A DNA stretch of 64,000 nt. It comes from Mobula hypostoma (Eukaryota). Shown in pieces: positions 1 through 64,000 of the stretch. A model generated the notes under the pieces. It searched no databases and was not told the origin of the DNA. It saw only the letters and a program-made list of their open reading frames with translations. Within the stretch, counting starts at the first letter, position 1; each line of letters opens with the position of its first letter. The stretch is from contig NC_086097.1 in NCBI RefSeq assembly GCF_963921235.1, positions 71,736,001 to 71,800,000 of the forward strand, written 5' to 3'. The position numbers were made by a program, and so were the translations under genes.

Positions 1-24
1 GAAGAGTGAGAAGTGAGAATTCCA

Positions 25-775
25 GATCAGAATCAGAATCAAAATCAGGTTTATTATCACTGGCATGTGACGTGAAATTTGTTAACTTAGCAGCAGCAGC
101 ATTTCAATGCAATACATAATCTAGCAGAGAGAGGAAAAAAATAATAAATAAAATAAAACATGACAATAAATAAACAAGTAAATCAGTTACGTATATTGAA
201 TAGATTTAGAAAAATGTGCAAAAACAGAAATACTATATTAAAAAAGTGAGGTAGTGTTCAAAGCTTCAATGTCCATTTAGGAATCAGATGGCAGAGGGGA
301 AGATGCTGTTCCTGAATCGCTGAGTGTGTGCCTTCAGGCTTCTGTACCTCCTTCCTGATGACAACAGTGAGAAAAGGGCATGCCCAGGATGCTGGAGGCC
401 TTTAATAATAGACATTGCCTTTCTGAGACACTGCTCCCTAAAGATGTCCTGGGTACTTTGTAGGCCAGTGCCAAGCTGGAGCTGACTAGATTTACAACCT
501 TCTACAGCTTCTTTCAGTCCTGTGCAGTAGCCCCTCCATACCAGACAGTGATGCAGCCCATCAGAATGCTCTCTGCAGTACATCTATAGAAGTTTTTGAG
601 TGTATTTGTTGACATGCCAAATCGCTTCAAACTCCTGATAAAGTATAGCCGCTGTCTTGCCTTCTTTATGGCTATGTCAATGTGTTGGGACCAGATTAGA
701 TCCTCAGAGATTTTGACACCCAGGAACTTGAAGCTGTTCACTCTCTCCACTTCTGATCCCTCTATGAAGATTGGT
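25..775 (-). mobile_element. Rex1/Babar-like LINE, 5'-truncated 3' fragment
   Basis: ORFs 514..750 and 284..583 encode the RT C-terminus (FKFLGVKISEDL, KKARQRLYFIRSLKRFG, CLRKAMSIIK..HPGHALFSLLSSGRRYRS); (ATTCTG)n-type tail at 25-50. Confidence 0.8.
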
Positions 776-970
776 ATGAAGGGTCTTGGCCCAAAGCATC
801 AACTGTTTATTCTTCTCCACAGCTGCTGCCTGGTCTGCTGAGTTCCTCTAGGTGAATTAGCTCTTCTACCTATCAACTCCTATTTTACCATTTTGTGTGT
901 TGTTGAGATGAGAGGTGATGGGTGGAAGAAGTAAAAGACTGAAGATAAAGGAATCTGTTAGGAGAGGAGA
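776..970. mobile_element. Penelope-like terminal repeat remnant with decayed hammerhead motif
   Basis: atgaagggtcttggcccaaagcatcaactgtt...gcctggtctgctgagttcctc matches the Penelope termini at 46734-46830 and 59244-59378. Confidence 0.6.
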
Positions 971-3900
971 GAGAAACAAAATATCCTGCTGTATGTGGCT
1001 GTCATACTAGGCCATATATAATGCTACGTTATCACTTCTTGCCAGTAAGGTCAGTCTGCCTTCTCCTTTGGTCTCATAATACTTTGGATAGACGCACAAC
1101 CATCCATTTCCCCCACCCCTTCCTGACAATCTTTCTTCTTCCCTCTCAGTCTCAGTCTGGTTCCAGCATCTGCACTCTCCATTGTCTTCACTTCTTCCTA
1201 TTGCATTCTGTGCAATGCCAGCTTCCTCTGAAAGAAGATTTGGCCAGTTGGGCTTTTAATGTGTAAGCTTAGGGTTGAGTCCTTGTTTAAAGAGAGGAAC
1301 AGCAGTAGCACCAAGAGACAGAGGACGATGGTGTTGGAGCAGTTTTGAGGTTGGGTACAGATCTCAAGGGCGTGATTCCAGGAAGGATAAGATGCAGAGA
1401 AATGTCCCGCAGTGACTGGAAAAAGGCACAAAATTGGAAGGAAAAAGGAAATGATTACACCAAGATGAAAGTAAACAGCACTGCCTGTTCGGAGCAAAAT
1501 AAATATGAAAGGAGTCTTTGCTTGAAATCTGGTGAGGAGGTTAATCTCTGCCTGCTCGTGGCTGTGACTTGCTCTGCAATTCCTTCCATTTGTCCTGTTA
1601 CTCATTTATTGGGGAAGAGGCCCGCCTTCTTGCTACTCACTTCCTCTAGGAATTGCAATCAGTGTGAATTTGCTTTGAAAGCAAAATCACATTTCTTGAC
1701 ACTTTGCAGGGGCTACAGACTGTCTTATATTAAACTGGAAATCCTTTTCTCTCAATTGGCATGTTGTTCACAAATGATTTGATTAAAGCTAGCAGATCAT
1801 TGTTTAAGTGAGCTTTGAGATCCAAAGTGCAGAACCCAGTAGGTAAACACAGCAGGCAGAAACAATGCCTCTCCTGTTACCCATCCAAGATGTACCCAAG
1901 TTGGAAAACACCAGGAATCCATAGTATCTCTCCCTTACCTGTGACCACAGCAGCCTGGATGAAGGCCACTCCTCATCTGGGGCATGAAAATATAGCTTTT
2001 TTACTCATATATCAGGCAGGGATGAAACATATGCTCTTTCCTTCCCCATAGATTGCACTTACCAGAAAATTATCATTTATTAATTCTCATTTTTTCCCAC
2101 ATGGCAAATACAGATTAAAATGCATTTCTGATTATCAGCAAAAATATTCAAATTGTGCTTTATAACTAATCAGAAAGTTTCCCTCTGCTGGGTTCCAACA
2201 GATTGTACCTGGGTCTTACAGAGAAGACCCTAACAAAGCTTAATGACTCCATACAAAAATCACGGTTATGCTTCGGTAAAGAGATTGCATTTTCACTCAG
2301 TGTTAGGCCAATAAATTGATGCTTGTGGCAGAACAGGTGAAACTGATGGAATAGAACAGTTTTATAAATTCACATGATTAAGAACCTGATGAGAGGTGGC
2401 CAGATTTAGGGTAGAAACCGGTTTGACAGAAACTGATTTCATATTAAACACAAGTTGATTTAGCTAGCAGAAACAGATCAAGCATTTTGTTATCTGCTTT
2501 AATCATGAAACATTGATCTAACAAAAAATTACAATCTATCGCTTGGGTTGTTTACATGCCTTTCTGTTTTGTTCTCTGTTGCAGCTGGTACAAGTGCATA
2601 TTACAAATATCTTAACACATCACTTTTACAGCCAGCTTGAAGCAACCTGAAGCAAATGTACATTATTTTTTAATAAGCGCAGCATGCTTTGGTTGGATTT
2701 TTGCACTCTTTATAATGAACGATTAAAATATTACATGAAGTTTACTAAAATAAAATGTATAATCCTGTTGAGAACTCCACATTGGTCTTGGAAAACAAAA
2801 GGACCATCTTTTAGGACTTGTCATGAAAATATTTATGATTCCAGTTGCTATTGCCCTGAGATATTGTCATCATTGAAAATACAAACCATCTGTTTTTCTT
2901 TCATTTAAATATGCCTTCAAGTTGACAAACAAAGTTCGAGGCTTTAGCTTCTTGGTCTGACAGACAACATCTGAAAATCTGCTTTGCACAGCACTGTAGC
3001 TTCAAATTGGGAGAGTGATAGATTTATAATTAATCCCTCCAACTCAAATCTAAACCAAACATTAAATATTTTATGTATATTCTTGAGAGAGAGTGAAACA
3101 TGTTAGCCTTTGATTGGCTTGTGAATTATCAGTGCCTTTTGAGCAGATCCAAATGATGTAGCTTCATTAAAAAAAATGAAGAAGTTAATAAAATTATCAT
3201 ATCAAACTTTTTCAACAAGGGTTGGAATGAATAACTAAAGGAAGGCTAGGCTTGCTCCTTCAAGTTCATTATTTCTGATGTAGTTGTATAAGTAGGATTT
3301 GGGAAATGTTCCTGACAACAACTGACAGAGGAATGAATGGAAGGCAATATTGTGCCGGGATTAAATTTATCATCTTTTATCACATTTTTCAGATTGATGT
3401 GCAATGCACTTTTACAGCAGCTTTGGAGTTTGCATTGTCACTATGTCCTTAATATAGAACTTGACTGAGTGGTTTCAATGTTTCTTAATACAAGATTGAA
3501 AGAATGATGAAGCTTTTAGTAAGAATGGTGTCCATTTTCAGGGCAGGAGGCTAATCAGACCACCAGAATTGCTGACAGATTAACTCATTATCCACACCAC
3601 ATAGTGCAATGCTTCTTTGTCATCTGCTGCATTCTCTGTTTTTGCTATGTTGTACTCTTTTGAGGAGGACCTCTGCTGCTTTTGTTCCTCTTTTCCTCTG
3701 AAGGATCGTCTGACAGCTTACACTTCACTCTACTGTAATGAGGAAAATTTCTGAGTGGAATATGTTTCGGAGAGAAGAGCACACTATAGATACCTCAGAG
3801 CTGAAGAGATATCTAGATTTGCTTCAACAATACATTGATGCAAATGAAGATCATCATAGTGAATTGATGCCCTTGGTTTTGCCAAAGCATTGTGAGTTTC

Positions 3901-4569
3901 AGATTAAAATTCATATTAGTTTATTGTCATGTACTTGAGGATGAAGTGAAATTCCTTGTTTGCATGAAGGTCGCAGAGTAAATAATGTACTTGGTAATTA
4001 TAAATTAACAATTACAATGAATGCAAAACAATGGAATGTCTCATAGTAGTGCAAAAATGCTAAATTGGTAATCAAGGAAAAGGTAGAATTGATGTTTTGA
4101 GAACATGGAAGCACTATTGGCAAGGGGATGTGAAAGAGATAACTGGTTCAGAAGTCTGACAGCAGAGGGCAGGACATTGGTCTTGGGACTGGCTGTCCAG
4201 GCTTTCAAGCTCCTATATCTTCACCAAGAAGTTGGAAGAGGGAAAAGAGAATGGCCAAAGTGATAGGCATCCTTGGCAACATTATTAGCCTTCCTGAAGG
4301 AGCATAGGGATGGGATGGTGTGTTGCACAGTCCTGGGGTGGACGGTGTGAGTACCTTGTTTAACATATCCGTGTTTTGCAGGCTTAAGATACAGTTAACT
4401 GCCCTGTAATGGGGTGTAAGGATCCTATAGAAAGAAATTTGCTGGACCCTGCACACCATCTCATTGCACCTGTCCCTCCACTACTGATATAATACACATC
4501 AGTAGGCTGCAATAGCCAGTTGAGGAGGAGATCCTACTGATAGATTGGATCTCTGTAAAAGAAACAACA

Positions 4570-4705
4570 GCCACACACACAAGATACTGGAAGGGTCTTG
4601 GCCCAAAACATCGACTGTTTATTCCTCTTCATCGATATTGCCTAATCTGCTGAGTTCCTGTGCTTTGCTCCAGAAATCCAGCATCTGCAGAATCTCTTGT
4701 GTTCA
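4570..4705 (+). mobile_element. Penelope-like terminal repeat remnant
   Basis: gaagggtcttggcccaaaacatcgactg...ccagcatctgcagaatctcttgtgtt, same family as the other copies. Confidence 0.65.
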
Positions 4706-4959
4706 GCATCTACAGCCTGTGTGATTGGAAAGGGTCTCCCAGAAGCAAGTCTGCACATGTTGTTTCTAACAACTTTGAACTTTGAACAGGTTTCACTATT
4801 CCCTGATTCATCACATGATATACACTACCACTGTATGAGATTGCCTTCCATACATTCCTCTGTCAATTATGGTCAGGGCATCTATTTTCTATTTACTTCC
4901 CTGAATTATATCACAGTGCCTCTCTCTACCATCTTCCTATCTAACGTAGTGTCTGGAAA

Positions 4960-6325
4960 ATCAAACTGAGGATCTCAGAGCAATATTGCAGTTCCAGGGG
5001 GACATTGGGGACTGCTGTGTACTTTGCTTCACAGAAACATGGCTGGCCCCCACAATGCTTCAGCCTGAGGGCTTCACCTTCCATTGCATGCTCTGAACAG
5101 TGGTATCAGGTAAAGGCAGAGGTGGCAGTGTTTCCTTCACGATTAGCTCATCATGTTGCACAGACCTGGCAGTTCTGTTTCAGTCTTGTTCCCTCAACCG
5201 GGAACATCTGGCAGTCAGGTGTTGTCCATTCTATCTGTAGAGAGACTTCTATGCCTTCATCCTGGTTGCTGTGTATTCCACCCCAGGCCAGTGTCACGCT
5301 GGCACTGGAGGAGATGAGCTCTGTGATCAGTTGTCATGAGACAATACACCCTGATGCTTTCCCCAACATCCCAAGCCAGCTTGAAGAAGGCTCCGAACAA
5401 CTATTACTAATATATCCCATATGGAACTAGAGAAGCCAACACACTTGACCACTGTTACACCACCATCAAGAACACTTACTATGCCATCCCATGCTTGCAC
5501 TTTGGCAAGTCAGATCACCTGGCTATACCTCTACTCCAAGCATACAGGACCCTTGGTGAGAACCACAAAGGCATGGACAAGGAAGATCTAGGAGCACTTC
5601 AGGACTGCTTTGAATTGATGGACTGGACCATATTCAGGGATTCATCTACAAATCTGAACGAATATACCACAGTTGTCACTGACTTCATCAATAGCTGTGT
5701 GGATGAATGTGTGCCTTTGAGACACATTGGATATACCCAAACCAGAAGCGGCGGATGAACCAGGAAATTTGCAATCTGTTGAAGGTTGGATCTGTGATGT
5801 TCAAGAACTTTAAAAGAAGTCCTGGTATGACCTATGGAAGGCCATCTTAAGAGTAAAAAAGCAATTCCAGGTGAAGTTAGAGACAGAACTTGATGCATGT
5901 CAGCTCTGAGAGGGTTTGCAGGCCAGTACTTCCTAGAAGATGAAACCTAACATCATAAGTATCTGTGACACTGCACTCCCAGATGAACTCAATGCCTTTT
6001 ATGAATGCTTTGTAAGGGAGAATAAAATCATATTTGTGTGAATCCCTGCAGCACTGGCCCTGCTGTGATCTTTGTCTCAGAGGCTGACGTCAGATCTCCT
6101 TTCAGAAAAGTGAACACTCACAGGGTGTTAGGCCCTGATGGTGTGCCTGGAAGGCCACTGGAATCCTGTGTCAACCAACTGGCTGGAATGTTCAAGGACA
6201 TCTTAAATTTCTCACTGCTGTAGTCAAAGGTTCTCACCGGCTTCAAAAGGGCATCAGTCACACTGGTACCCAAAAAGAAAAGGGTGGGTTGCCTCAATGA
6301 CTGTCACCCAACAGTGCTCATATCT
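4960..6325 (+). mobile_element. Degraded Rex1/Babar-like LINE ORF2 (APE endonuclease to start of RT)
   Basis: Frameshifted motifs HFGKSDHLAIPLL, LQDCFELMDWTIF, VSEADVR..FRKVN..GPDGVPGR..CVNQLAGMFKDILNFSL. Confidence 0.75.
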
Positions 6326-6327
6326 AC

Positions 6328-6675
6328 TAGTCAAATGAATGGAGAAAGTATACAATTAATTGTAGATCTTGTAATGGTACTGAATAAAAGAGGGATCCTG
6401 GTGTCTAAGTCCATAGTTCACTGAAAGTGACTATGAAAGTGGATAAGGTGATTATGAAAGCATAAGACATGCATGCCTTAACTGGTAGGGCTGTTGAGAA
6501 CAAGGGTAAGGAAGTCATGCTGCAGCTATATAAAAATTTAGTCAGACTACGTTTGAAGTCTCGTATGCAGTCCTGGTCAGCCATTATAGGAAAGATGTGG
6601 AGACAATGGAGAAGGTGCAGAGGATGTTTACCAAGATGCCTCCTGGATTGGAGAGAATGAGCTGTAAGGTCAAAT
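6328..6675 (+). mobile_element. Degraded CR1 LINE RT C-terminal fragment
   Basis: ORF 6469..6660 ENKGKEVMLQLYKNLVR matches the CR1 ORF2 in this window (EFKSRDVMMQLYKTLVRP). Confidence 0.75.
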
Positions 6676-6800
6676 TGGTGCCACAGTAGCATAGCGATTA
6701 GCTTGATGTTATTACAGTTTGTGGCATTAGGGTTCGGGTGTTCAATCCTGGTGTCCTCTGTTATGAGTGTCCTCGTAGAATGGGTGGGTTTTCTCCAAGA
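6676..6800 (+). mobile_element. tRNA-derived SINE head remnant
   Basis: A-box-like tagcatagcgatt and B-box-like gttcaatcc, followed by gtgggttttctcc. Confidence 0.45.
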
Positions 6801-8249
6801 TAATTTATATGCATTGTTGAAGCTCATACCTGCCGCAAGCAACCATGTAACCCAAGCAAGTTACCAGTGACCAAAGCATAAGCTGAGTAAAGAACCGTTT
6901 TGTATAAATTTTGACACCACAAGCTTGAGGAGGAATTAGTAACTCATGTCAAACTGCCCCATCAGCAAGAAATCCCAGATCTATGAGTAATGCAATGCAA
7001 GATTTTTTAGAATTAATATAAAATCTGACATGGTGATAAATGGAAACTGTATTCATCCTGAAATTTGATCTCTATGAACTTTCTGAATGAAATAAAGAGC
7101 TGGCAGAAAGAGAGCCACATCATATATGAATTTGGTGCTGAGCTGGATGTGGTAATGTGGTGCCAATTTAACGGCAGAAATGCAAACTGAATTCCATTCC
7201 AGTACCTGTCACCTTATGGCCCTTCTGCTTCTTTCATTCTCTGTCTATGCATTAGTTCTCTCCTTTATCCCACATCCCAGAATTGATTGGTTACTTGTTA
7301 TAATCTATAACTTTAATTAGAAAGTCATTCTGAAAATATATATGTATACTTACATATTAATCAATGGAAGTATGGCTGCAAAGCTCATAGGTTGCTTCGA
7401 TGATTTGGCTGAATTAATTTCATTGCTGTACTGTGAATAGAGAACTGAATTTCAACATAATGCAACAGCTACAGGATTTATCCTGCAGTCAAAGCAGAAG
7501 CAATGCAAGCTGTGTCGAATCTTGTCCCTTAATCATCTTTCCTCCATTGAAATATTGGACATATTTTATCTTAAAAATAGAAGCACTGGTCTGTACGGAA
7601 TTGCTGATAAACCACATTGTATTATTTACATTTATTTCAAACCTAAGACTTCTGAGTTTTTTTTTACTTAAGAATTTTAATCTTCCTTTTGTAATATTAT
7701 GAAGCAATTGAGAGAATCAGCCAATCCAGACTCCAAGCTGCATTAGGTGGATAGAGAAAATGACTTCTTATCTTCCCTGCTAGAAGAATTTACTTATTTA
7801 CCAGTTCCTGCACCATGTGGGATCCTTGAAGGAGATGCTGCTGTTCTCCCAAAGTGGATGATGAATTACCGCTGTCATTCGCATTCCTATATAAACACTC
7901 TGTTACAGCCACGGGAGCTCTGCACAGAAGCAGATACACAGCAGAGCAATCTCCCTGGTGCTGCAGACATTGCTGCCTCGACAGAGCGATTGATAACAAG
8001 TTAAGTTCAATGTAATTATTCCGATTTATTATCACTATTACTGTTTGCTAGAGAATCAGCAATAAGCATGGTTTCTAATTCCATGCTGGATCAGTGACTT
8101 CATCCAGTGAATCATAGAGCCAGAGGCCGACAGGTTATGCTCATTAAGTTCGATTACCTCAGCTGAAGAAGTGTTAACACCCCTGCTATTGGTTGTTCAC
8201 CACTGGACTAAAGAAAAGGCAAGTGGCCAAGATTCCCTCTCCAGATAGT

Positions 8250-8700
8250 TTGAGGAAATTCCTTTAGGAGGTAAATTCCTGTGATAGGGCAGTTGTCCTT
8301 TGAGAGACTAAACAGAGGAGCTTAGAGGAATGAGTTTTATTTGATCAAGCATATAATATCGTAATGAGATTTGACAATATAGATGGAGGGAGGAGGCTCC
8401 CTCTGGCTAGGTGTCTAAAGCTAGGGGTTACAGACATGGAATGAGGGTTTGTCAGTACAACAAGAAATTTCTCATTTGAAGGATACTGAATTGTGGGAAT
8501 TCTATGTCCAACAGGGTTTGGAGGTTCAGTTGTGCATATTCCAGAAAATCATCAAAATATCTTTAAATATTAGGGGAATCAAAGGACACAGGGTTAGTTT
8601 GAGAAAGTGATGGTCAAGTCAAATTTTAATCGCAATCTCATTGACTGACAGGGCAGGTGCAAGAGATTGAATGAGTGATTCCTGCTTCTGCTTCTTGCAC
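8250..8700 (+). mobile_element. Old CR1 LINE 3' end
   Basis: Diverged match to the CR1 3' coding end and UTR of the copies at 12400-12780 and 44300-44715. Confidence 0.55.
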
Positions 8701-9285
8701 TCTTCTGTTGGGAAGTTAACTAATGGCAAAGTCAAAAGTAAATGCAAAGATCCCACGAGCAAGTGTGCACCCTGCTGAGGGCATAAATCTACACTGTTGA
8801 TATGTCTGCAAAAATTAGCAATGATTTATAAACATTTATTCTTAGTTTTCAGGTGTACTCGCACATCAAGACATAGCAACAGGAGTAATCCATCCTTTAA
8901 TTATCTGACACCATTCCATTATATCATGGATGATCTGCACTGTGATGTTATTTGATTTTTTTGTGCCTTAATTCAGATAATTTATTGAAAGGGTTTTAAC
9001 TTCAGTGCCTCTTGTGGGGGAAGAAATTTGAAATTTCTTTCTGTGTATACCCTTGAATACCTAAGTGTGAATAACATCGTTCTTGAATAGGATAGCTTCA
9101 TTGTATGTTCATTAACTGTTGTTCTGGATTCCTCACCAGAGGAAATTCACCTTATATCACATTAAACACTAGAATTAGATAAACCCTTAACTTTTATAGA
9201 ATAGTAGAGAGGTTTAGGCAGAAAATAAAACTGGTGAATATTGTTTTGCTGAAAAAATTTAGAAACGTCTTGTAGGACAATCATT

Positions 9286-9347
9286 TAACCATATAACAAT
9301 TACAGCACGGAACCAGGCTATCTCGGCCCTTCTAGTCCATGCCGAAA
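9286..9347 (-). mobile_element. CR1 3' tail fragment
   Basis: aaccatataacaattacagcacggaaccaggc...cggcccttctagtcc, typical CR1 3' stem-loop and tail in reverse. Confidence 0.55.
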
Positions 9348-10589
9348 GCATCTGCAGTGGTTCAGCTCAGAAGGCTGCAACTGCACACGACCTCAGGTCT
9401 GTTTTGCGTGGCCGTTGCAGACTCACCTTGTGACTTGATGAGTTTGTTCTGGATGCACTTGGAATCCTCCCGCATGTCTAGGATGTGCCGCTCGTTAAAG
9501 TAAATGGATACAGTAATTCCTTCCCTGGGTGCAGGTGAGTAGTAGAGCCTGGGGTGGAGTCGCTGAGAATATGAGAAGAATAAAAATAAAATCAGAATAC
9601 GTAGTCTTATTGTAGATAGGTGGTGGATGATCTGTATGTATCTGGTGCATTGAAGAGCCTGTTTCTCTGCTGGATGTCGCAAGGCTCTGATAGCCCTGTA
9701 AATAATTTTAACAAGTTGTTTTTGACTGGAAGTTATATTAATCTTGGCTGATGGTAAACTAATTTTTCAAATGATGAAAGCTCACTGATGGCAGTTGTTC
9801 AAAATTATTCTTTGAAAAGCACTGCTAATTGATTCAGAAGTAGAAACACAACGATTCACAGGAGGCTGCTGCAAGCCAAGGATATGGATTTCCCCAGGAG
9901 CTCCACAATCAATCAGCTAGAATAGAAGTTTATGAAGCTACTACATACTTAGCATAGTATGAGTAAGTTGTACACTATGTTCCAACCATAAGCATGATAA
10001 CAGAGCTCTAGGTGCAGTGTGCTGGGATGTCCACTATTTATTTTGTAGTCTTCTGCATCCCAAATGCTCAAATTGAAAAATCACAGGCCAATTACATGGT
10101 GCTGATGGTATTGTTCAGAACAGCAGTGCTGCAATATATAAACCACAATCACGAACCTCTGAATATTTCAAAATTTCATATTTTGTCTCTGTAGGAAAAG
10201 CTACAGCCTTTGGATTTTCAACCAGAATTGCAAAGAGCAAAAATACTACTCACTACAACCAGACAAAGTCATGGCCGATGAGTCTTATCTGTTGAGTTAG
10301 GGTCTCAAATTTGCTTACTTTCTTTTTTTGCCTTCATAAGATTGACATAGAGGATAGTTATGCAATAAAATGGGGTACACTGTCTAGTTAGAATGTTGAT
10401 GGCAGGGTTTGGGCAGTAGAATGTCCAGGAAGTGGGGTTGGATTTTATCTCATCGATGATGAACATTGTCTAGTTTTTTTCATAAAGTCTATCATATTTC
10501 TCTTGCACACAAATACATCTTGAGGTAGCATATGGTGACATATATGTATTTTGACAATATATTTACCTGGGCTTTGATTTGGAGTTTGA

Positions 10590-12050
10590 ACTGCAGCCAA
10601 TCAGTGGATGGAAGAGTGAGAAGAAGGTGTGGCTTCACACAGATCCATGATTAAAGATTAACAAAGAACGCTTCACAGCAGTTTTCGGAGGTTGAACTGT
10701 GGCCCATCGGTCAATGGAATTCATTAACAAGGGTGACTAAAAATAAGACAGGGACAAGCGAGGCGGCCATTGTGGAGTGTCCATTGTGTAGGTGGGCTAG
10801 TGTTAGACCGGGAAGGTTTTGGCTTTGGCTCATTAAGTTTAGCTGAGATCAAGCTTGGGAGAAGTAAGTATCAGATACGTTTCTTCTTCTTTATTCTTCA
10901 TTCTCATCTATTACACAGTTACTGCAGAAAGAATGACTCCAGGGGCAATACTATGTTCTTTGTATAAGATGTGGGAATTCTGGGAGAACTACAGACTCCC
11001 AGATAACCACATCTGCACCAGGTGCACTGAGCTACAGCTCCTCCGAGAACATGATTTTTTAAAATATATATCAAAATATACTTTATTCAAAAATAAAATT
11101 ACGTACAATAAACCATTCAATGACTCTCAATCCTTTACAGATGTTTCCATTACGGGTTTTACATTTCCACACTTTTAGCCACCCACGTGGCACTCTGTTG
11201 TTTCACCTTTCCACACCATTATTGAGGGGTATACTTGCCGCCATCCGACCCCTCCCACTCCCGCGGGAAAAGAACCCTAAACAATGGTCCTTCCCCACCG
11301 GGCCCTTGCGGTGGCTGCACCGAGTTTCAGTGCGAACATCAGCACGTACTCCTGCAGCCGAGAATGTGCCAGTCGGCAGCATTCTCCCACAGATATCTCC
11401 ATCTGCTGTTAGATCATCAAGTTTCGGGCCGACCAAAGAGTGTCTTTCACCAAGCTGATGATCTGCCAGCAGCACCGGATGTTGGTCTCCGTGTGCGTCC
11501 CCGGGAACAGCCCGTAGATCAGAGAGTCCTCTGTTACGCAGCTGCTGGGGATAAAACGTGACACTAGCCCGTCCATTCTCCTCCACACCCTCTCTGCAAA
11601 CTGACAGTGTGCAAAGAGGTGGGTCACAGTCTCCTCCTCACTGCAGTCCTCCCGTGGGAAGCGGGGTGTGGAGACGACGTTCCAGGCGTACAGAAGGGAT
11701 CTGACTGGGAGGGCCCCTCTCACCACCAGCCAGGCGAGATCCTGGTGCCTGTTGGTGATGTCTGGCGATCTGAGAACATGATAAGGAACTGAAGCTGCAT
11801 TTCGATGATTGGCTCATAGGGGAGACTGAGAAAATGATAGACAGGAGCAGCAGGGATGTAGTCACCTTCAGGTTGCAAGAGGAAGATAACTGAGGGATCT
11901 CAGGAGAAGGAAGGGAAATGGGTAGGTAGTACAGACTACCCCTGTAGCTGTTTCCCTGAATAGTAAGTATATCTTTTTGGATACCTGTTGAGGGGATGAC
12001 CTTCTGGCCAGAGCCGCAGTGACCAGGTCTCTGGCACCAAGTCAGGCTCG
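10590..12050 (+). mobile_element. CR1 5'UTR/ORF1 fragment, interrupted by a Tx1 insertion
   Basis: ORF1-like ILCSLYKMWEFW...HICTRCTELQLLREH resumes after the insert as DKELKLHFDD...; CxxC zinc-finger pattern of CR1 ORF1. Confidence 0.65.
11056..11771 (-). mobile_element. Tx1/L1-clade LINE 3' fragment (zf-RVT region) with TSD
   Basis: ORF 11409..11726 VRGALPVRS...EETVTHLFAHCQFAERVW; AATAAA and A-rich tail near 11056-11090; TSD gagaacatgat at 11045-11055 and 11772-11782. Confidence 0.85.
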
Positions 12051-12780
12051 GTTTTAAAAATTGTGAGAAATTTCAAAAGTCTGAGGTGCAAAGGGATTTG
12101 GGAGTCCTTATGCAGGATTCTCTGAAAGTTAATTTGCAGGTTGAGTCAGGGATGAGGAAGGCAAATGCAATGTTAGGATTCTTTTTGAAAGGACTAGGAT
12201 ATAAAAGCAAGGATGTAATGTGGAGTTTTTATAAGGCACTGGTAAGGCTTCACCTGGAGTATTGTGATCAGTTTTGGGCTCCTTATCTAATGGAGGATGT
12301 GATGACATTGGAGAGAGTTCAGAGGAGCTTCACGAGAATGATTCCAGGTATGAATGGGTTACCCTATGAGGACCGACTGATGTCTCTGGGCCTGTACTCC
12401 CTGGAATTCAGATGAATGAAGGGGGATCTTAATGAAACCTATCAGATCTTGAAAGGCCTCAATAGAGTGGATATGGAGAGGATGCTTCCTATGGTGGGGA
12501 GTCTAGGAGCAGAGGGCACTGCCTCAGAATAGAGGGACATCCATTTAGAACGGAGATGAGGATGAATTTCTATATCCAGAGAGTGGTGGCTGTGGAGGCC
12601 AGGTCATTTGTTATATTTAAGGGAAAGGTTGATAGATCTTTGATTATTCAGGGCGTGAAGAGTTACAGGGAGGAGGCAGGAGATTGGGACTGAGAGGGAA
12701 ATGGATTAGCCAGGATGAAATGGCAGAGGAGACTTGATGGGCCAAATGGCCTAATTCTGCTCGAATGTCTTATGGTCTAA
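12050..12780 (+). mobile_element. CR1 LINE 3' end
   Basis: ORF 12086..12415 QRDLGVLMQDSLKVN...YKALVRLHLEYCDQFWAPY; 3'UTR ending gcctaattctgctc...tatggtct. Confidence 0.85.
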
Positions 12781-13446
12781 TAGACTTTGTCCTTGTCTTG
12801 GGAAAATATTAATTATCGTTTCATCGCCTGCTTTTGAATGTTGTCTACGTCTTGGTGCATAGTAGCTTGGATTTTTTTCTGAGGGGTAGTTATTAATCCT
12901 AGCCATTTCCTTATTAAAGTACAATTCTATAAGTTTTCCCTACAAACATGTTCCGATGAGTTCTCCGACTGTACTCCAAATGCTGACAAGTGATGTCCAG
13001 CACAATAGTCTGAATGTGAAAGATCAAAGGGTGACCATTGAGAGAGATACCTTCTGTGATGGAGTACAGGGCATCCATAACTGGGCCAGACAGCACTTAT
13101 TAAATACAACCCTTCTTCTTTCTAGGGTTGAAGATGACTTGCTTCCTCCAGTTCAATGGGTTCTGACATGCTTGATGAAACGAATGTGAACACACAGATA
13201 TTGCCACAGACAGGATGCTAAGGACTTGATGGGGCATGAAACTAGGAAGTTTGGGAGGTAGTATATTTCTTTGACTTTTACTCTGAGCTTTTGTATGGTG
13301 GAACTAGACCCAATCTTCTCAATGCCACTGAGAATGATCTGTGGAATTCAAGACCAGTGATCCAGAATTCTGCAGGCACAACCTACAGAAGACCATCATG
13401 AAAACGGAAAAGATAATTATTTATCAAGTTAGAAACACAACTGGAT

Positions 13447-13620
13447 AGAGTCATAGAGTCATAAAAAAGTTAAGCACAGAAACGGGCCCTTTGGGTCATC
13501 TAGACCATGCCAAACCATTTAAACTGCCTACCTGAATCATCCCGCATTTTGAACATAGCCCTCCATACCTCTACCATCCATGTACCTATCCAAGCATCTC
13601 TTAAACATTGCAATCGAGCT
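13447..13620 (-). mobile_element. CR1 3' tail fragment
   Basis: (agagtcat)2 tail followed by gcacagaaacgggccctttgg, a CR1 terminus in reverse. Confidence 0.6.
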
Positions 13621-13624
13621 CACT

Positions 13625-14176
13625 GCTGTACTCATTCTACACTCATGACTGTGTGGTAGGTACAGCTCAAATGTCTTCTATAAATGTGCCGATAACACAG
13701 CTGCTGTTGGCAGAATCTCAGATGTTACAGGAGTGAGATAAAATGGCTGGTTGAGTGTGGTGTCACAGCAACAAACATTCACTTAATGTCATCAAGACCA
13801 AGATATTCTTGGTCACTTAATCACTGGGAGAGCACACACCAATTCTCATTGGATTGAGGGATCATTGAAGGAAAAAGTGGGCTGCTTCAGGTTCCTGGGC
13901 ATCAACATCTCATTGGATCTATCTTCGGGCCAACACATTGATGGAATGATGAAGAAGGTACACCAACTGTTATCTTTGTTAGGAGTTTGGAGGATTTGAT
14001 ACATCACCAAACACTTCCAAATTTCTACAGATTTATGATGGAGAGCATTCTGACTGGCTGCATCACAGCCTGGTGTGGTAGATCTAATGTGCAGGATAGA
14101 AACAGGCTGCAGCGGGTTGTAGACCTAGCCAGGTTCAACACAGGCACAACCCTCCCCATCGTTGAAACATTTTCAA
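13625..14176 (+). mobile_element. Rex1/Babar-like LINE, left part (resumes at 18004)
   Basis: ORF 13987.. TLPNFYRFMMESILTGCITAWCG...TGTTLPIVETFSR. Confidence 0.75.
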
Positions 14177-16096
14177 GAGGCAGATGAGCTTAGAGCGTGG
14201 ATCAGTACTTGGAGCTATGATGTTGTGGTCATTACAGAGACTTGGATGGTTCAGAGGCAGGAATGGCTACTTAGAGTGCCAGGCTTTAGATGTTTCAGAA
14301 AGGACAGGGAGAGAGGCAAAAGAGGTGAGGGTGTGGTTCTGCTGATCAGAGATAGTGTCACGGCTGCAGAAAAAGAGGAAGTCATGGAAGGGTTGTTTAC
14401 CGAGTCTCTGTGGGTGGAAGTTAGGAATAGGAAAGGGTCAATAACACTACTGGGTGTTTTTTACAGATCATCCAATAGTAACAGGGACATTGAGGAGAAG
14501 ATAGGGAGACAGATTCTGGAAAGAAGTGATAATAACAGGGTTGTTGTGGTGGGAAATTTTAATTTCCCAAATATTGATTGGCATCTCCCTAGTAAGGAGT
14601 TTAGATGGTGTGGAGATTGTTAGGTGTGTTCAGGAAGGTTTCTTGACACAATATGTGGATAGGCCTACAAGAGGAGAGACTATACTTGATCTGGTATTGG
14701 GAAATGAACCTGTCAGGTGTCAGGTCTCTCAGTGGGAGAGCATTTTGGAGATAGTGATAATAATTCTAACTCCTTTACCATAGCATTGGAGAGGGATAGG
14801 AACAGACAAGTTAGGGAAACGTTTAATTGCAGTAAAGGGAAATTAGAGGATTACAGGGTTGCAAATGTTGTTCCCTTATTCAAGAAAGGGAGTAGAGATA
14901 GCCCAGGAAATTATAGTGCAGTGAGTCTTACTTCAGTGGTTGGTAAGTTGATGGAGAAGATCCTGAGAGGCAGGATTTGGAAATGAACATTTGGAGGAAG
15001 AGCAGTAGACATAGTGTATATGGATTTCAGCAAGGCATTTGATAAGTTAACCCATGCAAGGCTTATTGAGAAAGCAAGGAGGCATGGGATTCAAGGGGAC
15101 ATTGCTTTGTGGATCCAGAATTGGCTTGCCCACAGAAGGCAAAGAATGGTTGTAGATGGGTCATATTCTGTGTGGAGGTCGGTGACCAGTGGTGTGCTTC
15201 AGGGATCTGTCCTGGGACCCCACTTATTTGTGATGTTTATAAATGACCTGGATAAGGAAGTGGAGGGATGGGTGAGTAAATTAGTTGATGATACAAAGGT
15301 TGGGGGTGGTGTGAATAGTGTGGAGTGCTGTCAGAGGTTACAGCGGGACATCGAAAGGATGCAAATCTGGGCTGAGAGGTGGCTGGTGGAGTTCAACCCA
15401 GGTAAGTGTGAAGTGGTTTATTTTGGTAGGTTGAATATAATAGCAGAATATAGTATTAATGGCAAGACTCTTGGCAGTGTGGAGGATCAGAGGGATCCTG
15501 GGATCCGAGTCCATAGGACACTCAAAGCTTCTGTGCAGGTTGACTGTGTGGTTACGGAGGCATACGGTTATTGGCCTTCATCAACCGTTGGATTGAGTTC
15601 AAGAGCCGAGAGGTAATGTTACAGCTATGTTAAACCCTGGTCAGACCCAACTTGGAGTACTGTGCTCAGTTCTGGTAGCCTCACTATAGGAAGGACGTGG
15701 AAACGATAGAAAGAGTGCAGAGGAGATTTACAAGGATGTTGCAAGGATTGGGAGCCCTCCTTATGAGAAAAGGTTGAGTGAAATTGGCCTTTTCTCCTTG
15801 GAGTGACGGAGGATGAGTGACCTGATAGAAGTGTATAAGATGATGAGAGGCATTGATCATGTGGGTAGTCAGAGGCTTTTTCCCAGGGCTTAAAATGCTA
15901 ACAAACATGAGAGGGCACAGCTTTAAGGTGCTTGGAAGTAGGTACAAAGGAGATGTCAGGGGTAAGTTTTTTTACACGGAGAGTGGTGAGTGTGTGGAAT
16001 GGGCTGCTGGTGACGGTGGTGGAGATGGATACAATAGGGTATTTTAAGAGACTCTTGTATAGGTATATGGAGCTTAGAAGAACAGAGGGCTATGTG
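14177..16096 (+). mobile_element. CR1 LINE ORF2 (APE+RT) with internal deletions; 3'UTR continues at 17901-18003
   Basis: ORFs 14162..14623 (ITETW, YRSSN, GNFNFP) and 15014..15616 (YMDFSKAFDK, GVLQGSVLGP, LVDD); tail ttctatgtttct at about 18000. Confidence 0.9.
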
Positions 16097-16324
16097 CTGT
16101 AGTGCTGTGCTAGCCGGAGTACATCCAGCACATCTTTAAGAAAAAAGCCAAAATAAACAAGCTAATTAATTAGGTGCCACCCAGGATGATTTGAGTATCT
16201 CAGAAACAGCTGATCTCCTGGGATTTTTACGCACAACAGACTCTGGAGTTTACAAAGAATGGTGCCAAAAACAAAAAAAAAATCCAGCGAGTGGATTTAA
16301 CAAGATGTTTTCGCTCACAGATTA

Positions 16325-17549
16325 GTCATAGTAGTCATAGTCATAGTCATACTTCATTGATCCTGAGGGAAACTGGTTTTCGTTACAGTTGCACCATAAA
16401 TAATAAATAGTAATAGAGCCATAAATAGTTAAATAGTAATATGTAAATTATGCTAGTAAATTATGAAATAAGTCCAGGACCAGACTATCGGCACAGGGTG
16501 TCTGACCCTCCAAGGAAGGAGTTGTAAAGTTTGATGGCCACAGGCAGGAATGACTTCCTATGACACTCTGTGCTGCATCTTGGAGGAATGAGTCTCTGGC
16601 TGAATGTACTCCTGTGCCCACCCAGTACATTATGTAGTGGATGGGAGACATTGATCAAGATGGCATGCAACTTAGACAGCATCCTCGTTTCAGACACCAC
16701 TGTCAGAGAGTCCAGTTCCATCCCCACAACATCACTGGCCTTACGAATAAGTTTGTTGATTCTGTTGGTGTCTGCTATCCTCAGCCTGCTGCCCCAGCAC
16801 ACAACAGCAAACATGATAGCACTGGCCACCACAGACTCGTAGAACATCCTCAGCATCGTCCGGCAGATGTTAAAGGACCTCAGCCTCCTCAGGAAGTAGA
16901 GATGGCTCTGACCCTTCTTGTAGACAACCTCAGTGTTCTTTGACCAGTCCAGTTTATTGGCAATTCGTATCCCCAGGTATTTGTAATCCTCCACCATGTC
17001 CACACTGACCCCCTGGATAGAAACAGGAGTCACCGGTTCCTTAGCCCTCCTCAGGTCTACCACCAGCTCCTCAGTCTTTTTCACATTAAGCTGCAGATAA
17101 TTCTGCTCACACCATGTGACAAGGTTTCCTACCGTAGCCCTGTACTCAACCTCATCTCCCTTGCTGATGCATCCAACTATGGCAGAGTCATCTGAAAACT
17201 TCTGAAGATGGCAAGACTCTGTGCAGTAGTTGAAGTCTGAGGTGTAAATGGTGAAGAGAAAGGGAGACAAGACAGTCCCCTGTGGACCCCCAGTGTTGCT
17301 GATCACTCTGTCGGACACACAGTGTTGCAAGCACACGTACTGTGGTCTACCAGTCAGGTAATATAGAATCCATGACACCAGGGGAGCATCCACCTGCATC
17401 GCTGTCAACCTCTCCCCCAGCAGAGCAGGGTGGATGGTGTTGAATGCACTGGAGAAGTCAAAAAACATGACCCTCACAGTGCTCGCTGGCTTGTCCAGGT
17501 GTGCGTAGATACGGTTCAGCAGGTAGACGATGGCATCCTCAACTCCTAG
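16325..17549 (-). mobile_element. Young Rex1/Babar LINE, 5'-truncated, with RT and (CTATGA)n tail
   Basis: Open frame GVEDAI...FFDFSSAFNTI...PQGTVLSPFLF...KFSDD...YKYLG; tail gtcatagtcata at 16325-16351. Confidence 0.9.
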
Positions 17550-17639
17550 CCACTCACTGGATTTTTTTTTGTTTCTGGCAACCCCAGAGTCTGTTGTGCA
17601 TAAAAATCCCAGGAGATCAGCAGTTTCTGAGATACTCAA
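16485..17639 (-). CDS. Chimeric 384-aa ORF: about 30 aa of Tc1 transposase N-terminus fused in frame to Rex1 reverse transcriptase (probably non-functional)
   Basis: ORF track; SISETADLLGF (Tc1-like) joins LGVEDAI (Rex1 RT) at about 17549; first codon is TTG, not ATG. Confidence 0.45.
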   Translation of the reverse strand: MSISETADLLGFLCTTDSGVARNKKKSSEWLGVEDAIVYLLNRIYAHLDKPASTVRVMFFDFSSAFNTIHPALLGERLTAMQVDAPLVSWILYYLTGRPQYVCLQHCVSDRVISNTGGPQGTVLSPFLFTIYTSDFNYCTESCHLQKFSDDSAIVGCISKGDEVEYRATVGNLVTWCEQNYLQLNVKKTEELVVDLRRAKEPVTPVSIQGVSVDMVEDYKYLGIRIANKLDWSKNTEVVYKKGQSHLYFLRRLRSFNICRTMLRMFYESVVASAIMFAVVCWGSRLRIADTNRINKLIRKASDVVGMELDSLTVVSETRMLSKLHAILINVSHPLHNVLGGHRSTFSQRLIPPRCSTECHRKSFLPVAIKLYNSFLGGSDTLCR

Positions 17640-17680
17640 ATCACCCCTGGTGGCACCTAATTAATTAGCTTGTTTATTTT

Positions 17681-17821
17681 CAACGCAAACAACAGGAATT
17701 CTGCAGATGCTGGAAATTCAAGCAACATACATCAAAGTTGCTGGTGAACGCAGCAGGCCGAGCAGCCTCTTCCTATAGATGCTGCTTGGCCTGCTGCATT
17801 CCCCAGCAACTTTGATGTATG
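17681..17821. mobile_element. Miniature Penelope-derived hairpin insertion
   Basis: Inverted acatacatcaaagttgctg...gcagcaggcc / ggcctgctgc...cagcaactttgatgtatgt; 15-bp TSD tagcttgtttatttt at 17666-17680 and 17822-17836. Confidence 0.8.
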
Positions 17822-17900
17822 TAGCTTGTTTATTTTTGTTTTTTTTCTTAAAGGTGTGCTGGACGCACTCCGAGGCGCTCCAGCTAGCACTGCACCGCTG

Positions 17901-18003
17901 GCTATGTGTAACCCTAGGTAATTTCTAAGGGAAGTACATGTTTGGCACAGCATTGTGGGTGAAGGATTGTGCCTGTATTATGCTGTAGCTTTTCTATGTT
18001 TCT
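17901..18003 (+). mobile_element. CR1 3'UTR and tail (continuation of 14177-16096)
   Basis: gtacatgtttggcacagcattgtggg...ttctatgtttct. Confidence 0.8.
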
Positions 18004-18300
18004 GGGTCGTGCCTCAGGAAGGCAGCATCCATCATTAAGGACCCTCACTCTCTCGGACTTACCCTCTTCTCATCACCACCGCTAGGGAGGAGATTACAGG
18101 AGCCCGAACACCGACATTCAACATTTGTCTCCCATCAGATATCTGAGTGGACCATCAAACCTTTAACACTACTTCATTACTCATCTTTTGCACTGGCTAT
18201 TTTTTAACTTATAGTTTTTTTATGTCTTGTACTGTACTGCTGCTACAAAACAATAAATTCCATTTCATCTCAGAAAGAAATAATAAACCTGATTTCGACA
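18004..18300 (+). mobile_element. Rex1/Babar-like LINE 3' end (continuation of 13625-14176)
   Basis: tgcctcaggaaggcagcatccatcattaaggaccctcac encodes CLRKAASIIKDPH; aataaacctgatt tail. Confidence 0.75.
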
Positions 18301-19850
18301 GACTACATCCTATATCCAGGGTAGGACTATCGAATACCACAGGGCAAACTTTAAATAGGGAGAGTGGCAGGAGCTAGTGGTAGAAGCAGATGTGATAAGG
18401 ATGTTGAAGATGCATTTAGATAGAAACATGAAAAAGTAGGGAATAGAGTGATTCAGGGAATATAAGGGATACAGACCAGATGCAGGCAGATGGGATTAAT
18501 TTAGATTAGAATCATGCTATACAGTTCTATGTCAACTTCCTTTGAGGTCTGCAGCAACACCAATGCTTTTCTGCTCTCCACAGAACCAAAGTCTATGTAT
18601 AATGTAATATCTTACCATGGAACATGGTTATTTATTTATTTGAGAAGTTTATATGGAAACAATTTAGGAATGTGCTCTCCTGCAAGTGTATAGATTATCA
18701 TGATTTTACTACCACAAGATGCATTTATGTCATCCCTTCAACAGAGTGAAATACACCTGGTATTTGGCAGAACTGTAACCACTGACAACAGGGCGAACAA
18801 AGAGATTTTCAGATAAGTGCATTCTCCAAAAAACAATAATCGTTGGCTCTGTGAATTGGTTGTGAAGGATGTGATTTGTTTTAATGTTGAAATACAACAT
18901 TGCCTCCAAAATGACATCAAGTATGATTCCATACATCGGTGGCACAGGCCGCTCCAGAGGCCACATTGCCAAATCATGCAGAGAACTCTACAGGTGCTAT
19001 GAATAATTCTGGAGCTCCAAGTTCCAGTTAACAGCATTGCCTAACCTTGCCTTGCAGAACACCGGCAGGAAGTAATAATCATTACTGGGCGGGATGAAAT
19101 CATCAACTATATATGGGTCATTTGCTTCTCCTGATTGCCTTTGCAATTCTGCAGATATTTAATTCACTGTATGAATCCTTAAAGTTGGGAGAATTTGCAG
19201 AGAGTCAATGTAGCAAGTGCTGATGGAGTTTGTCCTGAATTCAAGTAATAGACAAGTCAACTGCTCCCAGGGGTTAATTATTAGGCATTTACTTTGAAGT
19301 ACAAAGTAAAAACTGAAAAAACTTAGCCTGTTGGTGTCAGGAGTCGCTGTTTATTTCTGCATTAATTTGTGCTTTATATTGGTTGGCTAGATGAGTCTTG
19401 GTAAATTGTGTCTTTTGTTTTTGAATTAAAAGTTACTTTATAAGTATTGCAGTTTTCTTTTACTACCCATCTTATTCTTCTTTATGGGCAGTCTCTTAGT
19501 GTGAATGACTCGCTTCTTTTATAGGCTCCTGGGTGGATTGCACAGATTCCACCACAGCTGGACACATAATGCTTGCTGGAGTAGGTGGAGAGGTTGTTAT
19601 GGACATTATTGTTTGCAGATAGCTTCTGTGTGCTCCTTTCCAGATGTTCAGTGCCCTTCAATTTCTGCTGGATGGTTGAAAGCCAAGGTGAGTTGTACAT
19701 TTCCCTGCTCCTCTATGTACTAATTACGCATTAGTTGCTCAGTCGTCAATCAAGGTCAATAGCTCAGGAATTCTCTCCATGAGTCTCCAGCCATTTTGGC
19801 TCCTTCAAGACATTCTTTACAATCAACATCTTTTAGTAATCTATACTATC

Positions 19851-20760
19851 TCCCTTTCTCTTCACCATTTACACCTCGGACTTCAACTACTGCACAGAGT
19901 CTTGCCATCTTCAGAAGTTTTCTGATGACTCTGCCATAGTTGGATGCATCAGCAAGGGGGATAAGGCTGAGTACAGGGCTACGGTAGGAAACTTTGTCAC
20001 ATGGTGTGAGCAGAATTATCTGCAACTTAATGTGAAAAAGACTAAGGAGCTGGTGGTAGACCTGAGGAGGGCTAAGGAACCGGTGACCCCTGTTTCCATC
20101 CAGGGGGTCAGTGTGGACATGGTGGAGGATTACAAATACCTGGGGATATGAATTGACAATAAACTGGACTGGTCAAAGAACACTGAGGCTGTCTACAAGA
20201 AGGGCCAGAGCCATCTCTATTTCCTGAGGAGACTGAGGTCCTTTAACATCTGTTGGACGATGCTGAGGGTGTTCTACGAGTTTGTGGTGGCCAGTGCTAT
20301 CCTGTTTGCTGTTGTGTGCTGGGGCAACAGATACCAACAGAATCAACAAACTTATTCGTAAGGCCAGTGATGTTGTAGGGATGGAACTGGACTCTCTGAC
20401 GGTGGTGTCTGAAAAGAGGATGCTGTCCAAGTTGCATGCCATCTTGGACAATGTCTCCCATCCACTACATAATGTACTGGGTGGGCACAGGAGTACATTC
20501 AGCCAGAGACTTATTCCACCGAGATGCAACACAGAGCGTCACAGGAAGTCATTCCTGCCTGTGGCCATCAAACTTTACAACTCCTCCCTTGGAGGGTCAG
20601 ACACCCTGAGCCAATAGGCTGGTCCTGGACTTATTTCCTGGCATAATTTACATAATACTATTTAATTATTTATGGTTTTATTACTATTTATTTATGGTGC
20701 AAGTGTAACAAAAACCAGTTTCCCTCAGGATCAATAAAGTATGACTATGACTATGACTAT
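19851..20760 (+). mobile_element. Young Rex1/Babar LINE 3' fragment with (CTATGA)n tail
   Basis: Near-identical to the reverse complement of 16325-17270; ORF 20282..20617; actatc at both junctions. Confidence 0.9.
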
Positions 20761-21244
20761 CATTTCACTACGTGGTTCAATGTCAAGATGTGTTATGAAG
20801 TGGAGAAAAAGATACAATAAAATGAAATAAGACAACAATTTTATTGCGTTCCCGATTAAATCTTACTTACAATTGTTTTGAATTTCAAACTACAGCAGCA
20901 GCAAAAAATATCAATTAACTCTATAGATGCTTTTTTGGAATAACTAATTAAAGCTTTAAATAAAAAAGCTCTTTAACAGTTGTCTGCCTTCTTATCTGGC
21001 TTATTTTCATCATGTTACTGAGAGAAAACGAATTTTGGAGGGTTTTTTTTGCCTCTGTTTCTAATCACATTGGAATGCCTGAAAATGATAAGCTGTCAAG
21101 AATCAGTTAAATTTTCTTTTTTATATTCTTGGTACATTAAGCGTGGTTATATTTGTATTGCTCAGTTAGTAAATGGGTAATTGATCAGACAGTTCAATAG
21201 CAATTAAGAGGGGGCACAGCACTTTCTGTAAAGAAAACCAAATC

Positions 21245-21420
21245 TAGAAATGCTAGAAACACTCAGCAGGTCAGGCAACGTCTGTGGAGAGAGAAACAGT
21301 TAACATTTTAGGTCAATGTCCTTTTATTAGAACTTGAATAAGTTAGAGGTAAAAGGTTGTTGTAAGATGCAAAGGGAGCGGATAAAGAGCTGACAACTAA
21401 AGGGAAGATTCATGTCAGCT
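21245..21420 (-). mobile_element. Old Penelope-like terminal remnant
   Basis: aaatgctagaaacactcagcaggtcaggcaacgtctgtggagagagaaacagttaacatttt. Confidence 0.55.
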
Positions 21421-21548
21421 TGATTCTTAAAAGGTACAGTCAATGGATCGGAAAATACAAGTGAGATAAGTTATAAGCCTATTAACTCCTGATGAAATGG
21501 AAATTAATACACCAAATTAGATGAGGAAATATATAATGAAACAATTTT

Positions 21549-22080
21549 TCTTTCTTTTCCAACGTTTTTATTAAATTTCATATACACAAATACAGATTTC
21601 ATAAGGATCCTTATTATAAAACAAAATAAGGTAGCACAAAATGCACTATATATAAATCACACTGATACAATCACAGTATCCCATATTCATAATCGATCAA
21701 ACAGAATAAATTGAATTATGAAATACAATAATATGGTTAATTATATTATAAAAAACATCTACACCCACTACCAAGAGAAATCTGTTTGGTTAAAAAAAAC
21801 AAAAGGATAAAAAAAAGTACTTTACCATATAGTTTTATAATAATAGCCCAGATCTATATTTTAATAACAATAACAATTCAAAGGTTTTCAGAATAGTTCA
21901 GAAAGGGTCCTCATAGCGTTTGAAAATCTTGATTAGAATCAGAAATCGAATAACGAATCTTCTCTAAATTTAAGCATGACGTAACATCACATAACCATTG
22001 AGCATGTGTGGGGGGGGGGGGGGCAACCTCCTTCCATTTCAGAAAGATCGCCCTCCTAGCCATTAGAGAAATAAAAGCTA
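21549..22080 (-). mobile_element. L1 LINE 3' fragment with TSD
   Basis: Minus strand reads LMARRAIFLKWKEVAP...HAQWLCDVTSCLNLEKIRYS, as in fish L1 ORF2 C-termini; A-rich tail; TSD aaacaatttt at 21539-21548 and 22081-22090. Confidence 0.8.
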
Positions 22081-24794
22081 AAACAATTTTGACAGAACCA
22101 AAGTATTAAGTTAGAATGACCATGTTCATACCTTCTTACAGTATCCTGATTATCCTAAAGAGTCAATCACCCTTATTCTCATTGCTCCAGGATACTGAGC
22201 CTATCGACTCCATTTTGCCTGCGAGTAAAACAATATAGTTTGCTTTTGCTTCAATTACTAGTTGAAGGTTAGATTGTATTTAAGCTAATTAATTGTAGGT
22301 AGAACCACCATTAACCAAGATTAACCCAGTTCAATTAATTCAGTTCACTCCCTTGGTTGCCTGAGAATGGTTGAAAGTGGTAACAATACAGCGTGATTTG
22401 CTCAGTTATGTGTATGATAGGTAATCATTTTCAACTGTAGCTGAAAACAATCCAAAACAAGAAACTTTGCACAACTGCATCAGGAATATCCTAGAGTCTG
22501 AAGTTTTCAATGGACATCCAAAAGCTGTAGCTTACCGCCAATGTTAAATATTTAAGAAAACTTAATGTAGATAAAAGTTATGTAAGAAAGAATAGATTGT
22601 GATTTTAATTGTTTTCCTTCAAAAAAGGTAATTAGATAATTAAAGATGGTATCTATGAGTCATATTTCATCCTTTGTTAATATTCCTTTAATTTCTGAAA
22701 CCTAAAGTGAGAGCAGATATTATGATATTTGCAGATGATGGAAAAGAGGATCTAATAGAAGCCCGAGAATAATAAATAATAGAATCCTTCTTCACTGAAT
22801 GAGGCTCTTTGACCCCACATGCCCGCACTTGCTCTTTGGCAGTACTATACAATTAATCCAAACGTTTCAGCCTTCCCCAGAGCTCTGTAAATCTTTTTTC
22901 CACCAGGAATTGTCCATTGGTTGATAATCTTAGCTGAAATAATTAATAAAACTGATGTTATGTTCATTAGCACATTGATTCACTTGTGTTTATATTTTAA
23001 GCTTTTGGGTATAGCAATAGGCCACTCAGCTCATTGATCCCATCCATATTTTAAAATTGATCATTCTTGATCTGTATCAGAACTCCATCCACCTGTCTTG
23101 GTTCCATATTCATTAATAACCTTGCTAAACAAGTGTGAAAGAAGTTCTTTTGAAAGCCATTGGGAGTTAGGATAACCCATTAATATATGTGAGATTTTTG
23201 TTAAATCTAAAAGAATATTATTCTTGTCTACATAATAAAATGCATTTTTGCCTCTTTGAATATTAATTGAATACTCGGTAAAAAAGTCTTCAGATTGTAT
23301 AATGTGTCAAGAAAAACTCTTCATTTTCACCAACTGCACAAAGACTGCAGCACTCATTCAGAATATAGCAAATCTCATGAGGAAAGAAAGGGAATTAATG
23401 AAGGCTGGAGAAATGCTGGTACTTGAAAGCTAAAAGGTAAATTAAGCAAAATTGAAAAGCTGTAGCACAGAGCCTGGTAAATTAGACTAATTTCAGTCTT
23501 GTTAATGATCAATTTATGTGGCTCTGTCTGCTTTTGTGCTATAGACAGCTTGTCCTTTCAGTAAAAAAAAGTAAATCTGAAAGGTATATCTCCTGTTTAT
23601 TTTTACATAGGTTCCCTTGTTTTGTTTCATATTGGTGTCTCAACTCTTGAATTACAGCTGATAATGGTTCTGATCACTTTAAAATTGTAGATGTGGTTAG
23701 TGTTTTCAGATTAATAGATTGTGTTCAGGTATCCTTCACTTGGTTAAGAAGCCGTGTCATTTTAATGCTTACTTATTGGTCTAAAGTCAGCATATCAGTT
23801 TGCGACTGAACTAATAGAAAGTCCAGATACTGAAATTTTGGAATGGATTGAGAAGTCAGTTATATACTCAGAACAAAAGTGTTCCAGTGACTCTACTCAT
23901 GATTATTTTTAAACAGGCATCGAAACAATGTATATCAAGGTTATATTTCAGGCAGCAACTGAACACCCAATTAAAAATGCTATATACTATGTACTTGCAA
24001 ACAAAAACCTCATCAACAAGGCATCCGCAGCCCTTCCAGGCACAATAATGAAAAACCTTTTATCTCCAGAGATCTCACAACATCCACATAATTGGAATAG
24101 CTTACATTATCTTCGGCTTGTTTCTGAGAAAAAGTTTTCAAATGCACTGAATATATGATGAACTCTGACTAGTCCTGATCCATTTTACCTGCTAAATGTT
24201 TGGGTAAGGTAACAGGTCTGCAGTAAAAGAACATCTTCCATACAATGATTTTTGTATGTTTGCTTTCAGCAGTCAAATCACCCTGGATAGTTTACAGGAG
24301 TGTTATGATACAATATTTGACTCTGAGCTGCCTAACAGGAAAAAATGGCAGAATACCCAAGCCTTGTTTAAATGGATGGGGTTCATCTTACTGGAGGTAG
24401 AGAGGTGTAGAGATTGGGAAAGTCCTAAAATTGTAGGAGTGAAATAGAAACATGCACGACTGGAAATGGTGGAGTGATTAAACGAGGGAATGCTGGGGGG
24501 ATTGTATTTAATATTAGATTATGGTAGACATAGTCATATTGCAAGAGTAAGATGGATTTTAAAAGAAATGGATCATTATAAATTAGGCTAGATCATAAAT
24601 GGATTAAATGGATATTTGTATTTGTAGACAAAGAAATAAAGTTAGTGAGAGATGCATGGAAACTAAATAAGGGGATGAAAAGGAGAATTACTCGTATCAT
24701 TAAGAACAGAGCAAAGTAACAGTTGGTCATTTGGCTCTGAGAATCTGCTATGCCATTCTATTACCTTAGTCTCAGTTTCATGCACTTAACAGCC

Positions 24795-26070
24795 ATAGGA
24801 CCTAGAACAGTAAAGCACACGAACAGGCCTTTTGGCCTATGATGTTATGCTAAACTAATTAAATTAGTAAGCAAAGGCTCAATTAAACTAATCCCTTTTG
24901 CCTGCACAATGTCCATTTTCTACACACTCATGTCCCTATCTAAGAGCCTCTTGAATGTGTCTACCGTATGTATCCATCCACTACAACTTCTGGCACAACA
25001 TTTTTGGTCATCACAGCTTCCTGTGTTTAAAAAAAGTCTTGCCCAGCGCATCACTGAACTTACTCCCCTCAACTTAAACTCATGTCCTTTGGTATTAGAT
25101 ATTTTAATCCTGTGCAAAAGATACCAGCTGTCTTCTCTATCTATGCCTTTCATAATTTTACAGATCTCGGGCTCTGCTGCTCCAGAGAGAGAGAGGAAAT
25201 GTTTGTTCATCTCTCCATATAACACATGCTTTCTAATCCAGGCACATCCTGGTAGCCTCTTCTGCACCCACTCCACATTCCCCAAAGCTATTCCTGTAAT
25301 GGGGCAACCAGAATTGAAATCAATATTTCATATGCTTTATAAAGCTTCCTAATTCTTGAACTCATTTCCTTGACAAATAAAGACAAGCATACCACCCTAG
25401 CAACCTGAGTAGCCTTTTTCAGGGACCATGAACTTGGACCCAAAGATTGCTCTGCTCATCAAAACTTTTAAGAGTCCTGTTATTAACAGTGTATTGTCCC
25501 TTTACATTGATTGCCCAATCTGTAACACTTCACATTGGGCCAGGTTAAACTCCATTTGTTATTTGTCAGTCCATAACCACAGCTTCCTTTATATACTGCT
25601 GTGTCCTTTGCCAGTTTTCTACATTACCCACAAAACCACCAATATTTGTGTCACCTGCAAACCTATAACCCATCCATCTATGTTTTCGTCCAGGTCATTT
25701 ATATGTATATCATAACAGCCAAGGTTCCAGTACAGATTCCTGCAAAACACCAGTAATTATAGACTTCCAGCCAAAATAAGTCCCATCAGCCACTGTCCTC
25801 TGTCTTCTATGGGCAAGCCAATTTTGAATCTAAATGGCCAATTCACTGTGAATCTTTTGCATTTTAACCTCTTGATAAGCCTCCCCATGGGGGACCTTGA
25901 CAAAGAAATACCTTACTAAAATCCATGTAGACGACATCCACAGCTTTACCTTCTTCAATCACCTTTGTCACCTTCTCAAAAATCTGACTCAAGTTAGTAA
26001 GACAGAACCTGCCCTTTAGAAAGTCATGCTGACTGTCCCTAATTATACCATAGTTTTTCAAATGTTTATA
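24795..26070 (-). mobile_element. Degraded CR1 LINE (RT and 3'UTR)
   Basis: ORF 25864..26178 IRDSQHDFLKGRFCLTNL...VDVVYMDFSK; ORF 24920..25285 KIMKGIDRED. Confidence 0.85.
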
Positions 26071-26876
26071 GTTCGATCCAAGCCTAATGGTATATTTCTG
26101 TGTAAACACTCTCCCATGTCTGTCCAAGGCTTTCAGTATTTCCCCTCTGTGGCAATTGATGCTCATGCACTGATCCACCAGCTATACGTGCATTTCAGAT
26201 GGTTATGAATAGTGGAGAGGTTGATCCTTTCCTTCGACCCTCGCCAGCAGATGCAGCCTTGCCCAACACCCATGGGAGGATTGTGAGCATACTCTCAATG
26301 GGCAATGTTCCATGGTCTAGGAGTAGGCCATGGCTCTGGTGAGATGGGATACAAGCGAGTCCTGGTGTTTCGTTGGCAAGGAAATCTCAGTAAATCACTC
26401 TGTAAGTTTAAGTCAGCTTTAGAAAAGTCCACAAACTAGGAGAGGTAGTGGGGGACAGGGATTTTACTGAGTATATCATCCAGGGTTCACTAACAGAAGC
26501 AGGGTTATGAGCATCTTCCTGAAAAAGGGTCTCATCCAGAAGTCGATGTATTACTCTGGATTTCCCACATCTGCAGAATCTTTTGTGTTTAGTATGTCAC
26601 TACACAATCTCCCATAATCCAGTGAATGAAAACCAGGCTACACAACCCCTCCTTGTAACTCAGGCACTCAAGTCCAGGCAAAACCCTTGTGAATATTTTC
26701 CATGCTCTTTCTGGTTTGTTAACATCTTTCTACAGCAGGATGAATGGAGCTGTGCACATATTATTCCGAGTGCAGCTTCATTACCATCTTATAGCACTAC
26801 AACATAACCTGGCACGTCCGATAGTCAATGCCCTCACTGATTAGGGCCAGCATAATATGCAGTTACGTGAACAGGT

Positions 26877-28164
26877 TGTTATGTACCCCTGGGGTTCATA
26901 TTTTCTGTGGACTGTCACTTTAAAACATTGGGAGAATGAGACTGACTTTTGGACACTGTTTGAGCTGCTCCAGAGAGAGAGAGAGAGAGGTGGAGTTATT
27001 TGATGGACAATCGATGTTATGGTTTCTATGCAGCGTGTTTACTTTTTACAAGGACAGTTACAGACACAGAGAAACACATGCTCAGGGTCAAGATGGATTC
27101 AGTCAATGGAAGACACCAGTGAGTCGGTGGCTTGTTTAAACTTTTAGTAGCCCAAAAGGGGTGAGTTGAGATCGATCCTGAGTATTGATAAATGACTCTC
27201 ACAAGTTATTCTGCAACTAGAACAAGTTTGCAGGAAGAGAAGAGAGGAGAGATAGGTTTGAAACAGAAGAAACCTATTGACAAAGAGATCACCGTTTGGA
27301 CTCTCTCTCTAAGTAGCCCGTGAGGATGAGTTTGTTTCCATTCAACTACGAAAGTGTGATTGTCACTTAGTTAATCCACAGGAGTGGGTTCTCTGGTGAG
27401 GGGAAAACCTTTGTGAATACCACATGCATATTTACCCTTTGTCTGGGTGTGGTATTTCACTGAAGAAAGGCACCCCTGTGGCAAATCACTGTTGGAGTTA
27501 TTTTGTATGTCATGGAACTGAATAAGTGGCTATCACGTTGTGTGTTTGGGGTAACTGTGTGGAATCTACTGGTGTGTCAACCTTGCCTGGGTGGTGGTTC
27601 CCTTGAAGAGGATCTCCTTTGTGATAAGCTACTGTTGGTGATCATTCATACATGGATTCTGTTGGAGTATCCTGTGGCCACCACTTTGAGATGTCTCGTA
27701 GCTGAATTCTGGTGTGGTACACTTGTGTTGAAAAGATATTCGTTGAAGATCATGGTCGGTGATATTTCATGTGTGGACTGGAACAACTTTGGAGATAAAA
27801 CGTACTACTATTGTTATCTTGTATTGCTGTCTTGGAATCTGTGGAATATCGATCTAATTGCCTTCTTACAACATTTGCCTTTTGGATTACAAACATCTCG
27901 CATTAATTAACCTGAGCATTGAACTGATCTATCTTACATTCCATCGTAAGACTGTATCCCTTACCACCTAAGCTTGAAGAAGTTTGGGTTTTATATTTAC
28001 ACACCTGTATATGCATAAGGTCTGCTAACCTGTTTGATTTATCTGGTTTTATATTACTCTATTGCGTAGTTACTAATAAAAATAGCATTAGTTAAAAGCA
28101 AAACCAGACTCCAGGTGTGTTCCATTTCTGCTGGTTCTTTTAACCCGTTACGGGGTACGTAACA
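26877..28164 (+). mobile_element. Solo LTR-like element (1288 bp)
   Basis: TG...CA ends with 13-bp imperfect inverted termini tgttatgtacccc / ggggtacgtaaca; AATAAA at about 28075; no coding potential. Confidence 0.65.
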
Positions 28165-28579
28165 AACTGAATGTACTGTATTTGAAGAAATGTCCATTCT
28201 TGCAAAGAAAATTAAGAAATCTTTTCACACTGCATGGAGACTTATTGGAAGTTAGTCCATTATCAAATATTTTTGAATTTTTAGAGCTCTGTAGAGGCTG
28301 TAGCTGTGTTTCCTCACCAGAGCTCGGAGCTGAATGAGCTATATTTATTAATCTGAACATGCATCTGATGCTGCTTACACATTCAGGATCATTTAAGTTA
28401 CCCAGCTGGTTTTCATCGTACTCAGTTGGTTTTGTATAGGCGTACCTTCTCAGGAAGATTTTCTCTGTCAATCTGTGCAACTTACTCACACAAAAATGCT
28501 GCAAGTATTCAAGTCTTCAATTTTTACATTGACGGACTGATGGCTGAGTAATTGCCTGTCGTGTCCATAAAACCATAAG

Positions 28580-29000
28580 ATATCTGAGCCTGTACTCACT
28601 GGAATTCAGAAGAATAGAGGTGGGGTGGGGGGGGGGGGTGGCCTCATTGAAACCTTTCAAATGTTGAAAGGCCTCAATAGAGTGTATGTGAAGAGGATGT
28701 TTCCTATGGCGAGGGAGTCTTAGACCGGAAGACAGAAGGATGTTCATTTAGAACGGAGATGAAGTGTGGTGAATCTAAAGAATTTGTTGCCACAGGCAGC
28801 TGTGGAGTCAGGTCTTTATGTATACTTAAGGCAGTGGTTGATAGATTCTTAATTAGTCAGGGCATGACAAGATACGGGGGGGTGGGAGGAAGGCAGGGGG
28901 TTGGGACTGAGAGTGAAAATGGATCAGCCATGAGGAAATGGTGGAGCAGACTTGATGGGCCAATTGGTCTAATTCTGCTCCTATATCTTGTGGACTTATG
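28580..29000 (+). mobile_element. CR1 3' end
   Basis: gcctgtactcactggaattcagaaga...ctaattctgctcctatatctt. Confidence 0.8.
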
Positions 29001-29246
29001 AATTCTCTCCAGGATTTTCCCTCGCTCCTGAATCTGCCTGCATATTTATAGCTGAATGTCCCAGTGGCTACTGGGGGATCTGTAGTGTAATTCCATCAGA
29101 GTGATTGCATCTTTCTTGTTTTGAGTTCTACCCAATAGACTCATTGGATGAGCCCTCCATTATGTTCCGTGCTGTGATACAGTGTCTAATTATTAGCACA
29201 ACTTTATCTTTTCTAAAACATCAAAACTCTGGAACATTAAGCATCC

Positions 29247-29790
29247 ATTCAAAGTTCAAAGTAAATTTATTATCAAAGTACACATTTACATCCCTGAGAT
29301 TCATTTTCTTGCAGGCATACTTGTTAAATCCCAGAGACATAATAGAATCAATGAAAGACTGCTCCCAACAGGATGGACAAACAACCAACATGCAAAAGTC
29401 AACAATCCGTGCAAATACAAAATAAAAGTATAACAATACATAAATAAACAATATATATTGAGAACATGAGATGCAGAGTCCTTGAAAATGTGTCCATAGA
29501 TTGTGGGAGTAGTTCAGTGATGCAGAGAGTGAAGTTGAGTGAAGTTATGTCCACTGGTTCAAGAGCCTGGTGGTTGAGGGTTAATAATCATTCCTGAACC
29601 TGGTGGTGTGGATCATGTGGCTCCTACACCTTCTTCCTGATGGCAGCAGAGAGCATGCCTGGGTGCTGGGGCTCCTTGATGATGGATGCTACTTTCCTGT
29701 GATCACACACCATGTAGAAATGCTCCATGGTGGGGAGAATTTATCTGTGATGGACTGGGTCATATTCAATACTTTTTGCAGGATTTCCCA
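29247..29790 (-). mobile_element. Rex1/Babar-like 3' end
   Basis: ttcaaagttcaaagtaaatttattatc tail; ttcctgaacctggtggtgtg...cttcctgatggcagc coding end, as at 300-380. Confidence 0.7.
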
Positions 29791-29899
29791 TTCAACCACT
29801 ACTTTTTGTTTCTCTTGCCATTTCTTTAGCATTTGTTTTTACAATGTTGAGTTGCTAGCGCCACAGGGTGCAGAGAGGAACAACTATTTTTTGTAGAAT

Positions 29900-30570
29900 T
29901 TTCCATTCCCACTGTCACTGCCTTATCCCTCTCTCAATCAAGTCTCTGTAATGCCTACACCATCATAGTTCCACGTACTACCTAATCCATGCTTTAAAGT
30001 CATCACCCTTACCCATAATACTCCTAGCATTAAAATACACAAACTTCAAACCATCCATCCTATTTTGTCCATTATCTTGATCCTCCCTGTTCATACTGGT
30101 CCTGACATTCTTCCTCTCATTCCTCGCACTTTATGATCTGATGCTCTGGATCTCATCCCCCTCCTGAGTAGCACTAGTGAACCTCCCAGCCAGGATATTG
30201 GCTCCCCTCCAGTCAAAGAGTACCCCGTCCCTCTTGTACAGGTCACCGCTTCCCCAGAAGAGGTTCCAATGATCCAAGAACCTGAAGCCCTGCCACTTTG
30301 CATCAGTTCCTTAGCCACACACTTATCTAATCTGTTTTTCTATTTCTGCCTTGATTAGAATGTGACACTGGGAGTAATTCAGAGATTAGTACCTTTTCGG
30401 CCCCTTTCCTAACTCCCTACACTCATTACAAAGGACTCATTTCCCTTTTTACCCATGTCACTAGTGCCAATTTGCAACATGACCGCTGTCTGCAGAGAAT
30501 GTTCTGCAGCTTCTCTGAGACATCCTTGACCCTGGCACCTGGGAAGCAACACACCATCCTGGCATGTCCC
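29900..30570 (-). mobile_element. Degraded CR1 ORF1 (esterase-like)/ORF2 junction; APE remnant also at 29000-29230
   Basis: Minus strand gives DHWNLFWG..DLYKRDG...WRGANILAGRF motifs typical of the CR1 ORF1 C-terminus. Confidence 0.6.
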
Positions 30571-31296
30571 CACATCATCTGATTCCCTTGATATCCAGTA
30601 GTGTGTCTTGGATGTATTCTACAGCTATCTTGGCAATGAATTCCAAAGACCTACTACCCTCTGGGTGAAGATATTTCTTCTCAACTCAGTTGTGAATGGC
30701 TGCCCTCTATTTCTGAGACTGCGACCCCTGGTTTTAGGCATTGAACTTAGTTAAATTACATGTACCATGTCAAACCATGCAAGAGTGAATGACAACAAAA
30801 ACACTCTCATGTTTCCAATCTCTAAAGAGTATGAAATACTGTTTACTCAATCTGATTGTTAACATGTCCAGCAAACATTTCTAGAAATATATAAAAAAGC
30901 AAAGGAACAGTAAATGTGAGCAAATCAAGGGTGGATTTGGGCACATCTGTAGTGGATAATGAGAAAATGGCAGGGCCATAAATAAATGCTTATTTTTGTT
31001 GTAATTCATAGTTCAGAGATGGGAAAAAAGGTCAAAAGAAAAAGAAAATAAAGAAGTCAATAACTTAATAAACTCAGTAAAATTAATATAAGGAAATACT
31101 ATATCTTGGATTCAGGTCCAGGATATATTGAAAGATAGATTAAAGTTAAAAAGAATAATTGCAGATCTGTAAATCTAAACCAAAAAGTGGAGATGTAAAT
31201 AAGTTGAGCTAATTTTGAGATGAATTTCTGACTTCAGCCTTTCCCATTTCTCTCCACCCTACTGTTCCACAAACACTCCAGGAATTTTCTCACTAA

Positions 31297-31537
31297 GTAA
31301 TACACACATATTACTGGAGGAACTCACCATCTATGGAGAGGAATAAACCGTTGACATTTCAGGCTAAGACCCTTCATTCAGACATTCATCATTAGTCCTG
31401 ATAGAGGGTCTTGCCCCGAAACGTCAATTGTTTATTCCCCTCCATAGGTAGTGCCTGACCTGCTGAGATCCTCCAGAATTTTGCTTGTGTTACTCCGGAT
31501 TTCCAATATCTGCAGAATCTCTTATGTTTATAAGAAC
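31297..31537. mobile_element. Miniature Penelope-derived inverted-repeat element
   Basis: Inverted termini with two hammerhead-like motifs; 8-bp TSD ctcactaa at 31289-31296 and 31538-31545. Confidence 0.75.
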
Positions 31538-32319
31538 CTCACTAAATTCCTTTCCCCTCTCTGCAGCTCTCCATTTTCAGACCCTTCCTAACCCCAGCTC
31601 TTTGGCTGAGTTTTTAGTCATCTTAGCCGATCCAATCTGATGCTTTCTTTGCTGTGGTTATAGTTTAAATTTTCCTTGTGAGGTGTTTTGACTATGTTGA
31701 TAGTGCTTCATAAGGTAATGCTTGTGAGGGGAAATAATTATTGAATGGACAGAAAAGAAGACAACCCATCTGTCTCACAGCTGCTAGAACTCAGATATAT
31801 GGCTTTGGCACAATTCCATGGTATCAGGCTTGCCAGGTGCACATAACTTCATCATCGGCAATTGCTGGGACAAGCCTTCCATTTGTGTTAACAACAGGAC
31901 CTGATCTTTATCACGCTGTTGCACATAATTGACAATTTTACATAATGTTGGATTCCTTCCAGGATTGCTGTACCACAGGACAAACGCATATATTCGGCAA
32001 AGCCATGGCAGGAATTCATGGCAGACTGATCACAGACCCCTGCAACTTGGATCTGTGTACAAGAGCCGTTGTTTGTTTAAAGTGAAGTCCCATCAGGAGC
32101 TATTATTCAGCTGCGAGGCATGGCTTCGTGATTTCCTGTCTTACCCAAAGGTTCACACAGACAGCATACAGACAGGCAGAAGGCTCTCTGATACATGCTG
32201 CTTGTCCCACACAACCTGTGATTTTTTTTGCCATGTGATCTATACATTCCCCATTCTGCACCAAAATGAAGTAGCCATTAGTAAGAAATAGGTAGCACGA
32301 TGTTAGTCATAAGTATCCA

Positions 32320-32433
32320 GACAAACAAAATGTTGAAGGAGCACAGCAGATCAAGCAGTATCTATAGAGGAAAATTAATAGTTGATGTCCTGGGCCGAGA
32401 CTCTTCATCAACACTTCATCATGAGTCCTGATG
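32320..32433 (-). mobile_element. Penelope terminal remnant
   Basis: aaaatgttgaaggagcacagcagatcaagcagtatctatagagg...gttgatgtcctgggccgagactcttcatc. Confidence 0.6.
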
Positions 32434-33602
32434 TATTCCTCTGGGGGAAGTTCTTGAGAATGTGAGAAGAATAAAATATGCTTGGGTTGGGTTAATGTTA
32501 AAATGGATGTTTGTTTGTCAGTGTGAACTCGATGGGCTGAAAGGCTAGTTTCCATCGTGCATCTTGCTATAACTCTGATTTTCTAATTTGCTTTCCATCT
32601 AAACTGCATGACATAATTGTAGTTCTGTAGTAACACTCATTCAGCAAAAAGCCTGGGTTTAATTATATAGCAGATTTCCCTTCAATATGAATGTTCTTTT
32701 TAGGTGCAGAAACTATTTAAGGAACGTTGACTTATGTTATGGTTCTTTAAATATTTCCATAATTACTTGGCTCTGTGCCATGGTAGCAATTTCACATATT
32801 TCTGATACCACTGGTGCTGTCACAATGTGGGTCTAATTACTGATTTGAATCTAATTACTCAATTAGAAATTTTTGTGTAATTTCTGGATCTTGAGATTAG
32901 AATATTCGCTGCAGCAGGGTTTCTAGTTTACAAACAGAGTGTTAATGTTTCTCCTCCCACAAATATAAAACATTCTGAAAGCTGCATCTATCAAAGATGA
33001 AATTTTTAATCAATGTGCTTAGCCTATTGTGCATTGATAGAAATTTATTGCATGCCTGAGAGAAATGGAGGCCGGCAGATATGATCCAGCAAGCAATCAA
33101 CAGGGAATCACCATTGCAACCTGGTCATTCTAATACATCATTAAAAGCAAACATTTAAGTAGCTTAAATGTGGAACATAACAGATGAAGCAGGAATTGAA
33201 GGCATTGAAATAAAAAACGAACAGTATAAACTAAAATCAGCCACTTGGAAAATGCAGAGGCATGCATGTAAGGTAATTGTCAGAAGGATTAGCAGACAAT
33301 ATTCACCTGAAGTGTGGTGGAATTTGGAGCTCACTTCCTGAAAGAGGGCAGAGGTAAAAACACTCAATTAATTGAATATCTACTCAACTGAGTAATTGAA
33401 GTGCCATAGCTTATGGATTTCTACCAGAGCTACAAACTAAGAGCTGAATGCTGAAAAGCTTGTGTTGCATCTTGCCTGAAAATGGAGATGTGTCATTGTG
33501 TTTTTTGTTATAGTGGAAAACCAAAAGATCCAGTTTTTTTAAATGTCAGACTGTGAAGAAATGTTTTAACCTAAAATAATTATTCAAAAACCATCATAGA
33601 AA

Positions 33603-34302
33603 GGTTTGTCCATCTTCATCATTGAAGACCTCGACACCATTAGTACTTTTTTACGAGGTGGAGTTGCTAGCTCGACACTCAACCCGGCACGGATGGAAAG
33701 CGTGCCTGGGAGTGGCCTGACTGGATTCGAACTTGGGAACCTTCACTCTGGGGTCCGGCGCTGATGTCACTGCGCCACCAGCCAGCTTTATGGTGTTGAG
33801 ACTAGCGCTTGTTTGGATTTAAGTGAGGGAGAGTTGCGCAGCGTTAGCCTCAGTCTCTCTTCCCAATTCCCATCTGGATCCAGTGGCAAGACAAGAGTCA
33901 AGATGGCTGGAGATGGGACTAAGCGCAGTAGATGACCAGGACATCTTCTGTGTCTTGTTGTGCTCTACGCGATCCACGACGCTTGCAGAGACTGCCTTCT
34001 TGACCGTTGGACCTTCCATTAGTCTCGTCAGCTCAATCTGCCGGAGTCTGTCTTCACATGCTGGATAGACATCTCCCTATCTCACCGAGGGTTTGAGACC
34101 CTTCGGCTACCCTCACCTGGTTTAGCCGGCTTGTCGAAGCCGTTGCCCGGGTTGTGGCCGCTGTCGCATGCAAACAGCTACGGGGAGCCACAAGTGAGAG
34201 CTGAGTGCCAGGTGGGGACCAAAGGTGGACTAACCGCCCTGAAAAGGACGTGACATATTCCCCCACCAGAGGTGCTACCCCTCCCTGATGCCCCATACAC
34301 TC
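33603..34302 (-). mobile_element. Non-autonomous RTE-derived element with TSD
   Basis: ggatttaagtgagggag...ccatctggatccagtggc and ccctcacctggtttagcc...tgtggccgctg...gagccacaagtgagag resemble RTE UTR sequences; near-perfect 12-bp TSD ccaYcatagaaa at 33591-33602 and 34303-34314. Confidence 0.65.
33640..33788 (-). mobile_element. tRNA-derived SINE nested in the RTE element
   Basis: Minus strand: A box TGGCGCAGTG, B box GTTCGAATCC, ends ctcgtaaaaaa; splits the host hairpin ctcgacaccat / atggtgttgag. Confidence 0.75.
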
Positions 34303-34424
34303 CCACCATAGAAAACAATACAAATGAAGCCCCCTCTCACAGGGCTTGTATGGAAGCTTGGCTTGTTGCTGGCCCTGCAAACAGCCATGGGACTCAGCAG
34401 TGAAAAGGTTACCTTTCATAAACA

Positions 34425-35185
34425 ATAGCCACCTAGGGTCAGTATGATTTGGGGTTCAACCTAACAGGAACATCACGATGTTCCGACTAAAGAAACCTCG
34501 ATTTGAGCAAATGCTGTGTAAATAGTGCCCAGACACAATTGTTAGTCGGCTAGAAATTACAGATCGTACACTGCATAAAGTTATAAAGAAACCATATTTA
34601 CAAATTTCAGCTTTCTCAAACAATTAGTAGGAAAAAGAAAAGGGGAAAAAAAATAAAAGGGCCCATTACAGTTAACCCCGTCCAAATATGCACAGAAAGT
34701 TGCAGCTCATCTTGAAGTTGTCCTTTTTACTCACATGCTGGACCCACAGTCTGCGATAAAACTCGCACCACATCCTGAATGTTGCTCGAAATCCATCTTG
34801 AACAAACAAGCGCTCTCTCTGGAGTATTGGCCCTTCCTTCTTGGAGTTATTCATCTGCACAAATCACATGGTGCAATGGGGATTCTCCTTCCCACAGCAT
34901 CCTCAGCCGTCTTCCCACCTATTCTCTGTGCAGCTCCCGCCAAAAAGGCCATGAACCCCAAAAGTGTCCGTCACAAATCTTTCTCCACCCAGCTCTCTCT
35001 AGGATCTTCTCCCAATTCTACCATTCTGACTGGCTAACACAGCATTCCTGAGTTGAGCTTCATAGCCCCCTATCTTTAGCCAAAAACCCAAACATGCAAT
35101 CAACAAGACACACTGCTTCTACAGAAAGATACTAAATAATATATGCCACAGCATTAGCAGTGAAAATATTAACCAGGGCATTACA
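34425..35185 (-). mobile_element. LTR-like element (probable solo LTR)
   Basis: Minus strand starts TGTAATGCCCTGG; non-coding; the other end is decayed. Confidence 0.45.
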
Positions 35186-35294
35186 CAAAATAAAATTTTG
35201 AATATCAGTCAATTTACAAATAAAAAATCCGCCATTGATAATGTAACCAAACATTTTCTAGTTTTACAACAGTTGGGTGTAAAGTAGCCTCTAC

Positions 35295-35765
35295 TTCATT
35301 TGGAGTTTGAGGAGATGTGGTATATCACTGAAGACTCTTGCAAATTGATACAGATGCACAATGGAGAGCATTCTGACTGGTGCATCACCGAGAATAGAGA
35401 CTTCAATGCACAGGATTGAAGGCGGGGGGTGCAACAAGATGTAAACTCAATGAGCTTCATCAAGGGTATAACCCTCCCTACCATTGAGGACATCTTGAAG
35501 AGGCGGTGCCTCAGGAAGGCAATATCGATCTTGAAGGACCCTCACCATCCCAGACATGTCCTCTTCTCATGTCTACTGTCGGGGACCCACACTCAGTGCC
35601 TCAGGAATGGCTTGTCCCTGCAGCCATTAGATTTCTAAATTGTCGATGAACTCATGAATTCTGTCATCATTTATTTATATTTGTAATATATAGTAATTTT
35701 TATGTCTTGCACTGTTCTGCAGCTGCAAAACATTGATGTTCACGATAATCAAGCTGAATCTGACT
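35295..35765 (+). mobile_element. Rex1/Babar-like 3' end
   Basis: ORF 35429..35638 GITLPTIEDILKRRCLRKAISILKDPHHP. Confidence 0.75.
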
Positions 35766-36154
35766 ATTCCTGGTGCTGAGTGCTTCAAGCTGATTTTTTG
35801 GTTTTTATTATTCATTTTTATGTTTCACTGTCATTGTGCTGATCACATTCCTAGTATAACTTACTTAAAAACTCCTCCTATAATATCAAAAAATGAATTG
35901 AAGTTGCAGCATTCTACAGCAACACAAAGCCAACTTTGTTCTGTATGTATTCAGTCCTGCTGAGAAGGATCAAGTTATCATTTGGTTTCATGTGAAAAGT
36001 TCTACCAAGTTCGCAGAGGAAAAAGTTGTTCCTAAGTTGACATTCTTGTAGAGGTAAAGTGTAGGAAGTAAGAAACCTCACAACAATGTGTTTCTTATTT
36101 CATGGCTTAGTTTAATTTTTGGTGGTTAACTTGACAATTTGAAAAGCAAAATAT

Positions 36155-37130
36155 AGACCATAAGACCATGAGACGTAGGAGCAGAATTAGACCACTTGGC
36201 CCAATGAGTCCACTCGGCCGTTCCATCATGGCTGATTTATTATCCCTCTTAACTCCATTCTACTGCCTTCTCCCCATAACCTTTGATGCCCTGATTAATC
36301 AGGAACCTATTTATCTCCACTTTAAGTATGCCTAATGACTTGGTCTCCACAGTTGACTGTGGCAATGAATTCCACAGATACACTACCCTCTAGCTAAAGA
36401 AGTACTTCCTCACCTCTGTTTTAAATGGATGTTCTTCTATTCTGAGGCTGAGCCCTCTGGTCCTACACTCCCCCGCTCTAGGAAATATCCTCTCCACATC
36501 CACTCTATGTAGGCCTTTCAATATTTAATAGGTTTCGATAAGATCTCCCCGCTTTCTTCTAAGCTCTATTCAGTACAGGCCCAAAGGAATCAAATGCTCC
36601 CCATCCATTAGCCCTTTCATTCCCAAAATAATTCTCATGGACTTTCTCTACAATGCTAGGATTTCTTTTCTTAGATGAGGGCACAAAACTGCTCACAATG
36701 CTGTAAGTGCAGTCTAACCAATGCACTATAAAGCCTGAGCATTATATCCTTGCTTTTATATTCTAGTCCTTTTGAAATGAATGCTAACATTGAATTTTCC
36801 TTCCTTACCGCCAACTCAACCTGCAAATTAACCTTAGGGGAATCCTGCACGAGGATTCTAAGGCCCCTTTCCACTTCTGGTTCCTGAATTTTCTCCCCAT
36901 TTAGAAAACAATCTATGCCTTTATTCCTTCTACTTCTTTGCCCGTTCTTTGCTCACTATTCACTTCTTTGGCCATTCCCCCAATCTAAGCCCTTCTGCAG
37001 ACTGTTTGCTTCCTCAATCTTACTTGCCCCTCCACTTATCTTCGTTCGCAAATTTGGCCACAAAGCCGTCAATTCCATCATCCAAATCATGGATATATAA
37101 TGTGAAAAGAAATGGTCGCAATACCAACCC
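36155..37130 (-). mobile_element. CR1 3' fragment
   Basis: ORF 36671..36874 VQDSPKVNLQVE...LYSALVRLHLQHCEQF; (agaccata)n tail. Confidence 0.85.
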
Positions 37131-39593
37131 TGATAGATACAGGTTTAATTTCAATATTTAAAACTAATTTGAATAGTTACATGGATGGGAGGGGTATGGA
37201 GGGCAATGGTCCAGGTGCAGGTCAATGGGACTAGACAGGTTAATAGTTTGGCACTAACCAGAGTAGCCAAGGGGTCTGTTTCTGTGGGGTAATGTTCTAT
37301 GACTCCATGACTCTAAGTTAACATTGCAACCTCCTCATCCAAGCAGATTGGAAAGAAGTTGCTATAAAATGATTTTAGAGATGAAACTATTTCTCCAGAA
37401 CTTAAATTCATTATGTCAAACTCAGCTATTAGGTGAGAATCACAAAAAGAACAAAGATGGTGAAGAGAATTATTTTTAGGTAAAAGTCATCTGAAATGAT
37501 TAAGGGATAAAATGCAATGCAATATGTATTTCAACATTATTGGCCAGCCAGGTGAATAGGTATGTCTTTTTCTATGTGGTACAGATGAAAGTACACATTT
37601 ATGTTTATTTATGTTCTGTATATTGATACATCAGTTGGAAACTTCTTTTCCCAAAGGGTATAAGTAAACCATATTTCTGCGCCATTGACTACAATCACAT
37701 TTGTACTATGACAAGAATTACTATGAAAAATACATTCCAAAATGAGAATTTGAAAGGGTTTTGGTTAAATTGTTGGCATCACTGAAACTTGAAATATTTG
37801 AGAAGTACATGCCAGATATATAGTTTAAGGGTTACACAGTCTTTCCAGTCATCACAGGACACAGAATACATGCTCCCTGTGATTCTGACTGAGTCATTTA
37901 CTGTATGATTGCCGTTAATAAATAAAATGAAATAAATGCTTATAATTTTTCTTGACTGTTAAACTATGGACTTGTGATTACCAATGGGGTCTAGGGCTCA
38001 GTGGTAATTACAATGAATTTTAATACCTGAAAGTTCCAACAGATACTTTGCATCATTGCTTTTAAAATTGCCTGCACGTTTTTCTATTGACTAAGGTTAT
38101 TGAAGAAATATTCATTTCAGAGAAACCTACAACATAATAAACAGAACGTTTTCTGTTTTAAGTGCAAACCAATTTATAAAATAAATTGCTTTTAATGGCT
38201 GTTAGTGATTTTCATTCTCTGACATGCTATGTGCTGAGATAAGCTCTATGTGTTATTTGCTGCTATAAATTCCTAAAAGGGAAATGCATCCTAACAGGAG
38301 TGGGTGCTGATAGTTGTGAGGAAGTGAAGCAACACTTGGAAAGAAGAGGGTCCAGGAACTTTGCTAAGTTCCTCACATCCCCATTGCACACCTCCCAACA
38401 TTCTTTTTCAATTACAACGTAGTTACCTTCTGCATGTTCTTCTCACCCTCACAGTTCTTCTCCAAGTCTGTGCCAGCTGCCTGCAATTCTACCCAAAAAC
38501 GAAACATATAAAACAAAAATGCTGTCCATTATTCCTAAAGTATGACTGGAGCAGGTACATCTGCATTTCAGATTCAGATTCATTTAGCACACGTAAATCA
38601 AAATATACAGTGGAATGCAGCGCTTTCATTGACAACCAACGCACTAGAGGACTTTGGGCCTTCAGCTTCTCCAGTGGACTCACTGAACTTCACAGACTCA
38701 GGGGTTCAGCGACTGGCCCTTGACTTCTGAACTGCTGAACGACTTTCAGGCTTTGAACTGGACTTCCAATTGAACTTTAGGCTTTGATTTTCAGTATCAA
38801 CCCAGTACTTGCAGATGATGATGAACCCCCATGGAACAGATGGTGCTGCCCATTTTTGGAAGTACCATAGTTAGGTAAAGAAACTGAAAGCAAAATCTTG
38901 GTATCCTAAGAACAAATGTCCTTCCCTCCCTTTGCAAATGTTAAAAAATCTCCTACTACCTTCAGTCAAAGATCATCAACCCAAAACCCAACACATCGCC
39001 ATGATTGGCATTCTCCCTCGTAAATGTCTGGAAACTCAGGAAATCACTCAAGTTAGGTGCAAGTAAGAAGTCCTAAATTCCTCATAGCTGATTCCTAACA
39101 AGATCAGATTGTGTTTCAACATTGGGATCTGAATGGATTCCACTTCTGAAGGTCCAAACTTCTATGTTTCACAGCAGTTATGCTGGCAAATCTGCCTATT
39201 GAATCTGTATCAGGATCGATCAGTGACTTCATGCATTTCACTGGAGAGCAACAGCATAGCAGAGAGGGAAGGGTCAGTTTAAAGTCATTTACAAATTTTG
39301 TGCCCCAGCTGGGCTCATTTTAAGTCATTTCTTGTTGCTTAAGGTGTGTTCCTTCTATTCCTTCTATTGTTTAAAATATTAAAAAACAAAAAATAATACT
39401 CTGTTTGATCCACAGTGACATCTGAATGTGTGGGCAATCAAAATGTTTCAAAGGCTTGAAGTCTGGTTTAGTCTGCTAGTACAGCTTCAGCAGAAGTCAA
39501 AGCCTTTTTGTCAATGGAGATTCTTCAAACCTTTCTGTGTGATGCCACCATCTACTGGTTCAGGCCTCGCTAACTGGGTCAAGTCCTGCTTCA

Positions 39594-40002
39594 GGATCAG
39601 AATCAGAGTTAGGTTCATAATCCTGATTTATGTATAGTTTTGCAGTAGCAGTACAGTGTACAGACATAAAAAAAATACTATAAATTACCAAATTAGCAAA
39701 TTATGTAAAAAGGGTGAGTGAATTTGTTGCAGCACCACTCCTGTATGCCTCCTTGTTGTCATTGAGATTCTGCCAACTGCAGTGGCGTCATTTGCAAACT
39801 AGTAGATGTCAATTGAGCTGGGCTTTGTACACCGTCATAGGGAGAGCAAAGCAGTGGGTTATGCACACATCCTTGAAGTGTGTCTGTGTTGATTGTCAGT
39901 GCATAAAAGATGTTATTACCAATCAACACTGACTATGGTTTCCCGATAAGGAAGTGGAGCATTGAGTTGCAGACAGTGTTCAGAGGTCTAGGTTTTGAAG
40001 CT
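39594..40002 (-). mobile_element. Rex1/Babar-like fragments
   Basis: atcagaatcaga tail and diverged RT pieces (tctgccaact..gtggcgtcatttgcaaact). Confidence 0.55.
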
Positions 40003-40131
40003 TAACTGGTTGCTATGAAGTGGTTTTGACCTGAAGTATTAACTCTGTTTCCCTTTCCTCATATGTTGCCTGGTCTTCTGTGTGTACCTTGCATTTTCTA
40101 TATTTTTTTAAGGAACACCACTGGGGATCCT

Positions 40132-41051
40132 AGCTGGTGTGCTGCACGGAGACACTCTGGCACCCTACATCTTTATAATCGTCCTTGATTATGCTCTGCG
40201 TAAAGCTTCCAAAGATCATAACAAGCTTGGTTTTACCATAAAACCAGGACGAACCAAAAGGGTCAGACCACTTACGTTCACGGATCTCGATTTTGCAGAT
40301 GACATAGTCCGGCTCTCTGACCAGATGGAGAAAGCACAGCAGCTACTGACAAGAGTGGAAATTGAGTGCAAAAAAGTTGGACTTCACCTAAATGCTAAAA
40401 AGACAGAGTACATGGCGTTTAACTGTGATGAAGGTACTCTCAAGACTGTAAAGAATGATACCATTAAGAAAGTCTTTGACTTCAAGTACCTCGGGTAAAG
40501 AATGATGAGTTCAGAGAAGGACATAAAGATACCGAAGGCGCTGGCATGGAGGGCTATGAATGACATGAAGGAAATCTGGAAGTCGAACCTGACCAGAGGG
40601 CTTAAAAAGAGCATCTTCATAGCAGTCACAGAGTCCATTCTCACGAACAGATGTGAGACGTGGATACTCACCAAGACTATGCGAAAGTCTCTAGATGGTT
40701 GCTGTACACAAATGCTCCGGATGGCTCTTGACGTGAATTGGTAACAGCACATGAAGAAAGTCCAACTCTATGACGACCTACCGACGCTCACCACCAAAAT
40801 CGAGGCGAGAAGACTGCAACTAGCGGGGCACTGTCTACTCCACCCCGAGCTACCTGCCAGCCTAGTTATCATATGGGTGCCCAAGCATGAACCCTGGGCA
40901 CGCTCCTCAAAGACAGTGGCGCGGCTAATGTAGATGAAATGAACACACTGATGAGGTGATGAGGGAGAGGGAGAAGTGGAGAGTCCATCATCGTGCCTGA
41001 CGCCGGCCCCCTAGGCCTGAGTCGACGTAGTAGTAGTAGTAGTAGTAGTTA
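40132..41051 (+). mobile_element. RTE-like LINE, 5'-truncated, with (AGT)n tail and TSD
   Basis: GVLHGDTLAPYIFIIVLDY...DLDFADDI...FKYLG; RRLQLAGHC; TSD gggatcct at 40124-40131 and 41052-41059. Confidence 0.85.
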
Positions 41052-41154
41052 GGGATCCTCACAAGAAAATTACAACTAATAGGTAGGAGAATAGTGAACA
41101 AGATGGATTGGCTCCTCCCATGAAATTTCAACCTTGTTTTTGAATCTACAAATG

Positions 41155-41530
41155 CTCAAAGTTCAAAGTGAATTTATTATCTAAGTATGATACCCTGAGA
41201 TTCATTTTCTTGTAGGTATTCACGGGAACAAAGAAATAAAATAGAATCAATGAAAAGCTACACACAAAAACTGACAATCACTGTGCACATACAAAAAAGT
41301 AAATACAAATAAATCAACAAACAACAAATAAATGACTAGTACAGAAAACATAAGTTGTAGAATCCTTGAAAGTGATTCCATAGCTTGTTAAATCACTTCG
41401 GTGTTGAGGTGAGTGTGGTTATCCATGCTGATTAGTAACTAATCAGTAACTATTCCTGAACCTGGTGATGTGTAATCTCAGGCTCCTGTACCTCCTTCCC
41501 AATGTCAGCAGTGAGAAAAGAGCCTGGATG
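41155..41530 (-). mobile_element. Rex1/Babar-like 3' end
   Basis: Same tail and 3' sequence as 29247-29650. Confidence 0.65.
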
Positions 41531-42762
41531 GTTTACAGACTGTTGATTATTTCTAACTTTTCTTGTCTTGATTTCAAATTTGCAGCATCAGTTAAAAGGG
41601 GCCTTTTTGGGGCTGCTGTTTTTGGATAAACAAGGGCACTTAGATTTGGTGACAGTACCACAGAGAAAGGAATTCAGTGAACTCTGTGAAAATGGTTCCT
41701 TATTTCTTTAAGAAAGATTCTTTTGAAGCAAATACTTACTTTACATTTTGTGAGTTTTACGAAAGAATAAGGAGAAAAGCTTGAAATGTGTACTTTGGTG
41801 GAATCTATTTGACATTGCCTTTCAGCTGGATGTTAGTGAGATGCATTTGTATTGGATTATGTATCACAGGTCACAGATGATGTTTTTTCCTAGTAAAATT
41901 TTAATTCCCCTAATACAAATAAACAAATTAGTTAACAAATTTCCACACGTGTTTTTATTCATGACCCACAGTTTGTGTTTTACTAATCCGATCTCTTTTG
42001 CCAATGACTTTTATTGTGGGTGTCTGCCAAAATTATGATGGTTATGCTGTGCATGCAACTTTCCATACTGTGCTTGGAAGAAATTGTTAAAATAGATAAA
42101 TAGTTACAAATAGTTAATCTCCCCCATATTGTGTTGTAGCATTATATGTTTACGTTCTATGTTCATATCATAATATTCTGGGATCAACCCACTGTGGTTC
42201 GGTTACACAGTGCTTGTTTTTGAAGGTACAGGAGCAGACACTGTTGATTCCAAAAATAAAACTCGTTCTCCATAGTTCTGTAGAATGTCTCTACAGTAAG
42301 TATATATTCAACATGCTGTTCAGAATTTACTTTTGAATCTGTTTCCTTCATCATTTCAGACTCTCAGTTCTGGATCATAAAAACAAATGTTGCATAGCAA
42401 TAGAATGTTCACCTGATCCTTAATTTCTGTAGCTTGAATCTGTCTCTTCCTGTGACCAACCCCTGCTGCCAGTGAAAACAGACTTCCCCTGCATAATTTT
42501 AAATATCTGCATTAAATCTCTCCTTGACCTTAAGCAAAGTACCTCCAAAGCTGAAAAAGTGAAAATGAAAGACAAAATGCTGTAAACCTTTTGCTTATCT
42601 GTGGAGTAACTGTACACTTGGAGAGAGAAAATCAAGCTAATATTTACATTTGTCTGTGTGAAAGAGAACAATCCAGATGTAAAACTGACAAAAATTCAAA
42701 TTCCTTATCAAAGTATCATTCTCGACTTCACTTCCTCGAATACTTTGAATTTTGATCTAAAG

Positions 42763-42830
42763 GATGGAGCCCAGAATTGTTTTCCCAATGGCTCTCATCA
42801 GCCATTGGGAAAACAATTCTGGGCTCCATC
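42763..42830. repeat. Perfect inverted repeat (31-bp arms, 6-nt loop)
   Basis: gatggagcccagaattgttttcccaatggct - ctcatc - agccattgggaaaacaattctgggctccatc. Confidence 0.95.
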
Positions 42831-42957
42831 ATATGAATTTTCTATATACAGGCAGGAATGGAGCAGGAAGGAAGCAAGGTGCAAGGTTAAAAATGAGACA
42901 TTTAAAATCTGGATCCTGACTTGCACCTTCAAGGTCCCGTGTAGCGATACGTTAGAG

Positions 42958-43115
42958 ACACAAGAGACAACGCGACAAGAGGCTGCTGGAATCTGGAGCA
43001 AATAAAAAAACAAAATGCAGGAGGAAATCAGTGGGTCAGATATCGTTCTCAATCTCTTTGCCTCCACGTATGCTGCTTGGCCCACTGGCCGAGTTCCCCC
43101 AGCAGTTTGTTTCAC
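42958..43115. mobile_element. Penelope-like remnant
   Basis: gctgctggaatctggagcaa...aaaatgcaggaggaaatcagtgggtcag / tgctgcttggcccactggccgagttccccc. Confidence 0.55.
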
Positions 43116-43214
43116 GCTGGTGAGATCTAAGGTTATGCAACAATTGTGTAAGCAACTAGCATTTCTTGGGCAGAGGGTTTGTTAAGATGTTCATTGGCCA
43201 CACTGCAAGCTTGT

Positions 43215-44713
43215 AATTCAGAAAACTCTTTAGATTCTGGACTAGTTCCTGAGGATTGGAGGGTAGCTAATGTAACCCCACGTTTTAAAAAAGGAGGGGG
43301 AGAGAAACCGAGGAATTATAGACTGGTTAACCTGACATCGGTGGTGGGGAAAATGCTAGAGTCAGTTATCAAAGATGTGATAACAGCATGTTTGGAAAGC
43401 GGTGAAATCATCGGACAAAGTCAGCATGGATTTGTGAAAGGAACATCATGTCTGACGAATCTCATAGAATTTTTTGAGGATGTAACTGGTAGAGTGGATA
43501 GGGGAGAACCAGTGGATGTGGTATATTTGGATTTTCAAAAGGCTTTTGACAAGGTCCCACACAAGAGATTAGTGTGCAAACTTAAAGCACACGGTATTGG
43601 GGGTAAGGTATTGATGTGGATAGAGAATTGGTTGGCAGACAGGAAGCAAAGAGTGGGAATAAACGGGACCTTTTCAGAACGGCAGGCAGTGACTAGTGGG
43701 GTGCTGTAAGGCTCAGTGCTGGGACCCCAGTTGTTTACAATATATATTAATGACTTGGATGAGGGAATTAAATGCAGCATCTCCAAGTTTGCGGATGACA
43801 TGAAGCTGGGCGGCAGTGTTAGCTGTGAGGAGGATGCTAAGGGGATGCAGGGTGACTTGGATAGGTTAGGTGAGTGGGCAAATTCATGTCAGATGCAATT
43901 TAATGTGGATAAATGTGAGGTTATCCACTTTGGTGGCAAGAACAGGAAAACAGATTATTATCTGAATGGTGGCCGATTTGGAAAAGGGGAGGTGCAACGA
44001 GACCTGGGTGTCATTATACACCAGTCATTGAAAGTGGGCATGCAGGTACAGCAGGTGGTGAAAAAGGCGAATGGTATGCTGGCATTCATAGCAAGAGGAT
44101 TCGAGTACAGGAGCAGGGAGGTATTACTGCAGTTGTACAAGGCCTTGGTGAGACCACACCTGGAGTATTGTGTGCAGTTTTGGTCCTCTAATCTGAGGAA
44201 AGACATCCTTGCCATGGAGGGAGTACAAAGAAGGTTCACCAGATTGATTCCTGGGATGGCAGAACTTTCGTATAATGAAAGACTGGATTGAATAGGCATA
44301 TACTCATTGGAATTTAGAAGATTGAAGGAGGATCTGATTGAAACGTATAAAATCCTAAAGGGATTGGACAGGCTAGATGCAGAAAGATTGTTCCTGATGT
44401 TGGGGAAGTCTAGAATGAGGGGTCACAGTTTAGGGATAAAGGGGAAGCCTTTTAGGACCGAGATTAGGAAAAACTTCTTCACACAGAGTGGTGAATCTGT
44501 GGAATTCTCTGCCACAGGAAACAGTTGAGGCCAGTTCATTGGCTATATTTAAGAGGGAGTTAGATATGGCCCTTGTGGCTAAAGGGATCGGGGGTATGGA
44601 GGGAAGGCTGGTACAGGGTTTTGAGTTGGATGATCAGCCATGATCATACTGAATGGCGGTGCAGGCTCGAAGGGCCGAATGGCCTACTCCTGCACCTATT
44701 TTCTATGTTTCTA
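43215..44713 (+). mobile_element. Young CR1 LINE, 5'-truncated (RT and 3'UTR)
   Basis: ORFs 43179..43709 and 43716..44291 (YLDFQKAFDKVPH, FADD) separated by a single stop; ttctatgtttct tail. Confidence 0.92.
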
Positions 44714-44901
44714 AATAATCTAATTATGTGATTTGTGAAGAATTCACTGAATGTGACAAGGGACATAATCAAAGTAGGAACAGCTACTGAGTGGGGAATT
44801 ATGTAACATGGTGTCTCAATTGAGGCTGAATATTTATAATGACTGTACTTGTGGTTTTGTTTGTAAAACTGACTTGCTCTCAAGAAATGCCACAAGAATC
44901 A

Positions 44902-44951
44902 ATTTCCCCCGGGATGAATAAAGTATGACTATGAACTATGACTATGACTAT
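44902..44951 (+). mobile_element. Extreme 3' stub of Rex1 with (CTATGA)n tail
   Basis: atttcccccgggatgaataaagtatgactatg..., matching 20718-20760; gaatca at both junctions. Confidence 0.7.
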
Positions 44952-45777
44952 GAATCATATTAGGAGACAGGTATGCGATAGGGCTTTAAAGAGACAGATT
45001 ATAGGATCATCTTGTTGGAACTGTGTATGTTGCTAACAGATAGAAATAGCCCTTTGAGATAGCGCACACTGGATGCATGGGTGGTGTGAGTGGAAACCAC
45101 AGACTTTGATTTTACCTGTGGGCCGTACACTATTGACCCACAAGTTGGAGCATGGAGGAGATAAAGCCACTTCAGTAGCTGGACTTAGAGGCAAGCAATT
45201 AGCCAAATAAGCAAAAGCGATGTGAGCAAGATTTTTCTCTCTTGGGCAGGTTTTCTGATGACTAGTAATGAGCAGGAATGAAAAAATGGAGATCTTATTG
45301 TACTCAGACTGTCACTAAGATAGAGAACTTCCGTCAACAGTCAGGACTCTCATTGAGGCACTGGATAAAGTGCTCAAAGCATTTCAACTTTATTGCAGTC
45401 TTCATGCAACAAAATGATTGGCAGATCCAAGTATGTCAGGAGATGCCCAGTAAACAGGGAGAAATTCAACACATATTTGATTGAACCAAAGTTACTGGCT
45501 GCAAACTGTGACTCTGCAAATCAGAGGGATTCATTGTTCTGTGAAGAGATTAAATACAAACTTTGAAATGCAAGAGTGAGTGAGTATCCATTGATTTAGA
45601 CCAGGAAAATCTGTGTTAATGCTGAGCTGATGGGTCAGATCACGAACATTAGAAAATCTACAGATGCTGGAAATCCAAGCAAAACACACAAAATGCTGGA
45701 GGAACTCAGCTGGCCAGGCAGCGTCTATGGAAAGGAGTAAACTGTCGAAATTTTGGACTGAAACCCTTCATCAGGGT

Positions 45778-46723
45778 CATTGTGATAAAGTTTGCAGATG
45801 ATACGAAGATAGGTGAAGGGGTAGGTAGTGCTGAGGAAGTAATGTGATTGCAACAGGACTTAGACAAATTGGAAGAATGGGCAAAAAAGTGGCAGATGGA
45901 ATACAGTGTTGGGAAATATATGATGACGCATCTTGGTAAAAGGAACAATAGTGCGGATTATTATCTAAATGGGAAGAAATTTCAAACATGAGAGATGCAG
46001 AGGGATGTAGGAGTCATGCAAGACTCCCAGAAAGTTAATTTGCAGGTTGAGTCTGTGGTAAAGAAAGCAATGCAATGTTGGCGATTATTTCAAGAGAAAT
46101 AGAATATAAAAGCAAGGAGATAATGCTGAGCCATTATCAGACACTAGTCAGGCCACACTTAGAGTATTGTCAACAGTTTTTGGCCCCATATCTCAGAAAG
46201 GATGTGTTTTCATTGAAGAGAGTCCAGAGGAGGTTCAACAGGTTGATTCTGGGAATAAAGGGGTTAACATATGAGGAGTGTTTTGGCTTTGGGCCTGTAC
46301 TCACTGGAATTTAGAAGAATGTGGGGGGATCTCATTGAAATGTACCGAATTTTGAAAGGACTAGATGGGGTGGATGTGGAGAGGATGTTTCCTATGGTGG
46401 GGTTATCCAGAACTAGAGGGCACAGCCTCAAAACTCGTGGCATGGGCATCTTTTAGAACAGAGGTAAGGAGGAATATTTTCAGCCAGAAATGAGTAAATC
46501 TGTGGGATGCTCTGTCACAGATTGCGGTGGAGGCCAACTCCATGTGTATATTTAAGGCAGAAGTTGATTGTTTCCTGATTGATCAGGGCATCAAAGGAGA
46601 TGGCAAGAAGGGAGGTGTATGGGGTTTGAGTGGGATCCAGGATCAGCCATGATGGGATGGTGGAGCAGACTTGATGGGCTGAATGGCCTAATTCTGTTCC
46701 TATGTCTATGGTCTTAAGATCTT
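45778..46723 (+). mobile_element. CR1 3' fragment with TSD
   Basis: aagtttgcagatgatacgaag (KFADDTK); ORFs 46075..46314 and 46271..46456; TSD atcagggt at 45770-45777 and 46724-46731. Confidence 0.85.
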
Positions 46724-46732
46724 ATCAGGGTG

Positions 46733-46768
46733 GGTCCTGATGAAGGGTCTCAGCCTGAAACATCGACT
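46733..46768 (+). ncRNA. Minimal type-I hammerhead ribozyme motif, partly decayed
   Basis: gtc CTGATGA a ggg tctcag cct GAAA c atc gac; stem III palindrome lost by a CpG-type change. Confidence 0.5.
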
Positions 46769-47449
46769 GTTTACTCTTTTCTATAGATGCTGTCTGGCCT
46801 GCTGAATTCCTCCAGCATTTTGTATGTTTAGTGGGTCAGATAGATGACAACAGAATTTTTTTCTGAATCATTCAAACATATCCAGCAAAGGAAAGAAGAG
46901 CAACAATGCATATCATGGGAGTATTGTGGAAAATGACATGAACGGCAGAAGGAGATATGCCCAGCTGGTGAGGAAAAATGTCACAAATGCAAACAGATAT
47001 GCAGAGGGAAGAAGTCCAGCAGCAAGCAGAGGAGAACGAGCAACAGGTCAAGGTCAGTTCACAATATCACATGGTGATCAGAGTGCCAGTGAAATCTCTA
47101 AGGGGGTGTTTAAAGAGTGTAAAACGTCATGGCACTGAACTCAGGCATAGGGAAAGGGAACAAGAGAGACTAGAAGGTATCAAACACAGAAGATATGGAA
47201 GAATATAGTTCTATGTAGACTATGCTAAAACATGTAACTCACTCCTACGAAATTTCTTGAGAAGTTTCCAGAGGTAAATAAAAATGCTAAAAATGTACAA
47301 CACTACAACTATGGTACAATATTTGGTGACAGAGTGGTATAGGAAGCAGAGTTGCTGCTTCACAGAGCAGAGACTTGGATTCAATAGTGACTTTGCATGG
47401 AGACAGTTTTGGCATCATCCAGTACCTTTCTTAATTTGCTTTCAGTTGA

Positions 47450-49815
47450 CTATTTTGCATCAGTCTTCACTGTAGAGGATGCTAGTGGTATGCCAGAGGT
47501 TCAAGAGTGTTGGTGGCAGAATTGAGTGCAGTTGCTATTACTGGGTGCTTGAGAACTAAAAGATTTGAAGGTAGATAAATCACCTGATCCAGATGGACTA
47601 CTCCCCAGGGTTCTGAAAGAGATAGCTGAAGAGATTGCGGAGGCATTAGTGATGATCTTTCAAGAATCACTAGGTTCTGGCAGGGTTTGGAGGACTGAAA
47701 AATTGCAAATATTACTCCACTCTTCAAGAAAGGAGGGAGACACAAGAAAGGAAAGTATAGACCAGTTAGCCTGACCTCAGTGATTGGGAAGATGTTGGAG
47801 TCAATTATGAAGGATGAGGTTTCAGGGTACTTGGAGGTACATGATAAAATAGGCCAAAATCAGCATGGTTTCCTTAAGGGAAAATCTTGTCTAACAAATC
47901 TGTTGGAATTCTATGAGGAAATAACAAGCAGGATAGACAAGGGAGAATTGGTGGATGTTGTGTACTTGGATTTTCAGAAGGCTTTTGACAAGGTGCTGTA
48001 CATTCAGATGCTTAACAAGTTAAGGGCCATGGTATTATAGCAAAGATACTAGCATGGATAGAGCATTGTCCGAATGGCAGGAGGCAAAGTGTGGGAATAA
48101 AGGGAATTTTTTTCAGAATGGCTGTTGATGACTAGTGGTGTTCCACAAGGGTCAGTGTTGGGAACTCTTCTGTTTATATTGTATGATGGAATTAATGGCT
48201 TTGTGGCCAGGTTTTCAATTGATACAAAGATAGGTGGAGGGGCAGGTAGTGCTGAGGAAGCAAGAAGGCTGTAGAAGAACTTAGACAAATTAGGAGAATG
48301 GACAAAAAAGTGACAGATGGAATACAGAGTCAAGAAGTGTATGATCATGCACTTTGATAGAAGGAATAACAGGGTAGACTATTTTCTAAACAGGGAGAAA
48401 ATACAAAAATCTGAGGTGCAAAGGGACTTGGGAGTCCTCATGCAGGATTCCTTAAAGGTTAACTTCTAGGTTGTGTCAGTGGTGAGGAAGACAAACGTAA
48501 TGTTAGCATTGATTTTGAGAAGACTAGAATATAAAAGGAAGTATGTAATGCTGAGGCTTTATAAGGCATTGGTCAGGTGGCACTTGGAGTATTGTGAGCA
48601 GTTCTGGGCCTGTTATCTAAGAATGTGCAGACATTGGAGAGAGGTTCAAAGGAGGTTCAAAAAAATGATTCTGGGAATGAAAGACATCTTATGAAGAGCG
48701 ATTGATGGCTCTAAACCTGTACTCGCTGGAACTTAGAAGAGTGAGGGGTGATTTCATTGAAAGGCCTAAATCAGAGTGGATGAAGAGTTTATTATGGGAG
48801 ACTAGGACCGGAGGGCACAACCTCAGAATACCGGGATGTCCATTTAGAATGGAGATGAAGAAGATTTTCTTTAGCCAGAAGGTGAAGAATCTGTAGAATT
48901 TATCGCCACAGGTGGTTATGGGGAGGCCAGGTCATTGGCAATATTTAAGGTGGAGGTTGATAGATTCTTGAGAAATCAGGGTGTGAAAGGTTACAGGGAG
49001 AAGGTAGGAGAATGGGGTTGAAAGGGAAATGGATCAGCCATGATCGAGTGGCAGAACAGACTTGGTGGGCTGATCGTAAACACAAAATACTCCGCAGATA
49101 CTGGAATCAAAACAACACTCACAGCACGCTAGAGGAACTCAGCGGGTTGGGCAGCATCCGTGGAAATGATCGGTCAACATTTCGGGCCGGAATCCTTTGT
49201 CAGGACTGAAGAGGGAAGGGGCAGAGGCCCTATAAAGAAGGTGGGGGGAGGGTGGAAAGGAGAAGGCTGGTAGGTGCCAGGTGAAAAACCAGTAAAGGGA
49301 AAGATAAAGGGGTGGGGGAGGGGAAGCAGGGAGGGGATAGGCAGGATGTTGGGGCCATCTATTGCATTCTGTGCTCCCGGTGCGGCCTCCTCTACATCGG
49401 TGAGACCCGACACAGATCTGGGGACCGCTTCGTTTCCCTATCCCTATTTCACTCTGCTCCCTCCCCCAGCTGCCTATCACCTCCCTCATGGTTCTGCCTC
49501 CTTCTACTACCCATTGTGCTTTCCCCTATTCCTTCTTCACCTTTCCTGCCTATCACCTCCCTGCTTCCCCTCCCCCACCCCTTTATCTTTCCCCTTACTG
49601 GTTTTTCACCTGGAACCTACCAGCCTTCTCCTTCCCACCCTCCCCCCACCTTCTTCATAGGGCCTCTGCCCCTTCCCCCTACAGTCCTGATGAAGGGCTC
49701 TGACCTGAAGCGTTGACTGGTCGTTTCCACAGATGCTGCCTGTCCTGCTGAGTTCCTCCAGCATGTTGTGAGTGGCTGAATAGCCCAATTCTGCTCCTGT
49801 GTCTTGTGATCTTTA
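47450..49815 (+). mobile_element. CR1 LINE (RT and 3'UTR), degraded, with a Penelope inserted in its 3'UTR
   Basis: ORFs 47565..47774 (DKSPDPDGLLPRVLKE), 47780..48040 (YLDFQKAFDK) and 48473..48694. Confidence 0.88.
49074..49773. mobile_element. Penelope-like element: inverted terminal repeats around a GIY-YIG endonuclease fragment
   Basis: VGAIYCILCSRCGLLYIGETRHRSGDRF at about 49348-49432; inverted arms about 49115-49345 and 49545-49772; TSD ggctga at 49068-49073 and 49774-49779. Confidence 0.85.
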
Positions 49816-50766
49816 TGGACTCTATTACAGGGGATGTTGTGGATGGATCTCTCATCAATTTGTAATTGTCTCTGCCAATCATGCCGCCACAATCCTACTT
49901 TGTTGCATTTTATGCAAGTTTCACCTTTAACCCTGTATCGGTCTGGTGTATGTGAACTCCTGCCCCAACAGCAATCAATTTGTTTAGCCAGGCAGGTTTC
50001 TGTTTAGACGTTACAATTTTGTTCACACTCACTTTCATTCCTGACTGCAAATCAATTGTGTCTCTGGCTACTGTTTCTATTGATATTGCAATTTCAACTG
50101 CTCTTTTAAATATAAGTTGTGCTTCAGTTGGGAGCTGCTTTTGAATGTTTTGTTGTAAGATTTACAAACTAAATTATCTCTCAGTGCATCACTAAGCCCA
50201 TTACCAAACTGGCAATGCTCGGTCAATCTCTTCAATTCAGCTACACATGCTGAAATGGACAGCCCTGCTTTTTGATTTCCCTTATCAGACCTAAAGTATT
50301 CTGCAATCAGCAATGGTTTGAGTTCTAAATGTTCCTGGATGCTTTCACAATATCAGCAAAGCTCATTTCTGCTGGTTTGGTTGGAGCAGTCAAACTCTTA
50401 AGCAAACTGTACGCTTTTATATCCATTGTACTCAGCAAAATTGGCACTCGCTTCTCCTTTACTTTAAAGTACTGCCCAATCCATTCTGTATATAAAATCT
50501 AGCTATCTGTTGTGTAGTCAAACATGTCAATCTTTCTGAAGCAGCCAGCCATTTCTGTTCTTTTCTTAATGATTATTGTCACCTGGTACTCACTGTTTAA
50601 ACAACCTGTGTATTCTTAATTTTTCTGCCTTTTTTTCAGACTTAATTGTATCTTCCCTTTTGAAGAACTCATGCTGAGCTTGTCTTTTTGTTAACTTCAA
50701 CATCTTGCTGCCTTTCCACAGGTAGGTAGTCATCTCTGGTTCGTTTTAAAAATACCTCGTCACTAC
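49816..50766 (-). mobile_element. Second Ty3/Gypsy element: gag remnant with internal deletion
   Basis: ORF 50077..50313 LIAEYFRSDKGNQKAGLSISACVAELKRLTEHCQFGNGLSDALRD; knuckle remnant GRSSHTPDRYRVKGETCIKCNKVG; PBS-like gtagtgacgagg next to the LTR. Confidence 0.8.
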
Positions 50767-51010
50767 TATTATGCTTTGTTACACCAAAACATAAAACTAA
50801 TCAGAAGAAAACAAATGAGTCTCATATGAGATTAACTTCATTTTTTACTTTAAGTGAAGTGCACAATAATTCCTGGTACTGTTGTGATGCATGCAATTCA
50901 CTTAATTTTGTATAGAACCTGTAATTAATTACTTAAACAAACAAGAATGCATAAACAACAACATATTTACAAGTTTTCTCAAATATTACTGAAGTAATAA
51001 ATACACAACA
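50767..51010 (-). repeat. 5' LTR of the minus-strand Gypsy element (244 bp)
   Basis: Minus strand starts TGTTGTG and ends cataata, immediately followed by the PBS-like gtagtgacgagg. Confidence 0.65.
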
Positions 51011-53119
51011 AGGTGGTGGGTTAAAGATCTAGTTTCTCCGCAGTCCATCCTGGTGACTCTATTGAAGCAAATTCCTTCCCCATCTGAATCACTGAGCTAA
51101 GAGAGATGTCTTTTGCGTTAACATTTTCTCTCTCTTGGAGGAAGATACACGTGATGCTGGGCATTTTATAACTGGCATGGTGGGCAATCTGTAAACACTG
51201 GCTCAATTGCTATGACCTCTTTCAGGCTTAATGGAATTCTTCATCAGTAGTGAAATATTGGATGGCGTCTGAAGGATATCCATGGGTACGCAGTCAACAG
51301 CTTACAGCCAAGTGTACAACTACTCTGATTCAATGACAGAGAAGAGCTGATGCGATAATCAGCCTCAGCAAAGGGTCCTGGAGCAGCTTTCATGCAAGGC
51401 ATCCAACCAATATTGGGCACAAACAGAGCTCTGACAGACTCTAAGACATGCGAAGCCCAAATCACAAAGGAGCTGTGACTTTTGGTCTTGAGATGTTGCA
51501 GTGCTAATATGGGAGATATGTACATATGCAAATTGATTCCAAACCCCCTGATGTGTTTGTAATAAAGAATTCCAGTAAGGCCCCAAGAGCCTATAGCAGC
51601 TGACTGAGTGCTTGCAGATGTACACACAGATTGTCCACCATCCCGGCAGGAAGAGGCATAGTACAGATACATGACAGCGTGTGTGTTTTCCTGCGGGAGA
51701 GACAGATTGTGGACACACAGGAATAGAGTGAAAGGACCTGCAGAGTCAGTTATGGAGTTCAGCAAAGCCTATCACTTGACTGACAGCTGGAAGAATAGCT
51801 TGTAGCCATTGCAAGTGGATGGCCAGTGCAACAGTCCTGACTCATACTTGCACATATGAGATGAGCTCAGCAACTCTGGCGGATTACTCTTTAGAGCTGA
51901 AAATCTGCCAGCATCATAACCAAGAGGAGGGAAATGCCAAAGCACACATAACTGGAGAGTACATCTGAGGAAATTTTGTCGGATTCTGAAAGGACCAGGA
52001 ATGAATGCAGAAGTTAAAATCTCCGAACGAAAGGTATGATGTGTTGAGAGTTATGGAGGCAAGGAACCAATTGCTTGGCAAGAGGTGTCTGATGGTGCCT
52101 GAATGAGTGTTCCCTCCATGCCATGGCTGAGACTATAAAAAACCAAGGGCAATTGATACTTCCTGGGAACCGACTACTTCAATTCAACCACATCTTCAGC
52201 AGCTGTTGACAAACTGAAGGCTTAAGTTGATAGGTACGATCATCAGCCAATGGCACACATTTTGCCACAGATGAATTTGAAAATTTTGACATGAAATAGG
52301 AATTAACTCGCCAAAAAGCATGATTACAATATTCACAGTTCAGTGGAAAGTTGGAGAATACCATAGGACCGGCCTGGTCACTTCGTAGAAAGGCAAAAGC
52401 AGCTTGTAATGATGCTTGCCACAATATTTGACAGTAGGTCGACACCAGGGCTCACTTCCAGCACAATCCAGAGACAGTTAAACTGTTGGACCAGAACCAC
52501 ATTCTAATTTCAAAGTGGCAAAACCAAAATCCCATATGGATAATAAGGAGATGTCAGCTATGGAAATGTCTCCTCTTAAATCAGGTGAGATCAAGAGAAT
52601 CCAACCAAGCCAACAGCAAGAGAGATGGAAGAAGGTAACAGTCATCAGGTAGTTGATACAACATATAATTTATGAGGTGAAGACTGAGCAAGGTGTTACC
52701 ACAGGTGCAGATGTCATCTGAGGAAGACCGCAAAAGATGTTTGAGGGACAGAAAGCGATGCTGAATTAAAAGAGGAAACTGCTTAACACTTGCCACAGAA
52801 GAACATCATAACTCAACTGGGTCTCAAATATACATCAACTAGGAATCTGACATACTTTGTGCTGAGGAGAAAAGGAATAAAGCTGTTGGATCAGACACTT
52901 ATCTTCAATGCTATGCTTAAAGTACAGCAGTTTCTGTTAAGAAATGCTTTATATTGCATGGCCATTAATACACTAAAGTTTTTGGATTTACCAGAGAGGT
53001 GGGAGTACTGAATCTTCGTTGAATCATATGGTGAAATAATAAACACTCTTCCATGAATATAAAAAGCAAGATGCAAGGGATGTTGTGCCATTTATTGCCA
53101 CCTCATGGTAAAACAAATG

Positions 53120-53510
53120 GTTCAAATGTTCAAATGGTTCCATTTATTAACGGAGAATGTGTACAGTATACAACCCAAAATACTTGTCTTCACAGACATC
53201 CATAAAAAACAGAAGAACCCCAAAGCCCCCCTCCCCTCGGTCATGCAAGCAGCAGCAGAAATATTCAACCTCTCCCCTGCCCGTTTCAGCAAAAAGTGTC
53301 TGCGCCCACCACCCTCCAAGTAACAGTAAAGCACCCAAATAGAGACCATGATCTGCAGTCATCAAAAACTATTGCTTACCCAGCAGTTCGACATGCCACA
53401 GGCTCTTTCATTCACTAACAAGGCACAAGAGATATCACCCATTTTCACTGCAAAAGTGAGACTGAAAGTAGCTGTTACTATATTGCAGTCTGCAGCGTTG
53501 CCTATTGTAA
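53120..53510 (-). mobile_element. Non-coding retroposon fragment related to 54210-57885
   Basis: ttcaaatgttcaaatgg tail and ccccaaagcccccctcccctc..catgcaagcagcagc, shared with 57210-57260. Confidence 0.55.
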
Positions 53511-53889
53511 GTTCTAAGTATTAAGAGATCATAGGGTATAGCAAAGATGGAGGACAGCAACATTGCAGGCTTGTAGGTAGCTCAGCTCTCGACCTGTCAC
53601 CAAGAATCCTCAGAATATGTTCATGAGTACTTTACTTAAACAAAGGATAGCTACTGGTGCAACATATAGAAAGCATTATTTGCATCTTCTGGTTATGTGG
53701 CATAACTTCATACTGTTCTCAAAATTTAATCAATAAATTTGAATGGAGGAGGAGGAGAAGCAGCTTGCGCGGCCACTCTGGTGAATGATATCTATAATCT
53801 GTCAAGTAGGGTGCCGTGCACAATCCTGATTTGATGGAGACAGACGTGAGAGTACGGAGGAACATCTGGAGAAACTTCTTAAATGCTTC

Positions 53890-54209
53890 CTTTGGGGGGG
53901 TGGGGGGGGGTGTGGAATCTAGGACCAGAAGACACGGCCTCAAAATAGAGATATTTCCATTTTGAACAGAATGAGAAGGAATCCCTTGAGGCAGAGGGAA
54001 GTTAACCTGTGGAATTCATTACCACAGGCAGCTGTGGAGACCTGGTCACTGGGTACGTTTAAGGTCTAGGTTGATTAGTCAGGGTGTGAAAGGTTATGGG
54101 GAGAAGGCAGGAGAATTGGTCAGCTGTCAGAGAAAGGATCAGCTGTGATCAGACAGTGGGCAGAATTGAATGGCCTAATTCTGTTCCTATGCCTTGTGGT
54201 CTATGGTCT
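53890..54209 (+). mobile_element. CR1 3' end
   Basis: gaatctaggaccagaagacacggcctcaaaatagag...ggcctaattctgttcctatg. Confidence 0.75.
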
Positions 54210-54241
54210 CAAAGGTTTCAAAGGTACATTTAATATCAGAG

Positions 54242-57107
54242 AACATAGAACATAGAATAGTACAGCACAGTACAGGCCCTTCGGCCCACAATGTTGTGCC
54301 GACCCTCAAACCCTGCCTCCCATATAAGTCCCCACCTTAGATTCCTCCATATACCTGTCTAGTAGTCTCTTAAACTTCACTAGAGTATCTGCCTCCACCA
54401 TTGACTCAGGCAGGCATTCCACGCACCAACCACTCTCTGAGTAAAAAACCTTCCTCTAATATCCCCCCTTGAACTTCCCACCCCTTACCTTAAAGCCATG
54501 TCCTCTTGTATTGAGCAGTGGTGCCCTGGAGAAGAGGCGATGGCTATCCACTCTATCTATTCCTCTTATTATTTTGTACACCTCTATCATGTCTCAAAAG
54601 AGTAAAGCCCTAGCTCCCTTAATCTCTGAACATAATGCATACTTTCTAAACCAGGCAGCATCCTGGTAAATCTCCTCTGTACCCTTTCCAATGCATCCAC
54701 ATCCTTCCTATAGTGAGGTGACCAGAACTGGACACAGTACTCCAAGTGTGGCCTAACCAGAGTTTTATAGAGCTGCATCATTACATCGCGACTCTTAAAC
54801 TCTATCCCTCGACTTATGAAAGCTAATACCCCAAAAGCTTTCTTAACTACCCTATCCACCTGTGAGGCAACTTTCAGGGATCTGTGGACATGTACCCTGA
54901 GATTCCTATGCTCCTCCACACTACCAAGTATCCTGCCATTTACTTTATACTCTGCCTTGGAGTCTGTCCTTCCAAAGTGTACCACCTCACTCTTCTCCGG
55001 GTTGAACTCCATCTGCCACTTCTCAGCCCAGTTCTGTATCCTATCAATGTCTCTCTGAAATCTTTGACAATCCTCTACACTATCTACAACACCACCAACC
55101 TTTGTGTCGTCTGCAAACTTGCCAACCCACCCTTCTACCCCCACATCCAGGTCATTAATAAAAATCACAAAAAGTAGAGGTCCCAGACCAGATCCGTGTG
55201 GGACACCACTAGTCACAATCCTCCAATCTGAATGTACTCCCTCCACCACCACCCTCTGCCTTCTGCAGGCAAGCCAATTCTGAATCCACCTGGCCAAACT
55301 TTCCTGGATCTCATGCCTTCTAACTTTCTGAATAAGCCTACCGTGTGGAACCTTGTCAAATGCCTTACTAAAATCCATATAGATCACATCCACTGCACTA
55401 CCCTCATCTATATGTCTGGTCACCTCCTCAAAGAACTCTATCAGGCTTGTTAGACACGATCTGCCCTTCACAAAGCCATGCTGACTGTCCCTGATCAGAC
55501 CATGATTCTCTAAATGCCTATAGACCCTATCTCTAAGAATCTTTTTCAACAGCTCTCCCACCACAGACATAAGGCTCACTGGTCTATAATTACCCGGACT
55601 ATCCCTACTACCTTTTTTGAACAAGGGAACAACATTCGCCTCCCTCCAATCCTCCGGTACCATTCCCGTGGACAACGAGGACATAAAGGTCCTAGCCAGA
55701 GGCTCAGCAATCTCTTCTCTTGCCTCGTGGAGCAGCCTGGGGAATATTTCGTCAGGACCCGGGGACTTATCTGTCCTAATGTATTTTAACAACTCCAACA
55801 CCTCCTCTCCCTTAATATCAACATGCTCCAGAACATCAACCTCACTCATATTGTCCTCACCATCATCAAGTTCCCTCTTATTGATGAATACTGAAGAGAA
55901 GTATTCATTGAGGACCTCGTTCACTTCCACAGCCTCCAGGCACATCTTCCCACCTTTATCTCTAATCGGTCCTACCTTCACTCCTGTCATCCTTTTTTTC
56001 TTCACATAATTGAAGAATGCTTTGGGGTTTTCCTTTACCCTATTCGCCAAGGCCTTCTCATGCCCCCTTCTTGCTCTTCTCAGCCCCTTCTTAAGCTCCT
56101 TTCTTGCTTCCCTATATTCCTCAATAGAACCATCTGATCCTTGCTTCCTAAACCTCATGTATGCTGCCTTCTTCCACCTGACTAGATTTTCCACTTCACT
56201 TGTCACCCATGGTTCCTTCACACTACCACTCTTTATCTTCCTCACCGGGACAAATTTATCCCTTACATCCCGCAAGAGATCTCTAAACATCGACCACATG
56301 TCCATAGTACATTTCCCTGCAAAAACATCATCCCAATTCACACCCGCAAGTTCTAGCCTTATAGCCTCATAATTTGCCTTTCCCCAATTAAAAATTTTCC
56401 TGTCCTCTTTGATTCTATCCTTTTCCATGATAATTATGAAGGCCAGGAAGCGGTGGTCACTGTCTCCCAGATGCTCACCCACTGAGAGATCTGTGACCCG
56501 ACCCAGTTCATTACCTAGTACTGGATCTAGTATGGCATTCCCCCTGGTCGGCCTGTCCACATACTGTGACAGGAATCCATCCTGGACACACTTAACAAAT
56601 TCTGCCCCATCTAAACCCTTGGAACTAATCAGGTGCCAATCAATATTAGGGAAGTTAAAGTCACCCATGATAACAACCCTGTTATTTTTGCACCTTTCCA
56701 AAATCTGCCTCCCAATCTGCTCCTCTGTATCTCTGCTGCTACCAGGGGGCCTATAGAATACCCCCAGTAGAGTAACTGCTCCCTTCCTGTTCCTGACTTC
56801 CACCCATATTGACTCAAAAGAGGATCCTGCTACATTACCCACCCTTTCTGTAGCTGTAATAGTATCCATGACCAGTAATGTCACCCCTCCTCCCCTTTTT
56901 CTGCCCTCTCTATCCCTTTTAAAGCACTGAAATCCAGGAATATTGAGAATCCATTCCTGCCCTGGTGCCAGCCAGGTCTCTGTAATGGCCACTATATCAT
57001 AATTCCATGTATGTATCCAAGCTCTCAGTTCATCACCTTTGTTCTTGATGCTTCTTGCATTGAGGTACACACATTTCAGCCCTTCTACCTTACTGTCTTT
57101 ATACCGT
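54242..57107 (-). mobile_element. Young CR1 LINE with near-complete ORF2
   Basis: (acatagaa)n tail at 54242-54257; continuous ORF2. Confidence 0.95.
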
Positions 57108-57166
57108 AAAGACAGAAATTTATGCAAAATACATCCTGAAATACTTTTTTCTTTGCAACCATCCAC
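54587..57166 (-). CDS. CR1 ORF2 APE endonuclease-reverse transcriptase (859-aa ORF; first residues come from flanking DNA; C-terminus frameshifted)
   Basis: APE motifs YLNARS, ITETW, YRPP, GDFN, SDH; RT motifs YMDFSKAFD, GVPHGSGLGP, KFADD. Confidence 0.9.
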   Translation of the reverse strand: MDGCKEKSISGCILHKFLSLRYKDSKVEGLKCVYLNARSIKNKGDELRAWIHTWNYDIVAITETWLAPGQEWILNIPGFQCFKRDREGRKRGGGVTLLVMDTITATERVGNVAGSSFESIWVEVRNRKGAVTLLGVFYRPPGSSRDTEEQIGRQILERCKNNRVVIMGDFNFPNIDWHLISSKGLDGAEFVKCVQDGFLSQYVDRPTRGNAILDPVLGNELGRVTDLSVGEHLGDSDHRFLAFIIIMEKDRIKEDRKIFNWGKANYEAIRLELAGVNWDDVFAGKCTMDMWSMFRDLLRDVRDKFVPVRKIKSGSVKEPWVTSEVENLVRWKKAAYMRFRKQGSDGSIEEYREARKELKKGLRRARRGHEKALANRVKENPKAFFNYVKKKRMTGVKVGPIRDKGGKMCLEAVEVNEVLNEYFSSVFINKRELDDGEDNMSEVDVLEHVDIKGEEVLELLKYIRTDKSPGPDEIFPRLLHEAREEIAEPLARTFMSSLSTGMVPEDWREANVVPLFKKGSRDSPGNYRPVSLMSVVGELLKKILRDRVYRHLENHGLIRDSQHGFVKGRSCLTSLIEFFEEVTRHIDEGSAVDVIYMDFSKAFDKVPHGRLIQKVRRHEIQESLARWIQNWLACRRQRVVVEGVHSDWRIVTSGVPHGSGLGPLLFVIFINDLDVGVEGWVGKFADDTKVGGVVDSVEDCQRFQRDIDRIQNWAEKWQMEFNPEKSEVVHFGRTDSKAEYKVNGRILGSVEEHRNLRVHVHRSLKVASQVDRVVKKAFGVLAFISRGIEFKSRDVMMQLYKTLVRPHLEYCVQFWSPHYRKDVDALERVQRRFTRMLPGLESMHYVQRLRELGLYSFET

Positions 57167-58079
57167 GAAAACAGTGCCCCAAAGAATGAATGACAGTTAA
57201 ATGTTAGAACCCCCAAAGTACCCCCAGCTTCCCTCCCTCCAGCATGTAAGCAGCAGCAAAGCAATGATCCCCCTCCCCCCATCAGCAAAAAAAAGAATCA
57301 GTACCCACCACGGGGCACTCAAGCGTGCAGCAAAGCAACAGCAAAGACACATACTTGCAGTACCCCAAAGACTACTCGTTCACCCGGTAATCGACTTACC
57401 ACAGGCTCTCTCTCTCTCTCTAAGAAGGGAGAAAGCGATATCTCTGTTTCACAGCGAGAGGCGAAACATAACAAACAACTTGCTGGTTTAAGATGATAAC
57501 AGTCCGTTGTGTCGCTTTTTCTGAGCTCTGTGCCCAAAGGTCTCGGGTCTCTGGGCACACAGCCAGAGATATTCTGACTCCCACGGCACACTGATTTCCT
57601 GCCGGGACACCGACCTTTGATCCGCCCGTCTCCAGAGTCATGAGATCCCGAGCCTCTGAAAGCGTGTTAAGCTCTTAGGCTGCATCCTTGGCATGTCGGA
57701 TAACGGCCAGTCATGAAACCCCAAGAGCAGGTCCCATTCCCACAAAGAACCGACATCAGCATGTAACTCCAGGTCAGGGTCTTCAAAAGAACCCTGAAAA
57801 GGAAAAATAGAGAGAATAACGAAGGAAATAGAGCTGTTTCTGAAGATACAAGCAAAGGAGTCGTCATTTTGTGCCATCATAACTAAGCTCTGCCCTCTTC
57901 CTCATAATTAAGATCTCAATATATGTTTCATTTAAATTCAAATTTAGAGGGTTCCCTGGTCTCCCTCCCCTAAGTGTGACTAACAGCACCGGGTTGATGT
58001 GTGCTGTCATTTCTCCATGGAAAACAGTTAAATGCTCTTTTTAGTCGGAATCAGGTGTAAATCGCAAATACTCAGTAAA

Positions 58080-58365
58080 TTAGGTATCCTTAGTCAGCAC
58101 CTTCCAAACTGACAACCTCAAAGGTCACGTGCAGCAAAAACTGGAGGACTCCGCCACTTGGAATTTGCCTTACAAGCCACATGCCATCCTGACTTAGAAA
58201 TATTCCACCATTCCTTCACTGTTACTGGGTCAAAGTTCTGGAACTCTCTGCTGAATGACATGTTGGATGCAGCAGTTCAACAAGACGCCCAAACTCAGGC
58301 AACTAAGAAGGTCCTCTTAAGTCTTCCTCCGCCTGCAAAAGCCACATTGCTGGAATGAATGGAAA
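58080..58365 (+). mobile_element. Old CR1/L2-like 3' end
   Basis: catcctgacttagaaatattc..ttccttcactgttactgggtcaaagttctggaactc, resembling chondrichthyan LINE 3' ends as I recall them. Confidence 0.5.
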
Positions 58366-58479
58366 ATACAATAATATACAAAGAGAGAGGAAATGAATTA
58401 ACATGACAGGTTTCTGCATGTAACATACATAAAAATTGCTGGTGAACACAGCAGGTCAGGCATCTCTAGGAAGAGGTAC

Positions 58480-58515
58480 AGTTGACATTTCGGGCCGAGA
58501 CCCTTCGTCAGGACT
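58480..58515 (-). ncRNA. Minimal type-I hammerhead ribozyme motif with CpG-type decay
   Basis: Minus strand agtc CTGACGA a ggg tctcgg ccc GAAA tgtc aact. Confidence 0.55.
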
Positions 58516-58740
58516 AACTAAAAGAAGAGCTAGTAAGAGATGTGAAAGTAGGAGGGGGAGGGGGAGGCCAGAAATGATAGGAGAAGGCAGGAGGGGGAGG
58601 GATGAAGCTAAGAACTGGACAGTTCATTGGCAAAAGGGATATGAGAGGATCATGGGACAGGAGGCCTAGGGAGAAAGAAAGGGGCAGGGGAAGCCCAGCG
58701 GCTGGGCAAGGAGTATAGTGAGAGGGACAGAGGAAGAAAA

Positions 58741-58742
<2 letters not shown>

Positions 58743-58816
<74 letters not shown>
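58743..58816. repeat. (GA)n microsatellite
   Basis: Perfect GA dinucleotide run inside the left Penelope arm. Confidence 0.97.
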
Positions 58817-58819
<3 letters not shown>

Positions 58820-59243
58820 AATAAATAAATAACGGCTGGGGTACAAAGGGGAGGTGGGGCATTAACAGATGTTAGAGAAGTCAATGTTCATGCCATCAGG
58901 TTGGAGGCTACCCAGACAGAATATAAGGTGTTGTTCCTCCAACGTGATGGCATGAACATTGACTTCTCTAATTTCCGTTAATGCCCCACCGTACCCCTCC
59001 GTTATTTATTTATTTACTCTCTCTCCTTCTGTCCCTCTCACTATAATTCTTGCCCATCCTCTGGGCTTCCCCCCCACCTTTCTTTCTCCCTAGGCCTCCC
59101 ATCCCATGATCCTCTTGTATCACTTTTGCCAATCAACTTTCCAGCTCGAAGCTGTATCCCTCCCTCTCCTGTCTTCTCCTATCATTTCTGATCAGCCCCT
59201 CCCCATCTCTCTTTCAAATCTCTTACTATCTCTTCTTTCAGTT

Positions 59244-59278
59244 AGTCCTGACGAAGGGTCTCGGCCCGAAACGTCGAC
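59244..59278 (+). ncRNA. Intact minimal type-I hammerhead ribozyme motif
   Basis: Stem I gtc/gac; core CUGACGA plus extra A; stem II GGG-UCUCGG-CCC; GAAA; palindromic stem III ACGU; GUC cleavage triplet ending at 59275. Confidence 0.75.
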
Positions 59279-62200
59279 AGTACCTCTTCCTAGAGATGCT
59301 GCCTGGCCTGCTGTGTTCACCAGCAATTTTTATGTATGTTGCTTGAAATTCCAGCATCTGTAGATTTCCTCGTGTTTGAGGTTTCTGCATGTTCAAGGTC
59401 TGATTCTGCACTCATTTTAGGTGGCTGTGTCTTTTATGATCTAGGGCCTTCAGTCTTTCTGCCTAACTGGGACACAAGTCATCAGAGTGTCTCAAGCAGT
59501 GAAATTTTGATGCTCTCATTTTACTTTGAACAGGACAGAAATAAATGAAGAAAATCTGATAATCTTCAAGCAATCTGTGTGAAATTGGGTTTTAGTGGAA
59601 GCAAAATGAAAAACTGTTGAGCAAATAGTTTTTCAATGTTATAGGCAGTCATCAACAACACAAATTTGCATTTATATAGGACCTTTAAGCTAGTAAAACA
59701 TCCCAAGGGGTTTCACAAGTGCTTTGCCAGATGAAAATTAATATCTCTATTCAATCAGGTATTAAATCTTCAGCAGATTCAATTACGACATTCAGAAGTT
59801 AACTGGATAAGTTCTTGAATGCTGAAAGCTTGTGGGGGTATGGGAAGATGGTGGGGATGTGGGCTTAGCTCTCCTCTGGAAGTGCAAACATTCCAAGTTT
59901 AGGACAAGTAACCCTGAATGAAGGAAGTTGGTAAATGTTGAATCATAACACAGCATCATCAGGAAATGTGGCAGATCTGAAATCTACTGGCCTTTGATCA
60001 TGGTGCATGAGTAGGAGTCAGTCTAGCAGGAACCACCTCCTGCCTGCTGGCCTGATCTGGTCAGCTAGCCTTTCTGCCATTCCAGTGTCTGCTGACGATG
60101 ACAGCCAACTGCTCTCTTATGTGGCCCAGGAAGCCATTCAGTTTAATAAAGTGCTATATTGGAGTGGTTCAGGAAGGCAGTCCACCATCACCTTGACAGG
60201 GTAAAGAGAATGAACACAAAATGTTATCCTAATCTAGAACCTGAGAGTGAATTATAACATTTAAAACTTGGCATCAATTGAAAGAGAGGAAATCGAGAGG
60301 GAAACATACTCTACAAGATGGCTTGCAAAGTGACATTGATCTGGGATGGAGTTACTGCATGTCTAAATCAGCTGTTTTAGACTCATACTAAACATCAGTA
60401 ATTGCTGGTGTGACTAAAGCATTTATCTATTCATGGTTGAGCTGTCAAAAATGTCACCCACTGGATTGTTCCAGCTGTTAGTACTTGCTCCTGAACAATG
60501 GTGCACATGTGTATCAAGTGTATGTCACTAACTCTCTGTGTCTTCCACCATGGGAGCGGTGACTGCGGAGATGGAGCTCCTGATAGTGCTTGCCCAGGAA
60601 GGCTCTGCTGCTTGGAGGAGTCAGGCACCAATAAAGGAGATAACCCCTGCTGTAAATGGCATAGAAGAGAAGAAAAGGATCAAGATGACAAAGAAAAATG
60701 GAAAGCCAAGTGAGAAAGGTTTGAATGTAGGCTAAATATATAACTGCTTTTGGCAAATCTAAATTTTAATGTTAATATGTTAATAAGCAATGAGCGGTCA
60801 TATTGAGAGAACTGACTAATTTCACCATCTCCTGACATCTTGCTACGTCAGGAGTTGTAGAGCATCATTCCCCAGCTGGATTTCTTTCCCTGTCTTCAAA
60901 GCAACTTGCAGCAAGCTACATTCTAATAAGGTCTACATTTAAAACCTGTGATTCTGAATATCTACCCACTCACACCCCTCAGCCCCATGTACTGACCCTG
61001 GGCTGAGAATAAAATCATCCCCCTTGTATCATGGGTACTGTGGCTGGAACTTCTTCTGCTTTGGAAAATATCTTGTCTCTTCTGCTTCCCATTCAAACAC
61101 ATTTGCATTCAATGTTTAAAAAACCTGTATCAAACAACCTGTCATGCAGCATTTTAAATAGCAATGAAGGATTCCTTTATATACATATAATTGGTAACTA
61201 TGGGCCTGGAAATGATTGTATCACAGTAAAGTAAGGACTTAAAGTCACATTGTCAATGGCCCACCTGCTATCCAACATTATATGATTGAAGATTACTATT
61301 AAAATATACGATGCCTCTCATTTCCTCCTTAAATTAAGGTGCGCAAGGCAGCTTGATTAAAATAAATTTATATTGAACTGTTTATAAGTTACTTCTGTCT
61401 ATATCCTTGCACTCTGCACATTTTAAGTCCTCTTTGAAGATCTGCCAACAAATTCAGAGAGCATGCTGATGAATTCATTTTAGGCTTTGACCAGTTTTAT
61501 GAGTGGACCCTAATTCTGCTCAACGTTTTACTTTTAAACTCATGCAGAGGATCACTGAAGTTTAGACTGGCCTGCACACAATTTATGGTTGGCAATTTGC
61601 AATTTTTCTTTTCCAAATTTAGGCCCAATTGTACTGAAGAAAAAAGATGCAACTGAGTGGAAATGATTACTGGCAGTCTGTAATGCCTGGGCTGCATTAA
61701 AGATCAAGCCTTGCCTACAGAGAGAACAGGTTCACCTGGAAGTGACTGATTAACATGGGTCCTCAGAGGATTGCCCGCTACCTAGTCCATTTAACCAAAA
61801 GAACCACAGCCATACATTATTCAGGCACTGCATTCATTTAACAAGGTCTGATTAAAAAGGATGTTAAAATATCTATAGACTGGAATGGATTTCAGACCAT
61901 TCTAACAAATTTCCCAAGTACTGCGATAGCTCAGCATTTTGGTGAGCAAATTGAAATTGAAATGGCTTGCCTGCCCTGTAATCTATTTCCAGCCAGTACC
62001 ATAGAAGTCGGTAAATGGTACCATGGCAACTATTGAAGTTAGTTCATCTACTGATCAAGCTGCATATTACTGCACTGAGAATTCCTGAGCTGCCTTTGAA
62101 TTCAAAAAGCTGTAAGGGAGACCTTCTGCAGACTGTAAACATACATTGCAGGGAATCTGTAAGGAATTCAGAAGAATTTTGTTTGCTTAATCATCTTCTG

Positions 62201-64000
62201 TATGAAATTTAGCAGACATCTAAAATAAAGTGAGACAGTATCATTAATCAGCTTGAATGGAGATTATGACACATAGAATTTGAGGACACATTGATGACAT
62301 TTAACAACCAATCAAATTTCATCACCTTCCTCCATGACAACAGATGCTGACCTTTACAGCTTCCTATTGAGCTTTCATGCGTTACCTGCAGAAATTAACA
62401 TTAACTGTTCCACACTGCTATTAATGTCACCTGGGAATAGAGATTCATGAATTCATTTATTATACAGACGAGAGACCCATTTTACACTCTAAGCACAGGA
62501 GGGTTGCTTCAAAGAGCTGGTATTTTTGGAAGCTGGCTGAACTACCTATGTGGTTGAGGGATGGCTGCAAGCGACAGAATTAGAAATGTCACTGGCCACA
62601 TTGAAAGACAACTGAGGACATCTTCAAGGAGAAACCTTGAGGCTGAACGTTCATGATTTTCACAGGCTGCGTATAACAAAGAACCAAATGGCTGATTGAA
62701 ATATTTGAAATGAGAAGCATGACGCCAAAAAAGGGTATTAATTTCCGTCTGACATTATCTGCAAAGAACCAGTATAATCTAATTCTTCTCATTATGCCTA
62801 ACAAATGGATTAATATTATAATATTAAAGTCTCAAATTTCCTTGAAACCGGCAGCAAAGTAAGATTGTAAAAGTGGTGTACTGCTTATTTTCACCACAGG
62901 AGGTGTAGGTAATTTTGCTGAACTTCTCTCCAGGCCAAGATTTTATCATTTTTTCTTTATATAGGATATTTTAAAATAGGATAAGGAGTAGAACATCAGA
63001 CCCCTCAAACCTGTCCCACCATCCTACTTGTTCATGGCTTAATTCAGCTGCCCTCAACTTTCCTCTTCTCTGATAAGTTCACCTTCAATCCTGCTCTCAG
63101 GGAACTCTCCATTGAAACCCTGGTCCTCCTCTTAATATAATAACTACTCCCACAGCACATAATGACAAGTGGATCTAAGACTCATGAATTCACAGCAATT
63201 CCAAATCGAACTCTCACTTTTTTGGCTCAAGTTCAACATTCTGCTTGCAGCCCAACCTCATTTTCTGTTTTCTTAAGACTGATGTTATTTTCTGGCTTCA
63301 GTACAGTTGGACAAATGCTGGCATAACCTTGTGGAAATTTTCATTTAACAGTGGTCTATGATTACACATTAATTAGAGGATTTATCATTTAGTCGCCTAT
63401 CACATTACATTAAGTCAAAGACTAGTGTGACATCTGCTAAGAATTATGGTGGCCAATATCAGATGGCACGACTAGGATTCAGGAAAGGTCATGTGTTGGC
63501 TGTGGCATGAGCTAATTTAAGCAGGGAGATGTTTATCATTGCTATAAACGCTGTCCACAATCTTTCAAATACAACAGAGGAGTAAGGAAGTAAAGAAAAT
63601 GATGCAAGGAAAGGTTTCAGATACCAAGCTGGCACCATTTGAAAGACACAACTTTGGAAGATTGCCATGAAAAACTGAATGGTCACCAGCAGGAAAATAG
63701 ATTGAGTTACAAGAACTTTAATTGGGTAGTGCCAATTTTAACTCTTTCTTCCTAAAGCAGATTCCAGTTGTGCTGATCTTAACTCCTCCAAGTCTTCCCT
63801 CTGTTGTCTGGTGCAGAAAATGAGAAGGATACTTCTTCCAGCCTCAGTACAACACGTCAGTTCCAGTTACGCTATGCATGAAGAGCTCCAGTATAATATT
63901 CCTGAGTTGCAGAGAAGTAACAGTAGACCGCTGAGTGACAAGAGGTCAATAGAAAATCTTTTGTTTAATGGATTCACCTAGAGCAAGCATATCTTGATGT

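What the first reader, a model, noticed from the sequence alone, without database searches (positions are those of the whole stretch)
59244..59278. Intact minimal hammerhead ribozyme in a young Penelope terminus
Seen: GTC-CTGACGA-A-GGGTCTCGGCCC-GAAA-CGTC-GAC has the full hammerhead core, a 3-bp stem II, a 3-bp stem I and an NUH (GUC) cleavage site; stem III is the self-complementary ACGU. Established: Penelope-like elements carry minimal type-I hammerheads with palindromic stem III, thought to cleave as dimers. Inference: this copy could be a self-cleaving RNA if transcribed on the + strand, possibly in trans with other copies.
Basis: partly seen in the sequence, partly recalled or inferred. 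Interest (0 to 1): 0.7.

Follow-up and report, generated by a model that had tools for sequence, protein, structure and literature searches.

The report
Ribozyme motif in Penelope transposon remnant
This is an ordinary self-cutting RNA motif that a well-known kind of jumping gene carries in its end repeat, left here in a broken, mirror-image insertion whose other half would most likely smother it.

Summary
The hammerhead motif is real (59245-59278; predicted cut after 59275). It lies in the terminal repeat (pLTR) of a Penelope-like element: the upstream peptide matches a Mobula RT/GIY-YIG protein at 22 of 25 residues. Corrections: stem II is 4 bp. The 3-bp stem I is a private weakening: relatives have T at 59279 (93-99% of contig depth), giving 5 bp. 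A read-through RNA is predicted to bury the ribozyme in duplex (mean pairing 0.97). So the family ribozyme probably works (dimer or protein-assisted), but this copy probably does not cleave in vivo. 'Young' holds only partly: it is the best preserved of ten copies compared and a relative probably has the empty site, but it carries at least 18 private changes. Rfam gave no hammerhead hit. The scan noted the same kind of element elsewhere in this genome. New member of a known kind; low interest.

The parts
58408..58421 (.). Left target-site duplication, 14 bp
   Evidence: Exact direct repeat of 59379-59392, flush with both element ends
58422..58947 (-). Long arm: 3' tip of the PLE ORF plus pLTR, without the tail
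   Evidence: Inverted copy of the plus arm; 361 of 402 aligned columns identical
58481..58514 (-). Second minimal hammerhead, damaged: two CpG transitions break the ACGU palindrome and the first stem I pair
   Evidence: 2 differences from the plus motif
58744..58816 (+). (GA)n microsatellite expanded in the minus arm only (ends approximate)
   Evidence: gap in the arm alignment
58862..58947 (-). C-terminal tip of the GIY-YIG endonuclease region and stop codon
   Evidence: 22 of 25 residues identical to Mobula protein P0002; tblastn E 6e-14
58896..58907 (.). One arm of a 12-bp inverted repeat native to the family ORF (partner 58936-58947, 28-nt spacer)
   Evidence: Inverted repeat I2; family continuation in the loose ends behind 58947
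58936..58947 (.). Junction of the two arms: 12-nt overlap (microhomology) with one substitution at 58944
   Evidence: Belongs to both arms; the family antisense diverges right after 58947 (table 7)
58936..59378 (+). Short arm: last 14 ORF codons, stop at 58979-81, pLTR with hammerhead, tail
   Evidence: depth in four public runs ends at about 59378-85
59245..59278 (+). Minimal type-I hammerhead; predicted cut between 59275 and 59276
   Evidence: matches the min-HHR features in PMC4209133
59279..59279 (+). Private A where relatives have T; breaks the fourth pair of stem I
   Evidence: T in 93, 97, 98 and 99% of depth in runs X19, X20, X1, X2; the minus arm has T
59341..59378 (+). 38-nt PLE 'tail', on this arm only
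   Evidence: a 30-40 bp one-sided tail is described in PMC8557442 and PMC3846280
59379..59392 (.). Right target-site duplication, 14 bp
   Evidence: contig 16 of run X19 matches the flank from exactly 59379

Best explanation
The motif is the standard minimal hammerhead of the pLTR of a very abundant, probably Neptune-type Penelope-like retrotransposon of cartilaginous fish. In the parent element it is expected to cut the RNA after GUC when two motifs pair through ACGU/ACGU and stem I, or with help from the element's protein (inferred from papers). Here it is a passenger in a dead, 5'-truncated inverted insertion (shown: TSD, two arms, one tail, only the ORF tip left). Likely origin (inferred): a 14-nt staggered cut, cDNA primed from both strands at the element's two start sites, and joining of the two cDNAs through a 12-nt inverted repeat in the ORF. 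This copy is probably silent as a ribozyme (predicted, not shown): stem I is weakened, there is no same-strand partner, and a read-through RNA pairs the motif with its own antisense arm. I put about 0.93 on the identity and about 0.8 on no meaningful cleavage in vivo.
For: Peptide match to RT/GIY-YIG protein P0002, whose longer relatives carry the RT domain. 14-bp TSD and inverted arms. One-sided tail in 5 of 5 inverted insertions in the window, as described for PLEs. 61,373 and 42,804 contigs laid in runs X19 and X20; no shown variant row in the core; T at 59279. Folding: motif paired to the antisense arm with mean probability 0.97, stems I and II at 0.00, and enforcing the hammerhead fold costs 61.5 kcal/mol; even the plus arm alone gives stem I about 0.001. 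Literature: no monomer and low dimer cleavage; protein-dependent cleavage, not needed for insertion, and no reads ending at the cut site in Anolis; 1 of 9 Xenopus dimers cleaved.
Against: No Rfam hit. No full-length element or whole genome was available, so the HHR-ORF link rests on the two arm tips and one other window copy. The folding models ignore Mg2+, tertiary contacts, proteins and co-transcriptional kinetics. A transcript starting inside the plus arm would leave the motif free of the antisense arm. The family letters come from related organisms, not this genome. The window copies show decay, not compensatory changes.
Confidence: 0.8

Rival explanations
1. This very copy is an active ribozyme in vivo: a transcript starts inside the plus arm (pLTR promoter) and is cut after 59275 by pairing in trans with one of the many other family RNAs, or with help from PLE protein.
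For: All core bases and the ACGU palindrome are intact, with 5 of 5 CpGs kept. The family is very abundant. pLTRs are reported to hold promoters (review passage). The double-hammerhead fold can be drawn, at -14.5 kcal/mol.
Against: That fold is far above the dimer MFE (-31.9) and above two monomers (-23.6), because core GACG pairs with CGUC instead. Stem I is only 3 bp. No transcription evidence exists for the locus. Published activity is low even for forced dimers.
Confidence: 0.12
2. The inverted structure arose by fold-back self-priming of a single cDNA or antisense RNA at the 12-bp inverted repeat, not by two priming events; the arms were identical at birth and have since diverged.
For: The junction lies exactly at a native 12-bp inverted repeat. 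Self-priming was proposed for palindromic PLE junctions (PMC3846280 passage). The arms share 7 non-majority letters, so their templates were close relatives or the same molecule.
Against: The orientation of the 28-nt spacer makes the minus arm the template, yet the plus arm has a 38-nt tail that the minus arm lacks, so fold-back needs an extra trimming step. The arms differ at 41 of 402 columns while the flank differs from a relative with the probable empty site at 8 of 222 (Fisher p 0.003).
Confidence: 0.35
3. The motif belongs to a non-autonomous tandem retrozyme (circRNA-forming) rather than to a plain PLE pLTR.
For: Retrozymes are reported in one chondrichthyan and derive from pLTRs. A few joints from 59276-82 back to 59242-47 in runs X19 and X20 could be tandem units elsewhere; their kind is not printed (table 5c).
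Against: This locus has no same-strand tandem unit; it has the ORF tip, the tail and a TSD.
Confidence: 0.04
4. Chance resemblance to a hammerhead inside a repeat.
For: No Rfam hit; no folding excess; no covariation among window copies.
Against: The descriptor is met in 5 of 400 shuffles; all four published extra features are present; the motif sits where PLE ribozymes sit; the block is kept in subfamilies whose flanks differ on both sides.
Confidence: 0.02

Closest known systems
Minimal hammerheads (min-HHR) in pLTRs of metazoan PLEs, including fish Xena, Poseidon and Neptune (Cervera and de la Pena 2014, PMC4209133)
   Same: Type I, full core, extra base between 9 and 10.1, G10.1-C11.1 pair, palindromic 15.2-16.2, no loop 3, mostly found in truncated copies; pairs on opposite strands 100-700 bp apart are described there (here about 730 bp).
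   Different: Stem II is 4 bp here, against 7-8 bp in the Schistosoma motifs. Stem I is cut to 3 bp in this copy (family 5 bp). I saw no cartilaginous-fish example in the two of four parts I read; supplements not opened.
Inverted-pLTR PLE insertions with TSD and one-sided 30-40 bp tail (Arkhipova 2013, PMC3846280; Craig 2021, PMC8557442)
   Same: Two inverted 5'-truncated copies, overlap at the junction, TSD, tail on one arm only.
   Different: Only the ORF tip is left. The TSD is 14 bp against 8-10 bp in the rotifer examples I saw.
Anolis Poseidon element PAc (Frangieh 2024, PMC11167929)
   Same: Hammerhead in the pLTR; the tail lies between two RT start sites; the enzyme cuts and extends both strands, which fits this locus.
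   Different: PAc is Poseidon clade. The relative of this element (P0002) has a CX4CxxC linker, which points to Neptune or Nematis.
Mobula hypostoma LOC134353856 (P0002)
   Same: 22 of 25 identical residues at the ORF tip; its read-through C-terminus also matches the window's pLTR.
   Different: It is a 422-aa fragment with RT motif and GIY-YIG; the locus keeps only the last 14 and about 27 codons.
Non-LTR retrozymes (bioRxiv 10.64898/2026.07.22.740005)
   Same: Type-I hammerhead derived from a pLTR.
   Different: No head-to-tail tandem unit at this locus.

Membership tests
Minimal type-I hammerhead of PLEs | Core CUGANGA ... GAAA ... UH | tested here: met
   59248-54, 59268-71, 59274-75
Minimal type-I hammerhead of PLEs | Extra base between 9 and 10.1; G10.1-C11.1 pair | tested here: met
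   A59255; G59256-C59267
Minimal type-I hammerhead of PLEs | Palindromic 15.1-16.1 with no loop 3 | tested here: met
   ACGT 59271-74; lost in the minus arm
Minimal type-I hammerhead of PLEs | Helix I of 4-5 bp | tested here: not met
   3 bp in this copy; 5 bp with the family letter T at 59279
Minimal type-I hammerhead of PLEs | Compensatory covariation in stems | tested here: inconclusive
   11 window pieces show decay only; no genome-wide set
Minimal type-I hammerhead of PLEs | Self-cleavage as dimer or protein-assisted | not testable with these tools
   Folding only; contigs cannot show RNA ends
Rfam hammerhead families | Covariance-model hit | tested here: not met
   None at E<=10
EN+ Penelope-like element | ORF with RT and C-terminal GIY-YIG upstream of the pLTR | tested here: met
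   Met by homology of the surviving tip: P0002 has the YIDD motif and a GIY-YIG match (E 5e-4, just under the Pfam cut-off); a GIY-YIG piece lies inside another window insertion
EN+ Penelope-like element | Inverted truncated copy, TSD, one-sided 30-40 bp tail | tested here: met
EN+ Penelope-like element (autonomous copy) | Full-length ORF | tested here: not met
   tblastn finds only short tips in the window
Neptune clade | CX2-5CxxC linker between RT and EN | tested here: met
   Seen in the relative P0002, not in the locus; shared with Nematis
Neptune clade | Placement in an RT tree | not tested
   No named clade references were at hand
Non-LTR retrozyme | Two or more tandem same-strand units with a hammerhead | tested here: not met

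The most novel reading that the evidence does not exclude
The locus is a readable record of two-ended Penelope integration: both strands of one 14-nt staggered cut were primed on two different RNAs, one at each RT start site, and the cDNAs were joined at a native 12-nt inverted repeat. If so, this abundant family lets one test genome-wide how inverted pLTRs and one-sided tails form. It would also mean that such insertions silence their own ribozyme by making long duplex RNA.
Probability: 0.3. Interest if true: 0.45.

Novelty: new member of a known kind. Interest (0 to 1): 0.17.

Why it matters
Little as a single motif: thousands of such hammerheads per genome are already described in animals with PLEs. 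Its value is practical. It is a 34-nt near-minimal hammerhead from an abundant cartilaginous-fish family that is easy to assay, and the insertion keeps the TSD, junction overlap and one-sided tail needed to weigh two-ended priming against fold-back, which the papers I read leave open.

Tried and rejected
Whole genome: none held, so no copy number, family alignment or full-length element. Rfam: no hammerhead hit; the miRNA-family hits at 58785-59048 are far below gathering scores and reflect the hairpin and microsatellite. Pattern scans of metagenome and viral contigs: 0 matches each. Expression: no RNA holder listed; the 'RNA?' runs are guesses kept as contigs, so they say nothing on transcription or cut ends. 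Host gene: no convincing exon among 140 of the 194 stop-to-stop frames of 60 aa or more outside self-repeats, only LINE domains and sub-cut-off hits; short exons would be missed, so the direction of any read-through is unknown. The window's RT frames are LINE-type or unassigned, and none is hit by the PLE queries. A literature search for hammerhead plus Penelope plus shark terms was swamped by unrelated papers (0 of 20 listed held either of the first two terms), so it is no evidence of absence. Lunse et al. (dimer cleavage) is not held; I saw only its title in a reference list and a review's summary. Structure prediction was not run, as it has no bearing.

Full report
1. Observation. The motif is there: GTC 59245-47, CTGACGA 59248-54, extra A 59255, stem II GGGT/GCCC around CTCG, GAAA 59268-71, CG, U16.1 at 59274, C17 at 59275, GAC 59276-78. 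Stem II is 4 bp with a U.G pair, not 3. A minimal-hammerhead descriptor of my own finds 2 loci in the window against 0.075 per shuffle; with palindromic stem III, 1 against 0.0125 (5 of 400 shuffles). Against it: no Rfam hammerhead hit and no folding excess (z -0.40).

2. What it sits in. The motif is part of a 957-bp insertion, 58422-59378, flanked by an exact 14-bp direct repeat. It is the longest approximate repeat in the zones searched around the ends. The insertion has two arms with their 3' ends outward. The minus arm (58422-58947) holds a second hammerhead with two CpG transitions that break the ACGU palindrome and the first stem I pair. Both arms begin in the last codons of an ORF. The minus-arm peptide finds one protein among 2 candidates, Mobula hypostoma LOC134353856 (E 4e-4), with 22 of 25 residues identical. 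That protein has an RT YIDD motif, a CX4CxxC linker and a GIY-YIG match, and 85 of 3112 longer candidates match it, most with an RT domain. The linker marks Neptune and Nematis PLEs (PMC8557442, passages). I did not build a tree, so Neptune is an inference. The host being a cartilaginous fish is inferred from this match.

3. The family. A self-comparison and mismatch scan give 11 hammerhead-bearing pieces in the window. Five inverted insertions are recognisable, with TSDs of 15, 8, 10, 14 (2 mismatches) and 14 bp. In 5 of 5, exactly one arm runs to the end of the tail; the 8-bp TSD is the least secure. One of them holds a GIY-YIG piece. This architecture is published: inverted 5'-truncated copy, TSD and a 30-40 bp tail at one end (PMC8557442 and PMC3846280, passages). 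I laid 4 of the 24 listed runs on 58840-59600; they are from coded related organisms (best word share 0.37), all contigs, and laid 61,373, 42,804, 9,135 and 6,384 records. None of the 40 shown of 109 variant rows lies in 59244-59278, so the majority core equals this copy as far as shown. At 59279, 93-99% of depth has T where the window has A. That letter gives stem I five pairs (three Watson-Crick, A-U, U.G); this copy has three, then an A.A mismatch. Loose ends before 59244 and behind 59278, and the window alignment, show subfamilies that keep the motif while flanks change.

4. Age. Against: the arms differ at 41 of 402 columns. Of the 31 shown rows inside the plus arm, 26 are majority differences in both X19 and X20; 18 of these are private to the plus arm, 7 are shared by both arms and 1 differs in both (I left out 2 rows in the minus arm or spacer and 7 flank rows). 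The differences cluster in 59041-59215 (29 of 175) and are rare in 59281-59340 (1 of 57). Arm divergence exceeds flank divergence (p 0.003). Two different templates, a mutable pyrimidine tract or assembly error in a palindrome could each explain this; I cannot separate them.

5. How the insertion formed (inferred). The family's antisense strand continues past 58947 into upstream ORF; read by eye, the loose-end consensus encodes LLYCHDEAT, against LLYCKDEAT in P0002. So 58936-58947 belongs to both arms: a 12-nt overlap supplied by an inverted repeat native to the ORF. The Anolis PLE protein cuts and extends both strands and starts at two RT sites whose spacing is the tail (PMC11167929, parts 1-2 of 4). 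That gives a simple model: one staggered cut, two primings, and annealing of the cDNA ends at the overlap. Fold-back self-priming, proposed in PMC3846280, fits the junction and the 7 shared letters but not, without trimming, a tail on the copied arm.

6. Would it cleave? For the class: no monomer activity and low dimer activity (PMC4209133, parts 1-2 of 4); protein-dependent cleavage that is dispensable for insertion, and no reads ending at the cut site; 1 of 9 Xenopus dimers active (bioRxiv 10.64898/2026.07.22.740005, parts 1-3 of 5). For this copy: in a read-through RNA the motif pairs with its antisense arm at mean probability 0.97, stems I and II fall to 0.00, and enforcing the ribozyme fold costs 61.5 kcal/mol; the minus-strand read-through folds just as strongly (-661 kcal/mol). 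With the plus arm alone, stem II is about 0.17 and stem I about 0.001. The double-hammerhead form scores -14.5 kcal/mol against -31.9 for an inactive dimer. The two copies at the locus are on opposite strands and cannot form a cis dimer. These are secondary-structure predictions only. Transcription of the locus is unknown.

7. Verdict. It works like, and is filed with, the minimal hammerheads of PLE pLTRs; this copy fails one listed feature (helix I of 4-5 bp) through a private change, while the family meets it. Supplements of the papers were not opened and may list cartilaginous-fish motifs. New member of a known kind; interest 0.17.

Noticed in passing
window 45641-46831: Inverted PLE pLTR pair (TSD 10 bp, 45631/46832) with a roughly 950-bp LINE-like fragment at its centre that has its own 8-bp duplication (45770/46724): a nested insertion rather than capture.
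   Followed up: partly
window about 49060-49769: Older inverted PLE insertion of another subfamily; arms 204 of 231 identical; holds a GIY-YIG piece at 49348-49436 followed by a deletion.
   Followed up: partly
window 17681-17821: 141-bp inverted PLE insertion of the same subfamily with a perfect 15-bp TSD; both arms truncated downstream of the hammerhead core.
   Followed up: partly
window 769-860, 4581-4700, 31297-31537, 32310-32423, 45641-45777, 46732-46831: Many copies are 5'-truncated at or just upstream of the hammerhead, as if reverse transcription often stops there; not tested statistically.
   Followed up: no
window 54587-57196 (-): 869-aa open frame with AP-endonuclease and RT domains: a well-preserved LINE.
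   Followed up: no
window 16332-17267 and 19849-20759: Two 92% identical copies, in opposite orientation, of an RT plus ALKBH8_N-type (DUF1891-like, recalled) LINE end.
   Followed up: no
table 5c, places 59276-82 to 59242-47: Low-depth joints in runs X19 and X20 from the end of the hammerhead to its start; could be tandem hammerhead units in relatives, but the joint kind is not printed.
   Followed up: no
window 59041-59215: Arm differences are concentrated in the pyrimidine-rich part of the pLTR (29 of 175) against 1 of 57 in 59281-59340; unexplained.
   Followed up: partly
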